NCBI GenBank assembly: GCA_049287345.1
Contig: JBAQFQ010000017.1
Coordinates: 4,555-68,554, forward strand
Direction of reading: 5' to 3'
Length of the DNA stretch: 64,000 nucleotides
Source: Candidatus Moraniibacteriota bacterium
GTDB lineage: Bacteria; Patescibacteriota; Minisyncoccia; Moranbacterales; UBA9337
A program made the translations under genes and the position numbers. Under the pieces are notes generated by a model. It worked only from the letters and a program-made list of their open reading frames with translations, did not search any database and was not told where the DNA came from. Shown here piece after piece: positions 1 through 64,000 of this stretch (position 1 is the stretch's first letter; each line of letters starts with the position of its first letter).

Positions 1-443
1 CCCCCTACATTGGGCAATTTGCCGAGCAGAATATTAAATGGACAACTGGCTTAAAATTGGCCTCTATCATTCAGCGAGAGGCAGGTGGAAAATCTGATAT
101 GCCACTGATTGCAGGAATTATGTGGAACCGCTTAAATCAAGAAATGAATCTAGAGATAGACGCAACGGTGCAATATGCACGTGGAAAAATTGAGACGACT
201 TGGTGGGCTCCGATAAAAGCAGAAGATATTACCAACATTGATTCACCTTATAATACTTATAAATATAAAGGTTTACCGCCGCACCCGATTTGTAATCCCG
301 GGCTGGATGCTATCGAAGCAGTTTTAAATTCTACTGAAACAGAATGCTTATATTATCTTCACGATAGTAATCGAGAAATCCATTGTGCTAAAACTTATGA
401 AGAGCATAAGATAAATATCGAGAAATATCTTTTAAGAGTTTAA
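1..443 (+). CDS. mltG: MltG/YceG-family endolytic murein transglycosylase, C-terminal fragment (gene begins upstream of window)
   Basis: Frame is open from base 1. The YKGLPPHPICNPG and LYYL..D motifs match the C-terminus of the full-length MltG at 54826..55833. Confidence 0.7.
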   Translation, partial: PYIGQFAEQNIKWTTGLKLASIIQREAGGKSDMPLIAGIMWNRLNQEMNLEIDATVQYARGKIETTWWAPIKAEDITNIDSPYNTYKYKGLPPHPICNPGLDAIEAVLNSTETECLYYLHDSNREIHCAKTYEEHKINIEKYLLRV

Positions 444-459
444 ATAAAGTTTAAAATAT

Positions 460-1005
460 ATGAAAGAAGAAAAAGTTTTATTTAATGCTAGTCTGGGTTT
501 TTTATTACGAGAAGATAAAATTTTACTGGCTAAAAAAGCCAAAAAAATTGGAGCAGGCCGCTTAAATGGTTATGGTGGAGGAATTGATGGTGATGAAACT
601 CCCCAAGAATCAATGGTTCGTGAGCTAAAAGAAGAGGCTGGAGTTATTACCTCGGAAAGTTCTTTGGAAAAAGTGTCCATCATTGATTTTCATAATACCA
701 AAAGTGACGGTCAAACATTTGTTTGTAGAGTGCATATTTTCTTTATCAATGAGTGGATAGGCGAGCCGAAAGAAAGTGAAGAAATGCTAAATCCTACTTG
801 GTTTGATATAAAAAATCTTCCTTTTGACGAAATGATGCCCAATGATAAAGATTGGCTACCTCAAGCGTTAGCAGGAAAGAAAATAATTGCCAAAGCTTAT
901 TTGGGACCTTTTCAAAAAGAGTCTCTGGCGAATATGGAGATTGAAGTTGTAGAAAGTTTTTCGGATAATTTTTGCCCACCGAACCCAAGTGTAGCAATCT
1001 CTTAA
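460..1005 (+). CDS. NUDIX hydrolase (MutT-like)
   Basis: Nudix box GGGIDGDETPQESMVRELKEEAGV (G-x5-E-x7-REuxEEuGu). Confidence 0.8.
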   Translation: MKEEKVLFNASLGFLLREDKILLAKKAKKIGAGRLNGYGGGIDGDETPQESMVRELKEEAGVITSESSLEKVSIIDFHNTKSDGQTFVCRVHIFFINEWIGEPKESEEMLNPTWFDIKNLPFDEMMPNDKDWLPQALAGKKIIAKAYLGPFQKESLANMEIEVVESFSDNFCPPNPSVAIS

Positions 1006-1021
1006 TATAAAACTTTCCAGT

Positions 1022-1138
1022 TGTGTCATCTCGAGCCCATCCGCCAGCTGGCGGAGGAGTCGAGAGATCTATGTTTTATATCGCATCTATTATTTGAGAT
1101 TCCTCCACTTCGCATTCGCTTCGGTCGGAATGACAACC
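1022..1138 (+). repeat. Family-2 intergenic element, copy A: TGTGTCAT + long imperfect hairpin + AGATCT ... second hairpin + ATGACAA
   Basis: Homologous to 62283..62368 and 49219..49290. Conserved flanks around structurally equivalent but sequence-divergent hairpins; the ends TGTGTCAT / ATGACAA are imperfectly inverted. Confidence 0.5.
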
Positions 1139-1231
1139 GATAGCCTATTGAAGTATTTATTTTGCAGCGGTAAAGAAAAAGTTTTTTGTGTTATACTGAG
1201 TTAAGATTGAAATAATTTTAAATTACGCTAA

Positions 1232-2992
1232 ATGAAACAAGAAATTGCTTTTAAAATTTTATGTTCGGGAGAAAATGTTTTTTTAACTGGTTCAGCGGGA
1301 ACGGGTAAAACTTTTGTGATTAATCAATATATTCAATATTTAAGAGAGCGAGGAATTGAACCGGCAATTGTTGCTCCCACCGGGATTGCGGCTTCACACA
1401 TTGGCGGTAAAACCATTCATTCTTTTTTTAGTGTGGGCATTCGAGAATACATCGATGATTACTATCTGAGATGGATGAAACGACAAACGTTTTTAGATAA
1501 ACGGATGAAAAACATGAAAGTCTTGATTATTGATGAGATTTCCATGGTTTCGCCAGAATTATTTTTTTCTATGGATAGAATCCTGCGTGCCTTTAAGGAC
1601 GAAGAAAAGCCTTTTGGCGGCGTGCAGGTAGTTTTATCAGGAGATTTCTTTCAATTACCTCCAGTAGCCAAGACCCCTCGGGAACTAAAGTTTGTCTGGC
1701 AGACCCAGCTGTGGCAAGACGCTAATTTAAAAATCTGTTATTTAAAGGAAAAATTTAGACAAGAAGAAAATAATCAATTGATCAATATTTTAGATGAAAT
1801 TCGCTCCGGAGAAGTTTCGGAAGAATCCATGGAAATTTTTCGAACAAGATATAAAAAAAAGCTAGCCAATGATTTTACTATCACAAAACTTTATACTCAC
1901 AATGTGGATGTAAATAAAATCAATGATGGTGAGCTCGATAAGCTACCTGGGAAAGCTTTTGTCTTTGAGGCGGAAACCAAGGGTTCCAAACAAAATATTG
2001 AAAAGATTTTTAAAAGTTCCTTAGTTTCCCAGGAGGTGAAATTAAAAGTGGGGGCTACGATAATTTTTATTAAAAATAATTACGAAAAAGATTATATCAA
2101 TGGGACATTGGGAAAGATAATCGGCTTTCAAAATAAAACCAACTTTCCTATTGTGGAAGTTTTTGATGGCAGGAAGATTGTTGCTACACCAGAAGAATGG
2201 CTTTGGGAAGATGATAAAGGGAAAATTAAGGCGATCGTTAAGCAATTGCCGATTAAACTAGCTTGGGCGCTTACAATTCATAAGTCTCAAGGGATGACTT
2301 TGGATGCAGCGGAAATTGATTTGAGTAAAACTTTTGAAATCGGGCAAGGTTATGTGGCTCTGTCTCGAATTAAGTCTATAGAGGGTTTACGTTTGATGGG
2401 ACTTAACGATATCGCCCTACAGGTGGATAGGCTAGTATTGGAAAAAGATAGTTTTCTTAAGGAAGAATCTCATTGTAATTTTAGAAAATTTCAAGAAATC
2501 GCGGAGGTTGAATTTATAGAAATATCGGAGCAGTTTATAATTAAAATTGGTGGAGAGAAAATAAGTCAAAAAACAAATTCCAAAAAACCTGCCTACCGGA
2601 CAGACAGGCAAGCTGCAAATAAAAAAGAGGAAGAAAAAAAATCTTTTTCTGGGAAATCTAGCGCTAGGGGGACACTGGAAGTTACCAAAAGAATGGTGCT
2701 GGGCAAGAAAACACTTGAAGAAATTGCTAAAGAAAGAGGTCTCGCAAAAGACACGATTGTTAGTCATTTAATGCAGCTTAAGAAACTTTTACCAGAAACA
2801 GATATTGATTACCTAAAACCTAAAGAACAAATTTTAAGCTTAGTACTAAAAGCTGTTGATAGTATAAAAAAAGATAAAAATCCCGAGAATCTTTCCCAAG
2901 ATGGGCAAGTGAAGTTAAAGCCAATTTTTGAATTCCTAAATAAAAAAATTTCTTATGATGATATAAAGCTGGCGATGTTATTTTATAAATAA
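1232..2992 (+). CDS. PIF1/RecD-family ATP-dependent DNA helicase with C-terminal HTH-like tail
   Basis: Walker A GSAGTGKT, Walker B LIIDEISMV, and the GDFFQLPPV and ALTIHKSQG motifs typical of PIF1/RecD/TraA-like helicases. Confidence 0.8.
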   Translation: MKQEIAFKILCSGENVFLTGSAGTGKTFVINQYIQYLRERGIEPAIVAPTGIAASHIGGKTIHSFFSVGIREYIDDYYLRWMKRQTFLDKRMKNMKVLIIDEISMVSPELFFSMDRILRAFKDEEKPFGGVQVVLSGDFFQLPPVAKTPRELKFVWQTQLWQDANLKICYLKEKFRQEENNQLINILDEIRSGEVSEESMEIFRTRYKKKLANDFTITKLYTHNVDVNKINDGELDKLPGKAFVFEAETKGSKQNIEKIFKSSLVSQEVKLKVGATIIFIKNNYEKDYINGTLGKIIGFQNKTNFPIVEVFDGRKIVATPEEWLWEDDKGKIKAIVKQLPIKLAWALTIHKSQGMTLDAAEIDLSKTFEIGQGYVALSRIKSIEGLRLMGLNDIALQVDRLVLEKDSFLKEESHCNFRKFQEIAEVEFIEISEQFIIKIGGEKISQKTNSKKPAYRTDRQAANKKEEEKKSFSGKSSARGTLEVTKRMVLGKKTLEEIAKERGLAKDTIVSHLMQLKKLLPETDIDYLKPKEQILSLVLKAVDSIKKDKNPENLSQDGQVKLKPIFEFLNKKISYDDIKLAMLFYK

Positions 2993-3136
2993 AAACATAA
3001 GTTTTATTTGGAGCACAGTTTTATTTTTTCTTTAAAGGGTAGTATACTTGAGTTAGTTTAAAATTCTTGAATAATCAAAGGTCGATAAATAAATTTGTAA
3101 GTAAAATAAATATAAAATAATAATTAATATAAAAAA

Positions 3137-4270
3137 ATGAAAAAGATTGTAACAATTATTTTAGTAGCTTTATTTTTTTGGGGAACAGGATTAGCTAACG
3201 CGCAAAAAGAAGAAAAAGTGAAATTAAAGGCTGAAAATATACAAATAAAAACCAAGAAACCTATCTCAAACGAGGAGATAAATAAATTAGAAGAACTTTA
3301 TCCCAAGGGGAAACCGTCAACCTCAGTTGATTCAGTTACTAAATTTATTTTTCCAGCAACCGGCATAAACGCTCCAGCTGTGGTTGGTCAGAAATATGCC
3401 ATTGTAATCGGAATGGCTAATTATCCAGGAATGGATTTTGATTTATGTGTGCCTGAGGCAAGGACAGATTTAAGTATGCCAATTTCGGGGCTATCATTAT
3501 ATTGTAAGGATGATGATTCACATCACATGAAAAATACTTTAATTAGTAGCGACTATGGTTTTAATGCAGAAAATATAAGGTGGATTGCTGATGCGGATGC
3601 AACTTATGACAACATTAAGACTGCTGTAGATGAAATAAAACTTAAACTTACCGAAAACGATGAATTGGTGTTCTTTTTTAGTGGACATGGATTTACTGGT
3701 CAATTTAATGATCCGACAGGCGTTAGCGACTCTGATAAAGATGGAGTGGATGAGGCTATTGGTATTTATGATAGTACCTATCCAACCGATGAGTCTATTT
3801 TAGCTGATCCAACTGTTTTAGATAATTATGATTATACTAAATCCAATGCATTAATTTTTGATGATGAGTTGAGAAATTGGTTTGTAAATTCACCCACCAG
3901 CAGGATAGCTTTTATTTTTGATATTTGTGGCGCAGGGGGTATGAGTGATTTAGCTGGAGAGGGAAGAGTTTTGGCAATGTCTAGTCTTGAGGGTCAAACT
4001 TCCTATACTTATTATTTGGGAGGAACATATACTTCCGCAACTACTATTCAAGAAAGCCAGGGATTGTTTAGTCATTATTTTGTTAATAATGGCATGGAAA
4101 GTGGCTTAGCGGACGGATACAATTTACTAAGCAAAAGAGATGCTAAGAAATATGATGGGAAAGTTTCGATTGAAGAAGCTTTCGGATATGCTTATCCGAT
4201 TATAAAAAGTGTTAAACCACAAACTTCAATCTTAAATGATTCAGATAAATTATTGGATTTCTTGCCATAA
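3137..4270 (+). CDS. Secreted caspase-fold cysteine peptidase (C14/C13/CHAT-like)
   Basis: Signal peptide MKKIVTIILVALFFWGTGLANA. Caspase-like catalytic dyad context FFFSGHG (His) and FIFDICGAGG (Cys); YAIVIGMANY start of the fold. Confidence 0.5.
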   Translation: MKKIVTIILVALFFWGTGLANAQKEEKVKLKAENIQIKTKKPISNEEINKLEELYPKGKPSTSVDSVTKFIFPATGINAPAVVGQKYAIVIGMANYPGMDFDLCVPEARTDLSMPISGLSLYCKDDDSHHMKNTLISSDYGFNAENIRWIADADATYDNIKTAVDEIKLKLTENDELVFFFSGHGFTGQFNDPTGVSDSDKDGVDEAIGIYDSTYPTDESILADPTVLDNYDYTKSNALIFDDELRNWFVNSPTSRIAFIFDICGAGGMSDLAGEGRVLAMSSLEGQTSYTYYLGGTYTSATTIQESQGLFSHYFVNNGMESGLADGYNLLSKRDAKKYDGKVSIEEAFGYAYPIIKSVKPQTSILNDSDKLLDFLP

Positions 4271-4335
4271 AAAAGGAAAAATTAAAAAAACACTATCTTG
4301 GCAAAGAAAGTATTTTTTTAAAAGTTATGCTATAA

Positions 4336-5217
4336 TTGAAGCAATTTAAAATCTTTAATAAAAAAAATATGAATCAAAAAATAATGCCAGTCTATCTGTT
4401 TGTTACATCATTCTTTTTATTAGCAGGTTTTGCTACTATGGTGGCAATAGCCAAGAATGATAATGCTAACAATAACGAAAATAAAAGCGAAAAGTCAGAA
4501 AAAACTGAGAAGTCAGATAAATCCTCTCAGTCGACGAAGGATGGTGAAAAAGTGGTTAATCTTAAGGATTATAAAAAGGCAGATACAACAAAAGGAGAAA
4601 GTAATGCAAAAATACACAAAGAAAAAACTACTGAGGTGATAGAAAATTTAGAACAAGAGCAGCTACAAGTCCAAACAGAAAATGCAGGTACAGAAGAAAA
4701 ACTTAGGGTAGAAACTAGAAATAAAGCAAAGAAGCAAATTGAAGAGGTGGCAACTGAGCAAGAAGCCTCTCAGGAGCAAGTAGCAGAAGCAATTGAAGAA
4801 GTTGAAAATGATGGTGCAACTAAGAAATTTTTTCTGGGGCCAGATTATAAAAACTTGGGGCAATTAAGAAGTGAGTTGGTGCACAATAGAAATCAAATTA
4901 GAAAACTTACGCAAGCCATTACTGCATTATCTCAAAATGAAGGAGATATAACTAATCTTCAGTTACAACTGCAAACTCTCACACAAGAGAGAGAAAGAAT
5001 TAAAAATATAATTACCACCAATCAAGATGGTTTTAGCTTGTTTGGTTGGGTGAGCAGGTTTTTAACTAACTATGAAGAAACTCCAATAAATGAAACCGAG
5101 GAGGAAGAATTAATAACAGAAGTTGAAGAGACAATTATTGATGACGGGGTAGTGGATAACATTGATGCTCCAATAGTAACAGAAACTTCAGCGCCAGTTA
5201 CAGTGGTTACTCCATAG
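4336..5217 (+). CDS. Membrane-anchored coiled-coil protein with acidic C-terminus (hypothetical)
   Basis: N-terminal TM helix, KE-rich coiled-coil heptads, D/E-rich tail; no recognisable catalytic motif. Confidence 0.45.
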   Translation: MKQFKIFNKKNMNQKIMPVYLFVTSFFLLAGFATMVAIAKNDNANNNENKSEKSEKTEKSDKSSQSTKDGEKVVNLKDYKKADTTKGESNAKIHKEKTTEVIENLEQEQLQVQTENAGTEEKLRVETRNKAKKQIEEVATEQEASQEQVAEAIEEVENDGATKKFFLGPDYKNLGQLRSELVHNRNQIRKLTQAITALSQNEGDITNLQLQLQTLTQERERIKNIITTNQDGFSLFGWVSRFLTNYEETPINETEEEELITEVEETIIDDGVVDNIDAPIVTETSAPVTVVTP

Positions 5218-5241
5218 GAAGGTCTTTGAATTTAAATATGA

Positions 5242-5270
5242 AAAACACTCCCTCGGGGAGTGTTTTTTAA
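5242..5270 (+). terminator. Rho-independent terminator
   Basis: Hairpin AACACTCCC-TCG-GGGAGTGTT followed by a T tract. Confidence 0.6.
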
Positions 5271-5333
5271 TTGGGTAATAAAGTCGTTTAATATTTGAAA
5301 AGAGTAAGTTGAATTAAGAATTTCTGAAATAGT

Positions 5334-5361
5334 TTGACAAAAAAAATGAATTTGCTATTAT
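5334..5361 (+). promoter_or_regulatory. Sigma70-like promoter for lexA (TTGACA-N16-TATTAT), with palindrome TGTTTGGTAAACA at 5377..5389
   Basis: Near-consensus hexamers ~100 nt upstream of lexA. The perfect 5-N3-5 palindrome sits just downstream of -10 and is a candidate operator. Confidence 0.4.
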
Positions 5362-5460
5362 GAATTATATAGTGAATGTTTGGTAAACAAGCGCAAGTGA
5401 GCATTAAAACAAAAGAACATAAAAACAATAAGGCAATTTTAATTTTTTAATTTAAAAAAT

Positions 5461-6105
5461 ATGGAAATATTAACCCCCAAACAAAAAATAGTATTGCAAG
5501 CTATCAAGAGTTATTATTCAGAGCACGGCATCATGCCCACAATTCGAGAAATTAAAGATGAAGCTGGGAATCTTGGTTTAAATTTAAAGAGTATCCGAAG
5601 TTTCTTTAATTACTTAAATGAGCTAGAGGAAAAAGGATATATTCAAAGAACTTCTGAAGATAGGGGGATTGAATTGAGAGGGCTTAATCAGCAGATGTTT
5701 ATCGATGTGCCAATTCTAGGTATGGCAAATGCAGGAATGGCCTTGGCTTTTGCAGATGATTATATCGAAGGTTATTTAAAAGTTTCCAAAAGTATTGTGC
5801 GAGATAAAAATGTTTTTGCGATTCAGATTTCTGGAACCTCAATGAATAAGGCAAAAGTAAATAATAAGAATATTGGTGATGGGGATTTTGTTTTAGTAGA
5901 AAAAACGGAGGACTATGTTTATGGTGATAAAGTTTTAGTAGTAATTGATGGTTTGGCTACTGTAAAAACATATCGAATTTTTGATGAGGAAAATATTGTT
6001 TTAGCTCCAGACTCTACTGATAAAAAGCATCAACCGATTTTCCTAACTAAGGAGGATAACTTTGTTATTACCGGTAAAGTGATTGATGTTTTAAAAATAC
6101 GATAA
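5461..6105 (+). CDS. lexA: LexA repressor (S24 peptidase)
   Basis: N-terminal winged HTH (MPTIREI..LGL.S.RS); catalytic Ser in ISGTSM and Lys in VKTYR context; C-terminal S24 fold. Confidence 0.85.
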   Translation: MEILTPKQKIVLQAIKSYYSEHGIMPTIREIKDEAGNLGLNLKSIRSFFNYLNELEEKGYIQRTSEDRGIELRGLNQQMFIDVPILGMANAGMALAFADDYIEGYLKVSKSIVRDKNVFAIQISGTSMNKAKVNNKNIGDGDFVLVEKTEDYVYGDKVLVVIDGLATVKTYRIFDEENIVLAPDSTDKKHQPIFLTKEDNFVITGKVIDVLKIR

Positions 6106-6124
6106 ATTTAAAAAATTAAAAAGT

Positions 6125-6613
6125 ATGATTATATTTATTAGCGGGTCAATTAATGCTGGCAAAAGTACCGTAGCTAAATTGTTGGCCGAAAAAATTAAAA
6201 ATACCGCCGTAGTGGAGGTGGATAGTTTTCACGAGTTCGTCCCTTGGATGCCAATTGCTGAGAGCGTTTTGATTAATTTAGAAAACGCTGTTTTGGTAAT
6301 TAGAAATTTTTATAAAAGAGGTTTTAATGTAATTGTCCCTTACCCACTTTCCAAAAGAAATTATGAATATCTAATGGAAGAATTAAAAGATATTATTGAG
6401 GATATTTCTATTTTTACTTTGAGCCCAGATCTCAAAGAAGTGCTTAAAAATAGGGGAAAAAGAGAATTGACTGAGGCGGAAAAGGAAAGAATTAAATATC
6501 ACTACTCAATTGGCATTGATAATCCTACTTTCGGAAAAGTTATCAATAACACCAAGCAAGCTCCAGAGGAAACGGTAGAAAATATTTTAGAGTTAATGGA
6601 TAATAAAAACTAA
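6125..6613 (+). CDS. Small P-loop kinase (AAA_33 / zeta-toxin-like nucleotide kinase fold)
   Basis: Walker A GSINAGKST near the N-terminus; ~160 aa. Confidence 0.55.
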   Translation: MIIFISGSINAGKSTVAKLLAEKIKNTAVVEVDSFHEFVPWMPIAESVLINLENAVLVIRNFYKRGFNVIVPYPLSKRNYEYLMEELKDIIEDISIFTLSPDLKEVLKNRGKRELTEAEKERIKYHYSIGIDNPTFGKVINNTKQAPEETVENILELMDNKN

Positions 6614-6629
6614 AATCTAAATATTTAAT

Positions 6630-7361
6630 ATGAAATCAAAAATCGTCGCGGAGGGAAAATTTTATCCAGAAGATATCAGTCTTGAATTTGCAGATTTTTC
6701 TAATAGAAAAATAGATTTTGAAACTGAAAATAAGATTGATGAATATTGGAAAAAATATGCAAAAGTTAAAAAAGAAAGCGGAGGGATGATTTGGGATGCG
6801 GTAACTTATCGACTGGAGGGTTTAAGTCAGTGTGATAATAAAATAGATATTTCCTTAGGAGAAATTAATTTCTCTAAAAGAATTGGAGCTAGGGAGTACT
6901 TAAATGAACTTAGTGTTTTAGGTAGAGATTATTATCCTGCTGGAATATATTTAGCCAGTATTATTAAAACAAATGATGAATATTATGTAATGGGCGAGCT
7001 AAGCGGAAAAACTGTTGTAGAGAGTGATATTAGTCTTATTGGAGGAGTTTTGTCTAGGGATGAAATGATAATTAAAAACTCAGTTGATATTTTTGAAATG
7101 TTACAGAGAGAGCTTGATGAGGAAATATATATAAAGAATAGCGAGATCAGTGATATTTATTTAAGAGCAATTACTCAAACAGAGCGACTGAATTTTGGTT
7201 TCATATTTTGTGTGAATTTAAATATTGACGCTAAGGATATTCAGGATAGATTTGTGCCAAATGATGAAATAGCTGGGGTAAGATTTTGCAGCAAAAAAGA
7301 AATTAAAAATATCTTAAGATCGATGGGTGGAGCTAGGGCACTGGTGGGAGAATTAATTTAA
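6630..7361 (+). CDS. Hypothetical protein, possibly a degenerate Nudix-like fold
   Basis: GGVLSRDE...QRELDEEIYI loosely resembles a Nudix box but with wrong spacing; no confident assignment. Confidence 0.35.
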   Translation: MKSKIVAEGKFYPEDISLEFADFSNRKIDFETENKIDEYWKKYAKVKKESGGMIWDAVTYRLEGLSQCDNKIDISLGEINFSKRIGAREYLNELSVLGRDYYPAGIYLASIIKTNDEYYVMGELSGKTVVESDISLIGGVLSRDEMIIKNSVDIFEMLQRELDEEIYIKNSEISDIYLRAITQTERLNFGFIFCVNLNIDAKDIQDRFVPNDEIAGVRFCSKKEIKNILRSMGGARALVGELI

Positions 7362-7381
7362 TTTTTTATAATTATTTTATT

Positions 7382-8086
7382 ATGAAAGAAATCATATTTA
7401 CAATTTTATTTCTAGGAATGATCGCGAGTATGAGTTGGTTTTTATTTGGAAAAGATAATTTTTCAAAAAATGATTCAGTCGCTAGGGTGTCGGATGTCAA
7501 TATTTCTGATACGGTGATTAAGGCAGATAAAAATACTGTAATGGAGAAAGCTCAGGCTAACGATATTACTTCGACAGATGAAAAAAAATTTCAATTTCCA
7601 TTGAGTAGGGCCACTGAGCGGGTGAGTAAAAAACCATTTGGAATTTTTATTACGCCAAAAAATTCGCCTATACAGCCTGAGAAATTTAGCGGTTACCACA
7701 CTGGAGTGGATTTCGAAATTTTTCCTGAGGAGATTGATGCAGATGTCCAAGTCACGGCAATTTGTGCAGGAAAATTATCCCTAAAGAAAATGGCTACTGG
7801 TTACGGCGGAGTAGTGGTGCAATCTTGCAATTTAGCCAAGAAGCCAATTTCGGTTGTTTACGGCCATCTAAAATTGAATAGTATTAAAGCGGCCTTAGGA
7901 GATGATATTGCTGTTGGTGAGCCCCTGGGAGTCCTAGGCGAGGCTTATGGCGTCGAAAATGGTCAAGAGCGAAAACATTTACATCTGGGCGTGCATAAGG
8001 GTTTAGAAATCAACATTTTGGGCTATGTTTCTTCGGAGACTGATCTTTCGGGGTGGTTGGATCCCTTATCAGTTATTTTTGAATAG
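7382..8086 (+). CDS. M23 family peptidoglycan DD-metalloendopeptidase (LytM-like), membrane-anchored
   Basis: HTGVDF and HLHLGVH zinc-binding motifs of M23; N-terminal TM. Confidence 0.8.
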   Translation: MKEIIFTILFLGMIASMSWFLFGKDNFSKNDSVARVSDVNISDTVIKADKNTVMEKAQANDITSTDEKKFQFPLSRATERVSKKPFGIFITPKNSPIQPEKFSGYHTGVDFEIFPEEIDADVQVTAICAGKLSLKKMATGYGGVVVQSCNLAKKPISVVYGHLKLNSIKAALGDDIAVGEPLGVLGEAYGVENGQERKHLHLGVHKGLEINILGYVSSETDLSGWLDPLSVIFE

Positions 8087-8181
8087 TTTTTTCACTTGCT
8101 TTTAAGGGATAGTGTGATATAAATAAAGCAAAAGAAACATCGTATATTTATGAGTCGGATTATTATTTAATTTTTTATTTT

Positions 8182-8287
8182 AATCTACCTACACTCAAGC
8201 TTCGGCAGACGAGCTCGTTTTGAGTAAATTCTCCACAGCTTGCTTCAAGTAGGGTCCAGGGCAAGCCCCTAGGGTTAATACCTTTTA
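8182..8287 (+). repeat. Family-1 intergenic repeat, copy 1 (AATCTACCTAC..AAGCTTCGG..ACGAGCTCGTTTTGAGTAAATTCTCCACAGCTTGC..GC-rich hairpin..ACCTTTTA)
   Basis: ~85-90% identical to copies at 9421, 21382 and 39278, all on the + strand between + strand genes. Confidence 0.85.
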
Positions 8288-8292
8288 ATAAT

Positions 8293-9447
8293 ATGAAGAA
8301 GCTGGCTATCTTGGGAAGCACAGGTAATGTTGGGACACAAGTTTTAGATGTTGTGGATCAATATCCTGATAAGTTTAAAGTGGTGGCACTTTCGACAAAT
8401 AGTAATATTGAATTATTAAAAACGCAAATAGAAAAATATCAGCCATCTTTTGTGGGAGTAGCCGATGAAATAAAAGCTAAAGAATTAAAGGAACAAATTA
8501 ATGTTCCTATTTTTTTTGGCGAAAAAGTTAATATCCAAATTGCCCAGCTGGAGGAATATGATACTTTGATAAATGCGGTAGTCAGTTTAGCGGGGATTGA
8601 GGCTACTTTAGTCGCTATCGAAAAAAAGAAAAACATCGCCCTAGCAAATAAGGAGGCCTTGGTGGCAGCTGGTGAAATTGTATTAAAGGCAGCTAGAGAA
8701 AATGGGGTAAAGATTATGCCAATTGATTCGGAGCATAGTGCTCTATTTCAATGTTTAAATGGTGAAGATATTAAAACAGTCGAGCAATTAATTATTACTT
8801 GTTCAGGTGGGGCACTGCGAGATAAAACTAAGGAGGAGATTGAATCAGCGACAGTGGTCCAAGCTTTGGGGCATAAAACTTGGGCAATGGGAAAAAAGAT
8901 TACCATTGATTCAGCAACTCTAATGAACAAGGGTTTTGAAGTAATTGAAGCAATGTGGTTGTATGATATGCCCATTGAAAAAATAAAAGTAGTTATTCAT
9001 CCAGAAAGTATCATCCATTCGATGGTGGAGTACACTGATGCGAGCATCATCGCGCAAATATCCGAGCCAGATATGCGACTGCCTATTCAATATGCACTCT
9101 CTTATCCTGAGCGTTGGCAAGCACCAATTAAGAGATTTGAATTTAATAAAAATCTTACCTTTGCTGAGCCTGACTTGGAGAGATTTCCTTGTTTGGGTTT
9201 AGCCTTTTGGGCTGCCAGAGAATTGGGGACATTGCCAGCGGTGATGAATGCCGCCAATGATTTTATGGTGGAAATTTTTTTAAGAGGAGACTGTCGATTT
9301 GGAGAAATTTATAGAATAATTAAGCAGGTTATGGAAGCGCATAAAAATATTAAAAACCCTAGTTTGGCAGAAATTAATCAAGCTATTTTGTGGTCAAGAG
9401 AAAAATCGATGGAGTTTTTTAATCTATCTACGCCCAAGCTTCGGTAG
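8293..9447 (+). CDS. dxr: 1-deoxy-D-xylulose 5-phosphate reductoisomerase
   Basis: N-terminal ILGSTGNVG NADPH-binding motif and full-length similarity to IspC. The last ~9 codons are supplied by repeat copy 2. Confidence 0.9.
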   Translation: MKKLAILGSTGNVGTQVLDVVDQYPDKFKVVALSTNSNIELLKTQIEKYQPSFVGVADEIKAKELKEQINVPIFFGEKVNIQIAQLEEYDTLINAVVSLAGIEATLVAIEKKKNIALANKEALVAAGEIVLKAARENGVKIMPIDSEHSALFQCLNGEDIKTVEQLIITCSGGALRDKTKEEIESATVVQALGHKTWAMGKKITIDSATLMNKGFEVIEAMWLYDMPIEKIKVVIHPESIIHSMVEYTDASIIAQISEPDMRLPIQYALSYPERWQAPIKRFEFNKNLTFAEPDLERFPCLGLAFWAARELGTLPAVMNAANDFMVEIFLRGDCRFGEIYRIIKQVMEAHKNIKNPSLAEINQAILWSREKSMEFFNLSTPKLR

Positions 9448-9530
9448 GCGAGCTCGTTTTGAGTAAATTCTCCACAGCTTGCTAGTAAACAGGGTCCAGG
9501 GGCTTGCCCCTGGGGTTAATTACCTTTTAT
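9421..9530 (+). repeat. Family-1 intergenic repeat, copy 2 (overlaps 3' end of dxr)
   Basis: Same element as 8182..8287. Has a perfect 7-bp stem hairpin CCAGGGG-CTTG-CCCCTGG; the dxr stop codon lies inside the element. Confidence 0.85.
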
Positions 9531-9540
9531 TAAATAATTT

Positions 9541-10236
9541 ATGAATATCGCAATTATTTTAGCCTCAGGCACAGGGAGTCGCATGGGAGCAGGAAAAAAC
9601 AAAACTCTTTTAAAGCTGGCCAATAAGCCACTGATTTATTATGCAATTTCAAATTTTCAAAAATCAACCTTGATAAATAAAATTATTTTAGTGGTTAAGG
9701 ATGGCGAAAAAGAAATCTTTGAGAAAATTGTAAAGAAATATAATTTAAAAAAAGTGAAGGCGGTGATAATTGGTGGGCCGGAGCGCCAAGATAGCGCACA
9801 AAATGGGGTAGAGTTTATTGGAAAAAATTTTAAAGAAATTAATAATGCAATAGTTCTTTTTCATAATGGTGCCAACCCCTTTGTGACAAAAAATGAAATT
9901 GAAACAGTTATTAATAGTGCCAATAAATTTGGTGCAGCAGTCGTGGCCCATAAAACCAAAGATACTATTCGAAAAGTTGATAACAAAGATTTTTCTATAG
10001 GTGTGGTAGAGAGGCATAATCTTTGGAATATGCAAACCCCGCAAGCTATTAAACTAACCTTGGCCCTAAAGGCTTTTCGTCAAGCTAAACAAGATAATTT
10101 TCTAGGCACAGATGATGTCTCTCTGGTAGAGCGATTGGGCAAAAAAGTTAAAATTGTAGAGGCGAGTACAAATAATTTTAAAATTACTACCCCGTTGGAT
10201 TTCGAGCTGGCAAAAATAATTTTAAAGAAAATTTAA
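9541..10236 (+). CDS. ispD: 2-C-methyl-D-erythritol 4-phosphate cytidylyltransferase
   Basis: N-terminal AIILASGTGSRMG motif typical of IspD. Confidence 0.85.
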   Translation: MNIAIILASGTGSRMGAGKNKTLLKLANKPLIYYAISNFQKSTLINKIILVVKDGEKEIFEKIVKKYNLKKVKAVIIGGPERQDSAQNGVEFIGKNFKEINNAIVLFHNGANPFVTKNEIETVINSANKFGAAVVAHKTKDTIRKVDNKDFSIGVVERHNLWNMQTPQAIKLTLALKAFRQAKQDNFLGTDDVSLVERLGKKVKIVEASTNNFKITTPLDFELAKIILKKI

Positions 10237-10330
10237 TAAGATTTTTAAAATTATATTAAACTTTCAACACTGCTATGGATTGCATTATTATTTGCACGGT
10301 ATAATTGTTAATTAAGTAATCATCACAATT

Positions 10331-10819
10331 ATGTTTAGAATAGGTTTTGGACAAGATTCTCATCGCTTTAGTGAGGATGAGAATAAAAAACTAATTTTAG
10401 GTGGAGTTGAGATTGGCGGAGAGCGAGGGTTAGTATCGAATTCTGATGGAGATTTAATTTTACATGCAATTTGTGCGGCGATTGAGCAATCTTTGGGAAG
10501 AGTTAATTTTTCTGTGTATGCAGATGAGATGTGTCAGCGGGGAATAATTGATAGTGGAGAATATCTAAAGGTGGCCAAAAATCACCTTAAAGAGGCTGGT
10601 TATGCGGTTAATAATCTAGGTATTTCTATTGAGGGAAAAAGACCAAAAATATTACCAATAGAGGATAAAATAAAGGATAATTTAGCAAGGATTCTAGAGA
10701 TAGACAAACAACAGTTGGGAATCAATGCTACTAGCGGAGAGGGTTTAACGGCTTTTGGGCGAGGAGAAGGCATACAAGTATTTGTAATTATTAGTCTTAA
10801 AAAAGATGAAAAAAGTTAA
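10331..10819 (+). CDS. ispF: 2-C-methyl-D-erythritol 2,4-cyclodiphosphate synthase
   Basis: RIGFGQDSHRF start with the metal-binding D-x-H, and DGDLILHA motifs. Confidence 0.9.
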   Translation: MFRIGFGQDSHRFSEDENKKLILGGVEIGGERGLVSNSDGDLILHAICAAIEQSLGRVNFSVYADEMCQRGIIDSGEYLKVAKNHLKEAGYAVNNLGISIEGKRPKILPIEDKIKDNLARILEIDKQQLGINATSGEGLTAFGRGEGIQVFVIISLKKDEKS

Positions 10820-11675
10820 ATTGTTTTCACCAGCCAAAATTAATTTAACCCTGGAAATTATCAAAAAACTTCCCAATGGTTTTCATGATCTGCGTTCAGT
10901 GATGTATAAAACTGAAAATTTAAAAGATGAAGTGGAAATAACCTTCAACCATCGTCAAACGGGAATTAAAATAATTTGTAATAATAAAAATGTTCCCATT
11001 GATGAAAAAAATATTTGCCACAAAATTGCCCAGAAATTTTTTGTAGTTTCAGGGAAAAGAGTAGGACTAAATATCAAGATAAAGAAACGAATTCCTTTGG
11101 CGGCGGGATTAGGTGGGGGTAGCTCAAATGGAGCTGCGGTTTTGTTGGCGCTGAATAAATATTTCAAAAAACCCTTGAAATATAAGGATTTAGTGACTCT
11201 GGCGGCGGAGGTTGGCAAAGACATTCCCTTTTTTATTTCTAAAAAGAAAGAGGCACTGGTTAAGGGGGCGGGAGAAAAGGTGCAAACTATTAAAAATTTT
11301 CCTAAACTTAATTTATTATTGATAAATCCTCAAGGAGAAATTAGCACCGCCTGGGCTTATTCGCAGTTGGATGAGCGCATGTGGTTTATGGAAAATTCAC
11401 AAAGAAAAAATATTTCACGGAAATTATTAAAATGCGGTAATAGCGCAGAATGTATTGGCCAAAATGTTTATAATGATTTTTCCATTGTTGCTGAGGAATT
11501 ATTTCCAGTGATCAAAGAAATTAAAAATGCCTTAATTGTTTTTGGGGCAGTGGGCGCTGAGATTACCGGCAAGGGTCCAACAGTGGTGGGATTTTTAAAA
11601 ACAAAAAATGACGCCATTGCTATGCGACGGAGGTTAAGAAAAAAGTATCCTCAATTTTTTATCGAAATAGCTTAA
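10806..11675 (+). CDS. ispE: 4-diphosphocytidyl-2-C-methyl-D-erythritol kinase
   Basis: PAKINLTL N-terminus and GHMP-kinase motif PLAAGLGGGSSNGAA; overlaps ispF by 14 nt, suggesting operon coupling. Confidence 0.85.
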   Translation: MKKVKLFSPAKINLTLEIIKKLPNGFHDLRSVMYKTENLKDEVEITFNHRQTGIKIICNNKNVPIDEKNICHKIAQKFFVVSGKRVGLNIKIKKRIPLAAGLGGGSSNGAAVLLALNKYFKKPLKYKDLVTLAAEVGKDIPFFISKKKEALVKGAGEKVQTIKNFPKLNLLLINPQGEISTAWAYSQLDERMWFMENSQRKNISRKLLKCGNSAECIGQNVYNDFSIVAEELFPVIKEIKNALIVFGAVGAEITGKGPTVVGFLKTKNDAIAMRRRLRKKYPQFFIEIA

Positions 11676-11753
11676 ATGCAATTTTATATAAGATGGCTGG
11701 AAAGGCTAAATATTTTTTAAATTGACTTAAAAACTACAAATATGTTAGGATAA

Positions 11754-13007
11754 TTGGAAATAATTAAATCCGACATAAATATGAGTAAAAAAGGAAAACA
11801 CAAGAAACGAGGAAAGATTAAAAAGGATTTTAAAACACAAATAATAAAAACAACCGATAACTTAGAACAGAAAGTTTCTACAATTAAAATAGCCAAAGAA
11901 AAACTCGTAAACAAAGGCTGGGAAGTTAAAAAAAACTTTGTTGCTAGGTTAACTGTTGCCCAAGAATTTTTGAGAAATATGATGATTAAAGAGAGGCTAA
12001 ATTCTTTTTATCAAAAAACAAAAGTAACTTTAAAAAAATGGAATAATATTTTTTGTACAGGTATGGTTTGCGAGACAAACCTCAAGCGTGACATTGGTAT
12101 TGTTTCTGTGGCGATATTGGTGGCTGTAGTATTTTTAGTCATGGGGCAATATACTAGCAGGATAAAGGAGGTCGTAGAGGAAAGGGGCGAAATGCTAGTG
12201 GTGGATGAGAGTTTAGTGGCTGAGTTTGAAGAAAATAGTATAGACAATATTCGATCTATTCAGGACAATATCCAAACCCAAGGGTGGAAGGAATTTAGCA
12301 GCGATTGGTATGGTTTTAAGATAAAATATCCCGAAGATTGGGGGGTGCCAACAATTAGTACTTACAAGAAAGATGCATTAGCGGAATATCGAATTTCTTT
12401 TTTAAGTAAATTGCCAGAAGAAAAAAATATTTTAGGTTTTGAAGTTTCAGTTTATAACATTAATAAAATTAAGGAGCTCTCTAGTACTAGTGAATTTCCT
12501 AAAGTTAAAAATTTAGAGCTAAAGAATTCCGGTAGTTGTAATTCATTAGAGGGGCACGTGTTGGAGACAGGTGATTATCCAGCAGAGGAGATTTATATTT
12601 CCCCATTAGATGATTGTTATTTCCCAGTATTATTTTTTTCAGTAACCAAGGGTCAGTATTTGTATAATATTGCACCCATTGTAAGGGAAATTCAAACAGA
12701 TAATGATTTGATGGTGGAGGTGAGTGATAATTTGCCAGAATTTTTTGCAGCTATTTCTCAATTTGAAAATATTGATATTGTCAGGCCAAAACCCAGAGCG
12801 GTTCAGCCAAGAATAACTGCCCCTAAGCCAGCGTCTCATAAGGTAGTGGGTGGTAGGCTAGTTTGCGAGAAGGATAAAGACAAGCCGGGAAAAAGTGATA
12901 AGGGTAAGGGAAAGCATCTAGATATGGAGTGTTGTTTGGATCCAGATGAATATCCTAACCCACACTGCTATTATGACCCCGCTAAGTATGGTAAATATTT
13001 GAAATAG
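11754..13007 (+). CDS. Hypothetical membrane-anchored protein with basic N-terminus and Cys-containing C-terminus
   Basis: One TM helix; no recognisable domain. The start could be an internal Met. Confidence 0.4.
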   Translation: MEIIKSDINMSKKGKHKKRGKIKKDFKTQIIKTTDNLEQKVSTIKIAKEKLVNKGWEVKKNFVARLTVAQEFLRNMMIKERLNSFYQKTKVTLKKWNNIFCTGMVCETNLKRDIGIVSVAILVAVVFLVMGQYTSRIKEVVEERGEMLVVDESLVAEFEENSIDNIRSIQDNIQTQGWKEFSSDWYGFKIKYPEDWGVPTISTYKKDALAEYRISFLSKLPEEKNILGFEVSVYNINKIKELSSTSEFPKVKNLELKNSGSCNSLEGHVLETGDYPAEEIYISPLDDCYFPVLFFSVTKGQYLYNIAPIVREIQTDNDLMVEVSDNLPEFFAAISQFENIDIVRPKPRAVQPRITAPKPASHKVVGGRLVCEKDKDKPGKSDKGKGKHLDMECCLDPDEYPNPHCYYDPAKYGKYLK

Positions 13008-13085
13008 TTTTTTGAAAAGCACTTGTTTTCTAACGAGTGTTTTTTTGTGGGAAAAATATTTTTGGATATGTTATAATTTAGTTAG

Positions 13086-14483
13086 ATGAAAAATAATAAG
13101 AAAAAAAATATTATAAAAATATTAAAAATTCAAGCCTGGATAACAGGCTTATTTTTAGTGGCATATTTACTGGTTTTAAGTTTTGGAGAAAGTGGAGTTT
13201 TTTTATCTGATTTGAATAACAAAAAAAGAGTGGCTGGCGCTATGGTTGGTGCTATGATAAGAATTTTTGGGCCACCGACTCAGCCAGTGGTAAGTGGCAA
13301 TAGTTTTTGCGATAGCAACAATCTTTCTGTCGTTCGTTTGGACTGGGTAAATGTTGTGGATGCGACGAGCTACGATGTTTTTCGGGAGGGGAATTCGGTT
13401 GCCGATGACATAACGGATAATTTTTTATTAGATGAAAATTTATTAAATAATTTTAGTTATAACTATTATGTAGTGGCTAGTGGACCAGCTGGCGTAGCAA
13501 ATTCGGAAGTTATAAATATTTCAACTCAAGGCTGTGAGGCGCCAATCACTTATTATGTTAAAATTGATGATTTTGAAGGAAGATCAATGACTAGTTGGGC
13601 GGGAACTATAACAACAGAAAATCAGCAACCATTTTTTTCGGGTATCGCTTCGAGAGCTGATGCTTGGGTGGAACTAGAAATCTATGGTGACAATGCTTTT
13701 TATGCTAAAACTTTAACTAATCAAAATGGATTTTGGCAGTGGAGGTTTAATAGTAATCTTTTAGTGGGTAATTATTTGATTTATGTTAAATTATTGGATT
13801 TAGACGGAGAAATAGTCTTGGCTCAAGATAGTCTAAATTTTGAGATATTGGCCAAAGACGAAGATAACTCAGAGAAGAAAAAGAAAAAAGAGCAGATTGA
13901 TTTAACCTTAAGTGACTTTAGCTCAACTAAGCAACCCGTAGTTAAAAAGCCTTTTAATCTAGATATTTCATTGAGTAACGATATTTATATTCGAGGTGTA
14001 AGTGTTGATAGGGAGGCTTATCGGGGTGAGGGTCTTGGAACTAGTATTGATTTTAGTGATGTTGTGGTGGGTGGTTTACCTTTAAAAATTTCCTATACAC
14101 TAATCAACGAAAAAAATGAAATTGCATCTCACTATAATGAAGAATATATTTTGGAGAAAAATTTGAGAGTAGAAAAATATATCCCATTGCCACTCTCTTT
14201 GGAGCTAGGCGAATATCGATTAAGAATAGATGCTAGTATTTCGGGCATTACTGTCAGTGATGAAAGCACGTTTATTTTAAAAGATCGGCCGTTGCTCAAA
14301 ATCGGGGCGACTACTTATTTGACTTATCATGATTTAGTGGGTAATTTGAGTTGGCTATTTATTGGGTCTACCTCATTTTTATCATTTTTCTCGATAGCTG
14401 CTATGCGTGAGCATTATTTATATAAGCGAGCAGTTTTTCATATAACGGAAAAAGTTTTAAAAAGAAGAGGTTTTATTAATTAA
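13086..14483 (+). CDS. Hypothetical surface protein with Fn3-like domain and C-terminal TM anchor
   Basis: N-terminal TM, then VVRLDWVNVVDATSYDVFREG (Fn3-like), then a C-terminal hydrophobic segment. Confidence 0.4.
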   Translation: MKNNKKKNIIKILKIQAWITGLFLVAYLLVLSFGESGVFLSDLNNKKRVAGAMVGAMIRIFGPPTQPVVSGNSFCDSNNLSVVRLDWVNVVDATSYDVFREGNSVADDITDNFLLDENLLNNFSYNYYVVASGPAGVANSEVINISTQGCEAPITYYVKIDDFEGRSMTSWAGTITTENQQPFFSGIASRADAWVELEIYGDNAFYAKTLTNQNGFWQWRFNSNLLVGNYLIYVKLLDLDGEIVLAQDSLNFEILAKDEDNSEKKKKKEQIDLTLSDFSSTKQPVVKKPFNLDISLSNDIYIRGVSVDREAYRGEGLGTSIDFSDVVVGGLPLKISYTLINEKNEIASHYNEEYILEKNLRVEKYIPLPLSLELGEYRLRIDASISGITVSDESTFILKDRPLLKIGATTYLTYHDLVGNLSWLFIGSTSFLSFFSIAAMREHYLYKRAVFHITEKVLKRRGFIN

Positions 14484-14504
14484 AAAAATAAACACATCCT
14501 TAAG

Positions 14505-14816
14505 GTGGATGAAAAAAATATGCAAAATTATTTGGTGATTGGTTTACAAATTATATCCTTAATTCTATTGGCTTTTTCGCTAGTTTTTACCTTGGGAATT
14601 ATTTGGCGAGTAGAGATGAAGCTTGACTCGGCCTATAAGGTTTTTTTTGTAGCCTTGGTCTTTATTTTTTTAGCTACAGTATTGGATGTTTTTATAAAAA
14701 ATGAATTTTTTATTATAGTGGATAAGGTGCTAAATTTATTATTTGCTATTTTTTTATTGGTAGGTATTTGGATGATGCGAGATTTAATGAGAAATATCGA
14801 CGGTGAAAAACGTTAG
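14505..14816 (+). CDS. Small integral membrane protein (3 TM)
   Basis: Hydrophobicity pattern only. Confidence 0.35.
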   Translation: MDEKNMQNYLVIGLQIISLILLAFSLVFTLGIIWRVEMKLDSAYKVFFVALVFIFLATVLDVFIKNEFFIIVDKVLNLLFAIFLLVGIWMMRDLMRNIDGEKR

Positions 14817-14845
14817 AAGTAAGCAGCTTGTAAGAAACGGCAAGA

Positions 14846-15583
14846 TTGCTAAGTTTTTTAAAAAATAGTAAGATAGACATGATGTATAAGGTTATGTTGG
14901 AACAATTTGAGGGCCCAATGGATCTTCTCCTTGATTTAATTAGTAAGGAGAAGATGGATATTACTAATATCAGCTTGGCGCAGATAACTGATCAGTACTT
15001 AGATTATCTAGAAAAGAAAGAAGATATCAATCTAGTTAATTTGGCTGATTTTTTAACTGTGGCAGCAAAACTGATTTTAATTAAATCTAAAGCATTGTTG
15101 CCCCTCTTAGATTTAAGTAACGAAGAGGAAGAAGAAATTTTTGATTTAGAAAAACAATTAGCAGAATATCGAAAGTTTAAAATAGCCGCTCAACAGTTGG
15201 AAACGATTTATAATGATAAGCGGCAATCTTTTTCCCGAGACAATTTTTTAGAAGTGGAGGTTCGATTTTCTCCACCTAAAGGAATCGGCCCTAGTGAATT
15301 AGCCAGTATTTATGAGGATATTTTGGGTCAGATTCCCATTTTGGAAAAGTTAGAAGAGGAAAAAGTGGCTAGAATAATTTCTCTTAAGGAGCGTATCGAT
15401 AGTCTCAAGAAGATGCTAACCCTTAAGGCAGAGTTTAATTTTAGTGAGTTGATCAAAAAGGGGGAGGATAAGGTTGAGATAATCGTTTCATTTTTAGCGG
15501 TATTGGAAATGGTAAAGAGACGAATTGTCATAGTGGAGCAAGATGAGATGTTTTATGAAATTAAACTTAAGCGAGGTAACTAA
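14846..15583 (+). CDS. scpA: Segregation and condensation protein A
   Basis: FEGPMDLLLDLI N-terminal kleisin motif. Confidence 0.85.
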   Translation: MLSFLKNSKIDMMYKVMLEQFEGPMDLLLDLISKEKMDITNISLAQITDQYLDYLEKKEDINLVNLADFLTVAAKLILIKSKALLPLLDLSNEEEEEIFDLEKQLAEYRKFKIAAQQLETIYNDKRQSFSRDNFLEVEVRFSPPKGIGPSELASIYEDILGQIPILEKLEEEKVARIISLKERIDSLKKMLTLKAEFNFSELIKKGEDKVEIIVSFLAVLEMVKRRIVIVEQDEMFYEIKLKRGN

Positions 15584-15600
15584 AATAGTAAGCGTATAAT

Positions 15601-16158
15601 ATGGAAAAAGAAAAATTAAAATCAATTATTGAAAGTATCTTATTTGCTAGGGGCGAGGAGATTGAATATGCTCAGCTAGCTAAAATTATTGAAGTGGATG
15701 AGGAGGCGATTAAACAGGCAGTAGAGGAATTAATTTCAGAGTATAATACTGCACAGCGGGGATTTAATATTGTCAAAAATGAAAAGGCCATTCAGCTGGT
15801 GACCAATCCTGATAACGCTGAAATTGTAGAAAAAACTATCAAAAAAAATCTGCAAGAAAATATGACCAAAACAGCCTTAGAGGTTTTGGCAATTGTGGCT
15901 TATCGGGGACCTGTTTCCCATTCAGATATTGAGGCAATTCGGGGAGTAAACTCTAGCTTTACTTTGCGCAATTTGCTTATGCGAGGGTTGATTATCAAAA
16001 ATGTAAATGATAATGATCAGCGAGGATATCTATACAGTATTGCGACTGAATTTATAAAAAAAATGGGTATTGGAAAAATAGAGGAACTCCCTGATTATGA
16101 AAATTTATCCAAAGATAAAAGAGTAGAATCGATCATTAATTTAAATACAGAAAAATAA
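15601..16158 (+). CDS. scpB: Segregation and condensation protein B
   Basis: IESILFARGEE winged-helix N-terminus; immediately downstream of scpA. Confidence 0.8.
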   Translation: MEKEKLKSIIESILFARGEEIEYAQLAKIIEVDEEAIKQAVEELISEYNTAQRGFNIVKNEKAIQLVTNPDNAEIVEKTIKKNLQENMTKTALEVLAIVAYRGPVSHSDIEAIRGVNSSFTLRNLLMRGLIIKNVNDNDQRGYLYSIATEFIKKMGIGKIEELPDYENLSKDKRVESIINLNTEK

Positions 16159-16165
16159 ATTTATT

Positions 16166-17221
16166 ATGTTAAGAAAGTTGTTTTCTATAAAAATAATAAT
16201 TATTTGGGGGTTAGTATTTTTAGCCCTGGGATTTTTTTTAGACAATGATTTTATTGGAGAAAGGTATTTTTCCAAAAGTATCAGTGTAGAGAATGAGCTA
16301 GCGGATGCCCCGATGGTCAAAGGGGATTCTGACATCAATGTTTCTTCGAGTAACGATACTTTAGTTAATCAATATAACTTTCCAGTTTCTAGTTATTTGC
16401 CGGTCAAAAATGAGTATTCCCCAGAGTTGGAGATTTTTAGAGCACATTCCTCAATTATTCTGGACGCAGATTCGGGCACTATTTTGCATTATAATAATGG
16501 AAAAGAGGAGCGCCAGATTGCTTCTTTGACTAAGATTATGACGGCGGTTTTGGTAGTTGAAAATATTGATGATTTGGAAAAAGAGGCTGTCACCATTGAT
16601 GAAGAAGCTGTTTTTGCTGATGGCACTAAAATTGGTTGCCCTTCTTCAGGTAATTGTATCGGTAATCGTTTGCGGGTAGGTGAGGTTATTTCTGCTGGAT
16701 CACTTTTTAAAGCAATGTTGATGAATAGTGCTAATGATTCAGCGATTGCTCTAGGGAAACATATTGCTGGTAGCCAGGAAAATTTTGCCCAAATGATGAA
16801 TGATCGTGCCAAGGAAATGGGTCTAAATAATTCAAATTTCTGTACTCCTTCGGGACTTGAGCTTGAAGGACGAGAAACAGAATGTTATTCAAGCGCTTAC
16901 GATATTGCCAGAATCACCGCTTTTTCTATGCAGTACAAGGTGATTTGGGATACCTTTAAAATTCGTGATACCAAAGTTTATTCTATGGATGGAAAAATTT
17001 CTCATGATATAATGAATACAAATAGATTGCTAGATGAGATGCCAGAGTGTTTGGGGACAAAAACTGGATTTACTCCCTTGGCTGGGAAATCTTTGATGCT
17101 CGCCGCTCAAGATAGTACCAAAAAGCATAAAATTATTGCGGTGGTTTTAAATGATCCTTATATGTGGGAGGATATTCGAGAAATGGCACACTGGGCTTTT
17201 AATTCCTATACATGGCAGTAG
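16166..17221 (+). CDS. D-alanyl-D-alanine carboxypeptidase (S11, PBP5-like), membrane-anchored
   Basis: SxxK (SLTK), SxN (SAN) and KTG (KTGFT) motifs in canonical order. Confidence 0.8.
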   Translation: MLRKLFSIKIIIIWGLVFLALGFFLDNDFIGERYFSKSISVENELADAPMVKGDSDINVSSSNDTLVNQYNFPVSSYLPVKNEYSPELEIFRAHSSIILDADSGTILHYNNGKEERQIASLTKIMTAVLVVENIDDLEKEAVTIDEEAVFADGTKIGCPSSGNCIGNRLRVGEVISAGSLFKAMLMNSANDSAIALGKHIAGSQENFAQMMNDRAKEMGLNNSNFCTPSGLELEGRETECYSSAYDIARITAFSMQYKVIWDTFKIRDTKVYSMDGKISHDIMNTNRLLDEMPECLGTKTGFTPLAGKSLMLAAQDSTKKHKIIAVVLNDPYMWEDIREMAHWAFNSYTWQ

Positions 17222-17405
17222 GATCAGTAACTCGTAGCTGGTGATTAGTAGCTAGTAATAACTAGGTATTAAAAAAGGTTTGTGAGTCTAGGGCATAATA
17301 CAATTATTACCAGAGAACATTAAATTGAAGCGATACAAAATTTTTAAAAGATTTATCAATAATTAACTACTAGTTACCAGTTACTGGCTGCTAGTTACCA
17401 AAAAA

Positions 17406-18512
17406 ATGACAAGAATAGTTATAACGGGAGGAGGATCGGGCGGCCACATTTTTCCATTGATTGCGGTGGTTGAAAAATTAAGGGAAAAGGATCCCCAAGT
17501 AGAGATTCTTTATTTGGGTTCAAAAGGAGAGATGGAAACAAAGGTGATGAAAGAAAATTCCATCCCTACTAAATATGTGATGAGTGGAAAATTTAGGAGA
17601 TATTTTTCTTTTAATAATTTCGTAGATTGTTTGAAGTTTCCAGTTGGAATTATTCAGGCCCTGTGGCATCTTTTGGTGTATATGCCAGATGTAGTTTTTT
17701 CTAAAGGGGGTCATGTTTCTGTCCCAGTGGCTCTGGCTGCCTGGGTGTATGCGATTCCTATTTTGACGCACGAGTCTGATGCGATGCCTGGACTAGCTAA
17801 TCGAATTATTGGGATTGTTTCAGAGAGAATTGCGGTTTCTTACCCAACGGCTAAGAGATATTTTGCAGAAAAAAAGATTTTACTTACTGGCAATCCAATT
17901 AGAGCGGATATTACCAAAGGAGATAAAGCGACTTTTTTGAAAGAGCTTGGCTTAACTGAATCTAAGCCGATTATTTTAATACTGGGAGGCAGTCAGGGGG
18001 CGCAAAATATTAATTTAGCTATCGCTAATATTATTGGCGAATTAACAAAAGTAGCTCAGGTTGTTCATCAGACTGGAGTAAGCAATTATGAACAAGTAAT
18101 TAAATTAATTCGGGCCAAGGGTGTGAAGGAGGGTCGCGATGGTTATTATCCAGTAGCCTTTATCGATTCAAACAATATGAAAAATGCCTTGGCCGCAGCA
18201 GATATTATCATTAGTCGTTCAGGGGCAAACTCCATTTCAGAGATTGCTGCTTATGGAAAGCCGAGTATTTTAATACCATTGGCTTCAGCAGCTTCTAACC
18301 ATCAGGGTATGAATGCGTATCTTATTGCGGAGAAAAAGGGCGCTATCGTCTTAGAGGAATCTAATATCGGCAGAAATATGCTAATCGGCAGAATAGAAAA
18401 AATTCTTAGCGATCAGATTTATCGAGAGAGTTTATCTAAAAATATTCGAGAATTTTATCATGCGGATGCTGCGGATAAGATTGCCCAAGGAATCATTGAT
18501 TTAGCCCAATAA
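17406..18512 (+). CDS. murG: UDP-GlcNAc:lipid I GlcNAc transferase MurG
   Basis: TGGGSGGHIFP N-terminal motif; GT28 architecture. Confidence 0.9.
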   Translation: MTRIVITGGGSGGHIFPLIAVVEKLREKDPQVEILYLGSKGEMETKVMKENSIPTKYVMSGKFRRYFSFNNFVDCLKFPVGIIQALWHLLVYMPDVVFSKGGHVSVPVALAAWVYAIPILTHESDAMPGLANRIIGIVSERIAVSYPTAKRYFAEKKILLTGNPIRADITKGDKATFLKELGLTESKPIILILGGSQGAQNINLAIANIIGELTKVAQVVHQTGVSNYEQVIKLIRAKGVKEGRDGYYPVAFIDSNNMKNALAAADIIISRSGANSISEIAAYGKPSILIPLASAASNHQGMNAYLIAEKKGAIVLEESNIGRNMLIGRIEKILSDQIYRESLSKNIREFYHADAADKIAQGIIDLAQ

Positions 18513-18560
18513 TTGTGATAAACTAAAAAACTAAATAAGATCATTGTATAAATTAAAAAT

Positions 18561-19955
18561 ATGCAAAAGAAAAAAATTTATATGATAAGTATCGAGGGGG
18601 CAGGAACCTCGGCTTTGGCGGTGATTTATAAAAAGTTAGGTTTTGAAGTTTTGGGTTCAGATAATGGTGATCATTTTTACGGAGATGTTTTGAAAAGAAA
18701 TGGCATTGAGGTTTTTGATAATTATGATAGTAAAAATTTACCGGCAGATATTTATAAAACAGTTTATTCTACTTGTGTAAGTAGGGAGAATCCCGAATTA
18801 CTCGCTTCTATTAGTCGAGGAGTTCCAACGATTAGTTACCCAGAGGCCTTGGCTGAATTATTTAATGAGAAGATGGGTATCGCTGTTTGTGGGACACATG
18901 GTAAGACCACTACTACAGCTATCCTAGCTACTGTTTTTAAAGAATTGGGATTAAAGCCCAGTGCCCTAGTGGGAAGCAAGGTTAAAGATTGGCAGGGTAA
19001 TAGTTTAGCGGGTAGCGGGGATTATTTTATTATCGAGGCGGATGAATATCAAAATAAGTTAATGAACTATAACCCTTGGGCGGTTATTTTAACCAGTATT
19101 GATTATGACCATCCTGATTTTTTTAAAAATTTTACTGATTATAAGCAAGCCTTTATTGATTTTGTAAAAAAAATTCCTCGTCATGGATTTCTTGTTTATT
19201 GTAATGATGATAGCGATGTAGTGGAAATAGCTAAGGCAGCCAGTTGCCAGAAAATTAGTTATGGATTTTCCGATGGCAGTAATTTTAAAATAGAGAATTT
19301 TGAGTTTAAGATTAATAATTTTCAAATTAATAATAGTGTTAGTCAATCTTTCGAAGTTTTTTTTAAGGAAAGTTCTCTGGGCAAATTTATGATTGCTCTA
19401 CCAGGAAAGCACAATGTCCTCAATACTACAGCCGTAATTGCCCTGTGTCATAAATTTAATTTAAATAACTTGAGAGTGGCAGATGCCTTAAAAACTTTTC
19501 AGGGAACAGCCAGAAGGTTTGAATATATCGGAGAAAACAAAGGAGCTATTTTAATTGATGACTATGCTCATCATCCAGAGGAAGTAAAGGCTACTCTTAA
19601 AACAGCGAGGAATATTTTTCCTCAAAAAAATATTATTACTGTTTTTCATCCACATTCCTTTAGTCGCACAGAGGCACTACTTTCAGATTTTTCTCAAAGT
19701 TTTGATAATACAAATGAAGTTATTATTTTGGATATTTATGGTAGCGCCAGGGAAACTGAAGGGAATGTGAGTTCACGAGATTTAGTGCGGTTGATCAATC
19801 GTTATAGTCCACAAAAAGCTCAGTATGTGCCAACTATTGAGGAGGCAACAGAAATTATTAGAGAAAAAATGGGGGAAAATGATTTAATTATTTCTATGGG
19901 AGCAGGGGATGTCTGGCACGTGACTCATAATTTAAAAAATAAATATATCCGATAA
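18561..19955 (+). CDS. murC: UDP-N-acetylmuramate--L-alanine ligase MurC
   Basis: Mur ligase P-loop GTHGKTTTT and C-terminal domain motifs. Confidence 0.9.
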   Translation: MQKKKIYMISIEGAGTSALAVIYKKLGFEVLGSDNGDHFYGDVLKRNGIEVFDNYDSKNLPADIYKTVYSTCVSRENPELLASISRGVPTISYPEALAELFNEKMGIAVCGTHGKTTTTAILATVFKELGLKPSALVGSKVKDWQGNSLAGSGDYFIIEADEYQNKLMNYNPWAVILTSIDYDHPDFFKNFTDYKQAFIDFVKKIPRHGFLVYCNDDSDVVEIAKAASCQKISYGFSDGSNFKIENFEFKINNFQINNSVSQSFEVFFKESSLGKFMIALPGKHNVLNTTAVIALCHKFNLNNLRVADALKTFQGTARRFEYIGENKGAILIDDYAHHPEEVKATLKTARNIFPQKNIITVFHPHSFSRTEALLSDFSQSFDNTNEVIILDIYGSARETEGNVSSRDLVRLINRYSPQKAQYVPTIEEATEIIREKMGENDLIISMGAGDVWHVTHNLKNKYIR

Positions 19956-20000
19956 TTTAAATTTTTAAATAATTAATGTTGAAATTGTTTAAAAATTGAA

Positions 20001-20029
20001 GCAGAGACGAGGCAATGCCTCGTCTCTGC
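20001..20029 (+). other. 12-bp perfect GC-rich hairpin (GCAGAGACGAGG-CAATG-CCTCGTCTCTGC) without U tract
   Basis: Seen directly; immediately downstream of murC and followed by a second hairpin that is a terminator. Confidence 0.6.
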
Positions 20030-20048
20030 GCATATTTAATGCAGATTT

Positions 20049-20090
20049 ATCCCGTCACTTATGAGTGACGGGATTTATTGTGTTTTTGTG
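20049..20090 (+). terminator. Rho-independent terminator (ATCCCGTCACT-TATG-AGTGACGGGAT + T-rich tract)
   Basis: 11-bp stem followed by TTATTGTGTTTTTGTG. Confidence 0.6.
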
Positions 20091-20206
20091 ACCAGTGACT
20101 CCCTCAAGCTATATGATTTATGCTCAAATAATAGGGTCGTGCCAAGATACTGGGGGTATGATATAATAGAGGTGAAGAATAATTTATTTTTTAATCTAAA
20201 AATGAG

Positions 20207-20371
20207 ATGGAGAAGGAAGTTAGAAAATTAAATAAGACCTCTAATCATAGTTACTCGATAATTATTCCTAGAGAAATGGTGCGTAAATATCGCTGGAGAG
20301 AGAAACAAAAATTGACGGTAGAGGATCGAGGAAAGGGAGTGCTAGTAATTAGGGATTTGAAAAAACGATAA
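20207..20371 (+). CDS. 54-aa AbrB/MazE (SpoVT-AbrB swapped-hairpin) family DNA-binding protein; too short for the supplied ORF track
   Basis: Manual translation gives MEKEVRKLNKTSNHSYSIIIPREMVRKYRWREKQKLTVEDRGKGVLVIRDLKKR. The pattern SIIIPREMVRKY..TVED.G.GVLVIR fits an antitoxin/transition-state-regulator fold. A TATGATATAAT -10 box lies upstream. Confidence 0.5.
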   Translation: MEKEVRKLNKTSNHSYSIIIPREMVRKYRWREKQKLTVEDRGKGVLVIRDLKKR

Positions 20372-20431
20372 AATAAAAGTATATACTTAAGTATATACCT
20401 GGGTATATTCTCAACTAATTCGATTGAATTT

Positions 20432-21367
20432 ATGAATATTATAATTGAAAAAAATGTTGAATTGGCGCCACTTACCACCTTTAAGATAGGTGGTCGAGCA
20501 AAGTTTTTTGTGGAGGTAGCCAGTAAGGAAGAGATTGTAGCGGCCGTGCAGTATGCCAGAGAAAACAAATTAAAAATATTTATTTTGGGTGGCGGATCAA
20601 ATGTTTTGATTAGTGATAATGGATTTGATGGATTGGTAATAAGGATAAAAAACAGCGAAATAGAGATTGTCGATGGGGTGGAGATTATTTGTGCAGCTGG
20701 GGTAAAATTAATGGATCTGGTTAATTTTTCGGTTAAAAATAAGTTAACTGGTTTAGAATGGGCAGCGGGAATTCCGGGTACGGTAGGTGGGGCGGTGCGA
20801 GGCAATGCAGGGGCTTTTGGTGGTGAAATTAAAGATTCGGTCCTTAGTGTGGGGGTTATTGATTTAAATAAAGAGGAGTTAACGATAGAAACTTTAACTG
20901 GAGAGCAATGTCAATTTAAATATCGTAGTAGTTTGATTAAAGAATCGGATAGTTTGGTTATCGTTATGGTGAGATTTAAATTGGCGAAAACTGATGTCAG
21001 TAATGAGGCAGAAATTGCTGCAATTATTGAGAAAAGAAAGCATAATCAGCCAGTGGGGCCGAGTGCGGGTAGTTTTTTTAAGAATCCTAAAGTGACTGAC
21101 GCAAAAACTATTGAGAAATTCGAGCATGATATGGAAATGAAAATGAGAGGAGAAAAGCTTCCGGCAGGATGGTTTATCGACGATCTGGGTTTTAAAGGAA
21201 AAAAGATTGGGGGCGCACAGGTGAGTGAAAAACATGGTAATTTTATTATGAATAGTGGCAAAGCTAGCGCGGAGGATGTGATAATTTTGAGTAGTTTTTT
21301 GAAACAAAAAGTTAGAGATAGTTACGGTGTGCAGTTAGAAGAAGAAATTAGTCGGATAGGGTTTTGA
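20432..21367 (+). CDS. murB: UDP-N-acetylenolpyruvoylglucosamine reductase MurB
   Basis: FAD-binding LTTFKIGG and GGGSNVL motifs; C-terminal MurB domain. Confidence 0.9.
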   Translation: MNIIIEKNVELAPLTTFKIGGRAKFFVEVASKEEIVAAVQYARENKLKIFILGGGSNVLISDNGFDGLVIRIKNSEIEIVDGVEIICAAGVKLMDLVNFSVKNKLTGLEWAAGIPGTVGGAVRGNAGAFGGEIKDSVLSVGVIDLNKEELTIETLTGEQCQFKYRSSLIKESDSLVIVMVRFKLAKTDVSNEAEIAAIIEKRKHNQPVGPSAGSFFKNPKVTDAKTIEKFEHDMEMKMRGEKLPAGWFIDDLGFKGKKIGGAQVSEKHGNFIMNSGKASAEDVIILSSFLKQKVRDSYGVQLEEEISRIGF

Positions 21368-21381
21368 GATTAATGATTTTT

Positions 21382-21485
21382 AATCCACCTACGCTAAAGC
21401 TTCAGTGGACGAGCTCGTTTTGAGCAAATTCTCCGCAGCTTACTGAAAGTAGGGTTTAGGGCTTTATCTGGGGTTAGTAATTTTT
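21382..21485 (+). repeat. Family-1 intergenic repeat, copy 3 (most diverged)
   Basis: Keeps the ACGAGCTCGTTTTGAG core. Compensatory changes TTCAGT / ACTGAA relative to the other copies. Confidence 0.8.
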
Positions 21486-21549
21486 ATTAATTAATTAAAG
21501 ATAATTTTATATATTTTTATAAAAATATATAGGAATTATCCACAAACGT

Positions 21550-21900
21550 ATGAACATAAAATATCTTTACAAAAACATTACAATTGATGATACACAGCGA
21601 GGCTATATCGAAAAAAGACTCGCGACTATTGAAAAAATATTAGAAAGTATCACTAAAGTTGAGGTAGAGGTTGATATGGATAAAAAAGGCTTACGTAGAG
21701 TAGAAGTGATGATTCATACTCCTCGAGATTTATTTCGAGCCGAAGAGACAACGGAAAGTGTTGAGGGTTCAATTGATTTAGTAGTTGAGGAATTGAAAAC
21801 TCAAATTACTAGAAAGAAAGACAAGCTCTGGACTAGAATTATGCGGGGAGCACGCTCAGTTAAGAAAAAGATGTCTATTGATAAGGATGCTAGGTTTTAG
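21550..21900 (+). CDS. hpf: Ribosome hibernation promoting factor / RaiA (S30EA family)
   Basis: Short (116 aa) S30EA fold pattern: ITIDDTQRGYIEKRL..VEVEVD..VEVMIHTPRDLFRAEE. Confidence 0.75.
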   Translation: MNIKYLYKNITIDDTQRGYIEKRLATIEKILESITKVEVEVDMDKKGLRRVEVMIHTPRDLFRAEETTESVEGSIDLVVEELKTQITRKKDKLWTRIMRGARSVKKKMSIDKDARF

Positions 21901-22008
21901 AATGTTTTAGATGTTCAAATTGTTAAAATTGTTGTAAATGTCAAAAATGTTAAATTATAAGTTGCGACACTTAGAACATTTGAAGCACATAGAACATTTA
22001 GAACAGTG
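21901..22008 (+). promoter_or_regulatory. Array of AATGTT-type hexamers in forward then inverted orientation (AATGTTTTAGATGTTCAAATTGTTAAAATTGTT..AAATGTCAAAAATGTT .. TAGAACATTTGAAG..TAGAACATTTAGAACAG)
   Basis: At least 6 forward and 3 reverse copies at ~10-bp spacing between hpf and the rplU promoter. A related block recurs at 55838..55865. Confidence 0.4.
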
Positions 22009-22015
22009 CTGGCTA

Positions 22016-22043
22016 TTGACTTTTTCTGGTAAAAATATATGAT
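22016..22043 (+). promoter_or_regulatory. Sigma70-like promoter (TTGACT-N16-TATGAT) for rplU
   Basis: Hexamers seen ~45 nt upstream of the rplU start. Confidence 0.4.
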
Positions 22044-22090
22044 TAAGTCTGTGGTCGTAAGCGACTGGATAATTTTTGATTTATAAAGAT

Positions 22091-22399
22091 ATGTTGGCAA
22101 TTATAAAAACTGGCGGAAAACAATATAAAATCGCCCAAGGAGATAAGATTAAAATTGAAAAAATCGAGGGACAAGTTGGGGATAGCGTGTTATTTTCCGA
22201 GGTTTTATTTGTGGGAGATGAAAAGGAAGTAAAGGTGGGAGCTCCTTTTTTAGAGGGTGCTGTAGTTGAGGGAAAAATTTTAACTCAAGAAAAAGATAAG
22301 AAGGTTTGGGGAATTAAGCATAAGGCTAAAAAGAGATACAAAGTTAAATTTGGTCATCGACAACAAATTACTGAAGTGGAAATTACCAAGATTGGGTAA
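22091..22399 (+). CDS. rplU: 50S ribosomal protein L21
   Basis: MLAIIKTGGKQYKI conserved N-terminus. The track ORF begins 5 codons earlier at 22076. No rpmA follows. Confidence 0.85.
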   Translation: MLAIIKTGGKQYKIAQGDKIKIEKIEGQVGDSVLFSEVLFVGDEKEVKVGAPFLEGAVVEGKILTQEKDKKVWGIKHKAKKRYKVKFGHRQQITEVEITKIG

Positions 22400-22423
22400 T
22401 CAAAATCAATATCAAATATTTCA

Positions 22424-22452
22424 AAACTCTTCGTGAAAGCGAAGAGTTTTTT
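22424..22452 (+). terminator. Rho-independent terminator of rplU
   Basis: ACTCTTCG-TGAAAG-CGAAGAGT + TTTTTT. Confidence 0.7.
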
Positions 22453-22744
22453 CGTTAACCAGAAAAACCACCGACTTTATCCGATGTGCGCTTTTGAATT
22501 ACAAATCTTTGTTACCAATATTTTTTTACTAACTTTTTTGGCAGCAAAAGAAGTTACAAAAAACTGCCACACGTACTACTAAAATAAATAAATCTAACTC
22601 TTATCGCTAAAACTTCAGACTTCGCATCCGCTACGTAACAAAGTTTCTTAACGCTCTTTTCGAGTTGATTTATTTTTATTTTATCCGTAAGGTGTGGACC
22701 AGAATGCATTAAGGACTAAATTCAAAAGCCCGCTTGAAGCGGGC

Positions 22745-22932
22745 AGAGTAGCGGACACTAACATCGCTGCTGGTTTTCATTTTTGGTGAGATGTAGGGAC
22801 CGTAGCATTGCTACGTCTAAAAAATTGCAGAGATGTGATATTGCAGGCTATGTTTTTTATTAGATGAAGCAGTGCTTCATCTCTACACGATAACCATCTA
22901 TTATTTGGCGTTAATTTAATTTATATTAAAAA
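22745..22932 (-). ncRNA. Candidate small RNA between two minus-strand intrinsic terminators; contains two perfect hairpins (22801..22815 and 22862..22882)
   Basis: Terminator-like hairpins at 22933..22970 and 22716..22744 (GCCCGC-TTCAA-GCGGGC + U tract on the minus strand) bracket ~190 nt with no ORF. Strand and ends are uncertain. Confidence 0.2.
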
Positions 22933-22970
22933 TAAAAAAAGGACTCGAATCCAGGATTGGACGCGAGTCT
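22933..22970 (-). terminator. Rho-independent terminator (minus strand) of the 127-aa/61-aa operon
   Basis: GGACTCG...CGAGTC stem followed by U7 on the minus strand, directly after the stop at 22997. Confidence 0.5.
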
Positions 22971-22996
22971 CGGCGGTGGGTGGGAAGGGTGAATTA

Positions 22997-23182
22997 TTAC
23001 CAAAATCCACCAGTGGATTCTTCTTGGAGGACGTTAGGCGGGATAGATGAAGGTCCATCTAGACATCTTCCACAAAAAGGACAGCATGGTCTTTCAGGGA
23101 TAGAATCCTGTCCATGATCGTTAGTTTCTGCAACTCTCTTAACTAGCGGGGGATTATCTTTCTTAGAGTCATTAGAACCCAT
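22997..23182 (-). CDS. 61-aa Cys-rich small protein (CCPFCGRC), hypothetical
   Basis: Strong SD GAAAAGGAGGAATGTT then ATG (MGSNDSKK...). The longer track ORF (to 23272) would translate through the SD. The ATG overlaps the stop of the upstream gene as ATGGGTTCTAA. Confidence 0.4.
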   Translation of the reverse strand: MGSNDSKKDNPPLVKRVAETNDHGQDSIPERPCCPFCGRCLDGPSSIPPNVLQEESTGGFW

Positions 23183-23555
23183 AACATTCCTCCTTTTCTT
23201 CTTCAGGTGAAATTTCCCCAAATTCATCCATCTCAAAATCATCTTCCGGAGCTTCAAAAATGTCTCCGACACGTGTTAAGTAAGTGTAGATTAACCCTGC
23301 TATCTGTGGAGTAGGAAAGAAATAGTCGCTAGCGATCAGCTCTTTGATTATGTCAAAAAAATCTTGATCAAAATCGGCAGAGCTTTCAATGGTCTGGGCA
23401 ATGTATTCGGCGGTTTCCCTGCAACCTAAACCACCCTCGGTTGCAAAAAGAATTATCTCTAGTGCCTCCTTATCCACAGGCTGTTGACTGGATAAAATGG
23501 TGCTATTGATGGCCATGGAGCTGGGTTGCTTTAAGATTCCAAATTTATCGCTCAT
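23172..23555 (-). CDS. 127-aa acidic hypothetical protein (C-terminal D/E-rich tail)
   Basis: SD AAGGAGAAAG precedes MSDKFGILKQ. The track ORF start at 23609 is probably an over-extension. No recognisable domain. Confidence 0.45.
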   Translation of the reverse strand: MSDKFGILKQPSSMAINSTILSSQQPVDKEALEIILFATEGGLGCRETAEYIAQTIESSADFDQDFFDIIKELIASDYFFPTPQIAGLIYTYLTRVGDIFEAPEDDFEMDEFGEISPEEEKEECYGF

Positions 23556-23649
23556 GCGCTTTCTCCTTGTAGAATTAATAAAAATAAGGTGAAATACACT
23601 TCTAACCAATAAACGAAGTTGATAAAAAAAGAACTGCTTTAAAATTAGT

Positions 23650-24237
23650 CTAATTCATTTGCTCGCGGTTAGTCAAGGCGCTGCCTAAGGTTATTTCGTC
23701 AGCGTATTCAATGTCTCCACCATTAGATAATCCTCTACCAAGGCGAGTAACTTTAACTGGGAAATCTTGGAGTTTTCTGCGTAAATAAAGAGAGGTTAAA
23801 TCCCCTTCGGTAGTTGGATTGGTGGCGATAATAATTTCTTGAGGTTTTTCTTGTTTGATTCTTTCCAAAAGTTCATTAACTTTAAGGTCAGAGTTTTCGG
23901 TATTGGCATCGAGTGAACCACCTAAAACATGATAAATACCTTTATAAATAGAAGTCCTTTCAATAGAAATTATATCCAAAGGATCTTCTACTACACAGAT
24001 GGTGTGTACGTAGCGATTTTTATTGAGACAAATTTCACATTCTTCTTTTTCTGAAATATTGAAACATTTTTTGCAATGACGTAATTTTTTAAGTTCGGTT
24101 AAATTTTTTGCAAATTCTAAAAGTTTTTCTTGGTCTTGTTTGAAAAGAAAGAGAACCAATCTCTCCGCCATTTTTGGACCGACTGAGGGTAGGGCGGAAA
24201 AGTTATCAATTAATTTTTGAAATATTTTTGGGTACAT
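23650..24237 (-). CDS. recR: Recombination protein RecR
   Basis: N-terminal HhH (LPSVGPKMAERL), C4 zinc finger (CKKC..CEIC), Toprim region. Confidence 0.9.
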   Translation of the reverse strand: MYPKIFQKLIDNFSALPSVGPKMAERLVLFLFKQDQEKLLEFAKNLTELKKLRHCKKCFNISEKEECEICLNKNRYVHTICVVEDPLDIISIERTSIYKGIYHVLGGSLDANTENSDLKVNELLERIKQEKPQEIIIATNPTTEGDLTSLYLRRKLQDFPVKVTRLGRGLSNGGDIEYADEITLGSALTNREQMN

Positions 24238-24345
24238 GGGTTTAATTTTTAATTTTGAATTTTTAATTTAAAATGAATTTCAAATGACTTAATTTTAAAA
24301 AGGAACTCTTTAATGCGTTAACTTTAAATAAATAATAATTCTGGT

Positions 24346-25749
24346 TTAGTTTTCCATATAGACTTCTTGGGAACCTTGGCCGTTATGAATTCTCTCTAGA
24401 TTTTTGAAAGTAGTGGATTGTTCTTCAAAGTAAAGACTAGCTCGGCCAACCGGACCATTTCTATGTTTGGCGATAAGCACATCCACAATTTGTTTGTTGG
24501 GAGTATCAGGTTTTTCGCGGTCCTCACGGTAAAGCATCATTACTACATCGGCGTCCTGCTCGATAGAGCCAGATTCACGAAGATCAGATAATTTAGGAAT
24601 TTGCGGTGAGCGGGATTCTACCTGTCGAGATAGCTGAGAGAGAGCGATAATAGGGATATTTAACTCACGGGCCAGTTGTTTTAAAGCTCGAGAAATTTCT
24701 GAAATTTCTTGTACTCGGTTATCACCCGCTCGAGAGCGGCCTTCCATTAATTGTAAGTAGTCGATGATGATAAGTCCCAAGTTGTGTTCAGTTTGAAGTC
24801 GCCTAGCCATGGTACGCATTTCCATGATATTAGCCGAAGCGGTGTCATCGATATAAATAGGGGCTTCACTTAAAATACCCATAGCCTCGTTAAGCTTTTC
24901 AAAGTCATTTTCTGGGCCACTAGAGCGTAATTTTCCAGTTCGTAAGCGCCACAGATCAATCCCGGCTTGAGCAGCGAGCATCCTGTCGATAAGTTGGTCG
25001 GATGACATTTCTAAGGAGAAGATACCCACTGGAATTTTAGCTTGGACCCCCACTTGTCTAGCAATGTCCAGTGCCAGAGTGGTTTTACCAATGGAGGGTC
25101 GAGCAGCTAAAATTATTAAATCTGATTTTTGAAAACCGGCTAAAACTTTGTCCAGATCAGTAAAGCCTGATGGCACGCCACGAAGACTACCATCATCACG
25201 GTGAAGTTCATCAATACGATTGAAGGCGTTTTCCAAAATTGACTTGATTGGGATAAAATCTTGTTTTAAATATTTTTGAGAAACTTTAAAAATTCCCTGT
25301 TCCGCTTCGTCGAGAATTCTTTCCACATCTTCATTGCCAGAATAACCCATTTCCACAATATGATCGGCCGCGCTAATCAGTCTTCTGAGCATGGCTTTTT
25401 TCTGAACCACTTTAGCATAATGGATTACATGGGCAGCTGAAGGGACAATATTTACTAAGGATGCGATATAGCTAGAGCCGCCAATATTTTCCAATTTGCC
25501 AACCTCATCTAATTTATTAGAGATACTAAGTACATCGATAGGTTCGCGATTTTCGTAAAGACTGAGCATTACCTCAAAAATTACTTGATGGGTATGCTTG
25601 TAAAAATCAACCGGTAATAAAAAATCTGCTATTTTAACAATCGCATCTTTGTCCAGCATTAAAGAGCCCAAAATGGACTGCTCAGCTTCAACATTATTAG
25701 GAGGAACGCGAAGTTCCTCAATTTTTTTATTACCTTTAGCGCTAGCCAT
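24346..25749 (-). CDS. dnaB: Replicative DNA helicase DnaB
   Basis: Walker A ARPSIGKTT, DnaB N-terminal domain, and RecA-like motifs H1a/H2 (IIIDYLQLM). Confidence 0.9.
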   Translation of the reverse strand: MASAKGNKKIEELRVPPNNVEAEQSILGSLMLDKDAIVKIADFLLPVDFYKHTHQVIFEVMLSLYENREPIDVLSISNKLDEVGKLENIGGSSYIASLVNIVPSAAHVIHYAKVVQKKAMLRRLISAADHIVEMGYSGNEDVERILDEAEQGIFKVSQKYLKQDFIPIKSILENAFNRIDELHRDDGSLRGVPSGFTDLDKVLAGFQKSDLIILAARPSIGKTTLALDIARQVGVQAKIPVGIFSLEMSSDQLIDRMLAAQAGIDLWRLRTGKLRSSGPENDFEKLNEAMGILSEAPIYIDDTASANIMEMRTMARRLQTEHNLGLIIIDYLQLMEGRSRAGDNRVQEISEISRALKQLARELNIPIIALSQLSRQVESRSPQIPKLSDLRESGSIEQDADVVMMLYREDREKPDTPNKQIVDVLIAKHRNGPVGRASLYFEEQSTTFKNLERIHNGQGSQEVYMEN

Positions 25750-25860
25750 ATATAGAACACTACACTATCTAAATAATTGGGGGAGTTGCCTGCCACCAAT
25801 TAACTTGGGGGTCCTTAAAGTATCTGTAAGTATATATGATAAGCCTGGACAAATCAACGC

Positions 25861-25888
25861 TTGACAATTTATGCAATTATGTGATAAT
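25861..25888 (+). promoter_or_regulatory. Sigma70-like promoter TTGACA-N16-GATAAT
   Basis: Upstream of the CDS at 26015. Confidence 0.4.
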
Positions 25889-26014
25889 CTTTCTTAATTG
25901 ATAAAGAGCTCATAATTTAAGGTGATTATGCAGTTGTTGTTAATTGTTTAATATTGTTTGGGGTAATTTTTAGTAAATATAATTTGAGTTGCTAAATTTT
26001 ATTGTTTTTATTTT

Positions 26015-27079
26015 ATGAAAAAAACTGTAAGTAAAAAAACTTCTAATAATTTATTTTTTGAAGAAGTAGTTAAGTCAATCACTAAGGAAATAAATGAGCG
26101 AGCGATTGTAATGATTGCTGAGCGTTTTGGTTTTAACAAAAAGGGAACTAAAACTTTAGGAGAGATCGGCGATACTTATGGAATTACTCGAGAGCGAGTG
26201 CGTCAGATAATAAGAGAGGCTATTTCCAAAGTAAAGCACCGATCCAAGAATGACCAATTATTTAAAGCGGCAGAGAGCAAGATTAGTTTTGTGGTAGAAA
26301 AAAAACATGGTATAATTTCAAAGAAAGAATTAATAGAATTGATAATCGAGCATGAAAAAGAGGAAAATTTTATTAATTTTATTTTGCATTGTTCAGATAA
26401 CTTTAATGTTATAGAAGCTGAGTTAGAAATGGAGGAAGCTGTCGCTTTAAGTAAGTTTGATATAGTTCATTGGCGAGAGGTTAAGGAAAAAGCGATGACA
26501 GTTTTAAATAAACATAATAAGGCTTTGCATTCAAGTTTGTTTTTTGCTGAACTTTTAAAATTTCACCCAGAGTTAGAAGAACAGAAATTTTTAAATTTTC
26601 TAAACGTTTCTAAGGAGATTAAGAAAAGTGTTTTTGATAAGTGGGGTATTTTTCACTGGACAGAGATTAATCCTAAAGGTGTGCGAGAAAAAGCTTACTT
26701 GATAATTAAAGAAAATAAGGAACCTTTGCACTTTAGAGAGGTGGCTCAATTAATCGATAAACATAGTTTAAGTAAGAAAAAAACACATCCTCAGACAGTG
26801 CACAACGAGTTAATTAAAGATGAGAAATTCGTTTTAGTAGGCCGTGGTACTTATGCTCTTAGTGAATGGGGTTATCAAAAAGGAACTGTGCGAGATGTGA
26901 TTGAGGAAATTTTAAAAAATAGTGCAGTGGCTTTAACCCAAGAAGAAATTATAGAAAAGGTCTTGAAAGTTAGAAATGTTAAGAAAACTACAGTAATTAT
27001 AAATTTAAATAAATTTTTCAAAAAAATGGATGGACGTAAATATTCCTTGAAAAATAAAAATAGCAAAAAGACTGTTTAG
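26015..27079 (+). CDS. DNA-binding protein with N-terminal sigma-70 region-4-like HTH and C-terminal HARE-HTH-like domain
   Basis: TLGEIGDTYGITRERVRQIIREAISKV resembles sigma70 region 4.2. The C-terminal PLHFREVAQLI...THPQTVHNELIKDEKFVLVGRGTYALSEW matches the HARE-HTH signature. Confidence 0.45.
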   Translation: MKKTVSKKTSNNLFFEEVVKSITKEINERAIVMIAERFGFNKKGTKTLGEIGDTYGITRERVRQIIREAISKVKHRSKNDQLFKAAESKISFVVEKKHGIISKKELIELIIEHEKEENFINFILHCSDNFNVIEAELEMEEAVALSKFDIVHWREVKEKAMTVLNKHNKALHSSLFFAELLKFHPELEEQKFLNFLNVSKEIKKSVFDKWGIFHWTEINPKGVREKAYLIIKENKEPLHFREVAQLIDKHSLSKKKTHPQTVHNELIKDEKFVLVGRGTYALSEWGYQKGTVRDVIEEILKNSAVALTQEEIIEKVLKVRNVKKTTVIINLNKFFKKMDGRKYSLKNKNSKKTV

Positions 27080-27135
27080 ATATCACGAGATCTTTAGGTA
27101 TCAATAAAAAGGTTAGTTAAAATAAATAAAAATAA

Positions 27136-28416
27136 ATGGATATTTTAGGAGAAATAATTCCCAATAACTTCTTCCATAATCTAGGGCAAATGCTTTCGAT
27201 TTCATGGTTTTTGGTTTTTCCTCCTTTGCTGTATTGGTTGTTTAAAATTTTGTGGTTGGATCATGCTATCGGGGGTTATTGGTCAAAGGTGCAGTGGGTT
27301 CTTTTGGAAGTGGTTCCACCTAGCAATATTGAAGAAACTCCGCAGGCCATGGAGATGATTTATGATGGATTGATGGGAATAACAAAGGGAATTAATGCGA
27401 TTGAAGAATTTGTGAATGGTGAAACCCGGATGTATTTGAGTTTGGAGCTAGTGAGTAAAGAGGGTCAGATTCATTTTTATGTTCGAGTCGCTAAGCAATT
27501 TAAAAATTTAGTGGAATCCAATTTTCATGCTCAGTATCCCACTTGTGAAGTGAAGGAGGTTCCTGATTATGTAACTGATATTCCCAAGGTTATTCCTAAT
27601 AAAAAATGGAATGTTTGGGGAACAGACTTTATTTTAAAAAAACCAGATCCATATCCGATCAAAACTTATAAATGGTTTGAGGAAAGTGTTACTGGAAAAT
27701 CGCTAGATCCTTTGGCGACAATCGTGGAGAGTTTAAGTAAAATTGGCCCTAAACAATATTTCTGGTTTCAGTTAATCATTAGTCCTTATGGAGATGGTGA
27801 ATATGAGACTGGAAAAGGTATCGTGGACAAATTAGCTGGAAAAGCTAAGCCAGCATCTAAAGGTTTGTTTGAATCTATTTTTGGGGATATTAAGGATGTT
27901 TTTTTGGCAGTTTTTAAAGGGATGGCTGGTAATCCAATCGAGTTTGCGACAGCGAAAGAAAAAGCTTTGGATGCTCCATTAGAATTTAAACTTACTCCAG
28001 GTGAACGGGATGTCTTAAAGGCCATTGAAGAGGGGATGGGTAAGGGATCATTTAAAACTAAAATGCGTATGATTTATGCGGGACGCAGAGAAGCTTTTAA
28101 TAAAGTAGTAATAGGTTCTTTTGCTGGTGGTTTCAATCAGTTTACGGATGCTAATTTGAATAGTTTTATTATGGATAATGATAGTAAAACTTTTGCCCTA
28201 CATCTTTTTGTGGACGCAAGAACTCGTTATCGTCAAAGAAAAATTTTAAGAAGATATCGAGCAAGAAATCGTGATGGGAAAAATTTCTTTTTAAACACAG
28301 CTGAATTGGCAACAATATTTCATTTGCCAAATATGGCGGTGATTTCTTCAGCAGTGCATAAGATAGAAAACAAAACTGGGGCAGCACCAGCTAATTTACC
28401 AATAGGTATAGAATAA
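27136..28416 (+). CDS. Hypothetical membrane protein (2 N-terminal TM + ~350-aa soluble domain)
   Basis: Hydrophobic N-terminus; no motif recognised; 6 nt upstream of the ATPase gene. Confidence 0.4.
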   Translation: MDILGEIIPNNFFHNLGQMLSISWFLVFPPLLYWLFKILWLDHAIGGYWSKVQWVLLEVVPPSNIEETPQAMEMIYDGLMGITKGINAIEEFVNGETRMYLSLELVSKEGQIHFYVRVAKQFKNLVESNFHAQYPTCEVKEVPDYVTDIPKVIPNKKWNVWGTDFILKKPDPYPIKTYKWFEESVTGKSLDPLATIVESLSKIGPKQYFWFQLIISPYGDGEYETGKGIVDKLAGKAKPASKGLFESIFGDIKDVFLAVFKGMAGNPIEFATAKEKALDAPLEFKLTPGERDVLKAIEEGMGKGSFKTKMRMIYAGRREAFNKVVIGSFAGGFNQFTDANLNSFIMDNDSKTFALHLFVDARTRYRQRKILRRYRARNRDGKNFFLNTAELATIFHLPNMAVISSAVHKIENKTGAAPANLPIGIE

Positions 28417-28422
28417 ATAATT

Positions 28423-30546
28423 ATGCAAGACATTACTTTTTTTGCCAAAACCAATTTTCGAAACCAAAATATAAAATTTGGTATCAAGACCGCTGATCGA
28501 CAGCGACATATGTATGTGATTGGAAAAACTGGTATGGGTAAAACCACCCTGCTGGAAAATATTGTAATGCAAGATATCGCCAATGGTCACGGTGTGGCCT
28601 ATATTGATCCGCATGGAGATACCGCAGAAAAGTTAATTAAGGCTATTCCCGCCAACAGAATTAATGATGTAGTTTACTTTAATCCAGCGGATACGGAGTT
28701 TCCTATCGCTTTTAATATCTTGGAATCCGTCAGTGAAGATAAGAAGCATTTAGTAGCTTCTGGTATGATGGGGGTATTTAAAAAGATTTGGCCAGATGTC
28801 TGGAGTGCGAGAATGGAATATATCTTAAGTAATGCCCTGTTGGCTCTTTTGGATTATCCTGGTTCAACAATGATGGGAGTCAATCGGATGATGAGTGATA
28901 AAAAATATCGCCAAAGAGTTTATGAAAAAATAAAGGATCCGGTGGTAAAGGGTTTCTGGGTAGATGAATTTGAAACATGGGAAGATCGTTTTCGAAAAGA
29001 AGCCGTGGCGGCAATTCAAAATAAGGTGGGACAATTCCTTTCTTCTTTCTTGATTAGAAATATTGTGGGGCAAACAAAATCCACAATTAACATGAGGGAA
29101 ATAATGGATAATAACAAAATTTTAATTGTTAACTTATCCAAGGGAAGAATCGGAGAAGATGCGATGCGACTTTTGGGTGGGATGATTGTTACTAAAATTC
29201 AATTAGCAGCGATGGAGAGAGTGGATATGCCAGAAGAAGAAAGAAAGAATTTTTATTTAACTGTGGATGAGTTTCAAAATTTCGTAACAGAATCGTTTGC
29301 TAATATTTTGTCAGAGGCTAGAAAATATCGTTTAAACTTGTTAGTGGCGCACCAATATATTAATCAGCTCGTGACTGACAGTAGTGCAGTTGTTAAAGAT
29401 GCTATTTTTGGTAATGTGGGAACTATTATTTCTTTTCGAGTTGGAGCCGAGGACGCGGAATTTCTGGAAAAGGAATTTGAGCCAGTTTTTATGATGAATG
29501 ATATCGTTAACTTGCCTAAGTTTAGCATCTATCTAAAATTAATGATTGATGGAATTGCGGGTAATGCTTTTTCCGCTACAGCTTTACCACCCATTGATTT
29601 AGAGGGCACAATGGAAAACGCCGAAAAAGTTATCCGAATTTCCAGAGAGCGCTATGCTAAAGACAGAAAAGAAATTGAGGAGAAAATTGCTAGATGGACA
29701 GGTATGCTGGTTAATACGGACACCAGCAGAAATATTTTAGAAAATAGAAATCAACAACCAGTACGCAGCGCTTACGTTAAGCCTGTAGTTAGAAAGGATT
29801 TTGTTAATAAAAATGAGGCGGTGGAGAAAAAAAATCAAATAGATAATACTCCCGTTGTAAAAGAAATTAAGATTGATGAGTCGATTAATTTGACTCAAGA
29901 TAAAATTATCAATGTTGAGCCTATTAAAGCAGATACGCAAACTGTTTTAAAAAATGAGGTAGTGACTGCTATTGAAAAAGATAATATTCAATCCAATATA
30001 GCTCCAATTAAAATTGAAGAGCAAATAAAAGTTAATGATGAGACGGCGGTTAAGGAGGAATCTTTAAATGTGCAGGAAGAAATCTTGCTTGCAAAGAAAG
30101 ATGAGACTGTTGAAAAGCCAGGAGTTAAAAATAAAACACTACATGATTCAGAATGTGATACTTGTGGGGTAGCTATCCAAATACCATTTAAGCCAGATGG
30201 AGAGCGTCCTACTTTTTGTAAGGATTGTTTAAAGGATTATCAGCGAGCAATTGCTAGAATACAAAATGAGGAAAGTGAAAATAAGAAAAGAATTTCCCAA
30301 GAGGGTGAAATCTTTAATCCCGCTAAAGCTAATGGTATCGAAAGAGATAATTACCGACCAAATTTGCAGGGAAAAATAGAGACCGAACAGCGGGTTTATC
30401 AGCCACAAGAGAAGCCATTAAGTTTATCCCAGACACGTTTTATGGCTCCAAAAAAAATAAAAAACATGGATGCGGGTAGAGAATTGTCTAAATTAAGGGA
30501 GATAATTCAAAAAAATAATGAAGCCAGACATAAAGATGAAAAATAA
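28423..30546 (+). CDS. VirD4/TrwB-like (T4CP-family) P-loop ATPase lacking TM segments, with KE-rich linker and C-terminal CxxC...CxxC zinc ribbon
   Basis: Walker A VIGKTGMGKTT, downstream YIDPHGD (cf. the T4CP DPxGD motif), Walker B FYLTVDEFQNF, RKYRLNLLVAHQ. C-terminus CDTCGVAIQIPFKPDGERPTFCKDC. Confidence 0.5.
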   Translation: MQDITFFAKTNFRNQNIKFGIKTADRQRHMYVIGKTGMGKTTLLENIVMQDIANGHGVAYIDPHGDTAEKLIKAIPANRINDVVYFNPADTEFPIAFNILESVSEDKKHLVASGMMGVFKKIWPDVWSARMEYILSNALLALLDYPGSTMMGVNRMMSDKKYRQRVYEKIKDPVVKGFWVDEFETWEDRFRKEAVAAIQNKVGQFLSSFLIRNIVGQTKSTINMREIMDNNKILIVNLSKGRIGEDAMRLLGGMIVTKIQLAAMERVDMPEEERKNFYLTVDEFQNFVTESFANILSEARKYRLNLLVAHQYINQLVTDSSAVVKDAIFGNVGTIISFRVGAEDAEFLEKEFEPVFMMNDIVNLPKFSIYLKLMIDGIAGNAFSATALPPIDLEGTMENAEKVIRISRERYAKDRKEIEEKIARWTGMLVNTDTSRNILENRNQQPVRSAYVKPVVRKDFVNKNEAVEKKNQIDNTPVVKEIKIDESINLTQDKIINVEPIKADTQTVLKNEVVTAIEKDNIQSNIAPIKIEEQIKVNDETAVKEESLNVQEEILLAKKDETVEKPGVKNKTLHDSECDTCGVAIQIPFKPDGERPTFCKDCLKDYQRAIARIQNEESENKKRISQEGEIFNPAKANGIERDNYRPNLQGKIETEQRVYQPQEKPLSLSQTRFMAPKKIKNMDAGRELSKLREIIQKNNEARHKDEK

Positions 30547-30562
30547 TTTTTTCTTTAAAATA

Positions 30563-30591
30563 TTGACTAGTTCCATATTTTTGACTAAGAT
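30563..30591 (+). promoter_or_regulatory. Sigma70-like promoter TTGACT-N17-TAAGAT for groES
   Basis: Seen directly; no CIRCE inverted repeat is present. Confidence 0.4.
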
Positions 30592-30681
30592 ATAGTATGG
30601 ATTGAGGCTTAGTTAATTAATATAAATAGGAATTGTTGCTGCAGATTTTAAAAATATCTGACGATGAATTCTTTATTAGGT

Positions 30682-30963
30682 ATGAATATTCAACCACTCA
30701 AAAGCAATATTTTAATTATTCCTGAAAAAAATGTGGAAAAAAATAAAACTGAAACGGGTATTTATTTACCAGAATCAGCTGCCACAGATGGTGAACGACC
30801 GCAAATAGGCAAAGTAGTAGCGGTGGGGGATAGTAATAAAATAGTCGTTAAAAAGGGTCAGAAAGTTATCTTTAGCCGATACAGTGGGACAGAAGTATCC
30901 GTAAATGGAGAGGAATACTTGATTGTGAAAAATGATGATGTACTAGCGGTGATCACTAAATAA
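30682..30963 (+). CDS. groES: Co-chaperonin GroES
   Basis: MNIQPLKSNILI start (the track ORF starts 6 codons earlier). Mobile-loop and roof-hairpin pattern IYLPESA..GKVVAVG. No groEL downstream. Confidence 0.85.
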   Translation: MNIQPLKSNILIIPEKNVEKNKTETGIYLPESAATDGERPQIGKVVAVGDSNKIVVKKGQKVIFSRYSGTEVSVNGEEYLIVKNDDVLAVITK

Positions 30964-30965
30964 AA

Positions 30966-31000
30966 AAAATAAAAAACACCCTCTTTTCTGGGGGTGTTTT
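30966..31000 (+). terminator. Rho-independent terminator
   Basis: AAAAACACCC-TCTTTTCTG-GGGGTGTTTTTTTG. Confidence 0.6.
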
Positions 31001-31028
31001 TTTGTTCAATAAGTAAATTGAATATTTA

Positions 31029-31850
31029 CTACTTTACTATTTCAAATCTTTTTTCCTGCCAAGCAGCAAAGCCTCCGCGCAGAGTATAAGTGGCTAGTAA
31101 TCCTAAATCATTGAGTTTAACACTCGCTTTAAAATCATCATCGTTATTAGCGCCATAAACTAAAATTTCCTTGGAAACAGGGAGCTCACTTTTTCTTTTT
31201 TCGAGTTCTGCTAGGGGAATATTGACCGCTCCAGGAATGTGTCCGGTGCTATATTGAGAAGCCAAACGGACATCTAGTACAAAAACCGGATATTGGCCCT
31301 CAAGGGCTAATTTGAGCTGCTCAGGGATGATGTAGTCCACCTTGGACCAGTCCAGGGCAGACTCTTTATCTCCGCCGCCAATAAGAGGGGTGCCTTCTTC
31401 TGCCCAACCTTTAATTCCACCGGTAAGCGCTAGAACATTTTTAAAATTCAACTCAATTTTAAGTTTTTTTATAACAGCAGAAACATCGGTCATCTTGTCG
31501 TAATCATAGCCCACAACTACTACTAAATTATCCTTATTTAGTTCACTAATTGTTTTTTCAAAATTTTCCGGAGAAAGATTGATGGATTTTTGAATATGAT
31601 TTTTTTCAAAATTTACGGCGTCTCTTATGTCCAATATAGCTAAATCTTCCTTGGCGATTATTTTGGTGTTGAGTTCTAGTGAAGTTATATATTTATAATC
31701 GGAATAGGTCGGAGTTTTAGTTGCCACTGGCAAATCTTCGGGAGTTTTATTTAACAGGGAGCTTTTGATTAGAGTGAAACATAAAACCACGACTATCAGG
31801 AGGATGCCAAAAAAAATTATTTTATTTTCTTTTTTTTCTTTTGAGTTCAT
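31029..31850 (-). CDS. Membrane-anchored tandem rhodanese-like domain protein (no catalytic Cys evident)
   Basis: Two rhodanese-fold segments (DIRDAVNFEKNHIQKSINL; LDVRLASQYSTGHIPGAVNIP). The active-site loop reads VYGANNDDD instead of CxxGxR. Confidence 0.55.
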   Translation of the reverse strand: MNSKEKKENKIIFFGILLIVVVLCFTLIKSSLLNKTPEDLPVATKTPTYSDYKYITSLELNTKIIAKEDLAILDIRDAVNFEKNHIQKSINLSPENFEKTISELNKDNLVVVVGYDYDKMTDVSAVIKKLKIELNFKNVLALTGGIKGWAEEGTPLIGGGDKESALDWSKVDYIIPEQLKLALEGQYPVFVLDVRLASQYSTGHIPGAVNIPLAELEKRKSELPVSKEILVYGANNDDDFKASVKLNDLGLLATYTLRGGFAAWQEKRFEIVK

Positions 31851-31853
31851 AAT

Positions 31854-32813
31854 TTATTTTAAAATACTGCCAATGAAATTTGGATAACCATTAAGAAAAT
31901 CTTCTATAGTAACTTCATTTTTTCCAGCTAGCTGAATTTTCTTGAGTACAATTATTCCATCATTAGTTTGAACTCCCACTAGGTTGTCAGTTTTAAAAAC
32001 TTCTCCTAGGTGGTATCTTTTTTCTAAAATATTATTTTGAGCAACTATCTCGTTGAGAGATATTTTTTGAAGATTACCTTTGTTTTCCCAGAAAGTAAAA
32101 ATTCCTGGCCAGACACGAAAGGCTCTAAGTTTATTATAAATATCTTTAGCATCTTGGTCCCAACTTATTTTGCCATCATTCTTTTCAATTAATTGGCAAA
32201 GTGTTGCTTGGGAGTTGTCTTGGGGGGTGGGCTTGAGGGTGCCGGCGGTCCACTCGGTAATGGTAGAAATTAGTAAATGGGCGGCATTAACAGCCATTTT
32301 TCCGCCTAAGGTTAAGTAATCATCATGTGGATCAATGGGGATAATCTTTTGCGCCAAGATGTCTCCAGTGTCAACGCCCTTATCCATTAGCATTATGGTT
32401 ATGCCACTTTGCTCTAGACCCTCAATGAGAGCATTTTGAATGGGTGATGAACCTCTTAATTTTGGCAAAAGCGAGGCGTGGACGTTAATTGATTTGTAAC
32501 GCGGTATCTTGAGAATTTTTTCTGGAATTATTTTTCCAAAAGCAACTACTATAATAAGATCAGGCTTAAACTCTTCAATTTTTTTTTCAAAATCTAGATC
32601 CAGTTTAATGGGTTGAAGGAGGGGGATATTTTTTTCGGTAGCAATTTTTTTAACAGGACTCAAGACAACCTCCTTCCCATTTTTTGATAGGTAATCTGGT
32701 TGCGTTACGACGGCACAGATGGGGTAATTTTCTGCTAGTAAGGTTTCTAATACCAAGCTAGCAATGTCTGGGGTGCCCATAAAAACGATTGATGGTTTTT
32801 TTGTTTCTGACAT
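31854..32813 (-). CDS. fmt: Methionyl-tRNA formyltransferase
   Basis: IVFMGTPDIA N-terminus; SLLPKLRG and HASLLP formyltransferase motifs. Confidence 0.9.
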   Translation of the reverse strand: MSETKKPSIVFMGTPDIASLVLETLLAENYPICAVVTQPDYLSKNGKEVVLSPVKKIATEKNIPLLQPIKLDLDFEKKIEEFKPDLIIVVAFGKIIPEKILKIPRYKSINVHASLLPKLRGSSPIQNALIEGLEQSGITIMLMDKGVDTGDILAQKIIPIDPHDDYLTLGGKMAVNAAHLLISTITEWTAGTLKPTPQDNSQATLCQLIEKNDGKISWDQDAKDIYNKLRAFRVWPGIFTFWENKGNLQKISLNEIVAQNNILEKRYHLGEVFKTDNLVGVQTNDGIIVLKKIQLAGKNEVTIEDFLNGYPNFIGSILK

Positions 32814-32824
32814 ATTTATTTTTT

Positions 32825-33253
32825 TTATCTGTTTATAAAAAGAATTCCTTCTAAATGATCAATCTCGTGTTGAAATGCTCGAGCTAGTAACTCAGTAGCT
32901 TTTATCTTGCACGGTTCTCCTTTTTCATTTAAATATCTAACCTGCACAGTTTCAAAACGTTTAACGGGAATAAATTTTTTAGGAAAACTTAGGCAACCTT
33001 CCTCGGTGATTATTTTTTCGTTAGAGTGAGCAGTAATTTTTGGATTGATTAGTACGTACGTCTTTCCTGCGTGCTCGATAATGCAAAGTCTGATGGATTC
33101 ACCAATCTGAGGAGCCGCCAAGCCCATGCCACTATTTTCTCGCATGGTTTTAATCATGGCTGGAATCAATGCCTGAATTTTGGGGTCAAGCGGGTTTTTT
33201 ACATTGGTAGCTTTTTTTTCTAAAATTGGATTGGGATAAGTTAGTATTTCCAT
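32825..33253 (-). CDS. def: Peptide deformylase
   Basis: GMGLAAPQIG, EGCLSFP and HEIDHLEG metal-binding motifs. Confidence 0.9.
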   Translation of the reverse strand: MEILTYPNPILEKKATNVKNPLDPKIQALIPAMIKTMRENSGMGLAAPQIGESIRLCIIEHAGKTYVLINPKITAHSNEKIITEEGCLSFPKKFIPVKRFETVQVRYLNEKGEPCKIKATELLARAFQHEIDHLEGILFINR

Positions 33254-33265
33254 GATTGTGATGAT

Positions 33266-33622
33266 TTATTGTGTAAAGTTGTTCCGATATAGGGTTTTTA
33301 CCTCTTTGTCACAGTAAACTTTAATTTTTACAGAGCCCTGATTTAAGGGTTGGTTAATAATAACACTTTCTTGGTTATTTTTCAAGACAGATAGACTACC
33401 TTGATCAATGGGTGTTTCATTAAGAAATAATTCCCAGGAGAAGTCTTTTTTGTTGGTATAATTTTCAATAGTAAAATCAAGGGATGAAGCTTGGGGGTTT
33501 TTGAAATATAAAAACCAACCATCTTTAAGTTTATTTTGATTATTTTCAATGATAGCTAAGAAGGAGAAGCTAAGGACAATGAAAATACTTAACGTTATTA
33601 AAATAATTTTTTGATTGAACAT
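33266..33622 (-). CDS. Small secreted/anchored hypothetical protein
   Basis: N-terminal hydrophobic segment only. Confidence 0.35.
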   Translation of the reverse strand: MFNQKIILITLSIFIVLSFSFLAIIENNQNKLKDGWFLYFKNPQASSLDFTIENYTNKKDFSWELFLNETPIDQGSLSVLKNNQESVIINQPLNQGSVKIKVYCDKEVKTLYRNNFTQ

Positions 33623-33642
33623 ATGTTTTTTTAAATATTAAC

Positions 33643-35685
33643 TTATTTTTTGTAAAAAATAGAGAGACTTGGCCCTTCATATATCTTGGAAAATTGAGGG
33701 TTGGATTCAAATTGGGGTCCATCAACTGAGGTATCCACTGCAATATAATGAGTTTTGGTGGCGAGATAACAGGATTGAGCTCTCTCGGAGGATGGCTCAC
33801 TAATCATCCAGAGTGTGCACATTTCTCGGGGCTTAGTGGGATCTTCGTATCTTTTGAAATATCCGCGCGAGAGAGGGTAATTGTAGTCCTTAAGGAAAAA
33901 TAATTTTATCCAAGAATCAGCGGTAATGTAATTATGATCCTTGAGAAAGTTTTCCTCATTGGCTTCTGGACGAAGAGCAATCTGCTCGGCTAAAAATTTA
34001 GAAAGATGAAAAGTTTGCAGAGCTCTTTGACTTTTTTGTCCATCAGAAAGTGACCCAGAGTTGTCGTAGTAGCCAGCAAAGATAATAGTAGTAAATATTG
34101 CGATAAACCCAAGGCGAGTTATATTTTTAGAGATGTTGAAATTATTTTCTATTTTTTGCAGAGAGACAATTAGGTAAATTAACCCTAAAGAGGAGAGAAT
34201 AATAAAGGGAAAATTAGCATAATTAGATACTCTTTCTGAGGGAAGATTTATATGTAGATAGTGTGGGAAAACGGTCATAAAAAATAAGCAAAGTGCCCAG
34301 CCAATAAGGATAGTGGCAGGTAGTAATTTTCTATAATCATCTTTTATCTCCCAAGATTTAATGACGCCAACAATCATCAAAACAAAGATACCAATAATCC
34401 CCAGGGCTAATCTTAATTCTCCTACAGCGTATTTAAATTGCTCTAGGGTGAGTCCTGCTCTAGTGGACTTAGACGGCGCCCCTACAGCAGTGGATGTAGC
34501 TGAGGGGGATAGATAACTAGGTGTATAAACTAGAAATAAAAATAATATAGCCCCGATAAAAAATAATATTATTTGGGGACGAATAAATATCGACATTAAG
34601 TCTTTAAATACTTTTTGGTAAGTTTGCCAGAGAGTGGGAATTTTATTGGAGGAGGCATTGAATATTTTTTGTAAAATAAGTAATCCATTAAAAGTTAGGA
34701 AAATAAAAGCTAAAATAAAGAGAAAGATGAATCCACTTAAGTGATGAGTATAAAATAAACCAGCACTTAAAAATAAGCCCAAAAATAAAAACCAGGAATT
34801 TTTTTCTTTGAGGGCTCGATAAAATAGGTAGAGGCAAAGTGGAATTAGTAAGTTACCAATCAAATTGCCAATAACTCCGCCACTTACAAATTTGGCCTGG
34901 GGGGAAGTAATTGCATAGATGGGACCAATTATTAACAAGCTGAGAATAGCTAGATTAGTAGAATTGATTATTTTTTCGTAAAAAGTATCGGCAAAAATTC
35001 TTAAAGTCAAAATGAATATTGCTAATATGCTAAAGATATTGATAGCAAATAAAATAAGGGCTGGGAAATAGGAATTAAATGGAATTTTGCTCAGGAGATT
35101 AATGCCGGAAAAAATTAAATGTTCACCAATGATAAAGTCAGCGATGGAGTTGGACTCAAGGCGGTATTCATTATCTTGTTTTACGATTTCGATTTTCTGG
35201 TAATCGGGTATTTTTCCAGTTTGGGCAGTTAGTTTTGACCAATACATATGGTGGCCCAAGTCAGTAGCAGTAGGGAAAATAGCGTCTTTTAAATAGGCAG
35301 TTTTAATGAAAATCGTTAGAAATAAGATCAGGACAATCAAAATAGTCTGACTCCGGGTAAAGATTATTTTAGGTAGAGATTTTTTTGGTTGAAGGGGGTT
35401 TTTGCGGACTAAAAATTTATAAAGAGCATACAAGCTGATTATAAATAGGGAAAATAAAATAAGGATTAATTTTTGATTTATAAGAAGGCCTAATTTTCCA
35501 GAAAGAATTATCAGAAAATCAAAGACAATAAGACTGAGGGCAAAAGACAGCACAGCTATTTCAATTGGCAAAAAGAGATGGTTTGTTTTTTTTCTAAAAA
35601 TAGCAAGTAATAAAAAATATCCTGGTAGAATCAGTAAGAAAATAAAACTTAAGAAAAAAAGCAGTAGTTCAATAAAAATAGACAT
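33643..35685 (-). CDS. Polytopic membrane protein, putative GT-C-type glycosyltransferase (ArnT/PMT-like)
   Basis: More than 12 TM helices plus a C-terminal soluble domain; operon context with a GT2 polyprenyl-phosphate sugar synthase and a GT4. Confidence 0.35.
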   Translation of the reverse strand: MSIFIELLLFFLSFIFLLILPGYFLLLAIFRKKTNHLFLPIEIAVLSFALSLIVFDFLIILSGKLGLLINQKLILILFSLFIISLYALYKFLVRKNPLQPKKSLPKIIFTRSQTILIVLILFLTIFIKTAYLKDAIFPTATDLGHHMYWSKLTAQTGKIPDYQKIEIVKQDNEYRLESNSIADFIIGEHLIFSGINLLSKIPFNSYFPALILFAINIFSILAIFILTLRIFADTFYEKIINSTNLAILSLLIIGPIYAITSPQAKFVSGGVIGNLIGNLLIPLCLYLFYRALKEKNSWFLFLGLFLSAGLFYTHHLSGFIFLFILAFIFLTFNGLLILQKIFNASSNKIPTLWQTYQKVFKDLMSIFIRPQIILFFIGAILFLFLVYTPSYLSPSATSTAVGAPSKSTRAGLTLEQFKYAVGELRLALGIIGIFVLMIVGVIKSWEIKDDYRKLLPATILIGWALCLFFMTVFPHYLHINLPSERVSNYANFPFIILSSLGLIYLIVSLQKIENNFNISKNITRLGFIAIFTTIIFAGYYDNSGSLSDGQKSQRALQTFHLSKFLAEQIALRPEANEENFLKDHNYITADSWIKLFFLKDYNYPLSRGYFKRYEDPTKPREMCTLWMISEPSSERAQSCYLATKTHYIAVDTSVDGPQFESNPQFSKIYEGPSLSIFYKK

Positions 35686-35848
35686 AGGGACTTAATTAGT
35701 ACATTAGGTTAATTTTATTTATGTTGACGATGGGGTTGCCATCAAATAATCTTAAATCTGCCAGTAAGTATCTATATAGTAGCACATTGTAAGGGACATG
35801 TTAATGTGTAAAATGGTTGATCTTTTTCGGATAATTTTTAAATATAAA

Positions 35849-35877
35849 AAGCGCGAAGTTGGATACTTCGCGCTAAT
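35849..35877 (-). terminator. Rho-independent terminator (minus strand) after the GT4 gene
   Basis: GCGCGAAGT-ATCCAACT-TCGCGC hairpin with a U tract on the minus strand. Confidence 0.5.
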
Positions 35878-35888
35878 TTGTGGAATTG

Positions 35889-37022
35889 TTAGATATTGGT
35901 GAGCTCCTTGAAATAGCGTTTACCAACAGCTTCCCAGGAGAAATTTTCAAATGTAAAGCTTTGGGCTTGAGCGCCAAATTTTTCCATTAAATCTTCATCG
36001 GTTAAGACATTTTTTATTTTTTGAGCATACTGCTGCGCATTTTGGGGTTCTACTAAAAAGCCATTTTTGCCATCGATTATTGCATCCTTAAGTCCTTCTA
36101 AGTCGGCTGCTATTACCACTTTAGCACAAGCCGCTCCTTCAATAGCATTAATACCAAATCCTTCCATGGAGCCAGGTACTTTAATGTTGGGGGAAATAAA
36201 TAAATCAACCGTATTAAAGAGAAGATTCATGTGTTGTTGTGAGATGTTGGTGAATAATTTAACGCGTTCGGTTAAATTTTGTTGTTGGATATTTTTTTCA
36301 CAATCTGGAAAGATATCGCTATCGCCAACTGTCTTTTTAGCTACTCGGCCACCAGCTCCAACTAGGATGTAATTTGAGGGGAGCAGCGGCATAACTTCTT
36401 TAATAAACCAATCTAAGCCCTTGTGTCGGACGAAACGACCAACTCTTAAAATTACCTTTTTATCAGTTAAATCTAGATCTAAAAAATTAGCTAAATCTTT
36501 TCTATTAAAATTGGAGCAAACCTTATCTTTATCAAATCCATTGGGAATAAAGACACATTTTTCTTGAGAAATGCCCAGTTTAACAGCCTCCAGGATGGTG
36601 TAATTGCCAACCATAATAAGTTTATCCATTTTGCCAATAGCTGGAATGATAAGCATTTTGTAAATTTTTCCTAAAAATGATTTTTTATAAGCAAAGGTTA
36701 AATCTAGGCCATGAATAATGCTGGCTACCTTTTTTTGGGGATAAATAAGTTTAAAAAATATTCCCAAAGGAGAAAGAACACCGTCGCCAAAAAGAATTAC
36801 GTCATATTTTCGAGCGGAGTAGATCCCCGTAAAGGCAGTCTTAATTAGAAACAGGGGTAGAAATTTCTTTCCACGTGTATTGGCGATTATTTTTACTTCA
36901 GTTAAGCGAGAAAGTTCAGTGGCAATTCCATAGTTTTGGTTTTCGATACCGCCGAGAGTTGGCGGATAAGCCCTAGAGATAAATAAGATGCGAGGTTTTT
37001 TATTCATTTTTTTTGAATTCAC
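35889..37022 (-). CDS. GT4 family glycosyltransferase
   Basis: E-x7-E region MEGFGINAIEGAA; GT-B fold motifs. Confidence 0.75.
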   Translation of the reverse strand: MNSKKMNKKPRILFISRAYPPTLGGIENQNYGIATELSRLTEVKIIANTRGKKFLPLFLIKTAFTGIYSARKYDVILFGDGVLSPLGIFFKLIYPQKKVASIIHGLDLTFAYKKSFLGKIYKMLIIPAIGKMDKLIMVGNYTILEAVKLGISQEKCVFIPNGFDKDKVCSNFNRKDLANFLDLDLTDKKVILRVGRFVRHKGLDWFIKEVMPLLPSNYILVGAGGRVAKKTVGDSDIFPDCEKNIQQQNLTERVKLFTNISQQHMNLLFNTVDLFISPNIKVPGSMEGFGINAIEGAACAKVVIAADLEGLKDAIIDGKNGFLVEPQNAQQYAQKIKNVLTDEDLMEKFGAQAQSFTFENFSWEAVGKRYFKELTNI

Positions 37023-37977
37023 GTTTTCTTTTATTATAAAAGTAAGATTTTAGTAAATACATCTGATCTTCAGTTAATTTACGATTAGTTTTTATCATAT
37101 CTGCAATTAAGGCGAAAATTATGGCTTGGAGGCCAATTAGAAAAAGGGTTACAGAAAGTAGGAGGTAATTTCGGTAAGGAGAAACTTTAAAATCTTGAAA
37201 ATAGAAGAAAAGAAAGAAGATAAATATTAATAAAGAAGCAATAATTAAAATTAGTCCAGGGATGCCAAAAAATTTCATTGGGCGAACATCGCGAATGGCC
37301 TTAATGATTATTTTAAAGCTATTGTTAACAAAATGATAAACACTTTTAACTACTCGAGATTTTCGATCAGCAAAATAAGTGACGGTAACCGGAACCCATT
37401 TTAACTTTAGATTTTTCCCCAAGGCATCAATGATGGTTTCTTGGGTATAAGTAAATCCGCCAGGTAGATTAAGCTTCAACATTGTTTCACTATTCATCGC
37501 TCGAAACCCACAAGTTAAGTCTTTTATTTTAAATTGCATAAATTTCCCAACTGTATTGGCGGCAAATCGATTGAGAAAATCTTTTATCCAGGGAATATTT
37601 TTAGCCTTATGCTCACCAAAGCGGTCAGCAATAACCATATCAGCCTCGCCATTTAAGATGGGGTCGAGCAACTTTTGAATATCATTGGGATCAAACTGTC
37701 CATCAGCATCAATATTAACCATCATATCAGCACCTTGATCCAGAGCATTGGTAACGGCGGTCTTGAAAACTACCCCAATTCCTCGGTTAGTATTGTGAGA
37801 AACAACGAAATCTGCCCCAGCTTCTCGAGAGACTTCGGCAGTTCTATCTTTAGAGCCATCGTTGACTACCTGAATTAAAACTTCGCTAATCCCATTAAAT
37901 TTTCTGGGGATTCTTCTAATAGTTTGACCAATTTTCTCTTCCTCATTAAAGGCTGGTAAGTTTACAATAAGTTTCAT
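37000..37977 (-). CDS. GT2 family polyprenyl-phosphate glycosyltransferase (DPM1/GtrB/ArnC-like) with C-terminal TM segments
   Basis: VVNDGSKD, DADGQFD (DxD), and C-terminal TM helices; overlaps the GT4 gene by 23 nt. Confidence 0.75.
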   Translation of the reverse strand: MKLIVNLPAFNEEEKIGQTIRRIPRKFNGISEVLIQVVNDGSKDRTAEVSREAGADFVVSHNTNRGIGVVFKTAVTNALDQGADMMVNIDADGQFDPNDIQKLLDPILNGEADMVIADRFGEHKAKNIPWIKDFLNRFAANTVGKFMQFKIKDLTCGFRAMNSETMLKLNLPGGFTYTQETIIDALGKNLKLKWVPVTVTYFADRKSRVVKSVYHFVNNSFKIIIKAIRDVRPMKFFGIPGLILIIASLLIFIFFLFFYFQDFKVSPYRNYLLLSVTLFLIGLQAIIFALIADMIKTNRKLTEDQMYLLKSYFYNKRKREFKKNE

Positions 37978-38132
37978 AATAATGGTTTTTTTAAATAATT
38001 ATTATCAGAAAGTTATTTTAATATTAGCTTAAAAGTATGATTTTAGCAATGTAAAGCTAGCTGAATATAATTTGGCAAATGTTCTTTTTTAGATTAGGAT
38101 AATAGGGAGTTGTTATTATTGTTGGGTAAAAT

Positions 38133-39251
38133 ATGCTGAGAAAAATATTAAAATTAGATTGGATTTTAATTGGAGCAGTAGCTTCTCTTTTGGGTGTGGG
38201 CTTATTGGCGTTGTATAGTATTTCTGTGGCAGAAAAATCTACAGCAGAGATGACTTTTTTTGTTAAACAAATTGTGGCGGTAGCTATCAGTATTTTTCTT
38301 CTGATTATTTTTTCCTTGATGGATTATCATTATTTCCGTTTGCATAGTAAAATAATTTACTTCTTGATGATAATTTTATTATTAGTAGTTTTGGTGAAAG
38401 GCTCCTTAATTAGGGGGACGACTGGTTGGATTAGCATTGGTTTTTTTAATTTACAGCCAGTGGAATTTTCTAAGGTGTTGTTAATTCTATCCTTGGCTAG
38501 TTTTATTACAAAAAGTAAGGCAATGCTGGGTGAGGTTACTAGAATTATTGCCTCTTTTGCTATTGCGGGGGTAATTATCTTTTTAGTTTTAATGCAACCA
38601 GATTTTGGTAGTGCTTTAGTTCTGGTAGCGATTTTATTGATTATGCTCTTGTTATCGGGTATTGAGTGGAAGTATTTGGCGACCTTATTCTTTCTGGGAA
38701 TTTTGAGTTTGATTATGATTTGGTTTTTACTGGCTGACTATCAAAAAAACAGAATAGTAAATTTTGTTAATCCGGAAAACGATCCTCGCGGGAGTGGATA
38801 TAATGTGATTCAATCAATGATTGCCGTGGGATCTGGTGGCGTGATGGGCAAAGGTTTAGGACATGGTTCACAATCACAGCTTAATTTTTTACCAGAAAAT
38901 CACACCGACTTCATCTTTGCGGTAATTGTTGAAGAATTTGGAGTTTTTGGTGCAGGGGTGGTAATCATGCTTTTTTTGACAATTTTCTATAGATTAAAAA
39001 AGATAGCTGAAATGGCAATGGATAATTTTGGTTATTTAATTGTCACCGGGGCCATGGCGATGCTTTTTGTGCAAGTGCTAGTTAATATTGGTATGAATAT
39101 TGGGGTTATGCCAGTAACAGGTATCCCGTTGGTTTTTCTAAGTTATGGGGGGAGCTCTTTGATTGCCTCATTTATTTTGATAGGAATTGTGAACAATATT
39201 TTCTTGGTTAGTCAGCGAAATATTGAAAATAGGATAGATATGGAGCAATAA
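38133..39251 (+). CDS. SEDS-family peptidoglycan polymerase FtsW/RodA
   Basis: 10-TM profile; conserved FLPE..TDFIFAVI.EE.G segment. Confidence 0.85.
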   Translation: MLRKILKLDWILIGAVASLLGVGLLALYSISVAEKSTAEMTFFVKQIVAVAISIFLLIIFSLMDYHYFRLHSKIIYFLMIILLLVVLVKGSLIRGTTGWISIGFFNLQPVEFSKVLLILSLASFITKSKAMLGEVTRIIASFAIAGVIIFLVLMQPDFGSALVLVAILLIMLLLSGIEWKYLATLFFLGILSLIMIWFLLADYQKNRIVNFVNPENDPRGSGYNVIQSMIAVGSGGVMGKGLGHGSQSQLNFLPENHTDFIFAVIVEEFGVFGAGVVIMLFLTIFYRLKKIAEMAMDNFGYLIVTGAMAMLFVQVLVNIGMNIGVMPVTGIPLVFLSYGGSSLIASFILIGIVNNIFLVSQRNIENRIDMEQ

Positions 39252-39277
39252 TTATAGTTTACTGAGGAATAATTTTT

Positions 39278-39384
39278 AATCTACCTACGCCCAAGCTTCG
39301 GTAGACGAGCTCGTTTTGAGTAAATTCTCCACAGCTTGCTGTAAATAGGGCCCAGGGCTTGCCCCAGGAATGGACACCTTTTAT
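39278..39384 (+). repeat. Family-1 intergenic repeat, copy 4
   Basis: Same element as 8182..8287. Confidence 0.85.
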
Positions 39385-39492
39385 TTAAATTTTAACCAAG
39401 GGTGCTATATTGGAAATTGAATTAGGCTATTAGATAAGAGGATGGGTTTGAGTGGGGTTGATTATTAATATAATCTATGTATAATAGTTATT

Positions 39493-39792
39493 ATGAGAGA
39501 ACAAGAATATAATTTAAAAAATCTAGCCAAGTGTCCTTTGTGTAAAGCTAAATATGACCATTCGCAAGCTTTAGTTTTAGAGGAAAACAATGGCAGAAAA
39601 GTTTTTCATCTGAAGTGCGACAAATGTCAAACTGCAATGCTGGCTTTCATTATCGCTGATGGAAAGCAGGGGATGATTAGCCTGGGAATGGCGACCGATT
39701 TGAGCGCCAAGGAGGCAGTGGATATTTTTAAAAAAGTTCCTGTTAGTGAAGAAGAGGTTTTAAAAGTTTATAAGTATTTAAATAATAAGTAA
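39493..39792 (+). CDS. Small zinc-ribbon protein (CPLC...CDKC), hypothetical
   Basis: Two CxxC pairs 25 residues apart. Confidence 0.4.
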   Translation: MREQEYNLKNLAKCPLCKAKYDHSQALVLEENNGRKVFHLKCDKCQTAMLAFIIADGKQGMISLGMATDLSAKEAVDIFKKVPVSEEEVLKVYKYLNNK

Positions 39793-39859
39793 GAATGAAA
39801 TTGAATTTGCAGAGAAGATTGATAGTGGTTTTCTGTGAATGTATTTCGGTAAAAGATTT

Positions 39860-40516
39860 ATGCAAAGTGTAAATTTAAAAGCAGAGCTAAGAGATTTAAA
39901 AAAGGATAATCTAAATGACGAAAGAACAGCTGGAAGAATTCCAGTGGTTTTGTATGGTCAAGGTAAGGAAAACATCAATGTTTGGGTAAATAATATTGAG
40001 TTCGAAAAAGTATTTCAGCAAGCTGGTGAAAATACTGTGGTAGAATTATCTATTGCGGATGGAAGCAAAGAGAATGTTATAATCTACGATTATCAGACCA
40101 ACCCTCTAAGCGGTAAGATTAGACATGTTGATTTATTGAGAGTTAATATGAAGGAATCAATCGAGACAGAAATTCCTCTAGTCTTCATAGGAGAAGCTCC
40201 GGCTGTTAAAGAAAAGGGTGGAATTTTGGTGAAAGTACTTGATGAAGTGGAAGTGAGATGTCTTCCTGGTAATATGCCTCATGAATTCAATGTAGATTTG
40301 AGCAAGTTGATTGATTTCGAAGATAGAATTACCGTGGGAGATTTAGTAGCACCAGAAAATGTTGAAATTATAGATAACCCAGAAACTGTAATTGCTTCAG
40401 TGACAGAACCTCGTAGTGAAGAGGAGCTAGCTGGATTAAATGAAAAAGTTGAAGAGGATGTTTCAAAGGTTTCAGCAGTCAAAGAGAAGGTTGAGGAAAC
40501 AGAGGAAAAGAAATAA
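39860..40516 (+). CDS. rplY: 50S ribosomal protein L25 / general stress protein Ctc
   Basis: Two-domain Ctc form; RTAGRIPVVLYG motif. The track ORF starts 7 codons earlier. Confidence 0.8.
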   Translation: MQSVNLKAELRDLKKDNLNDERTAGRIPVVLYGQGKENINVWVNNIEFEKVFQQAGENTVVELSIADGSKENVIIYDYQTNPLSGKIRHVDLLRVNMKESIETEIPLVFIGEAPAVKEKGGILVKVLDEVEVRCLPGNMPHEFNVDLSKLIDFEDRITVGDLVAPENVEIIDNPETVIASVTEPRSEEELAGLNEKVEEDVSKVSAVKEKVEETEEKK

Positions 40517-40597
40517 TATATTCTTACAAGTAAAAATGAAAAATTTAAAAACTCCCCGATTGGGGAGTTTTTAAATTTCAGTGCAGAGATTTATTTG

Positions 40598-40669
40598 TAC
40601 CCCCACCAGGAATCGAACCTAGATCTTTAGCTTAGAAGGCTATTGCTCTATCCGTTGAGCTATGGGGGC
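40598..40669 (-). tRNA. tRNA-Arg (anticodon TCT)
   Basis: Manual cloverleaf: acceptor GCCCCCA/TGGGGGT, D stem GCTC/GAGC, anticodon loop CTTCTAA, T loop TTCGATT, discriminator A; CCA not encoded. Confidence 0.8.
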
Positions 40670-40725
40670 ATAGATGATCTAATTTTAAATTTAAAATTTT
40701 AAATTTAAAATTGCATTCGTACATG

Positions 40726-40798
40726 TGCGCCGTGGGGGATTCGAACCCTCGACCGTTTGCTTAAGAGGCAACTGCTCTACCAACTGAGCTAACAGCGC
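40726..40798 (-). tRNA. tRNA-Lys (anticodon CTT)
   Basis: Manual cloverleaf: acceptor GCGCTGT/ACGGCGC, D loop AGTTGGTA, anticodon loop CTCTTAA, T loop TTCGAAT, discriminator A. Confidence 0.8.
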
Positions 40799-41095
40799 AT
40801 TTTGTTAAATTTAAATTTTTTTGATAACTTAGAAGTCCTACAATAATCAGTAGATTATCTTAACTTAATTAACAATATAAAAGTATCAATAACATGGTCA
40901 ATAGTAGCAATAAAGAAGAAGTTAGTCAATAATATGGTCAAAGTGACAAGATTAGCATTATTTCATTTTACCAAAAAAGAGAGTAGAATGCAGATGCTAT
41001 AAGATTGTTGGTAATTGGGGTAGCTATAATATTAAGCCGAGATATATTTTAGACTATTAAATAAATAGACTAAAGTTTAAATTTTATTTAAATTT

Positions 41096-41791
41096 ATGAA
41101 ATTTTTTCTAAAAGATAGTAAAAATATCGTAGCGATAATATCGGAAAAAAAGGATGGATCCATGAAGCTCTCTGGAAGCTTATCGGCTGGAAAAAATAGG
41201 GACATCTTTTTAGCTAAAAATGAAATTAATGCTAATAATATTGTTTCGGCGAGGATGATTCATGGGAGTGCAGTGGGGGTAGTTGATAAGAAATCCCCTC
41301 GAGTAATTGAGGGGGTAGATTCTTTGGTGACTAGAGAGAAGATATTTTTAGCTATAACTGTGGCAGATTGTGTGCCGGTATATTTTTATGATAAAAAAAG
41401 TTCAATAATTGGTTTAGCTCATGCTGGTTGGCGGGGTGTAACCGGTGGTGTAATTGAAAATACGATGCAAGCATTAATCGGCCTTGGCGGGAGCAGTAGA
41501 GATATCTTAGTCACCCTAGGACCGGGCATAAAAGCTTGTCACTTTGAAATTAAGGCAGATATTTTGGATTGTTTTAAAAGATATCCAGATTTTATTTTTA
41601 AAAGGAATGATAAAATATTTGTTGATCTTTTCGGTATTATACAGACTCAGCTCTTAGTGTCTGGTATAAATAGTAATAATATTTCTGTTGTTGATGAGTG
41701 TACTTTTGAAAAATGCGATAAATATTTTTCTTATCGTCGAGATAAACCAAAAGAAGTGGAGGTGATGCTGGCAGTGATAGGGTTGAAGTAA
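41096..41791 (+). CDS. PgeF/YfiH-family (DUF152) purine nucleoside phosphorylase / peptidoglycan editing factor
   Basis: Conserved HAGWRG, C/H metal ligands (DCVPVYF; ACHFEI; ECTFEKC..YFSYRRD). Confidence 0.6.
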   Translation: MKFFLKDSKNIVAIISEKKDGSMKLSGSLSAGKNRDIFLAKNEINANNIVSARMIHGSAVGVVDKKSPRVIEGVDSLVTREKIFLAITVADCVPVYFYDKKSSIIGLAHAGWRGVTGGVIENTMQALIGLGGSSRDILVTLGPGIKACHFEIKADILDCFKRYPDFIFKRNDKIFVDLFGIIQTQLLVSGINSNNISVVDECTFEKCDKYFSYRRDKPKEVEVMLAVIGLK

Positions 41792-41932
41792 TTTAAAATT
41801 TTTAATTTTGAATTTTAAATCAATTTTTAATGACTAGATTTTTATTAACTGCATCATCAAATAATTAATTATTAAAAAATTAATATTTGACTCTAAATTA
41901 AAAAATTTGAAATTCAAAATTAAGCGATAGCG

Positions 41933-43189
41933 CTATAGGTTATTATCTTTCTTGTATTCCTTCCACTCTTTATCAGACCAATTTTTTGGTTTAGAGGTCA
42001 AGACTTCCCCTGGTTTAGGATAATCATTAGGGGAATTGTAGCTACTTTTAAAGTCTTCGTTAATGAGGATATTCCCTTGACTGTCTGCAACTTTTTGATA
42101 AAAAACGGTTTTCATTGCTCCATCGGGCTCTCTTGAAATGACACGTGGACCTTCTATTTCTACTTTACGCTCATCATTTGTGCCATAAAATTTAAAAACT
42201 AATGTTTTTTTAGCTACATCGAGCTCAGTTTTGATTAAAATATGTCCAGGGGTGTTATTGATAAAACGAAGATCAGGGCTAGGAATGTATACTGCGCTAT
42301 CCATACCTTGAGGTGCATAATAGTGAACCGGGTAAGCGTGATTTCTGCGTGCAGTTATTTCGAGTCCACTATAAATGGCGGCACGAAATGCAGTGGTGGA
42401 GACTTGGCAAACTCCTCCACCGAATTCTGGCTCAGTAACTCCCTTTTTAATAACAAGTTCTTGTTTGTATCCATGCTCACCATCGACTTCGCCTAGGGCT
42501 TTTACAAAAGAAAATTCTTCTCCTGGTTTAATAAGGAGGCCATCAAATCGGCTAGTAGCAACTTTAATGTTGTGAATTCTGCTAAGGGTTGAGCCAGTAA
42601 AATTAGAGGTGCCTTCTCCAATGAGCGTTTCAATACCTAATTTTCCAGCATCGTTAGCTTTGACAGTGGGCTCAATAATATCAAAAGAGAGCTTTATTCT
42701 ATTGGACTTTTCTGTTTGACTTAGGAAATTATTGATATCCTGGAGGCTTTTTTCTAAATCTAATCGATAGCCATTTTGACTTAGGGAGAAGTTGGAAACC
42801 TTATCTTCAACCACGTTAAAAGTAGCATCAATGGGCTCTTTATTAAATCGGCGAGCGATATCCTCTAAGAACAGGGTGGCATTTTTTTTATTTACTGTGC
42901 GGGATTCAATTTTTTTCCTAGTATGTTTGATTCTTTCAGGAATGGTTAGCTGGCAAATTATTTTTTCTGTAGTACAATAATTAGTATTTTCTATTTCAGA
43001 TAAGTAGTTGTCAGCAAAAATTAAAGTGGGTTGGGTAATTTCCCAACCATTGGTTTCTTCCTTGCTAATGGTGATTTCTTGGTCGGGAGTTACTATTATG
43101 ATGTCTTCACTAGCAAAACTAATCCCTGTAATAAAAAAGGGGAGAGTCGAGATTAATAGATATTTTATTGTCTTTAATTCTTTTGACAT
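41933..43189 (-). CDS. VanW-family protein, membrane-anchored
   Basis: VanW signature GGGVCQVSTT..RNH.YP; N-terminal TM. Confidence 0.7.
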   Translation of the reverse strand: MSKELKTIKYLLISTLPFFITGISFASEDIIIVTPDQEITISKEETNGWEITQPTLIFADNYLSEIENTNYCTTEKIICQLTIPERIKHTRKKIESRTVNKKNATLFLEDIARRFNKEPIDATFNVVEDKVSNFSLSQNGYRLDLEKSLQDINNFLSQTEKSNRIKLSFDIIEPTVKANDAGKLGIETLIGEGTSNFTGSTLSRIHNIKVATSRFDGLLIKPGEEFSFVKALGEVDGEHGYKQELVIKKGVTEPEFGGGVCQVSTTAFRAAIYSGLEITARRNHAYPVHYYAPQGMDSAVYIPSPDLRFINNTPGHILIKTELDVAKKTLVFKFYGTNDERKVEIEGPRVISREPDGAMKTVFYQKVADSQGNILINEDFKSSYNSPNDYPKPGEVLTSKPKNWSDKEWKEYKKDNNL

Positions 43190-43304
43190 GTCTTTTTTCG
43201 TAGGAGAGGTAAAAGTTTGTGGGCTATATATTAAGACAAAACTGCTAGAGATATTTATTTAGCAGTTTTGTTATTTTTTGAAATAATTTTGAGATAAAAA
43301 ATTT

Positions 43305-43868
43305 CTAGAATCCTCTAACTTTAATTTTTTTAGTTTTGTTTACATCTGCCTTAGGTAGACGGATAGTTAGAATTCCATTTTTTAAAGCTGCCTCAATTTT
43401 TTCTGAAATAACGTCTACTGGCAAAACAACTGAACGAGAAAAACTTCCCCAATAACATTCTTGGTAATAAAAATTTTCATCCTTAATATCTTCTTCAAAC
43501 TTGCGTTCGCCTTTTATAGTCACCATATCGTTATTGATGGAAACGTCCAAATCCTCAGGATTTACTCCGGCAATAGTTGATTTTATTACAATATCCTCAT
43601 CTGTTTGATAAACATCAATGGTTAACTGACCATCCCCGGATTCCTCTTGGTTGGTATTAATCGCTGTTGATTGAGAGGTGGAAGTGCCCCAATTGTTAGA
43701 AAAATCATCGTCATTGTCGATGTGAGAGCTCGGAATGGAGATGTCCTCCATCTCATCTTCCGTGGCGATATGCATGGGTCGAATAGAGTTTTCTGTATCA
43801 ATATCATCCTCAATGCGTCTGGAACCAATTAGTTTTTCCATAAATGATTTTTTCTCTTTTGTTGGCAT
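43305..43868 (-). CDS. Hsp20/alpha-crystallin small heat-shock protein
   Basis: Alpha-crystallin domain pattern (VTIKGERK..F.R...LP..V....I.A.L.NG.L.I..PK) with an acidic N-terminal extension. Confidence 0.8.
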   Translation of the reverse strand: MPTKEKKSFMEKLIGSRRIEDDIDTENSIRPMHIATEDEMEDISIPSSHIDNDDDFSNNWGTSTSQSTAINTNQEESGDGQLTIDVYQTDEDIVIKSTIAGVNPEDLDVSINNDMVTIKGERKFEEDIKDENFYYQECYWGSFSRSVVLPVDVISEKIEAALKNGILTIRLPKADVNKTKKIKVRGF

Positions 43869-43939
43869 AGTTTTATTTTTTAAAGTGTGTAATTAAAATT
43901 TAATATTATTGAACAATGTACAGTTAAATTATAGGATAT

Positions 43940-44533
43940 TTATTCGTTGGAGGCAAGTTTTTTATTCACAATCAAAAATCCATAAAAATTGATAATAATG
44001 AGTAAAATGGTTATAGAGAGGGTTATGGGTTGGCTATAATTTTCCAGGTAAATTATCGAATAATTATAAATTAGATGAATAATAAAATTAAAACTTAAAA
44101 TTTTGAAATTTAGACCACGATTTTCTTGGGTAGCGAGAAAATAACCTAGCGTCCCAAAGGTTAAAATGTGCAAGGGGGCAGTTTTAACTACGTCCAGTAG
44201 ATCAAAACTGATATGTTCGTAGATATTTTTTTGGTAAATGATATAGGCTTCTAGCAGTGAAAAACCAAGGCCACCAATCCAGGCATTAAATAAAAATCCT
44301 TTTCCATAAGAGAGGGGCAATATCTTTTTGAAAACAATTAAATATTTAAAAGATTCTTCAGTCAGTGCGTAGATAATTAAAAAGATAAAGGTTCCTAAAA
44401 AAGCTTGGTCAGTAGGGCTTGTTGCATAATCATTAAGTACAAACGAAATAATGATGAGTTGGAATAGCAAAGAAATTCCAGCGGTAATTATCCCCCAAAA
44501 GAAGGATTGCAAAGTGTTTTTAAAGTAGACCAT
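43940..44533 (-). CDS. Integral membrane protein (6 TM), hypothetical
   Basis: Hydrophobicity; 6 nt downstream of valS. Confidence 0.35.
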   Translation of the reverse strand: MVYFKNTLQSFFWGIITAGISLLFQLIIISFVLNDYATSPTDQAFLGTFIFLIIYALTEESFKYLIVFKKILPLSYGKGFLFNAWIGGLGFSLLEAYIIYQKNIYEHISFDLLDVVKTAPLHILTFGTLGYFLATQENRGLNFKILSFNFIIHLIYNYSIIYLENYSQPITLSITILLIIINFYGFLIVNKKLASNE

Positions 44534-44538
44534 TAGAT

Positions 44539-47235
44539 TTATTTTAATTTTTCTAAATATTTTTCCATTTCCTGAGCATTAAGTTGAGCTTGAGATAATT
44601 TTTCCTTTTCTTGATTGATTATTTGAGTAGGTGCTTTTTTTGTAAATTCTTTATTGGAAAGTCTCTGTGATAGGTTGGTTATATATTTTTGAAGATTTAC
44701 TAGCTCTTCCTGGATTCTCTGTCGCTCAGCGATTATATCAATTTCATTAATTAAATAAATTTCAATGCCGCCAACGATAGTGTATAGAGCTTCCTGGGGT
44801 TTTTCTCCTGTTTTTTCGATAATTAGCTCACCAACGCCTGTGCGAAGATTTTTAATTAGCGTGCCTTCATTTTTAATTAACTCATAGTCAGCCCCAGCAT
44901 AGATAATAGTTTTTAATTTTTTGACTGGTGGGATTTTATTTTCTGCGCGCAGGTTTCGAATAGCGGTGATTATCGCTTGAGTTTTCATAAATATGTATTC
45001 CTCCGCTTGGTTGTTATTATTTGCTGAGCCATTGTTTTTAGCTATTATTTCATCCCAATTTTTTGCAGTGGGCCAGTTTTCAATTAAGAGCAGATTGTCC
45101 TTATCAAGATTACCCCAGATTTCTTCAGTTACAAAAGGGATAAAGGGGTGCCAAAGTTTTAAAATATCTTCCAGGACTTTTCTTAAAATTATATTTTTTT
45201 CTGTTTGGTTATCTTCGAATTTAGCCACCTCTAAATACCAATCAGCGAAATCATTTTTGGTGAAATCTTGAATTTTTTCCCCCGCTAAAGAAAAATTATA
45301 TTTTTCTAAATCCGTAGTAACTTCATTAATTAAATCTTTAATTTTACTAATAATCCACTTGTCAGCATAGGTAAGATTTTTTTCTTCAATTTTTTCTTCA
45401 ACGGTAGCGTCTTCAATTTTGGCAATAACAAACCGACTAATGTTCCAAAGTTTGTTGATGAAATTGCGATAATTTTCCATTTTTTCTTCCCCAATGCGCA
45501 TATCATTGCCGGGAGTACTTCCCATCAGAATTGATAAGCGAATAGTGTCTGTGCCGAATTTTTCGATAACATCCAGAGGATCAATTCCATTGCCTTTTGA
45601 TTTACTCATTTTTTTCCCATCCTTATCCACAACCATTCCATGGAGGTAGACATTTTCAAAAGGTATTTCCCCTAGCGCAAAAAAACTCATCATAATCATA
45701 CGACTAACCCAAAGGGTTAAGATTTCATGACCAGTTTCCAAAACTTGGGTGGGGTGAAATTTTTTTAAATCACCTGTTTTTTGATTATTGGCAAAGTTTT
45801 CTGGCCAGCCCAGGGTGGAAAAAGACCACATCCCAGAGGAAAACCAAGTATCCAAAGAGTCTGGATCCTGTACTAACTCTTTGGCTTGGCAGCTCGGGCA
45901 GTGTTGAGGCTTCTCTTCGGCTACGGTGATTTCTCCACAGTTACAATAATAAGCAGGAATAGGGTGACCAAACCAAATTTGACGACTAATACACCAATCG
46001 TGTAAGTTTTCCATCCAATTTGAATATATTTTTGTAAAGCGATGGGGGATAAACTTTATCGCCTTAGTTTCTGCCGCCTCAAGAGCTTTTTCTTTTAATG
46101 ATTTATGGGATAATTTTTCCAGAGGCTTATCAACAGCAATGAACCATTGTTTTGATGGCAAGGGTTCAATAGCGGTATCGCAGCGGTAGCAAACAGATAA
46201 ATTGTTATTGAGAATTTCTTCTTTTTCTATTAAATTTTCCTCTTTTAATTTGATAACAATTAATTCTCTAGCTTCAAGAGTAGTTAAATTGGAAAATTCT
46301 CCATAGTGAGAGTGAATTCTTCCTGTTTCGTCAATAACTTTTTTTATTTCTAAATTATTATTTTCTGCCATTTTCCAATCAATCATGGAATGGGCAGGAG
46401 TAACACCCAAAGCGCCAGTTCCAAAATCCATAGCAACCTCTCGATCGGCAATTATTTTTATATTTAAATTTATGCCACAAAAAATTCCTGTAAATTCTTG
46501 CCCAATATATTTTTTGTATCTTTCATCTTTGGGATTAACTGCCACCGCAGTATCTCCTAGCTTTGTTTCTGGTCGGGTAGTGGAGATAGCAATAGGAAAA
46601 TCTTTCCAATAGCGAAAAGTGAAAAGCGTGGTTTCTTGATTTTTATGTTCCACCTCATCATCGGCTAAAGTACTGCTACACCTGGGGCACCAGTTTACAA
46701 TTCTTTCACCTTGATAAATTGCCCCGGCCTTATACATATCAACAAACATTTTGGTCACCGCCTTTTTTCTTTGTTCATCAAAAGTGAAAGCAGTTCTGCT
46801 CCAGTCTAGCGAGGAGCCCATTTTTTTGGATTGATGAAGAATTGTGGCTTGAGTTTCTTCTAAGAATTCCCAAACTTTTTTTAAAAATGATTCCTTGCCT
46901 AAATCATGTCTGGTGAGACCGGATTCTTTGAATATTTTTTTTTCAACTACATTTTGTGTGGCGATAGCAGCATGATCTGTGCCAGGTAACCAAAGAGTTC
47001 GGTAGCCCCCCATGCGATGAAATCGAATCATTAAGTCTTCAATAGCTAGCATGGCGCTGTGTCCAAGATGCAATTTGGCGGTGATATTGGGTGGTGGGAG
47101 CACAATGGTGTAGGTGGGCGCATCTTCAGTTAAATTTAAATTGTCTGGGTTAAAAAAACCAGAGTCTTCCCAGATTTTATATAGTCTATCTTCTACTTTT
47201 TTCGGATCGTATATTTTCGGTAATTCCTTGGACAT
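44539..47235 (-). CDS. valS: Valyl-tRNA synthetase
   Basis: HIGH-type motif LHLGH, KMSKS (KMSKSKGN), editing domain, C-terminal coiled coil. Confidence 0.95.
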   Translation of the reverse strand: MSKELPKIYDPKKVEDRLYKIWEDSGFFNPDNLNLTEDAPTYTIVLPPPNITAKLHLGHSAMLAIEDLMIRFHRMGGYRTLWLPGTDHAAIATQNVVEKKIFKESGLTRHDLGKESFLKKVWEFLEETQATILHQSKKMGSSLDWSRTAFTFDEQRKKAVTKMFVDMYKAGAIYQGERIVNWCPRCSSTLADDEVEHKNQETTLFTFRYWKDFPIAISTTRPETKLGDTAVAVNPKDERYKKYIGQEFTGIFCGINLNIKIIADREVAMDFGTGALGVTPAHSMIDWKMAENNNLEIKKVIDETGRIHSHYGEFSNLTTLEARELIVIKLKEENLIEKEEILNNNLSVCYRCDTAIEPLPSKQWFIAVDKPLEKLSHKSLKEKALEAAETKAIKFIPHRFTKIYSNWMENLHDWCISRQIWFGHPIPAYYCNCGEITVAEEKPQHCPSCQAKELVQDPDSLDTWFSSGMWSFSTLGWPENFANNQKTGDLKKFHPTQVLETGHEILTLWVSRMIMMSFFALGEIPFENVYLHGMVVDKDGKKMSKSKGNGIDPLDVIEKFGTDTIRLSILMGSTPGNDMRIGEEKMENYRNFINKLWNISRFVIAKIEDATVEEKIEEKNLTYADKWIISKIKDLINEVTTDLEKYNFSLAGEKIQDFTKNDFADWYLEVAKFEDNQTEKNIILRKVLEDILKLWHPFIPFVTEEIWGNLDKDNLLLIENWPTAKNWDEIIAKNNGSANNNNQAEEYIFMKTQAIITAIRNLRAENKIPPVKKLKTIIYAGADYELIKNEGTLIKNLRTGVGELIIEKTGEKPQEALYTIVGGIEIYLINEIDIIAERQRIQEELVNLQKYITNLSQRLSNKEFTKKAPTQIINQEKEKLSQAQLNAQEMEKYLEKLK

Positions 47236-47387
47236 AATTTGTAATAATATAGATATGTTATGTGTTTATCTTAGCAGGAGTAGGGATATTTTTCAAGAAA
47301 TTTTTCTGTAAGAATATTTGTAAGTAAAAAATAAAAGGGAGTTTTCTAATTAATTAATTAAAAAACTCCCCAAAGAGGCTGCTGGCT

Positions 47388-47636
47388 TTATTCATCGGTT
47401 TTTAACTCGCTATGGCAATTTTTGCAAATCCCATGACTTACCAGTCCTGAGGATTCGTTTGTTTGATGACGAGGCGTAAAGTACACCTTCTGTCCGTTTT
47501 TGTATTCCCCATAACACTTATCACAATAGCAACAAACTATAAGAATTTCTTCATCTTTGTTAGTCACAACTTCCCCCTTTTGTTTTAGATTATTATTAAC
47601 CATAAAGAACCAGGAGAATAATAATTTATTTTGCAA
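47388..47636 (-). CDS. Small Cys-rich zinc-binding protein (CCYCDKC...CKNCH), hypothetical
   Basis: Cysteine pattern only; followed on the minus strand by a hairpin + U-tract terminator at 47330..47375. Confidence 0.35.
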   Translation of the reverse strand: MQNKLLFSWFFMVNNNLKQKGEVVTNKDEEILIVCCYCDKCYGEYKNGQKVYFTPRHQTNESSGLVSHGICKNCHSELKTDE

Positions 47637-47682
47637 GAAATGTCTAATTTTTATTTTTGAGCCAAGAAATATTAAATTAAAT

Positions 47683-48990
47683 TTATAATTTTAATTGAGC
47701 GGTGGTAGTTAGGACTTTCCAATTGTTTAGAGTCAGAGCTTTTTCTGCAGAGGTCATTTTTTGCCAACGATAAATAGCCGCCACACTAATCATAGTAGCA
47801 TTATCAGTTGAATAATTAGAAACTTGAGACTGAAATTGCACGTGAGGAAGATTTTTTTTAATAGCTAAATTCATTTTTTCTCGAAGATTATCATTGGCAG
47901 AAACTCCTCCAGCAATGAAAATTGTCTGAGAATTGTGTAAAATAGCAGCTTGAATAGTTTTTTTAACTAAAACATCGGTAGCTGCCTCTTGAAATTCATA
48001 AGCCATTTCTTGGACAAAACTTTCTGGAAGCGGGTTTTTATCCTCGAGATTGTTTTCTTTTCTGTAATTTTTAACTTTGTATAAAACAGCTGTTTTTAAG
48101 CCAGAGAAGGAAAAATTAAAATCTTTGCTGTGTAACATCGGGCGAGGCAGATTATGTTTTTTGTCATTTGAAACTGGACGCCCGTTAGCCGTGACTGACG
48201 AATTGAAATTAGCCGCTTGGGTGGCTATAGCTGGTCCTCCTGGGTAACCTAAATCTAAAATACGAGCAACTTTATCAAAAGCTTCTCCCACGGCGTCATC
48301 TTGGGTTTCTCCAATTATTTCGTATTTAAAATGATCAGACATTAAAATCAATTGAGTGTGTCCACCAGAAACAACTAGAGACAAAATGGGAAATTTTATG
48401 TTAGCAGATTTAGCTGGTAGTTTAGTTAGCTTTTTAGAATCTGTATTTTTGGATGTTTCTTTATCATTAGAAATTAAATCATCTGGCATTGATTTGATAT
48501 TTGATATTGGTAATTTGGAATTTACGCTAATTTTATCGCAGATAAAATTAGCATAAATATGTCCCTCAATGTGATGAATTCCAAGGAGGGGCTTGTTATA
48601 AAGATAAGCAAGAGTTTTAGCAAAATTAGTGCCAATAAGCAGAGCAGGAATAAGGCCTGGACCATGAGTTACAGCAATTAAATCAATATCTTCTATTTGC
48701 TTATTTGCTTCTTGGAGAGCGGATTTTAAAACGGGGATGATATTTTTCAAGTGTTCTCTAGCGGCTAAATTAGGCACTACTCCTCCCCAAACGGCGTGCA
48801 GAGCTATTTGTGAAGAAATTATATTGGATAATACTAAAATTTCACCATTTTTTTCTTCTAAAATTGCGATAGCGGTTTCATCGCAAGAGGTCTCGATTCC
48901 TAAAACTAGCATAGTATTCATCATTAATATTACTTGTTTATCATAGTATTTGGGGAGAAAATAAGCAAGGTGAAGGTTATTAATATTCAA
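47683..48990 (-). CDS. tsaD: tRNA N6-adenosine threonylcarbamoyltransferase TsaD (Kae1/TsaD family) with ~45-aa low-complexity insertion
   Basis: MLVLGIETSCDET start (probable true start ~48912) and HIEGH metal-binding motif. The insertion SNIKSMPDDLISNDKETSKNTDSKKLTKLPAKSAN lies before the LVVSGGHTQL region. Confidence 0.85.
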   Translation of the reverse strand: MNINNLHLAYFLPKYYDKQVILMMNTMLVLGIETSCDETAIAILEEKNGEILVLSNIISSQIALHAVWGGVVPNLAAREHLKNIIPVLKSALQEANKQIEDIDLIAVTHGPGLIPALLIGTNFAKTLAYLYNKPLLGIHHIEGHIYANFICDKISVNSKLPISNIKSMPDDLISNDKETSKNTDSKKLTKLPAKSANIKFPILSLVVSGGHTQLILMSDHFKYEIIGETQDDAVGEAFDKVARILDLGYPGGPAIATQAANFNSSVTANGRPVSNDKKHNLPRPMLHSKDFNFSFSGLKTAVLYKVKNYRKENNLEDKNPLPESFVQEMAYEFQEAATDVLVKKTIQAAILHNSQTIFIAGGVSANDNLREKMNLAIKKNLPHVQFQSQVSNYSTDNATMISVAAIYRWQKMTSAEKALTLNNWKVLTTTAQLKL

Positions 48991-49131
48991 TACTCAACAT
49001 ACAATACTCATTCAATAATCAATAATACAATGTCCCATTAATTTGTTAAGTGTTGGATATTAAGTGTATATTGAATTTTGGTTATTTTTTTGAATAAACC
49101 CATCATTAACGCCGCAAACTGGCATTTTTGA

Positions 49132-49160
49132 TTGACAAAAAGCCTATTTGGGTGTATAAT
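49132..49160 (+). promoter_or_regulatory. Consensus sigma70 promoter TTGACA-N17-TATAAT
   Basis: Perfect hexamers; drives a ~250-nt leader before the CDS at 49415. Confidence 0.55.
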
Positions 49161-49198
49161 TATAAATTAGTACCTTGAAATAGGAAATGGCAAATTCA

Positions 49199-49309
49199 CC
49201 ACAGCAGAAAGAATTTTATGTGTCATTCCGAACTTGATTCGGAATCTCTCTAGATCCTAAATCAAGCTCAGGATGATGGGAGAAATGCAAAAAACTCTTT
49301 CTGCTGTGG
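49199..49309 (+). promoter_or_regulatory. Structured 5' leader: 14-bp long-range helix (CCACAGCAGAAAGA / TCTTTCTGCTGTGG) enclosing two hairpins with complementary loops; embeds a Family-2 element copy (TGTGTCAT at 49219)
   Basis: Hairpin 1 ATTCCGAA-CTTGA-TTCGGAAT, hairpin 2 ATCCT-AAATCAAGCTC-AGGAT. Loop CUUGA is complementary to UCAAG, a candidate kissing interaction. Confidence 0.4.
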
Positions 49310-49414
49310 CGAAACCATATCGGCCAAGTCTGACAGCGAACATCAAATTGATAAGTCTGGGACTCTGATTATTGAAATTGGAGCGAGGGACGAATCAAAA
49401 ATGGAGGTATTATT

Positions 49415-50080
49415 ATGGCAAAGAGTAAAAGGCAGATTGAAGCAATTTCTTCAGGAATGGGAGTTTTTGTAGCAATTATTTCTGGACTTGTTGAGCTTGT
49501 AAAAAGTTTCGGTGGGTCGATGGAAGATTTGTATAAGTTGGGGACTCCCGAAGGTAGACAAAAGCTGGAAGCGATCGCTTGCATTGTAGTTGGGAAAGAA
49601 ACGGAACTTAAAAATGAGTTTCTTAAACTCATCTCTGGTAATGAAACTCTCACCATTGATGCTTGCGACGGAACTAAAATTCTAGCGGAGGCAAATGATG
49701 TATTCAAATACGTGGACCTTGAATTTAAAAGTTGGAGCGCTGATCGGCGAGGGCAAGCGACTGTAGAAACCTCAGTGGAAGTTTATGAAATAGAGAAAGA
49801 CGCGACGTTTGTTCAAATGTTTAGCTCTCTCTCGTCTGATGTACGGAGACTTTGTTTTACACAAAATCAAATTATCGATTTTGTAAAAAAACATCGAAAG
49901 TGGCTTCAGACTATTGATCATGGAACATTTTTTCTATTTGAGTCCACTGGTGAAATATTCGTCGCCAACGTGAGCGTTGAATCGGGCGGCTTGCTCTGGG
50001 TGGAGGTGTTTCGCTTTGGGCACTTGAGCGTCTGGCACGTTGGGATTCCCCCTCGTTTGGTGATCCCGAAACTGGCTTGA
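49415..50080 (+). CDS. Hypothetical cytoplasmic protein (221 aa)
   Basis: Good SD (GGAGG) 7 nt upstream of the start; no recognisable domain. Confidence 0.45.
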   Translation: MAKSKRQIEAISSGMGVFVAIISGLVELVKSFGGSMEDLYKLGTPEGRQKLEAIACIVVGKETELKNEFLKLISGNETLTIDACDGTKILAEANDVFKYVDLEFKSWSADRRGQATVETSVEVYEIEKDATFVQMFSSLSSDVRRLCFTQNQIIDFVKKHRKWLQTIDHGTFFLFESTGEIFVANVSVESGGLLWVEVFRFGHLSVWHVGIPPRLVIPKLA

Positions 50081-50362
50081 AACTAAGTCACTTAGTTTCT
50101 TTAATTTTAAAGCCCCCTGATTCTTTGTCTCATTGACACTTTGAATTGGGGGGATTTTTTTTGTCTAACGAATAGGTGATAGCTAGAAAAATAGATGAAG
50201 AAATAATTTAATTTTAAAAGCATCTTCAATAAAGCTGGCATCAATATTTGGGGGTTTTTGAGTTGTTGTCTTGGGTGGAGAATTGGAGGATTGATTTCAT
50301 TAGACAAAAACCGATTCTTACCCTATATTTAGTTATAGAGTTATTGATTAAATTTAAATAAA

Positions 50363-51805
50363 ATGTCTAGTACTAATGTAAAGAAGGTATTTTTTTGGAT
50401 TTTAGTGTGTTTGTTTTTGTTAGTGGCCCCAGTGATTGTTATCTATTCAATGGGTTATCGTTTTAGTTTTGAGCGAGGAGTTTTTATCTATTCAGGTTCC
50501 ATTACGATTAAGCCCACCCCTCGGGAAGTGGAAATTTTTTTGGATAACAAGCGAGTCTCTACTGGTATGGTTAATTTCTTGAATTATTCCTATCACATGG
50601 GATCAATTTTGCCTGGGCGATATGTGCTGGAGGTAAAGGCGCCGGGATATCTGAGCTGGGCAAAAGAGGTTTATGTGCACAGTGGGGTTTCTACTGAGTT
50701 CTGGAACACTTTTTTGGTGAGAGAAAATTATACGCAAGTTGTTTATCCAACCAAGCAGGCGGAAAGCTTTTTTATTTCGCCAGATGGAAAAAGAGTGGCT
50801 TTGGTAGAGCGGGGAGAGGGAGAAACTTGGGTTAAAATTTTAGATATAAAAAAAGAGGAAATTTTGTATGCCTTTAATTTTGTCGGTTATAATTTTTCTG
50901 CTAATAAAAAAGACAATATTGAATGGTCACCTAAGGAAGGACGCCTAGCAGTGCCAATGGAAAAAGACGGAAAGAAGGAATATTTTATTATAAGCATTGG
51001 TGATGAAGAAGTTTTTAATTTAAATGAAAAATTAAAGACGGAGAATATTAGAAAACTTAGATGGAGTAGCGGAGACAGAAATACTCTTTTCTATATTCAG
51101 GACGAAAAACTTTTTCGATTAGATTTAGATAATTTGGAGAGTAGTCTGGAAGTGGCTAATAATTTGGCTAGTTATGATTTATCTGGTTCAAATATTTATT
51201 ATTTCTCCAAGGAGAACGGAATAATTTATCAAAAAAATATCAGTGGTCGAGGTGAGGCTACCCAAATAACAACTCAATCCATCGCAGCTAAGAGTGGTGA
51301 TGATTTTGAATTAATTGCTTATGATGAAGATCGGATTGCGGTTATTGATCAAGATAAAAAGTTATATTTATATAATCAAGGTGAAGTAGAAAGTGGGATA
51401 AAAGAATTAGCGACTGATGTACTTGGTGTGCACTTTTCTAATGACGGCAAGAAAATTGCCCTTTGGAGTAATAACGAAATTGCTGTTTACTTTGTTAGAA
51501 AATGGGAGACTCAGCCAGCTAGAACTGAGGGTCAAAAAATAGATATTGTCCGTTTTTCTCAACCAATTAGTAATGTGGGTTGGTTTAAGGATTATGAACA
51601 TCTTATCTTTTCTACAGGTAATCAGATTAAGATAGTTGAATTGGATAATCGATCGTTAAAAAATATCAATAATTTGGTAACCCTTAAGGACAATGTAACT
51701 AAGGCTAATTATAATGTTAGAGAGGATAATCTTTTCTATGTTGATAAAGCTATTGAGGCTGGGGGGTTGTGCTCGATCAGCTTAACTGAGGAGAATAAGG
51801 ATTAA
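50363..51805 (+). CDS. Membrane-anchored protein with PEGA-like domain and TolB-like beta-propeller region, hypothetical
   Basis: N-terminal TM. PEGA-like KPTPREVEIFLDNKRV..ILPGRYVLEVKAPGY, then repetitive beta-strand-rich segments. Confidence 0.35.
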   Translation: MSSTNVKKVFFWILVCLFLLVAPVIVIYSMGYRFSFERGVFIYSGSITIKPTPREVEIFLDNKRVSTGMVNFLNYSYHMGSILPGRYVLEVKAPGYLSWAKEVYVHSGVSTEFWNTFLVRENYTQVVYPTKQAESFFISPDGKRVALVERGEGETWVKILDIKKEEILYAFNFVGYNFSANKKDNIEWSPKEGRLAVPMEKDGKKEYFIISIGDEEVFNLNEKLKTENIRKLRWSSGDRNTLFYIQDEKLFRLDLDNLESSLEVANNLASYDLSGSNIYYFSKENGIIYQKNISGRGEATQITTQSIAAKSGDDFELIAYDEDRIAVIDQDKKLYLYNQGEVESGIKELATDVLGVHFSNDGKKIALWSNNEIAVYFVRKWETQPARTEGQKIDIVRFSQPISNVGWFKDYEHLIFSTGNQIKIVELDNRSLKNINNLVTLKDNVTKANYNVREDNLFYVDKAIEAGGLCSISLTEENKD

Positions 51806-51822
51806 ATTTTAGATAAAAATAT

Positions 51823-52332
51823 ATGGAAGAAAACTTTCAAACAATATCATTTTACTTATTGATAATTTTATTTGTTTTACTTTTCTTGATAATTTTATTA
51901 AATGTTTTTTTATTTGCTAAGTTTAAAAAGATAAATCAGTTAGCGCAGAGCTTTTTTTCTGGAAAGAATGGAAAGGATTTAGAAGAGGTTATTAACATCC
52001 AAAATAAAAACATTGAAAAATTAGAAAAAGATATCAAAGAATTATTTGATGGTTATGAAAAAATATTTAATATTGCTGCCAAGGGTATTCAAAAGGTGGG
52101 GGTTTTAAGATATAATCCTTTTCGAGATATGGGCGGTAATCAAAGTTTCTCCATTGCTTTGTTAGATAGAAGTGACTCGGGTTTATTGATCACTACTTTA
52201 GCCACTAGGGATGGGGCAAGAGTTTTTAGTAAGATGGTTACCCGTGGGGATTGCACTGAATTTCCATTATTAGAAGAGGAGAAAAAAGCGATAAAAATAG
52301 CGCGATCATCAAAAAAGAATATTGCCGTTTAG
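51823..52332 (+). CDS. Small membrane-anchored hypothetical protein
   Basis: N-terminal TM only. Confidence 0.35.
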   Translation: MEENFQTISFYLLIILFVLLFLIILLNVFLFAKFKKINQLAQSFFSGKNGKDLEEVINIQNKNIEKLEKDIKELFDGYEKIFNIAAKGIQKVGVLRYNPFRDMGGNQSFSIALLDRSDSGLLITTLATRDGARVFSKMVTRGDCTEFPLLEEEKKAIKIARSSKKNIAV

Positions 52333-52360
52333 GATTGATTTAAATTATTTTACAAAAATA

Positions 52361-52395
52361 AAAAACGCCAGTAGTTGTGCTGGCGTTTTTGTTTG
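52361..52395. terminator. Bidirectional rho-independent terminator between convergent genes
   Basis: AAAAACGCCAG-TAGTTGTG-CTGGCGTTTTTG; A/T tracts on both sides. Confidence 0.6.
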
Positions 52396-52397
52396 GT

Positions 52398-52733
52398 TTA
52401 TTTTATTTTCTTGAAGCTTACTTTGTAAACAGGTTCGTATTCAGCTTCGTATTCATCTTTAATTTGAATGCTCTTCCCCTCCATTAGTTGAGAGATGGCA
52501 ATGTCAGAGGCCATTTCATTTAGTGTATCAATTTCATGTTTTAAATCGTCTAGGCGAGGAGATTTGTTAACTTCTTCTATTTTCTTTTTTTGATCTCTGA
52601 GTTTTTTAGCTTCTTCAACTATTTTTTGGTAATTTCCATCATTATCTAAGAGATATTTGTATTCGCGACTGATTTCTCGACGTTCTTTTTTAAATTTTTG
52701 AATTTCATCAAAAACTTCTTGGAGATTTTTCAT
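52398..52733 (-). CDS. Coiled-coil hypothetical protein (111 aa)
   Basis: Heptad-rich K/E sequence only. Confidence 0.35.
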   Translation of the reverse strand: MKNLQEVFDEIQKFKKERREISREYKYLLDNDGNYQKIVEEAKKLRDQKKKIEEVNKSPRLDDLKHEIDTLNEMASDIAISQLMEGKSIQIKDEYEAEYEPVYKVSFKKIK

Positions 52734-52822
52734 TTTTTTTATTTTTAAAATTTATTTACAAATAACAGAAATAATTCTAACATAGAAGAAGATAAACTCA
52801 AAATTTCGCAAATCCGTCTAAA

Positions 52823-53806
52823 TTGTCAAACATTGGTGAGTTGAAATATTTAAAAGTTTTTATGAAAATTTATTTAAAAATAATAATATTAATATTTTTG
52901 GCTTTAGGTGGGATATTTTTTGTTACGAGTAATTTGGAGGAATTTAAATATGAAACTAGGCAGGCGCTAAAGGTTGCAAAGCTTGTTACGGTTTGTGATG
53001 AAACATTATATTACTCTTTGGGAAGTGTGGATAGTCGATTCAACCTTTCAACAGAAGAAATAAAAGCGGTAACTCTGGCGGCTGAAGGGGTTTGGGAACA
53101 AGCTTTGGGGAAAAATGTTTTTGAATATCGAGAGGGCGCCGAATTTAAGATAAATTTTATTTTTGATGAACGTCAGCAAAGTACGATAGAGAAAAGTAGT
53201 TTGGATCTAGAGTTGGATAAGCTGGAGCAGCATAAAGATAATATCTCTCAGGAGTATTTGGGTATTCAAGCGAGTTACAAAAAAGCGGTGGCGAGTTATG
53301 AGAAAAAAATAAAGAATTACGAGGAGGCTGTGGATGATTTTAACGCGCAGGTAAAAAAATGGGATGAGCAGGGCGGTGCCCCGGCAGATGAATATGATAA
53401 ATTGAAAAAAGAAGAAAAATCCTTAGATAAACTTCGAAATCAATTGGAGCAGGATCGCAAAGCTATTAATGGATTAGTGACAAAAATGAATGCCCTAGCA
53501 ACTAAGGAGGGTACTTTGGTGGAAAATTATAATAAGAGTATTGAAACATATAAAGATAAGTTTGGAGAAAGTCGGGAGTTTAATCAGGGGGAATATGTCG
53601 GCACGGAAATTAATATTTACCAATTCCATGAACAAAAAGATTTGAAATTAGTAATTGCTCATGAGTTGGGACATGCTTTGACGGTGGGACATGTGGAAAA
53701 TCCGCAATCTTTGATGTATTATTTAATGGATAAGCAGGATTTGGAAAATATAAAATTAACCCAAGAGGATTTAGCTGCTATTAAAGAGATTTGCAAAATA
53801 AAATAA
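52823..53806 (+). CDS. Membrane-anchored zinc metalloprotease, metzincin-like (HELGHALTVGH + Met-turn), with central coiled coil
   Basis: HExxHxxxxGH followed by SLMYY near the C-terminus; N-terminal TM. Confidence 0.5.
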   Translation: MSNIGELKYLKVFMKIYLKIIILIFLALGGIFFVTSNLEEFKYETRQALKVAKLVTVCDETLYYSLGSVDSRFNLSTEEIKAVTLAAEGVWEQALGKNVFEYREGAEFKINFIFDERQQSTIEKSSLDLELDKLEQHKDNISQEYLGIQASYKKAVASYEKKIKNYEEAVDDFNAQVKKWDEQGGAPADEYDKLKKEEKSLDKLRNQLEQDRKAINGLVTKMNALATKEGTLVENYNKSIETYKDKFGESREFNQGEYVGTEINIYQFHEQKDLKLVIAHELGHALTVGHVENPQSLMYYLMDKQDLENIKLTQEDLAAIKEICKIK

Positions 53807-54801
53807 TAAATAAAACAAAAATGAAAAAGAAAATATTTAAGGTTCTATGTTTGGCAGCGGTATTGTTTTCAGCATTGGCAGTTTGGTATTTGGTAGATAA
53901 GCTTTTTAATCAAGCTTATTTAAGTAGTTGGCCTTGGCTTATTTTTTTTGTGGCAGTATTTTTCATCACTTGGTTAATTGGTGCGATTGTGCTAAGGGAT
54001 GGAAAATTATTTTTGGGCATTACTATGCTAGCGTTGCTATCTCAACTTATTTTTACAAAAAGCTTTGAATCGCTAGGAATAATTTTTGTGGCTCAGGCGG
54101 TTCTTTGGATAGCCAGGAAGTTTATCCGAAAAGAGATTAAAATGAGGTTAAAGCTAGATATCTGGAATTATCTGCGGGTAGGTAGACGTTTTTTTATTTT
54201 AGCTATTGCTCTGATGTTAGCTGGTCAATATTATTTTACGAGCAATACGCAGATGGTTTCAGAAAATTTTCCTAAATTTAAAATTAATCATAATCAGTCT
54301 GGTTTATTGTTGAAAATTATTGCTTGGGTGGATCCAAATTTAATTAAGCCTGATGGACAAGCGGTAAATGTAAATGAATTCATTATTAACAAATTTAATC
54401 AGGATCCACTGACAAGTAAAAAGATGGGCATGGTGGTTGATTTTAATAATGTTAATTACAATCAGCAAGCTGTTATTTTAGCAGAGGGGAAAAGCAATAT
54501 TTCTCGGATGGTTGAGCGAGAGGTTGGTGAGGAGGAAAAGATGGTGGATATTTTTTTGGAAATAACTAATAATAAACTAGATGATTTCATGAGTGTGAAT
54601 ATTGGTTATGTGGATAAAGATATGCCGATTACTCATTTAATATTTACCGTAGCTATCTTTTTGGCAATTATGGGAACGGGCATGCTAGTGAGTGTCTTTT
54701 TGGTAATATTTATTGTGGGCTTGTTTAGATTTTTAATTATTATCGGGCTGTTGTCGATTAATAAAAAAGCAGTTAATATGGAAGTAATCAAAATTGTTTA
54801 A
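53791..54801 (+). CDS. Polytopic membrane protein, hypothetical
   Basis: Multiple TM helices; 16-nt overlap with the upstream gene. Confidence 0.35.
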   Translation: MQNKIINKTKMKKKIFKVLCLAAVLFSALAVWYLVDKLFNQAYLSSWPWLIFFVAVFFITWLIGAIVLRDGKLFLGITMLALLSQLIFTKSFESLGIIFVAQAVLWIARKFIRKEIKMRLKLDIWNYLRVGRRFFILAIALMLAGQYYFTSNTQMVSENFPKFKINHNQSGLLLKIIAWVDPNLIKPDGQAVNVNEFIINKFNQDPLTSKKMGMVVDFNNVNYNQQAVILAEGKSNISRMVEREVGEEEKMVDIFLEITNNKLDDFMSVNIGYVDKDMPITHLIFTVAIFLAIMGTGMLVSVFLVIFIVGLFRFLIIIGLLSINKKAVNMEVIKIV

Positions 54802-54825
54802 ATATTGGGTACTTAAAATTAGTAT

Positions 54826-55833
54826 ATGTTCAAAAAAATAGGAATTTTAGTTTTATTGGGAGTAATTATTGCAATAGGGGTGTTGTCTATACAGGGAGAT
54901 AAGCAGGCAAATCAGCTAGTTGATTTTGAGGTGAAAAAAAATGAAAATATTTGGAATACTGCTGGTAATTTAAAAAAAGCAGGGATTATTGAAAGTAAGA
55001 TTTATTTTGTGACCTATGCTTTTGTTAAAAATTATCGAGGGAAAATTAAGGCGGGAAAGTATTCAATTAGTCCAAATTTAAAAACACAAGAAATATTGAT
55101 ATTACTTTCTAAAGGTAGCGAGGGGGTAGAAAGGGAATCGCGAACAATCACCTTCCCACCATATTTTTCTTTAAAACAAATAGCCAAGCTTTTAACTGAC
55201 AATAATTTTGATGGTGAGGCTTTTTTGGAATTAATAAATAGTCCCCAATATTTTAAGGAGAAATATGGTTTTGATTTTTTAGGAGAGATTCCAGCGGGGA
55301 AAAATTTGGAGGGATATTTATTTCCAGACACTCATTCATTTTTTGTGGATGCTAGTGCTGAGGAAATCATTGTTAAAATGTTAAATAATTTTGATCGAAG
55401 AATTTCTCCAGAAATAAGAAGTGAGATCAAAAAACAAAATAAGACTATTTATGAGATATTGACTATGGCTAGTATTATCGAAAAAGAGTCCAATAATGCC
55501 AATGATAAAAGAATAGTGAGTGGAATATTTTATAATAGAATAAAAAGTGGGCAAGCTTTGCAAAGTTGCGCTACTTTGGCTTTTGTTTTGGGCGAGGATA
55601 AAGATCAGTATTCCTATGAGGATACACAGGTTAAATCGCCCTACAATACTTATCTGAACGCCGGGCTTCCACCGGGACCGATTGTTAATCCGACGCTGGA
55701 ATCAATAATGGCAGCAATTTACCCAACTAAAACTAACTATTATTATTTTTTAAATAATCCAAAAACTAAGGAAACTTTCTTTGCCACTACCCTGGAAGAG
55801 CACAATAGAAATAAAGATAAGAATGGGTTGTAG
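54826..55833 (+). CDS. mltG: Endolytic murein transglycosylase MltG/YceG (full length)
   Basis: N-terminal TM, YceG domain, and the C-terminal SPYNTYLNAGLPPGPIVNP motif shared with the partial copy at 1..443. Confidence 0.85.
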   Translation: MFKKIGILVLLGVIIAIGVLSIQGDKQANQLVDFEVKKNENIWNTAGNLKKAGIIESKIYFVTYAFVKNYRGKIKAGKYSISPNLKTQEILILLSKGSEGVERESRTITFPPYFSLKQIAKLLTDNNFDGEAFLELINSPQYFKEKYGFDFLGEIPAGKNLEGYLFPDTHSFFVDASAEEIIVKMLNNFDRRISPEIRSEIKKQNKTIYEILTMASIIEKESNNANDKRIVSGIFYNRIKSGQALQSCATLAFVLGEDKDQYSYEDTQVKSPYNTYLNAGLPPGPIVNPTLESIMAAIYPTKTNYYYFLNNPKTKETFFATTLEEHNRNKDKNGL

Positions 55834-55837
55834 GTGT

Positions 55838-55980
55838 TAAAATGTTCTAGATGTTGAAAATGTCGTATCTTTTTGATTGTTTCCCTGGTCTACAAAATAA
55901 TAATTTGGTCATCAAGTCAAAAGTCATCAGTTATCGAGGTTGAGATGTATTTAGATGACGGATTGCGGATGACTGATGAT
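55838..55980 (+). promoter_or_regulatory. Regulatory repeat block: AAATGTTCTAGATGTTGAAAATGTC followed by GTCATCA x2 / TGATGAC x2 inverted array
   Basis: Seen directly upstream of the DedA gene; the first motif matches the hexamer array at 21901..22008. Confidence 0.35.
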
Positions 55981-56017
55981 TTTGAGTGTTTTAATGTTAA
56001 TATGTTAACGTGATTTT

Positions 56018-56608
56018 ATGTTTTTTACCGGACAAGAAATTTTGGATTTTTTAAGTGTTTGGGGATATTTTGTTATTTTGCCCTTGATGATCGTTGAAGG
56101 TCCAATTGTAACTATAATTGCGGCTATGTTGGCTTCGTTTGGGGTTTTAAATGCTTGGGTGGTATTATTCTTTTCAATAGGGGGAGATATCATTGGTGAT
56201 GTGGTTTTATATTGGTTGGGGAAGAGTTGGGGGATGAAATTTGTGGATAAGTTTGGCAGATACTTTGGGATTACCAGAGAGTTGGTTTTAAAAATGGAAA
56301 AGTATTTCAAAGGACATGGAGGAAAAACTATTTTTGCAGTTAAATCAACAACTGGACTTTGCTGGGCAACCTTTGTGGCGGCAGGTATTGTTAGAATGGA
56401 TTTTAAGAAATTTTTAGGTTATTCTATTTTAGGAGGAATTGTTTGGAGTGGATTTTTGGTGGCGATGGGTTATTTTTATGGGTATATGTGGCAACAAATT
56501 AAGCAGTATATTGAGTGGGCTGGTTTTCTGGCAATTGGTCTAGCAATTGTAACTTTCATTTTAATAACTTCGTATAAGAAATATAAATCAAAAGAAATAA
56601 TAAATTAA
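56018..56608 (+). CDS. DedA/TVP38 (VTT domain) family membrane protein
   Basis: Conserved G..G(D/E) and re-entrant loop pattern; GYFYGY near the C-terminus. Confidence 0.7.
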   Translation: MFFTGQEILDFLSVWGYFVILPLMIVEGPIVTIIAAMLASFGVLNAWVVLFFSIGGDIIGDVVLYWLGKSWGMKFVDKFGRYFGITRELVLKMEKYFKGHGGKTIFAVKSTTGLCWATFVAAGIVRMDFKKFLGYSILGGIVWSGFLVAMGYFYGYMWQQIKQYIEWAGFLAIGLAIVTFILITSYKKYKSKEIIN

Positions 56609-56635
56609 TTAATTTAAGTTTTATTTTACAAATAT

Positions 56636-56794
56636 ATGGCTGACAATTTATCTCAATTAAAAGAAAAAATTCGTGATTTGGAGAGACAGCGTGAAATGAT
56701 GGCTGATAAAATCCAAGAACTATCCAGAGAAATGGAAAAAACCAGAGAAGATATCCGAGAAATAGGGAAAATAGTGGAGGATATTGAAAAATAA
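56636..56794 (+). CDS. 52-aa coiled-coil small protein (not in the ORF track), hypothetical
   Basis: MADNLSQLKEKIRDLERQREMMADKIQELSREMEKTREDIREIGKIVEDIEK, followed by a 10-bp stem terminator at ~56808..56850. Confidence 0.3.
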   Translation: MADNLSQLKEKIRDLERQREMMADKIQELSREMEKTREDIREIGKIVEDIEK

Positions 56795-56918
56795 GGAAAA
56801 TATTAAAAACGCAAGAGACCCATTTTTAAAAGATGGGTCTCTCTATGCAAAATGAGGCAAAAGAGATAAAATTGGCTTAGTTGACTGTGAATCTAAAAAA
56901 TTGAAAAAGCATTAATGT

Positions 56919-57740
56919 ATGGTGAAAAAATTTATCAATAAGACTAAGGGCATTTTATTTGCTAGTCCCAAGCTACTTTATAAGAATGAGAAGCATCTAG
57001 TTAATAAGACTTTTTATTTTAAGGGAAAAAATAACAAAGCCGTGCTGCTTCTACATGGTTGGACAGCTACTCCTTATGAGTTGAGAAGGTTGGCAATTTA
57101 TCTCAATGAGGCGGGTTATACAGTTTATGGCCCGATGCTTCGAGGACACGGAACCAAGCCAGCTGATTTGGAAAAAGTTACTTATTTGGATTGGCTGGAG
57201 GACGCCCGATTGGCTTATGAAAAATTAAAAAGAACTCACGATAAAGTTTTTGTGGGTGGAACCTCATTGGGTGGGACAGTGGCCCTGTCTTTAGCTAAGG
57301 AATTTAAGGAAATTGATGGATTAATCTTGATGGCTACTCCATATAAAATAAGAATGGAAAAGGTGGGATCATTGCTGGTATTTTTATTGAGTTTATTTAA
57401 GAAATATAAAAAGAAATTTTATCCACCAACTTTTGGCTCAAGAAAAACTATTACAAGAATTATCTCTTATCAGACTTACCCGATTAAAAATGTTTTAGAA
57501 GTGGGGAAGTTGGTTAATTATTCTAGGAAAGATTTGAATGAGATAACTCAACCTTGCTTGATTATGCAATCCTCTAGCGATCATATCGTGGCTAGAAATA
57601 GCTTAGCTAAAATTTATAAAAAAATAGGTTCCAGGGTTAAAAAGAAAAAATATGTAAAAAGATCTTATCATACTTTTATCTCTGATATAAAAAATGAGCA
57701 CGTTTTTGAAGATATTTTAAAGTTTATTGAGCTGATATAA
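56919..57740 (+). CDS. Alpha/beta hydrolase (esterase/lipase)
   Basis: HGW oxyanion region and GGTSLGG nucleophile elbow (GxSxG). Confidence 0.7.
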   Translation: MVKKFINKTKGILFASPKLLYKNEKHLVNKTFYFKGKNNKAVLLLHGWTATPYELRRLAIYLNEAGYTVYGPMLRGHGTKPADLEKVTYLDWLEDARLAYEKLKRTHDKVFVGGTSLGGTVALSLAKEFKEIDGLILMATPYKIRMEKVGSLLVFLLSLFKKYKKKFYPPTFGSRKTITRIISYQTYPIKNVLEVGKLVNYSRKDLNEITQPCLIMQSSSDHIVARNSLAKIYKKIGSRVKKKKYVKRSYHTFISDIKNEHVFEDILKFIELI

Positions 57741-57745
57741 AAAGT

Positions 57746-58906
57746 ATGAAAATTGCCATTTTTACCAACAATTATTTACCCAACCCTTACGGAGTGACAA
57801 CTTCGGTAGAAAGTTTTAGAAAAGAGTTTGAAAAAGATGGTCATCAAGTTTATATTTTTGCCCCAAATTATTTGAATTATAAGGATAAAAATAAAAATGT
57901 TTTTCGCTATCCTGCTTTGGATATTAAATATAAAATTAAATTTCCTGTGCCTATTCCTTATTCAAATAAGCTAAGACGATTAATAGCTAACTTAGATATT
58001 GATATTATTCACTCTCAGCATCCTAATCTTTTGGGCAGTGTCGCGATGCGCTGGGCCAAAAAAAAGAAAATTCCACTAGTTTTTACTTGGCACACTATTT
58101 ATGATAAATATACTCACTACACTCCTTTGGTACCCAGGAAGTTGGCAAATTATTGGGTAATAGGAAATTCAGTTAGATATGCTAACCGAGTAAATAGGAT
58201 AATTATTCCCACTGAGGGGGTGCACGAAATTATTAATAATTGGGGAAATACCAATACTAATGTGAGTGTGATTGCGACTGGGGTAGATGAGGAAATTTTT
58301 AAAAATCCTCAAGAAAATAAGATTAGGGAGACATTGGGAATAGCTAAAGATAAAATGGTATTACTTTCCATCTCTCGTTTAACGGAGGAAAAGAATGTTG
58401 TTTTTTTGATTCGAGAAGTCGTTAAAGTTTTAAAGAAAAATAAGCAAGCAGTTTTTATTTTGGGTGGAGATGGTTATTTGAAAGATGAGTTGATAAAAAT
58501 AATTAATCAATCTGGTGTAGGCAAGCAAGTTTTCTTATTGGGATTAGTTGAGCGTGACCAAATAAAAAATTATTTAAATATTGCAGATATTTTCGTTTAT
58601 GCATCCCTAAGTGAAACTCAGGGTACAATTATTACGGAGGCGATGTATGGAGGGCTACCAATTGTGGCCTTGGATGGTTTGGGTATAAGGGATTTAATCA
58701 AGCACAGAAAGACCGGAATATTAGTAAGGAAAAGTAATACTTTTGCTCGACAAATCAATAATCTAATTGCCAATACTGAGCTCACTCAGACCTTGGGACA
58801 AAACGCCAAGCAAGAAGCTCAAAAAAAGTACACCAGTCGGGTTTGTGCAAAGAAGATGCTAAAAATTTATCAAGATTTGATAGCAAAAAATAATTTATCA
58901 AAGTAG
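57746..58906 (+). CDS. GT4 family glycosyltransferase
   Basis: GT-B fold; C-terminal E-x7-E (SETQGTIITEAM). Confidence 0.75.
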   Translation: MKIAIFTNNYLPNPYGVTTSVESFRKEFEKDGHQVYIFAPNYLNYKDKNKNVFRYPALDIKYKIKFPVPIPYSNKLRRLIANLDIDIIHSQHPNLLGSVAMRWAKKKKIPLVFTWHTIYDKYTHYTPLVPRKLANYWVIGNSVRYANRVNRIIIPTEGVHEIINNWGNTNTNVSVIATGVDEEIFKNPQENKIRETLGIAKDKMVLLSISRLTEEKNVVFLIREVVKVLKKNKQAVFILGGDGYLKDELIKIINQSGVGKQVFLLGLVERDQIKNYLNIADIFVYASLSETQGTIITEAMYGGLPIVALDGLGIRDLIKHRKTGILVRKSNTFARQINNLIANTELTQTLGQNAKQEAQKKYTSRVCAKKMLKIYQDLIAKNNLSK

Positions 58907-58927
58907 ATGCAATCCATAAAGAGTTTT

Positions 58928-59899
58928 TTATTCTGAAGTGAGTTCTTCTTTTTGAGATAAGGTTTTAAGGACAGCTTTAAAATCTGCCGGTGTCGGGGCA
59001 GTAAAATTAAACTCTTCTCCAAAGAGAGTAAATTCTATCTGGCTAGCGTGCAGCATATGGCGCGTAGCAGCGGTAAACTTTTCATAATTTTTTTTGCGAT
59101 AAAGATTGTCGCCAACAATCGGGTGACCAATCGAGGAGAGGTGCACTCGGATTTGATGGGTCCGACCGGTTTGAGGAGAGACTTCAATAAGTGAAAAATT
59201 ATCTCCTAATTTTTCTAAAACTTTGTAATGCGTAAGAGCTTCGCGAATTTTAGTTTTAGTTCTTTTTCCGGCAATGGTTTGTTTGCGATAATTGGTAGTT
59301 CGCGCTAGAGCTTTATCAATCAAACCTTCTTGCTCTAGTGGCACCCCATAGCTAATAGCTAAATATTTTTTGGTAATAGTTTTTTCTTGAAACATGTTTT
59401 TAAATTCCAAGAATGATTTTTTGTTTTTGGCGATAATTAAGATGCCAGAAGTTTCTTTGTCTAGGCGGTGGACAATCCCGGGTCGCATCTGATATGAATA
59501 TACGTGGTCATCTTTAAGTTTGGCAATTTCTGGATATTGAAAAATTAACCCATTAACAATAGTATTCTCTTTTTCATTGAAATCAGGGTGCACTTGAATC
59601 CCCGCTGGTTTATTGATAACTAAAAAATCTTCATTTTCAAAAATGACAGCTAGCTTTATTTCTGGATTGGGAATTAATACTTCCTCCACCTTTTTAATAT
59701 TGATAGTTACCTGATCATTTGCGCTTGTTTTATAGCTAGGTTTAACCTTTTGTCCATTAACTAAGATTTTTCCACCTTTAATCGCACGGATAAAATCTCC
59801 GCGGGAAAATCCCAGCAAATTTTCTTCTTTTAAGCTAAGATTAGCTAAAATTTTATCTAAACGCTTATTGGCGTTGTATTCTTCTATTATTATCTCCAT
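58928..59899 (-). CDS. rluD: RluA/RluD-family 23S rRNA pseudouridine synthase with N-terminal S4 domain
   Basis: HRLDKETSGILIIAK catalytic Asp motif; S4-like N-terminus. Confidence 0.8.
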   Translation of the reverse strand: MEIIIEEYNANKRLDKILANLSLKEENLLGFSRGDFIRAIKGGKILVNGQKVKPSYKTSANDQVTINIKKVEEVLIPNPEIKLAVIFENEDFLVINKPAGIQVHPDFNEKENTIVNGLIFQYPEIAKLKDDHVYSYQMRPGIVHRLDKETSGILIIAKNKKSFLEFKNMFQEKTITKKYLAISYGVPLEQEGLIDKALARTTNYRKQTIAGKRTKTKIREALTHYKVLEKLGDNFSLIEVSPQTGRTHQIRVHLSSIGHPIVGDNLYRKKNYEKFTAATRHMLHASQIEFTLFGEEFNFTAPTPADFKAVLKTLSQKEELTSE

Positions 59900-60216
59900 A
59901 GGTATTGTCTTTAATTTGAAATTATTGATGCTTGTTAGTTATAAGCTATTATCTTTTAAATAGCAAATCTAAATATAATCGAGTGTTAATATGACAAAAT
60001 GCTAATATGCAGATACTCTTGCCAAAAATGAACTTTTGATATAGACTAACACTAAGATAATTATTAAGAAAATTTAATATTTATAGAATGTTTTAATTCT
60101 ATCAGTTTTCTTTATAATTTCCTATTGCATGGGAAATTTTTGTTTTTATCTAAGTGCCATTTTAATTATTAATAAAAAGTAGATTGCGGCACGAATTTAC
60201 AAGTTTTTACAAATAA

Positions 60217-61596
60217 ATGAGTAATAAAGGAAATATTTTGGATACTTTGGTGGATAGTGTAAAAGTAGACGAAAATAGTAAAAAAGCTGCCACTAAAACA
60301 GTGGTTAAAGAAGAAGATAATTCAGTGATGGGAAAATTGTTGCAAGGTTCATCCTTGGAGTTTCCTGAGCTGGGTGATGTTTTAGACGGAGTGGTAATTG
60401 ATATTAGCCCACATTCTGTTCTTTTGGATTTGGGAAGTTTTGGTACAGGAATAGTTTATGGTAAAGATACTAGAGATGGCTTAAGAGGTGATATAAAGTT
60501 AAAGTTGGGAGATAAGGTCCATGCTACTTTAACAAGTTTGGAAAATGAAGATGGCTACATAGAATTATCTATTAGAGAGGCTTCTTATGAGAAAGCTTGG
60601 GAAGATTTGGAATCAAAGAAAGATAATGAAGAGGCTGTTAATACCAGAGTTTTGGATGCTAATAAGGGTGGATTGATGATTGAAATTAATGGTATCGGAG
60701 GTTTCTTGCCAGTTTCTCAATTGGCTAGTGAACATTATCCAAGAGTAGAGGATGGAAATAAAAATAAGATTTTAGAAAAACTAAAGAGATTGGTAGGTCA
60801 AACTTTATTGGTTAAAATTATCGATACTTATCGAGATGAGGAAAAATTGATCGTAAGTGAAAAAGCAGCGATGAGTGAAAAAGAACAGGCTATGATTTCT
60901 CGTCTTAAAGAAGGTGATACTATCGAAGGTGAAGTTAGTGGTGTAGTTGACTTCGGTGCTTTTGTTAAATTTCTTCCTATGGGAGTTAAGATGGCCGATG
61001 ACTCTATTGAAGGTGATAAATTAGAGGGATTGGTACATATTTCAGAATTAGCTTGGCAGTTAATTGATAATCCACGAGAGATTATTAAGGTTGGAGACAA
61101 AATCAAAGCTAAAATTATTGGTATTGATGACGCTAGAATTTCTCTTTCTATTCGTGCTTTGGCTAAGGATCCTTGGAAAGAGGCTCAAGAAAAATATGAG
61201 GCTGGAAAAATATATAAGGGTAAAGTGGATAAAATTAATCATTTTGGAGCCTTTGTTTATTTAGATGAAAATATCCATGGTTTAGCACATATTAGTGAAT
61301 TTAGTGAGATGTATCCTGGTAAGAAGATGGATGAGATGATGGAAGCTGGCAAGGAATATGATTGGAAAGTGCTCTCTATCGAACCTAAAGATCATCGTAT
61401 GGGATTAGTTTTAGTAGATGAGTCTGCTAAAGTTGAGGAAAAGGAAACTAAAAAAGCAGTTAAAAAGGAGAAAGTTGCTAAAGAAGAGGTGATTGAAAAA
61501 AAACCTGCTAAAAAAACAACTAAAAAAGAAACTGTAAAAAAAGAATCCTCCTCTGCTAAAGCTAAGGCGGACAAGAAAAAGACTTCTGAAAAATAG
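60217..61596 (+). CDS. rpsA: 30S ribosomal protein S1 (four S1 repeats, Lys-rich C-terminal tail)
   Basis: Repeated S1 OB-fold signatures (G..V.G.V..I...G.FV.L..G..G..H.S). Confidence 0.8.
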   Translation: MSNKGNILDTLVDSVKVDENSKKAATKTVVKEEDNSVMGKLLQGSSLEFPELGDVLDGVVIDISPHSVLLDLGSFGTGIVYGKDTRDGLRGDIKLKLGDKVHATLTSLENEDGYIELSIREASYEKAWEDLESKKDNEEAVNTRVLDANKGGLMIEINGIGGFLPVSQLASEHYPRVEDGNKNKILEKLKRLVGQTLLVKIIDTYRDEEKLIVSEKAAMSEKEQAMISRLKEGDTIEGEVSGVVDFGAFVKFLPMGVKMADDSIEGDKLEGLVHISELAWQLIDNPREIIKVGDKIKAKIIGIDDARISLSIRALAKDPWKEAQEKYEAGKIYKGKVDKINHFGAFVYLDENIHGLAHISEFSEMYPGKKMDEMMEAGKEYDWKVLSIEPKDHRMGLVLVDESAKVEEKETKKAVKKEKVAKEEVIEKKPAKKTTKKETVKKESSSAKAKADKKKTSEK

Positions 61597-61611
61597 ATCT
61601 TAAATTTTGCG

Positions 61612-61655
61612 AAAACAAAAACCGCAAGACTTAAGGTCTTTGCGGTTTTTTGTTT
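61612..61655 (+). terminator. Rho-independent terminator
   Basis: AAAACCGCAAGAC-TTAA-GGTCTTTGCGGTTTTTTG. Confidence 0.7.
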
Positions 61656-61684
61656 TTTAAATAAACATTAACTTTTAAAAAAAT

Positions 61685-62254
61685 ATGTCAAAGTCAAATA
61701 TTTTTATTATTTCTGGTCCTTCTGGGGCTGGAGAGGATTCAATAATTGATGGTTTGAAGAAAAAATTTGAAGTAGAGAAAATTGTTACAACAACAACTCG
61801 TCAAATGCGCCCAGGCGAATCGCATGGAAAGCAATATTATTTTATTTCCAAGGATGAATTTATGGAAAAAATAAAAAATGATGAATTTGCCGAGTATGCC
61901 CAAGAATATAATGACAATTTTTATGGTGTCACCAAAGATGAACTGGAGAGAGTTAATGGTTGCGGTAAAATTGGGTTATGGAAAATAGAGTATAAGGGCG
62001 TCATGACAGCTAAAAAGAAGTTTCCAGAAATTAAATCTATATATATTGCACCGCCATCTTTAGAAATATTGAAAAAGAGGATAATGAAAAGAGATAATGT
62101 TAGTGAAGAATATGTGAATGAGCGGATGGAATATACAAAAGAATGGATGAAATTTGAACATATTTATGATTATAAAGTGGTGAATGAGGAGGATAAACTT
62201 GATGATGCAATTATTGAGGTTGCTAATATTATAAAAAATAATATTAGTGAATAG
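61685..62254 (+). CDS. gmk: Guanylate kinase homolog with degenerate Walker A (GPSGAGEDS instead of GPSGAGKS/T)
   Basis: Collinear with Gmk: TTRQMRPGESHGKQYYF, Y..YG, IEYKG, IYIAPPS are conserved, but the P-loop Lys is Glu and Ser/Thr is Asp. Confidence 0.7.
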   Translation: MSKSNIFIISGPSGAGEDSIIDGLKKKFEVEKIVTTTTRQMRPGESHGKQYYFISKDEFMEKIKNDEFAEYAQEYNDNFYGVTKDELERVNGCGKIGLWKIEYKGVMTAKKKFPEIKSIYIAPPSLEILKKRIMKRDNVSEEYVNERMEYTKEWMKFEHIYDYKVVNEEDKLDDAIIEVANIIKNNISE

Positions 62255-62282
62255 TTTAAACAAAAAAATCAAACTTCCCAGA

Positions 62283-62368
62283 TGTGTCATTTCGACCGGA
62301 GCGACAGCGGAGTGGAGAAATCTAAATTAATATTTTGAGATATCCGGGTCAAGCCCGAATATGACAAG
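62283..62368 (+). repeat. Family-2 intergenic element, copy B (TGTGTCAT ... AAATCT ... ATTTTGAGAT + hairpin ATATCCGGG-TCAAG-CCCGAATAT + GACAAG)
   Basis: Alignable to 1022..1138; different hairpin sequences, same layout. Confidence 0.5.
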
Positions 62369-62377
62369 AATCTTTCA

Positions 62378-63358
62378 ATGCATAGGCTAATCAAAAAAAT
62401 TCAAACCTTTTCACATCAATTTGATCTTTGGCAAGAAGGGGCTAAAATCGTGGTGGGAGTTTCGGGCGGACCAGATAGTGTCTGCCTTTTGGATATTTTG
62501 GTGCATTTGGCTAAAAAAAGAAAATTCGAACTTTTGGTGGCACATGTTAATTATGGACTGCGATTGGAGGATAGTGATAAAGATGAATTATTTGTGCGAA
62601 AGTTGGGACAAAAATATAATTTAAGATTAGAGGTGTTAGATGCTAAAAAAGAAAGTCAAAAAAAACAGACAGAAAATTTTTTACGAAATGTCCGGTATGA
62701 TTTTTTTGAAAAAATTAGAAAAGAAAATAACTTTGATTTGATTGCCGTAGCTCACAACCAAGATGATCAAGCAGAGACAATTTTAATGCGCTTGATTCGC
62801 GGCGCTGGACTTTGGGGGCTCATGAGCATTCGGCCAAAAAATAATAAAATTATTCGACCATTACTGGATATTAGTCGCGGAGAAATCATTGATTATTTAA
62901 AGGAAAGTGAGCTAAGTTATCGGGTGGATAAGACCAATAAGGAGAATAAATTTTTGCGAAATAAAATTAGAAATAAATTGATTCCCTCTATAGAAAAGGA
63001 ATATAATCCAATCTTAAGACAAACGTTAGCTAATTCAGCTCGCGTAATTGCTGATGATTATGATTTTATCTCTAGCAGTGTGGATAAAATTTTTAAAAAA
63101 ATTAGTTTTGATGAAGTGAGTAATAGTTATTTTTTTGAAAGTCATAAATTTAGTAAAAATCATTTAGCTCTACAAAAGCACCTTTTGCGAAAAATAGTTT
63201 TTAAGTTAAGAAAAAATATTTTAAATGTTGAAAATGCTCATTTGGAGGAAATCATAAAAATTATTAAAAGCGATAAAAATAAAGCTCAGCGGATGAATTT
63301 CCAAGGCTTGAAAATTAGTAAAAAAGGTGATATTATCTACATTAGCACTGAAAAGTGA
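62378..63358 (+). CDS. tilS: tRNA(Ile)-lysidine synthetase
   Basis: PP-loop VGVSGGPDSV; ~320 aa. Confidence 0.8.
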   Translation: MHRLIKKIQTFSHQFDLWQEGAKIVVGVSGGPDSVCLLDILVHLAKKRKFELLVAHVNYGLRLEDSDKDELFVRKLGQKYNLRLEVLDAKKESQKKQTENFLRNVRYDFFEKIRKENNFDLIAVAHNQDDQAETILMRLIRGAGLWGLMSIRPKNNKIIRPLLDISRGEIIDYLKESELSYRVDKTNKENKFLRNKIRNKLIPSIEKEYNPILRQTLANSARVIADDYDFISSSVDKIFKKISFDEVSNSYFFESHKFSKNHLALQKHLLRKIVFKLRKNILNVENAHLEEIIKIIKSDKNKAQRMNFQGLKISKKGDIIYISTEK

Positions 63359-63384
63359 AAATAATTTGTTAAAATAAAATTACA

Positions 63385-64000
63385 ATGGATAAATTTTTTA
63401 AAAACGTATTAGCGCCAACTTTGTTAGTTTTTTTGTTAATTTCAGGCTTAATGATTTTGTATAAATCACCCAAAGATAAGGTGGAAGATATTACTTTATC
63501 TAAATTAGTCAGCCAAATTAATGCCAATGAAGTTAAACAAATAGCAGTTGAGGGTGGTAATCTTAAAATAGAATTAGCTAATGGTACTAAGGAAAAAGCT
63601 TCTAAGGAAGTAGAGAGCTCTTTGGTGGAAACTTTAGCTAACTATGGCGTTGATAAGGGAGCCTTACAAAAGATTGATATTGAAATCAAGAGAGAGTCTG
63701 GCATGGCGCTTTGGGCGGGAATAATTTTACCTTTCTTATTACCCATTCTTTTGATTGTGGGATTTTTATGGTTCATGATGCGTCAGGCGCAAAGAGGAAA
63801 TTCTCAAGCGATGTCTTTTGGGATGAGCAAGGCAAGAATGCTTGATCCTAAAGATAAAAAGAAGAGAACAATGTTTAAGGATGTGGCTGGAGCTAAAGAA
63901 GCCAAGGAGGAGTTAATGGAAATAGTGGAATTTTTAAAACATCCAAAGAAGTTTCTTGATATGGGCGCTAAAATTCCTAAAGGAGTTTTATTATTAGGGC
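63385..64000 (+). CDS. ftsH: ATP-dependent zinc metalloprotease FtsH, N-terminal part (continues beyond window)
   Basis: N-terminal TM, periplasmic domain, second TM, then the [21 protein letters not shown] start of the AAA module. Confidence 0.85.

Follow-up and report, generated by a model that had tools for sequence, protein, structure and literature searches.

Promoter, leader and downstream gene

In the window analyzed here, i.e. the whole stretch of 64 kb, a single sequence matches the sigma-70-type consensus TTGACA-N17-TATAAT at 12 positions out of 12, compared to 0.10 expected. This promoter (49132..49160, forward strand, as for all features described below) consists of TTGACA at 49132-49137, a 17-nt spacer and TATAAT at 49155-49160, and also outranks every other match in 47-52 kb. 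The initial annotation had already singled it out as the best promoter of the window and placed the first start codon about 250 nt away. Both statements hold: since TATAAT ends at 49160 and the ATG lies at 49415, the end of the -10 box and the start codon are separated by 254 nt. The promoter spacer, AAAAAGCCTATTTGGGTG, is also kept in relatives (L003, L012, L014, L021 and L081) as TTGACAAAAAG-N4-TTTGGGTGTATAAT. In 77 loci, including L001, which is a copy of the window locus, promoters were scored in the stretch of at most 330 nt that precedes the start inferred for the homologous gene; 70 of these loci carry a match of at least 10/12, and 16 of these 70 a match of 12/12. The family is thus characterized by a strong promoter, 50-300 nt ahead of the inferred start.

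The comparison set comprises 79 genome loci and 27 metagenome loci, and in all loci the order promoter, modules, Shine-Dalgarno, ATG is fixed. In the window, the Shine-Dalgarno GGAGG (49403-49407) and the start codon ATG (49415-49417), which together span 49403..49417, are preceded by an A-rich linker, an arrangement also displayed by relatives. At the other end of the leader, a short conserved element, AGTACCTTGAA (49169..49179; family consensus AGUUCYUUWA), is found 6-21 nt past the -10 box and therefore close to the 5′ end of the mRNA. It is recognizable by eye in most leader types, and a pattern allowing one mismatch is matched in the first 60 nt of 45 leaders. In the window, it can form a 9-bp duplex with the Shine-Dalgarno region (-10.7 kcal/mol). 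An anti-Shine-Dalgarno role was nevertheless rejected, as the two partners do not covary across the 45 loci (own-locus mean of -5.25 versus cross-locus mean of -5.70, permutation p = 0.95). Two conserved hairpins, modules 1 and 2, occupy much of the remaining leader and are separated by a linker (49314..49349) that is kept in near relatives alone (L081 and L083) and includes GGCCAAGTCTGA, which partially repeats the 5′ half of module 2. Nucleotide identity is 84-90% for the 3′ half of the leader versus 64-83% for the coding sequence. It should also be mentioned that some related genes bear quite different leaders, with either module 1 only or a type D leader (CCUCUCGCUGUCUUCGG...), the latter being conserved with too little variation for a structure test.

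The gene that follows (49415..50080) encodes a 221-aa protein that is helical in its N-terminal part and has a conserved domain at its C-terminus. This protein has no match in Pfam, NCBIfam, PHROGs, the PDB sequence profile or, with Foldseek, in BFVD and PDB. The earlier view that it lacks a recognizable function therefore stands as far as Pfam, NCBIfam and PHROGs are concerned, but not with regard to its homologs, which are the hypermutated variable (target) proteins of diversity-generating retroelements (DGRs) of Patescibacteria, a group of ultrasmall bacteria; the last 40 or so residues line up with what is the hypervariable region (VR) in these relatives. Some 40 homologous loci possess a template repeat (TR) with adenine-specific mismatches as well as Avd and a reverse transcriptase (RT). 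More precisely, a TR/VR pair was found in 39 homologous loci, with an A in the TR at 661 of the 760 mismatches, whereas RT was detected in 39 loci and Avd in 43, and the Pfam domains bAvd and RVT_1 are recorded beside the homolog P0002. As judged from this homology, the downstream gene is a member of the variable-protein family of Patescibacteria DGRs. Neither TR, RT nor Avd was found in the 64-kb window and, because no TR lies there, we consider the gene as a homolog of DGR targets and not as a demonstrated active target.

In the 3′ flank of the gene (50079..50162), a small hairpin (50079-50099) covers the stop codon. This flank also has CTTWGDC-like repeats and an intrinsic terminator (stem 50113-50123/50143-50153, T-run to 50162; -21.8 kcal/mol, z = -4.5). 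This terminator, the first one past the promoter, is homologous to those located behind the VRs of intact DGR cassettes. The family resembles clade 2 of Patescibacteria DGRs (Roux et al. 2021, PMC8144416) by its C-terminal VR, its TR with adenine-specific mismatches, Avd and RT, whereas the copy carried by the window differs by the lack of a cassette. Like the CPR targets described in the same work, the family of the downstream gene is modular and devoid of transmembrane or known domains. The function and the regulation of the small domain-less targets of Patescibacteria DGRs are unknown (PMC8144416), and the literature searched makes no mention of a conserved 5′ UTR RNA for such targets.

Two conserved hairpin modules

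Module 1 (49195..49313) is a long hairpin whose base helix pairs TTCACCACAGCAGAAAGA (49195-49212) with TCTTTCTGCTGTGGCGAA (49296-49313). It includes the 14-bp long-range helix (49199-49212/49296-49309) reported by the initial annotation, which is indeed a perfect complement. In the window, the helix extends to 49195-49220/49288-49313, with 88% complementarity over 26 positions (3 mismatches). The fold of this 119-nt element (-48.7 kcal/mol, z = -8.2) was equaled by none of 200 shuffled sequences.

A homologous base helix is present in 26 loci, where it is kept with compensatory changes; its absence from orthologous loci had been proposed beforehand as an argument against a regulatory role. In the alignment of module 1 (A4), 92% of the cells are paired, compared to 39-51% when the register is slid, and 16 of the 18 pairs show compensatory changes. 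The aligned loci were picked for having a stem, which inflates the percentage of paired cells but cannot create compensatory changes between classes. Folding favors the sense strand over the antisense strand in 15 relatives out of 19 (Wilcoxon p = 0.0017) but not in the window, where the antisense strand has the better fold. The stems of these 19 relatives range from 16 to 27 bp and 16 of them reach at least 20 bp; module 1 is thus, in the transcript, a duplex of at least about 20 bp, as in RNase III-type sites. In L081, the closest full-length ortholog that was found, module 1 is a plain and perfect 24-bp hairpin with a 3-nt loop. Furthermore, 17 nt of the base are nearly identical between loci whose proteins share just about 43-50% identity. 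Such a conservation of sequence is not needed for a mere duplex or for an RNase III site and points to a sequence-specific partner. Altogether, the alignments indicate that module 1 is conserved with covariation. Its pattern was also searched for in viral contigs and gave no match there, and a phage origin was not retained.

Module 2 (49350..49396), a hairpin of about 47 nt with internal loops, lies just upstream of the Shine-Dalgarno, at a distance of 6-12 nt in the family. From its base to its tip, it consists of P1a (GAU 49350-49352 with AUC 49394-49396), a 2x2 internal loop (AA/GA), P1b (GUCU 49355-49358 with GGAC 49388-49391), a purine-rich loop (GGGA 49359-49362 opposite CGAG 49384-49387), P2 (49363-49370 with 49376-49383) and a terminal loop (49371-49375). 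The purine-rich loop is almost invariant across the family (GGGR opposite YGAG). In alignment A2, 93% of the cells are paired and all 11 pairs show compensatory changes, in agreement with RNAalifold; with 38 sequences, these values are 95.9% and 12 pairs of 15. In the window, the covariance model R1 has one match (56.7 bits) and the fold of the single sequence has a z of -3.9.

A pattern scan of metagenomes retrieved 25 true instances of module 2, 23 of which are followed by an ORF on the contig, and none away from a gene start. Every instance found directly precedes a Shine-Dalgarno and a start codon, the ORF having 200-232 codons where the contig holds it. Module 2 is located upstream of DGR targets belonging to several protein families, which have differing C-terminal variable domains and differing or absent N-terminal domains. 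Three other proposals were examined and rejected: (i) a one-to-one relation between leader type and N-terminal domain, i.e. autoregulation by this domain, since at least four N-terminal types are found behind module 2, among them proteins devoid of an N-terminal domain, (ii) a conserved upstream mini-ORF within module 2, as many members of alignments A2 have GUG, GCG or GCA in place of its AUG, and (iii) a K-turn in its loops, whose sizes and GA-pair positions, as read from the alignment, do not fit the usual rules for this motif.

No Rfam family was matched, either at the gathering threshold in the window, at E <= 10 in the leader (48950-49500) or at E <= 1 in 10 related loci. Relaxed thresholds gave only spurious matches to miRNA hairpins, on both strands. 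Both modules are absent from Rfam and from the literature searched. The initial annotation had missed module 2 as well as the DGR context.

The palindromic insertion within module 1

In the window, the tip of module 1 carries a lineage-specific palindromic insertion of about 67 nt (49221..49287) for which two folds are possible, a three-way junction and an extended rod. It contains two hairpins, H1 (49225-49245; 8-bp stem, loop CUUGA) and H2 (49254-49274; 5-bp stem, loop AAAUCAAGCUC), which had been described previously as inner hairpins with pairable loops. These hairpins do exist and their loops are complementary over 5 nt. However, H1 and H2 as a whole are inverted copies that are 76% complementary throughout, so that the complementarity of their loops is not a separate feature. 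On the sense strand, the three-way junction (-48.7 kcal/mol) and the rod in which H1 pairs with H2 (-48.1 kcal/mol) are isoenergetic; the antisense strand, which folds better than the sense one, clearly prefers the rod (-60 kcal/mol). Moreover, the outer pair of H1 has a pairing probability of just 0.24, indicating that the three-way junction is a poorly defined fold.

The whole insertion is missing from L081, and elsewhere the tips of module 1 vary between a short loop and a single long hairpin (L021, L075 and the short-loop loci). The P1-P2-P3 layout with loop-loop contact, which had been likened to that of small riboswitches, does not survive this comparison, as the closest ortholog lacks it and the rod is isoenergetic with it in the window. 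The minimum-free-energy fold of the window does share with the purine riboswitch (RF00167) a three-way junction with two pairable hairpin loops, in this genome alone. In contrast, RF00167 gave no match either at the gathering threshold or at E <= 10, confirming the misfit to the purine class that had been noted earlier; furthermore, the junction is not conserved among homologs, pairing would have to involve the complete 5-nt loop, and the conserved junction nucleotides of the purine class are missing in the window. On the basis of these comparisons, the three-way-junction look is the product of a local insertion and stands outside the conserved design of the leader.

In our opinion, 49221-49287 is probably a functionless insertion of palindromic DNA, for example a small mobile palindrome or one generated by replication slippage, that would be tolerated owing to the lack of constraint on the tip of module 1. 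Its absence from the closest ortholog, the free variation of the tips in length and sequence, the relation of H2 to H1, of which it is an inverted and diverged copy, and the equal energies of both folds all argue for this reading. By contrast, the insertion is single-copy within the 64-kb window, and this stretch therefore gives no sign of a mobile family, such as a MITE or a mobile palindrome with several copies in the genome. Furthermore, enlarged tips recur in L021, L075, L048, L059 and L074 and could add a function. This explanation covers the insertion alone and is compatible with the reading of the region as an mRNA leader that is developed below.

Possible roles of the leader

Overall, we consider it rather likely that the region comprises the promoter and the 5′ untranslated leader of an mRNA encoding a DGR-family variable protein, and that its conserved modules act in cis at the post-transcriptional level. 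From the near-perfect promoter, we infer that transcription starts a few bases past 49160. The resulting leader of roughly 250 nt would include the 5′-proximal element, module 1, whose tip would be free to vary, and module 2, and would most likely act on the stability or the translation of the variable-protein mRNA. This agrees with the earlier proposal of a regulatory leader, since the leader is structured, conserved and without any match in Rfam. By its anatomy, the duplex of module 1 has the size and the form of a processing or stabilizing site of the RNase III type, and module 2 looks like a candidate binding site of a factor acting in trans, with a protein as the most plausible option. 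The leader is thus probably recognized by a protein or by RNase III, its processing and its start site being deduced from sequence. Related genomes do have rnc homologs, but a search of the 64-kb window for RNase III gave none. In the copy carried by the window, the DGR cassette would be either lost or remote while the leader is intact, which ties the leader to gene expression rather than to retrohoming.

Long-duplex leaders with an autoregulatory or processing role include those of Escherichia coli pnp and rnc, which are cut by RNase III, and the RNase III sites of phage T7 and of the lambda N leader. Module 1 is similar to them in that it is a near-perfect hairpin of 20-27 bp located in the 5′ UTR, between promoter and Shine-Dalgarno, with an unconstrained tip and with compensatory changes that hold the helix. 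However, the sequence of its base is conserved far beyond what RNase III needs, the window leader shows no sequence similarity to any of these leaders, and cleavage is here a prediction.

The similarity of module 2 to a small aptamer leaves room for a ligand-sensing role. Xanthine/NMT1 and THF-II/folE motifs are small hairpin-type riboswitches with a conserved internal loop, and the layout of module 2 resembles theirs. With its aptamer-like fold, its covarying stems and its invariant loop nucleotides in a 5′ UTR, module 2 is, according to the alignments, a more riboswitch-like conserved element of the leader than the three-way junction. It could be proposed that the translation of the variable protein is gated by a riboswitch for a small molecule or an ion, with module 2, alone or combined with the 5′ element, as its aptamer. 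Its small size (about 47 nt), the concentration of near-invariant nucleotides in an internal loop between covarying helices, and its constant position in the 5′ UTR, close to the ribosome-binding site, across several protein families speak for this proposal. We nevertheless regard it as unlikely. The search for an expression platform in the leader revealed no conserved terminator or antiterminator and no conserved alternative helix sequestering the Shine-Dalgarno, which, unlike in the xanthine/NMT1 and THF-II/folE motifs, lies outside P1. In addition, the controlled genes encode hypervariable binding proteins devoid of any metabolic theme, no Rfam riboswitch model matches module 2, and the quite different leaders of related genes (module 1 only, type D) would be unusual for a ligand sensor.

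It also appears improbable that the leader serves the DGR itself, for example as an RNA or DNA site recognized by RT-Avd or as a cruciform marking the target for mutagenic homing. It is true that being a DGR target gene is the common denominator of the genes preceded by module 2, whatever their N- and C-terminal domains, that the palindrome of module 1 could extrude as a DNA hairpin, and that, in the window, the rod (antisense or DNA-type) has the greater stability. However, the known recognition of DGR targets takes place at the 3′ end of the VR and involves the IMH and a hairpin (PMC3240598), and here as well the VR has a conserved hairpin and repeats on its 3′ side, whereas the leader lies about 0.6 kb upstream of the VR, on a transcript separate from that of the TR. 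The TR comes with a promoter-like -10 box and a terminator hairpin that are proper to it. Like the Sp/RT-10 motif found between TR and RT in the DGR of Bordetella phage BPP-1 (PMC5737381) and like the IMH, the leader belongs to a type of DGR locus and is a structured, conserved element that accompanies DGR components; unlike them, it lies neither beside TR/RT nor past the VR but in the target gene's 5′ UTR, and it is part of another transcript. The Rfam RT-motif had no match at E <= 1 in the 10 loci scanned. Moreover, the leader and the RNA flanking the TR share neither sequence nor complementarity, the candidate pairings or shared segments being just A/T-rich chance matches of 8-12 nt. Finally, the leader is intact in copies without a TR nearby (the window, as well as L087 and L099 with 10 kb of flank), and G-U pairs give the advantage to the sense RNA at 15 loci out of 19.

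An independent and stable small RNA (6S-like or of another kind) transcribed from the strong promoter and closed by the long stem had been proposed as an alternative but is very improbable, as there is no terminator between 49160 and the ATG (the first one follows the gene), as neither 6S (RF00013) nor any other small-RNA model is matched, and as the modules are always followed by Shine-Dalgarno and ATG in the fixed order seen in all loci; a processed fragment released by RNase III could still account for such an RNA.

Returning to the reading of the region as a cis-acting mRNA leader, it is tempting, although doubtful, to extend it to both modules as a DGR-associated regulatory RNA family that would couple the output of hypervariable proteins to either retroelement or cellular state. 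This coupling could operate through (i) the specific binding of Avd, RT or the variable protein itself or (ii) the sensing of a signal molecule by module 2. DGRs are the most extreme natural systems of protein diversification and are especially common in Patescibacteria. The eye-catching three-way junction of this locus is a local embellishment, and the conserved signal lies partly outside what had been stressed initially. The leader supplies concrete RNA elements, namely a 47-nt internal-loop hairpin and a duplex of roughly 24 bp, and the catalogs of RNA motifs gain candidates from a poorly sampled phylum. The association of a strong conserved promoter with structured 5′ UTR modules common to different target families suggests that variable proteins are controlled post-transcriptionally. 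If the proposed coupling does exist, it would constitute a dedicated layer of post-transcriptional control for the DGRs of Patescibacteria.

Promoter and hairpins of the leader

The perfect TTGACA-N17-TATAAT promoter that the initial annotation ranked best in the window (TTGACA at 49132-49137, 17-nt spacer, TATAAT at 49155-49160, + strand; located by sequence reading of 48700-50400) is indeed the sole 12/12 match in these 64 kb (0.10 expected) and the top-scoring one within 47-52 kb. The start codon also lies where it had been placed: sequence reading identified a Shine-Dalgarno GGAGG (49403-49407, + strand) and, with the ORF call, the ATG of a 221-codon ORF (49415, + strand), giving an untranslated leader of about 250 nt. 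For comparison, upstream regions were taken from all fetched loci of relatives. A promoter matching at least 10/12 positions occurs no more than 330 nt ahead of the inferred start in 70 of the 77 loci scored; 16 of these promoters are 12/12, and the spacer is also conserved in some loci. When the window is compared with its near relatives, nucleotide identity is 84-90% in the 3' half of the leader versus 64-83% in the coding sequence. In most leader types, a 5'-proximal element, AGUUCYUUWA, lies 6-21 nt past the -10 box. It can pair with the Shine-Dalgarno in the window (9 bp, -10.7 kcal/mol), and masking by this element was rejected as a general trait (comparative test across loci, p = 0.95).

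Module 1 is a long hairpin (49195-49313). The 14-bp helix at its base (49199-49212 with 49296-49309, + strand) is fully complementary, as had been proposed, and extends to 26-nt arms that are 88% complementary; the predicted fold of the 119-nt element has a free energy of -48.7 kcal/mol (z = -8.2). Alignment of the orthologous leaders showed that the helix is retained, as the base of a homologous hairpin of 20-27 bp, in 26 loci that fall into three sequence classes (UUCGCCACAGCAGAAAG; AUCAUUGCAGCUUUGA; GUAGUCAUAGCCAAAAG). Over the 18 aligned basal pairs, 92% of cells are paired and 16 pairs show compensatory changes, whereas sliding the register leaves 39-51% paired. The sense fold is better than the antisense fold in 15 of 19 relatives (p = 0.0017).

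The tip of module 1 is unconstrained: the interior between the conserved 11-nt cores is shortest in 19 of the 26 loci, at 27-36 nt with terminal loops of roughly 3-25 nt. It spans 58-63 nt in three others (L048, L059 and L074) and reaches about 95-102 nt in the window and in L021 and L075, which both form a single long hairpin there. The two hairpins with pairable loops reported there do exist, H1 at 49225-49245 (+ strand, loop CUUGA) and H2 at 49254-49274 (+ strand, loop AAAUCAAGCUC), but they are inverted, diverged copies (76% complementary over 25 nt), and the loop complementarity is the centre of this wider match. On the sense strand, an H1-H2 rod (-48.1 kcal/mol) is nearly as stable as the three-way junction (-48.7), with a closing pair probability of 0.24 for H1; on the antisense strand, the rod is clearly favoured (-60 kcal/mol). 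L081 is the closest ortholog that has an intact diversity-generating retroelement (DGR). Its promoter, base helix, linker and module 2 are collinear with those of the window, and its module 1 consists of 24 uninterrupted base pairs capped by a 3-nt loop (-32.6 kcal/mol, z = -10.2). Therefore, window positions 49221-49287 are a lineage-specific insertion. The three-way junction is a local embellishment and probably a neutral one. The small-riboswitch layout first suggested does not survive, nor does any purine-like architecture, since the junction is missing from L081 and the rod nearly matches it in the window.

Module 2 (49350-49396, + strand), a covarying hairpin that the initial annotation had missed, starts at its base with P1a and a 2x2 internal loop, followed by P1b (a GUCU/GGRC pairing), an almost invariant purine loop in which GGGR faces YGAG, an 8-bp P2 and a terminal loop. 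In a 16-sequence alignment, 93% of cells are paired, all 11 tested pairs show compensatory changes and RNAalifold is concordant. A covariance model detected module 2 exactly once in the window (56.7 bits); among the loci, it placed copies ahead of the homolog in 19, and one more, in L010, ahead of a second DGR target gene. A 38-sequence alignment, fitted to the model and thus structure-biased, gave 95.9% of cells paired and compensatory changes in 12 of 15 pairs. The 5' half of module 2 (GAUAAGUCUGGG, 49352-49361) recurs in the linker as GGCCAAGUCUGA (49323-49334), a sequence kept in L081 and L083; this linker copy may be a duplication relic or an alternative partner for GGAC at 49388-49391. 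Another leader type occurs in the same gene family (GAAUACAGUAAACCUCUCGCUGUCUUCGGUAUAACGAGUAGAGGCU; L035, L042-L044, L046, L050, L051 and L064, e.g., L043:274-328), with two helices that are mutually exclusive or pseudoknot-compatible and vary too little for a structure test.

The downstream gene and its retroelement family

The 221-aa protein, described as devoid of recognisable function, indeed matches nothing in Pfam, NCBIfam or PHROGs, but its relatives are DGR targets. All 152 of them come from Patescibacteria or Parcubacteria metagenome-assembled genomes; when aligned, they vary in the N-terminal third, share a conserved core and end in a hypervariable C-terminal tail. Among the 79 loci fetched from GTDB genomes, 40 carry a copy of the gene's 3' end (about 115-130 nt) some 310 nt past the stop codon. 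An adenine bias is found in 39 of these copies and, across all 40, the downstream copy has A at 661 of 760 mismatches; since such mismatches are the signature of a template repeat (TR), this copy is the DGR TR. A reverse transcriptase (RT) is encoded in 39 loci and the accessory protein Avd in 43. P0002, the closest full-length homolog (66% identity), adjoins genes with Pfam bAvd and RVT_1 domains, and in L010 an ORF past the gene re-encodes its C-terminal tail with Asn at variable positions and adjoins an Avd-like four-helix gene. This DGR, its clade and its target family were already known (PMC8144416; Paul et al. 2017 as cited there), and these findings fit clade 2, a DGR group confined to Patescibacteria whose targets lack recognisable domains (PMC8144416). 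No TR, RT or Avd was found within the 64-kb window; therefore, this gene copy is an orphan, remote from its cassette or decayed. Its 3' flank retains the terminator characteristic of the family.

The association of module 2 with such targets extends beyond this family. Scanning metagenome contigs for the pattern of module 2 gave 27 stretches. Of these, 25 are true instances, all with a Shine-Dalgarno and start codon next downstream. The following ORF lies on the contig in 23 of them (the L093 and L109 contigs end 9 and 25 codons in): nine ORFs (207-223 codons) strongly match the family of the window gene, 12 match it weakly and have a different C-terminal variable domain (three with their own TR and 25-27 A-type mismatches), and the identical ORFs of L091 and L096 do not match the profile. 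Module 2 also precedes genes with at least four N-terminus types, including the lack of any N-terminal domain, which indicates that their shared trait is being a DGR target rather than one protein domain.

Other RNAs of the cassettes and of the window

A conserved region of about 220 nt separates the variable-protein terminator from the TR in L003-L071 (e.g., L009:3760-3980). It begins right past a TGTATAAT -10 box, continues into the TR (...CGCGGYUAMGGCUUCGGRYCAAGGUUGC...GAGAAUUUYGYCGGAUACGUCUUGCGAAAGAGUGGAU...CAGUUGGUGCRGU...), is common to loci of differing leader types and has no Rfam match at E <= 1; it probably forms the 5' portion of the Patescibacteria clade 2 DGR template RNA. Window positions 50260-50300 look, by eye, like a decayed remnant of it. 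CTTWGDC-type repeats (CUUUGUCC, CUUAGAC, CUUUGAC) occupy the first 50-100 nt past the variable-protein stop codon in the 79 loci (50081-50140 in the window), with 0.85 per locus on the + strand in the first 50 nt versus a background of about 0.02, and are followed by a terminator with a conserved loop, CUUUGACACUUG; this region may be the DGR target-recognition region. In L009 (4102-4140) and equivalents, the TR runs directly into a hairpin and U-run of its own (UUCUCUCAUC...GAUGAGAGUUUUUU), on which avd converges from the opposite strand, an order different from that of Bordetella phage BPP-1 as summarised in PMC5737381. L010 carries two tandem target/TR/Avd sets (4641-5375 and 5591-6096) with different C-terminal variable domains, both targets being preceded by module 2-type leaders. 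In L030, the DGR RT gene is closely followed by a LOOT RNA (RF03000, 81 bits; 5435-5552).

Elsewhere in the window, an intergenic repeat of about 105 nt occurs in four + strand copies (8178-8294, 9417-9533, 21378-21494 and 39274-39390), two of them immediately upstream of dxr-like (8293) and ispD-like (9541) genes. With a mean column identity of 80%, internal hairpins (UCUACC...GGUAGA and CCAGGGGCUUGCCCCUGG) and no Rfam match at gathering or E <= 1, it could represent a structured RNA not yet described or a repeat element.

Novelty and possible function of the leader

At the gathering threshold, the Rfam 15 scan of the window detected only two tRNAs (40598-40669 and 40726-40798, - strand; 67 and 65 bits). 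The scan of the leader that had been proposed returned no known family at E <= 10 besides miRNA-precursor matches on both strands, which are uninformative because any long hairpin yields them; the leaders of ten related loci had no match at E <= 1. Our search of the open-access literature on Patescibacteria riboswitches and DGR-associated RNA motifs found no description of these leaders. The known DGR RNA elements, Sp/RT-10 between TR and RT (PMC5737381) and IMH plus hairpin, the target site after the variable region (VR) (PMC3240598), differ from modules 1 and 2 in that neither lies in the 5' UTR of the target gene. We therefore rate both modules as conserved motifs of cis-acting mRNA leaders, found neither in Rfam nor in the searched literature.

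The conserved promoter, the order of the modules, their compensated helices and their fixed place beside the ribosome-binding site suggest that this structured leader is regulatory, the part of the first reading that stands, and its most likely role would be a cis-acting, post-transcriptional one on the variable-protein mRNA. A classic riboswitch is less likely: (i) no expression platform is conserved, (ii) the regulated genes share no metabolic theme, and (iii) sister genes have different leaders. A role in retrohoming, which the link to DGR targets could evoke, is also disfavoured, as the leader and the TR are on different transcripts, the leader and TR-flanking RNA have no sequence or complementarity in common, a separate conserved hairpin and repeat region is already present past the VR, and the leader is kept where no TR is nearby. 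A stand-alone 6S-like RNA, suggested by the long closing stem, was not supported, the Rfam scan of the leader having returned no such family.

Under post-transcriptional control in cis, module 1 might be, from its size and perfection, an RNase III substrate or a stabilising duplex, and related genomes encode rnc homologs. Three of the 79 loci carry rnc within 2-3 kb downstream of the variable-protein gene (L017:5157-5735, L026:4633-5256 and L063:3678-4313), which may reflect chance or shared synteny. In class 1, 17 nt per arm are near-identical between loci whose proteins are about 43-50% identical; since this conservation exceeds the needs of a duplex, the helix may have a partner that recognises its sequence. 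In module 2, the conserved purine loop, held between covarying stems, resembles a protein or ligand binding site. Overall, these leaders form a conserved family associated with genes for hypervariable proteins, in a phylum that has received little study, and their mechanism is testable.
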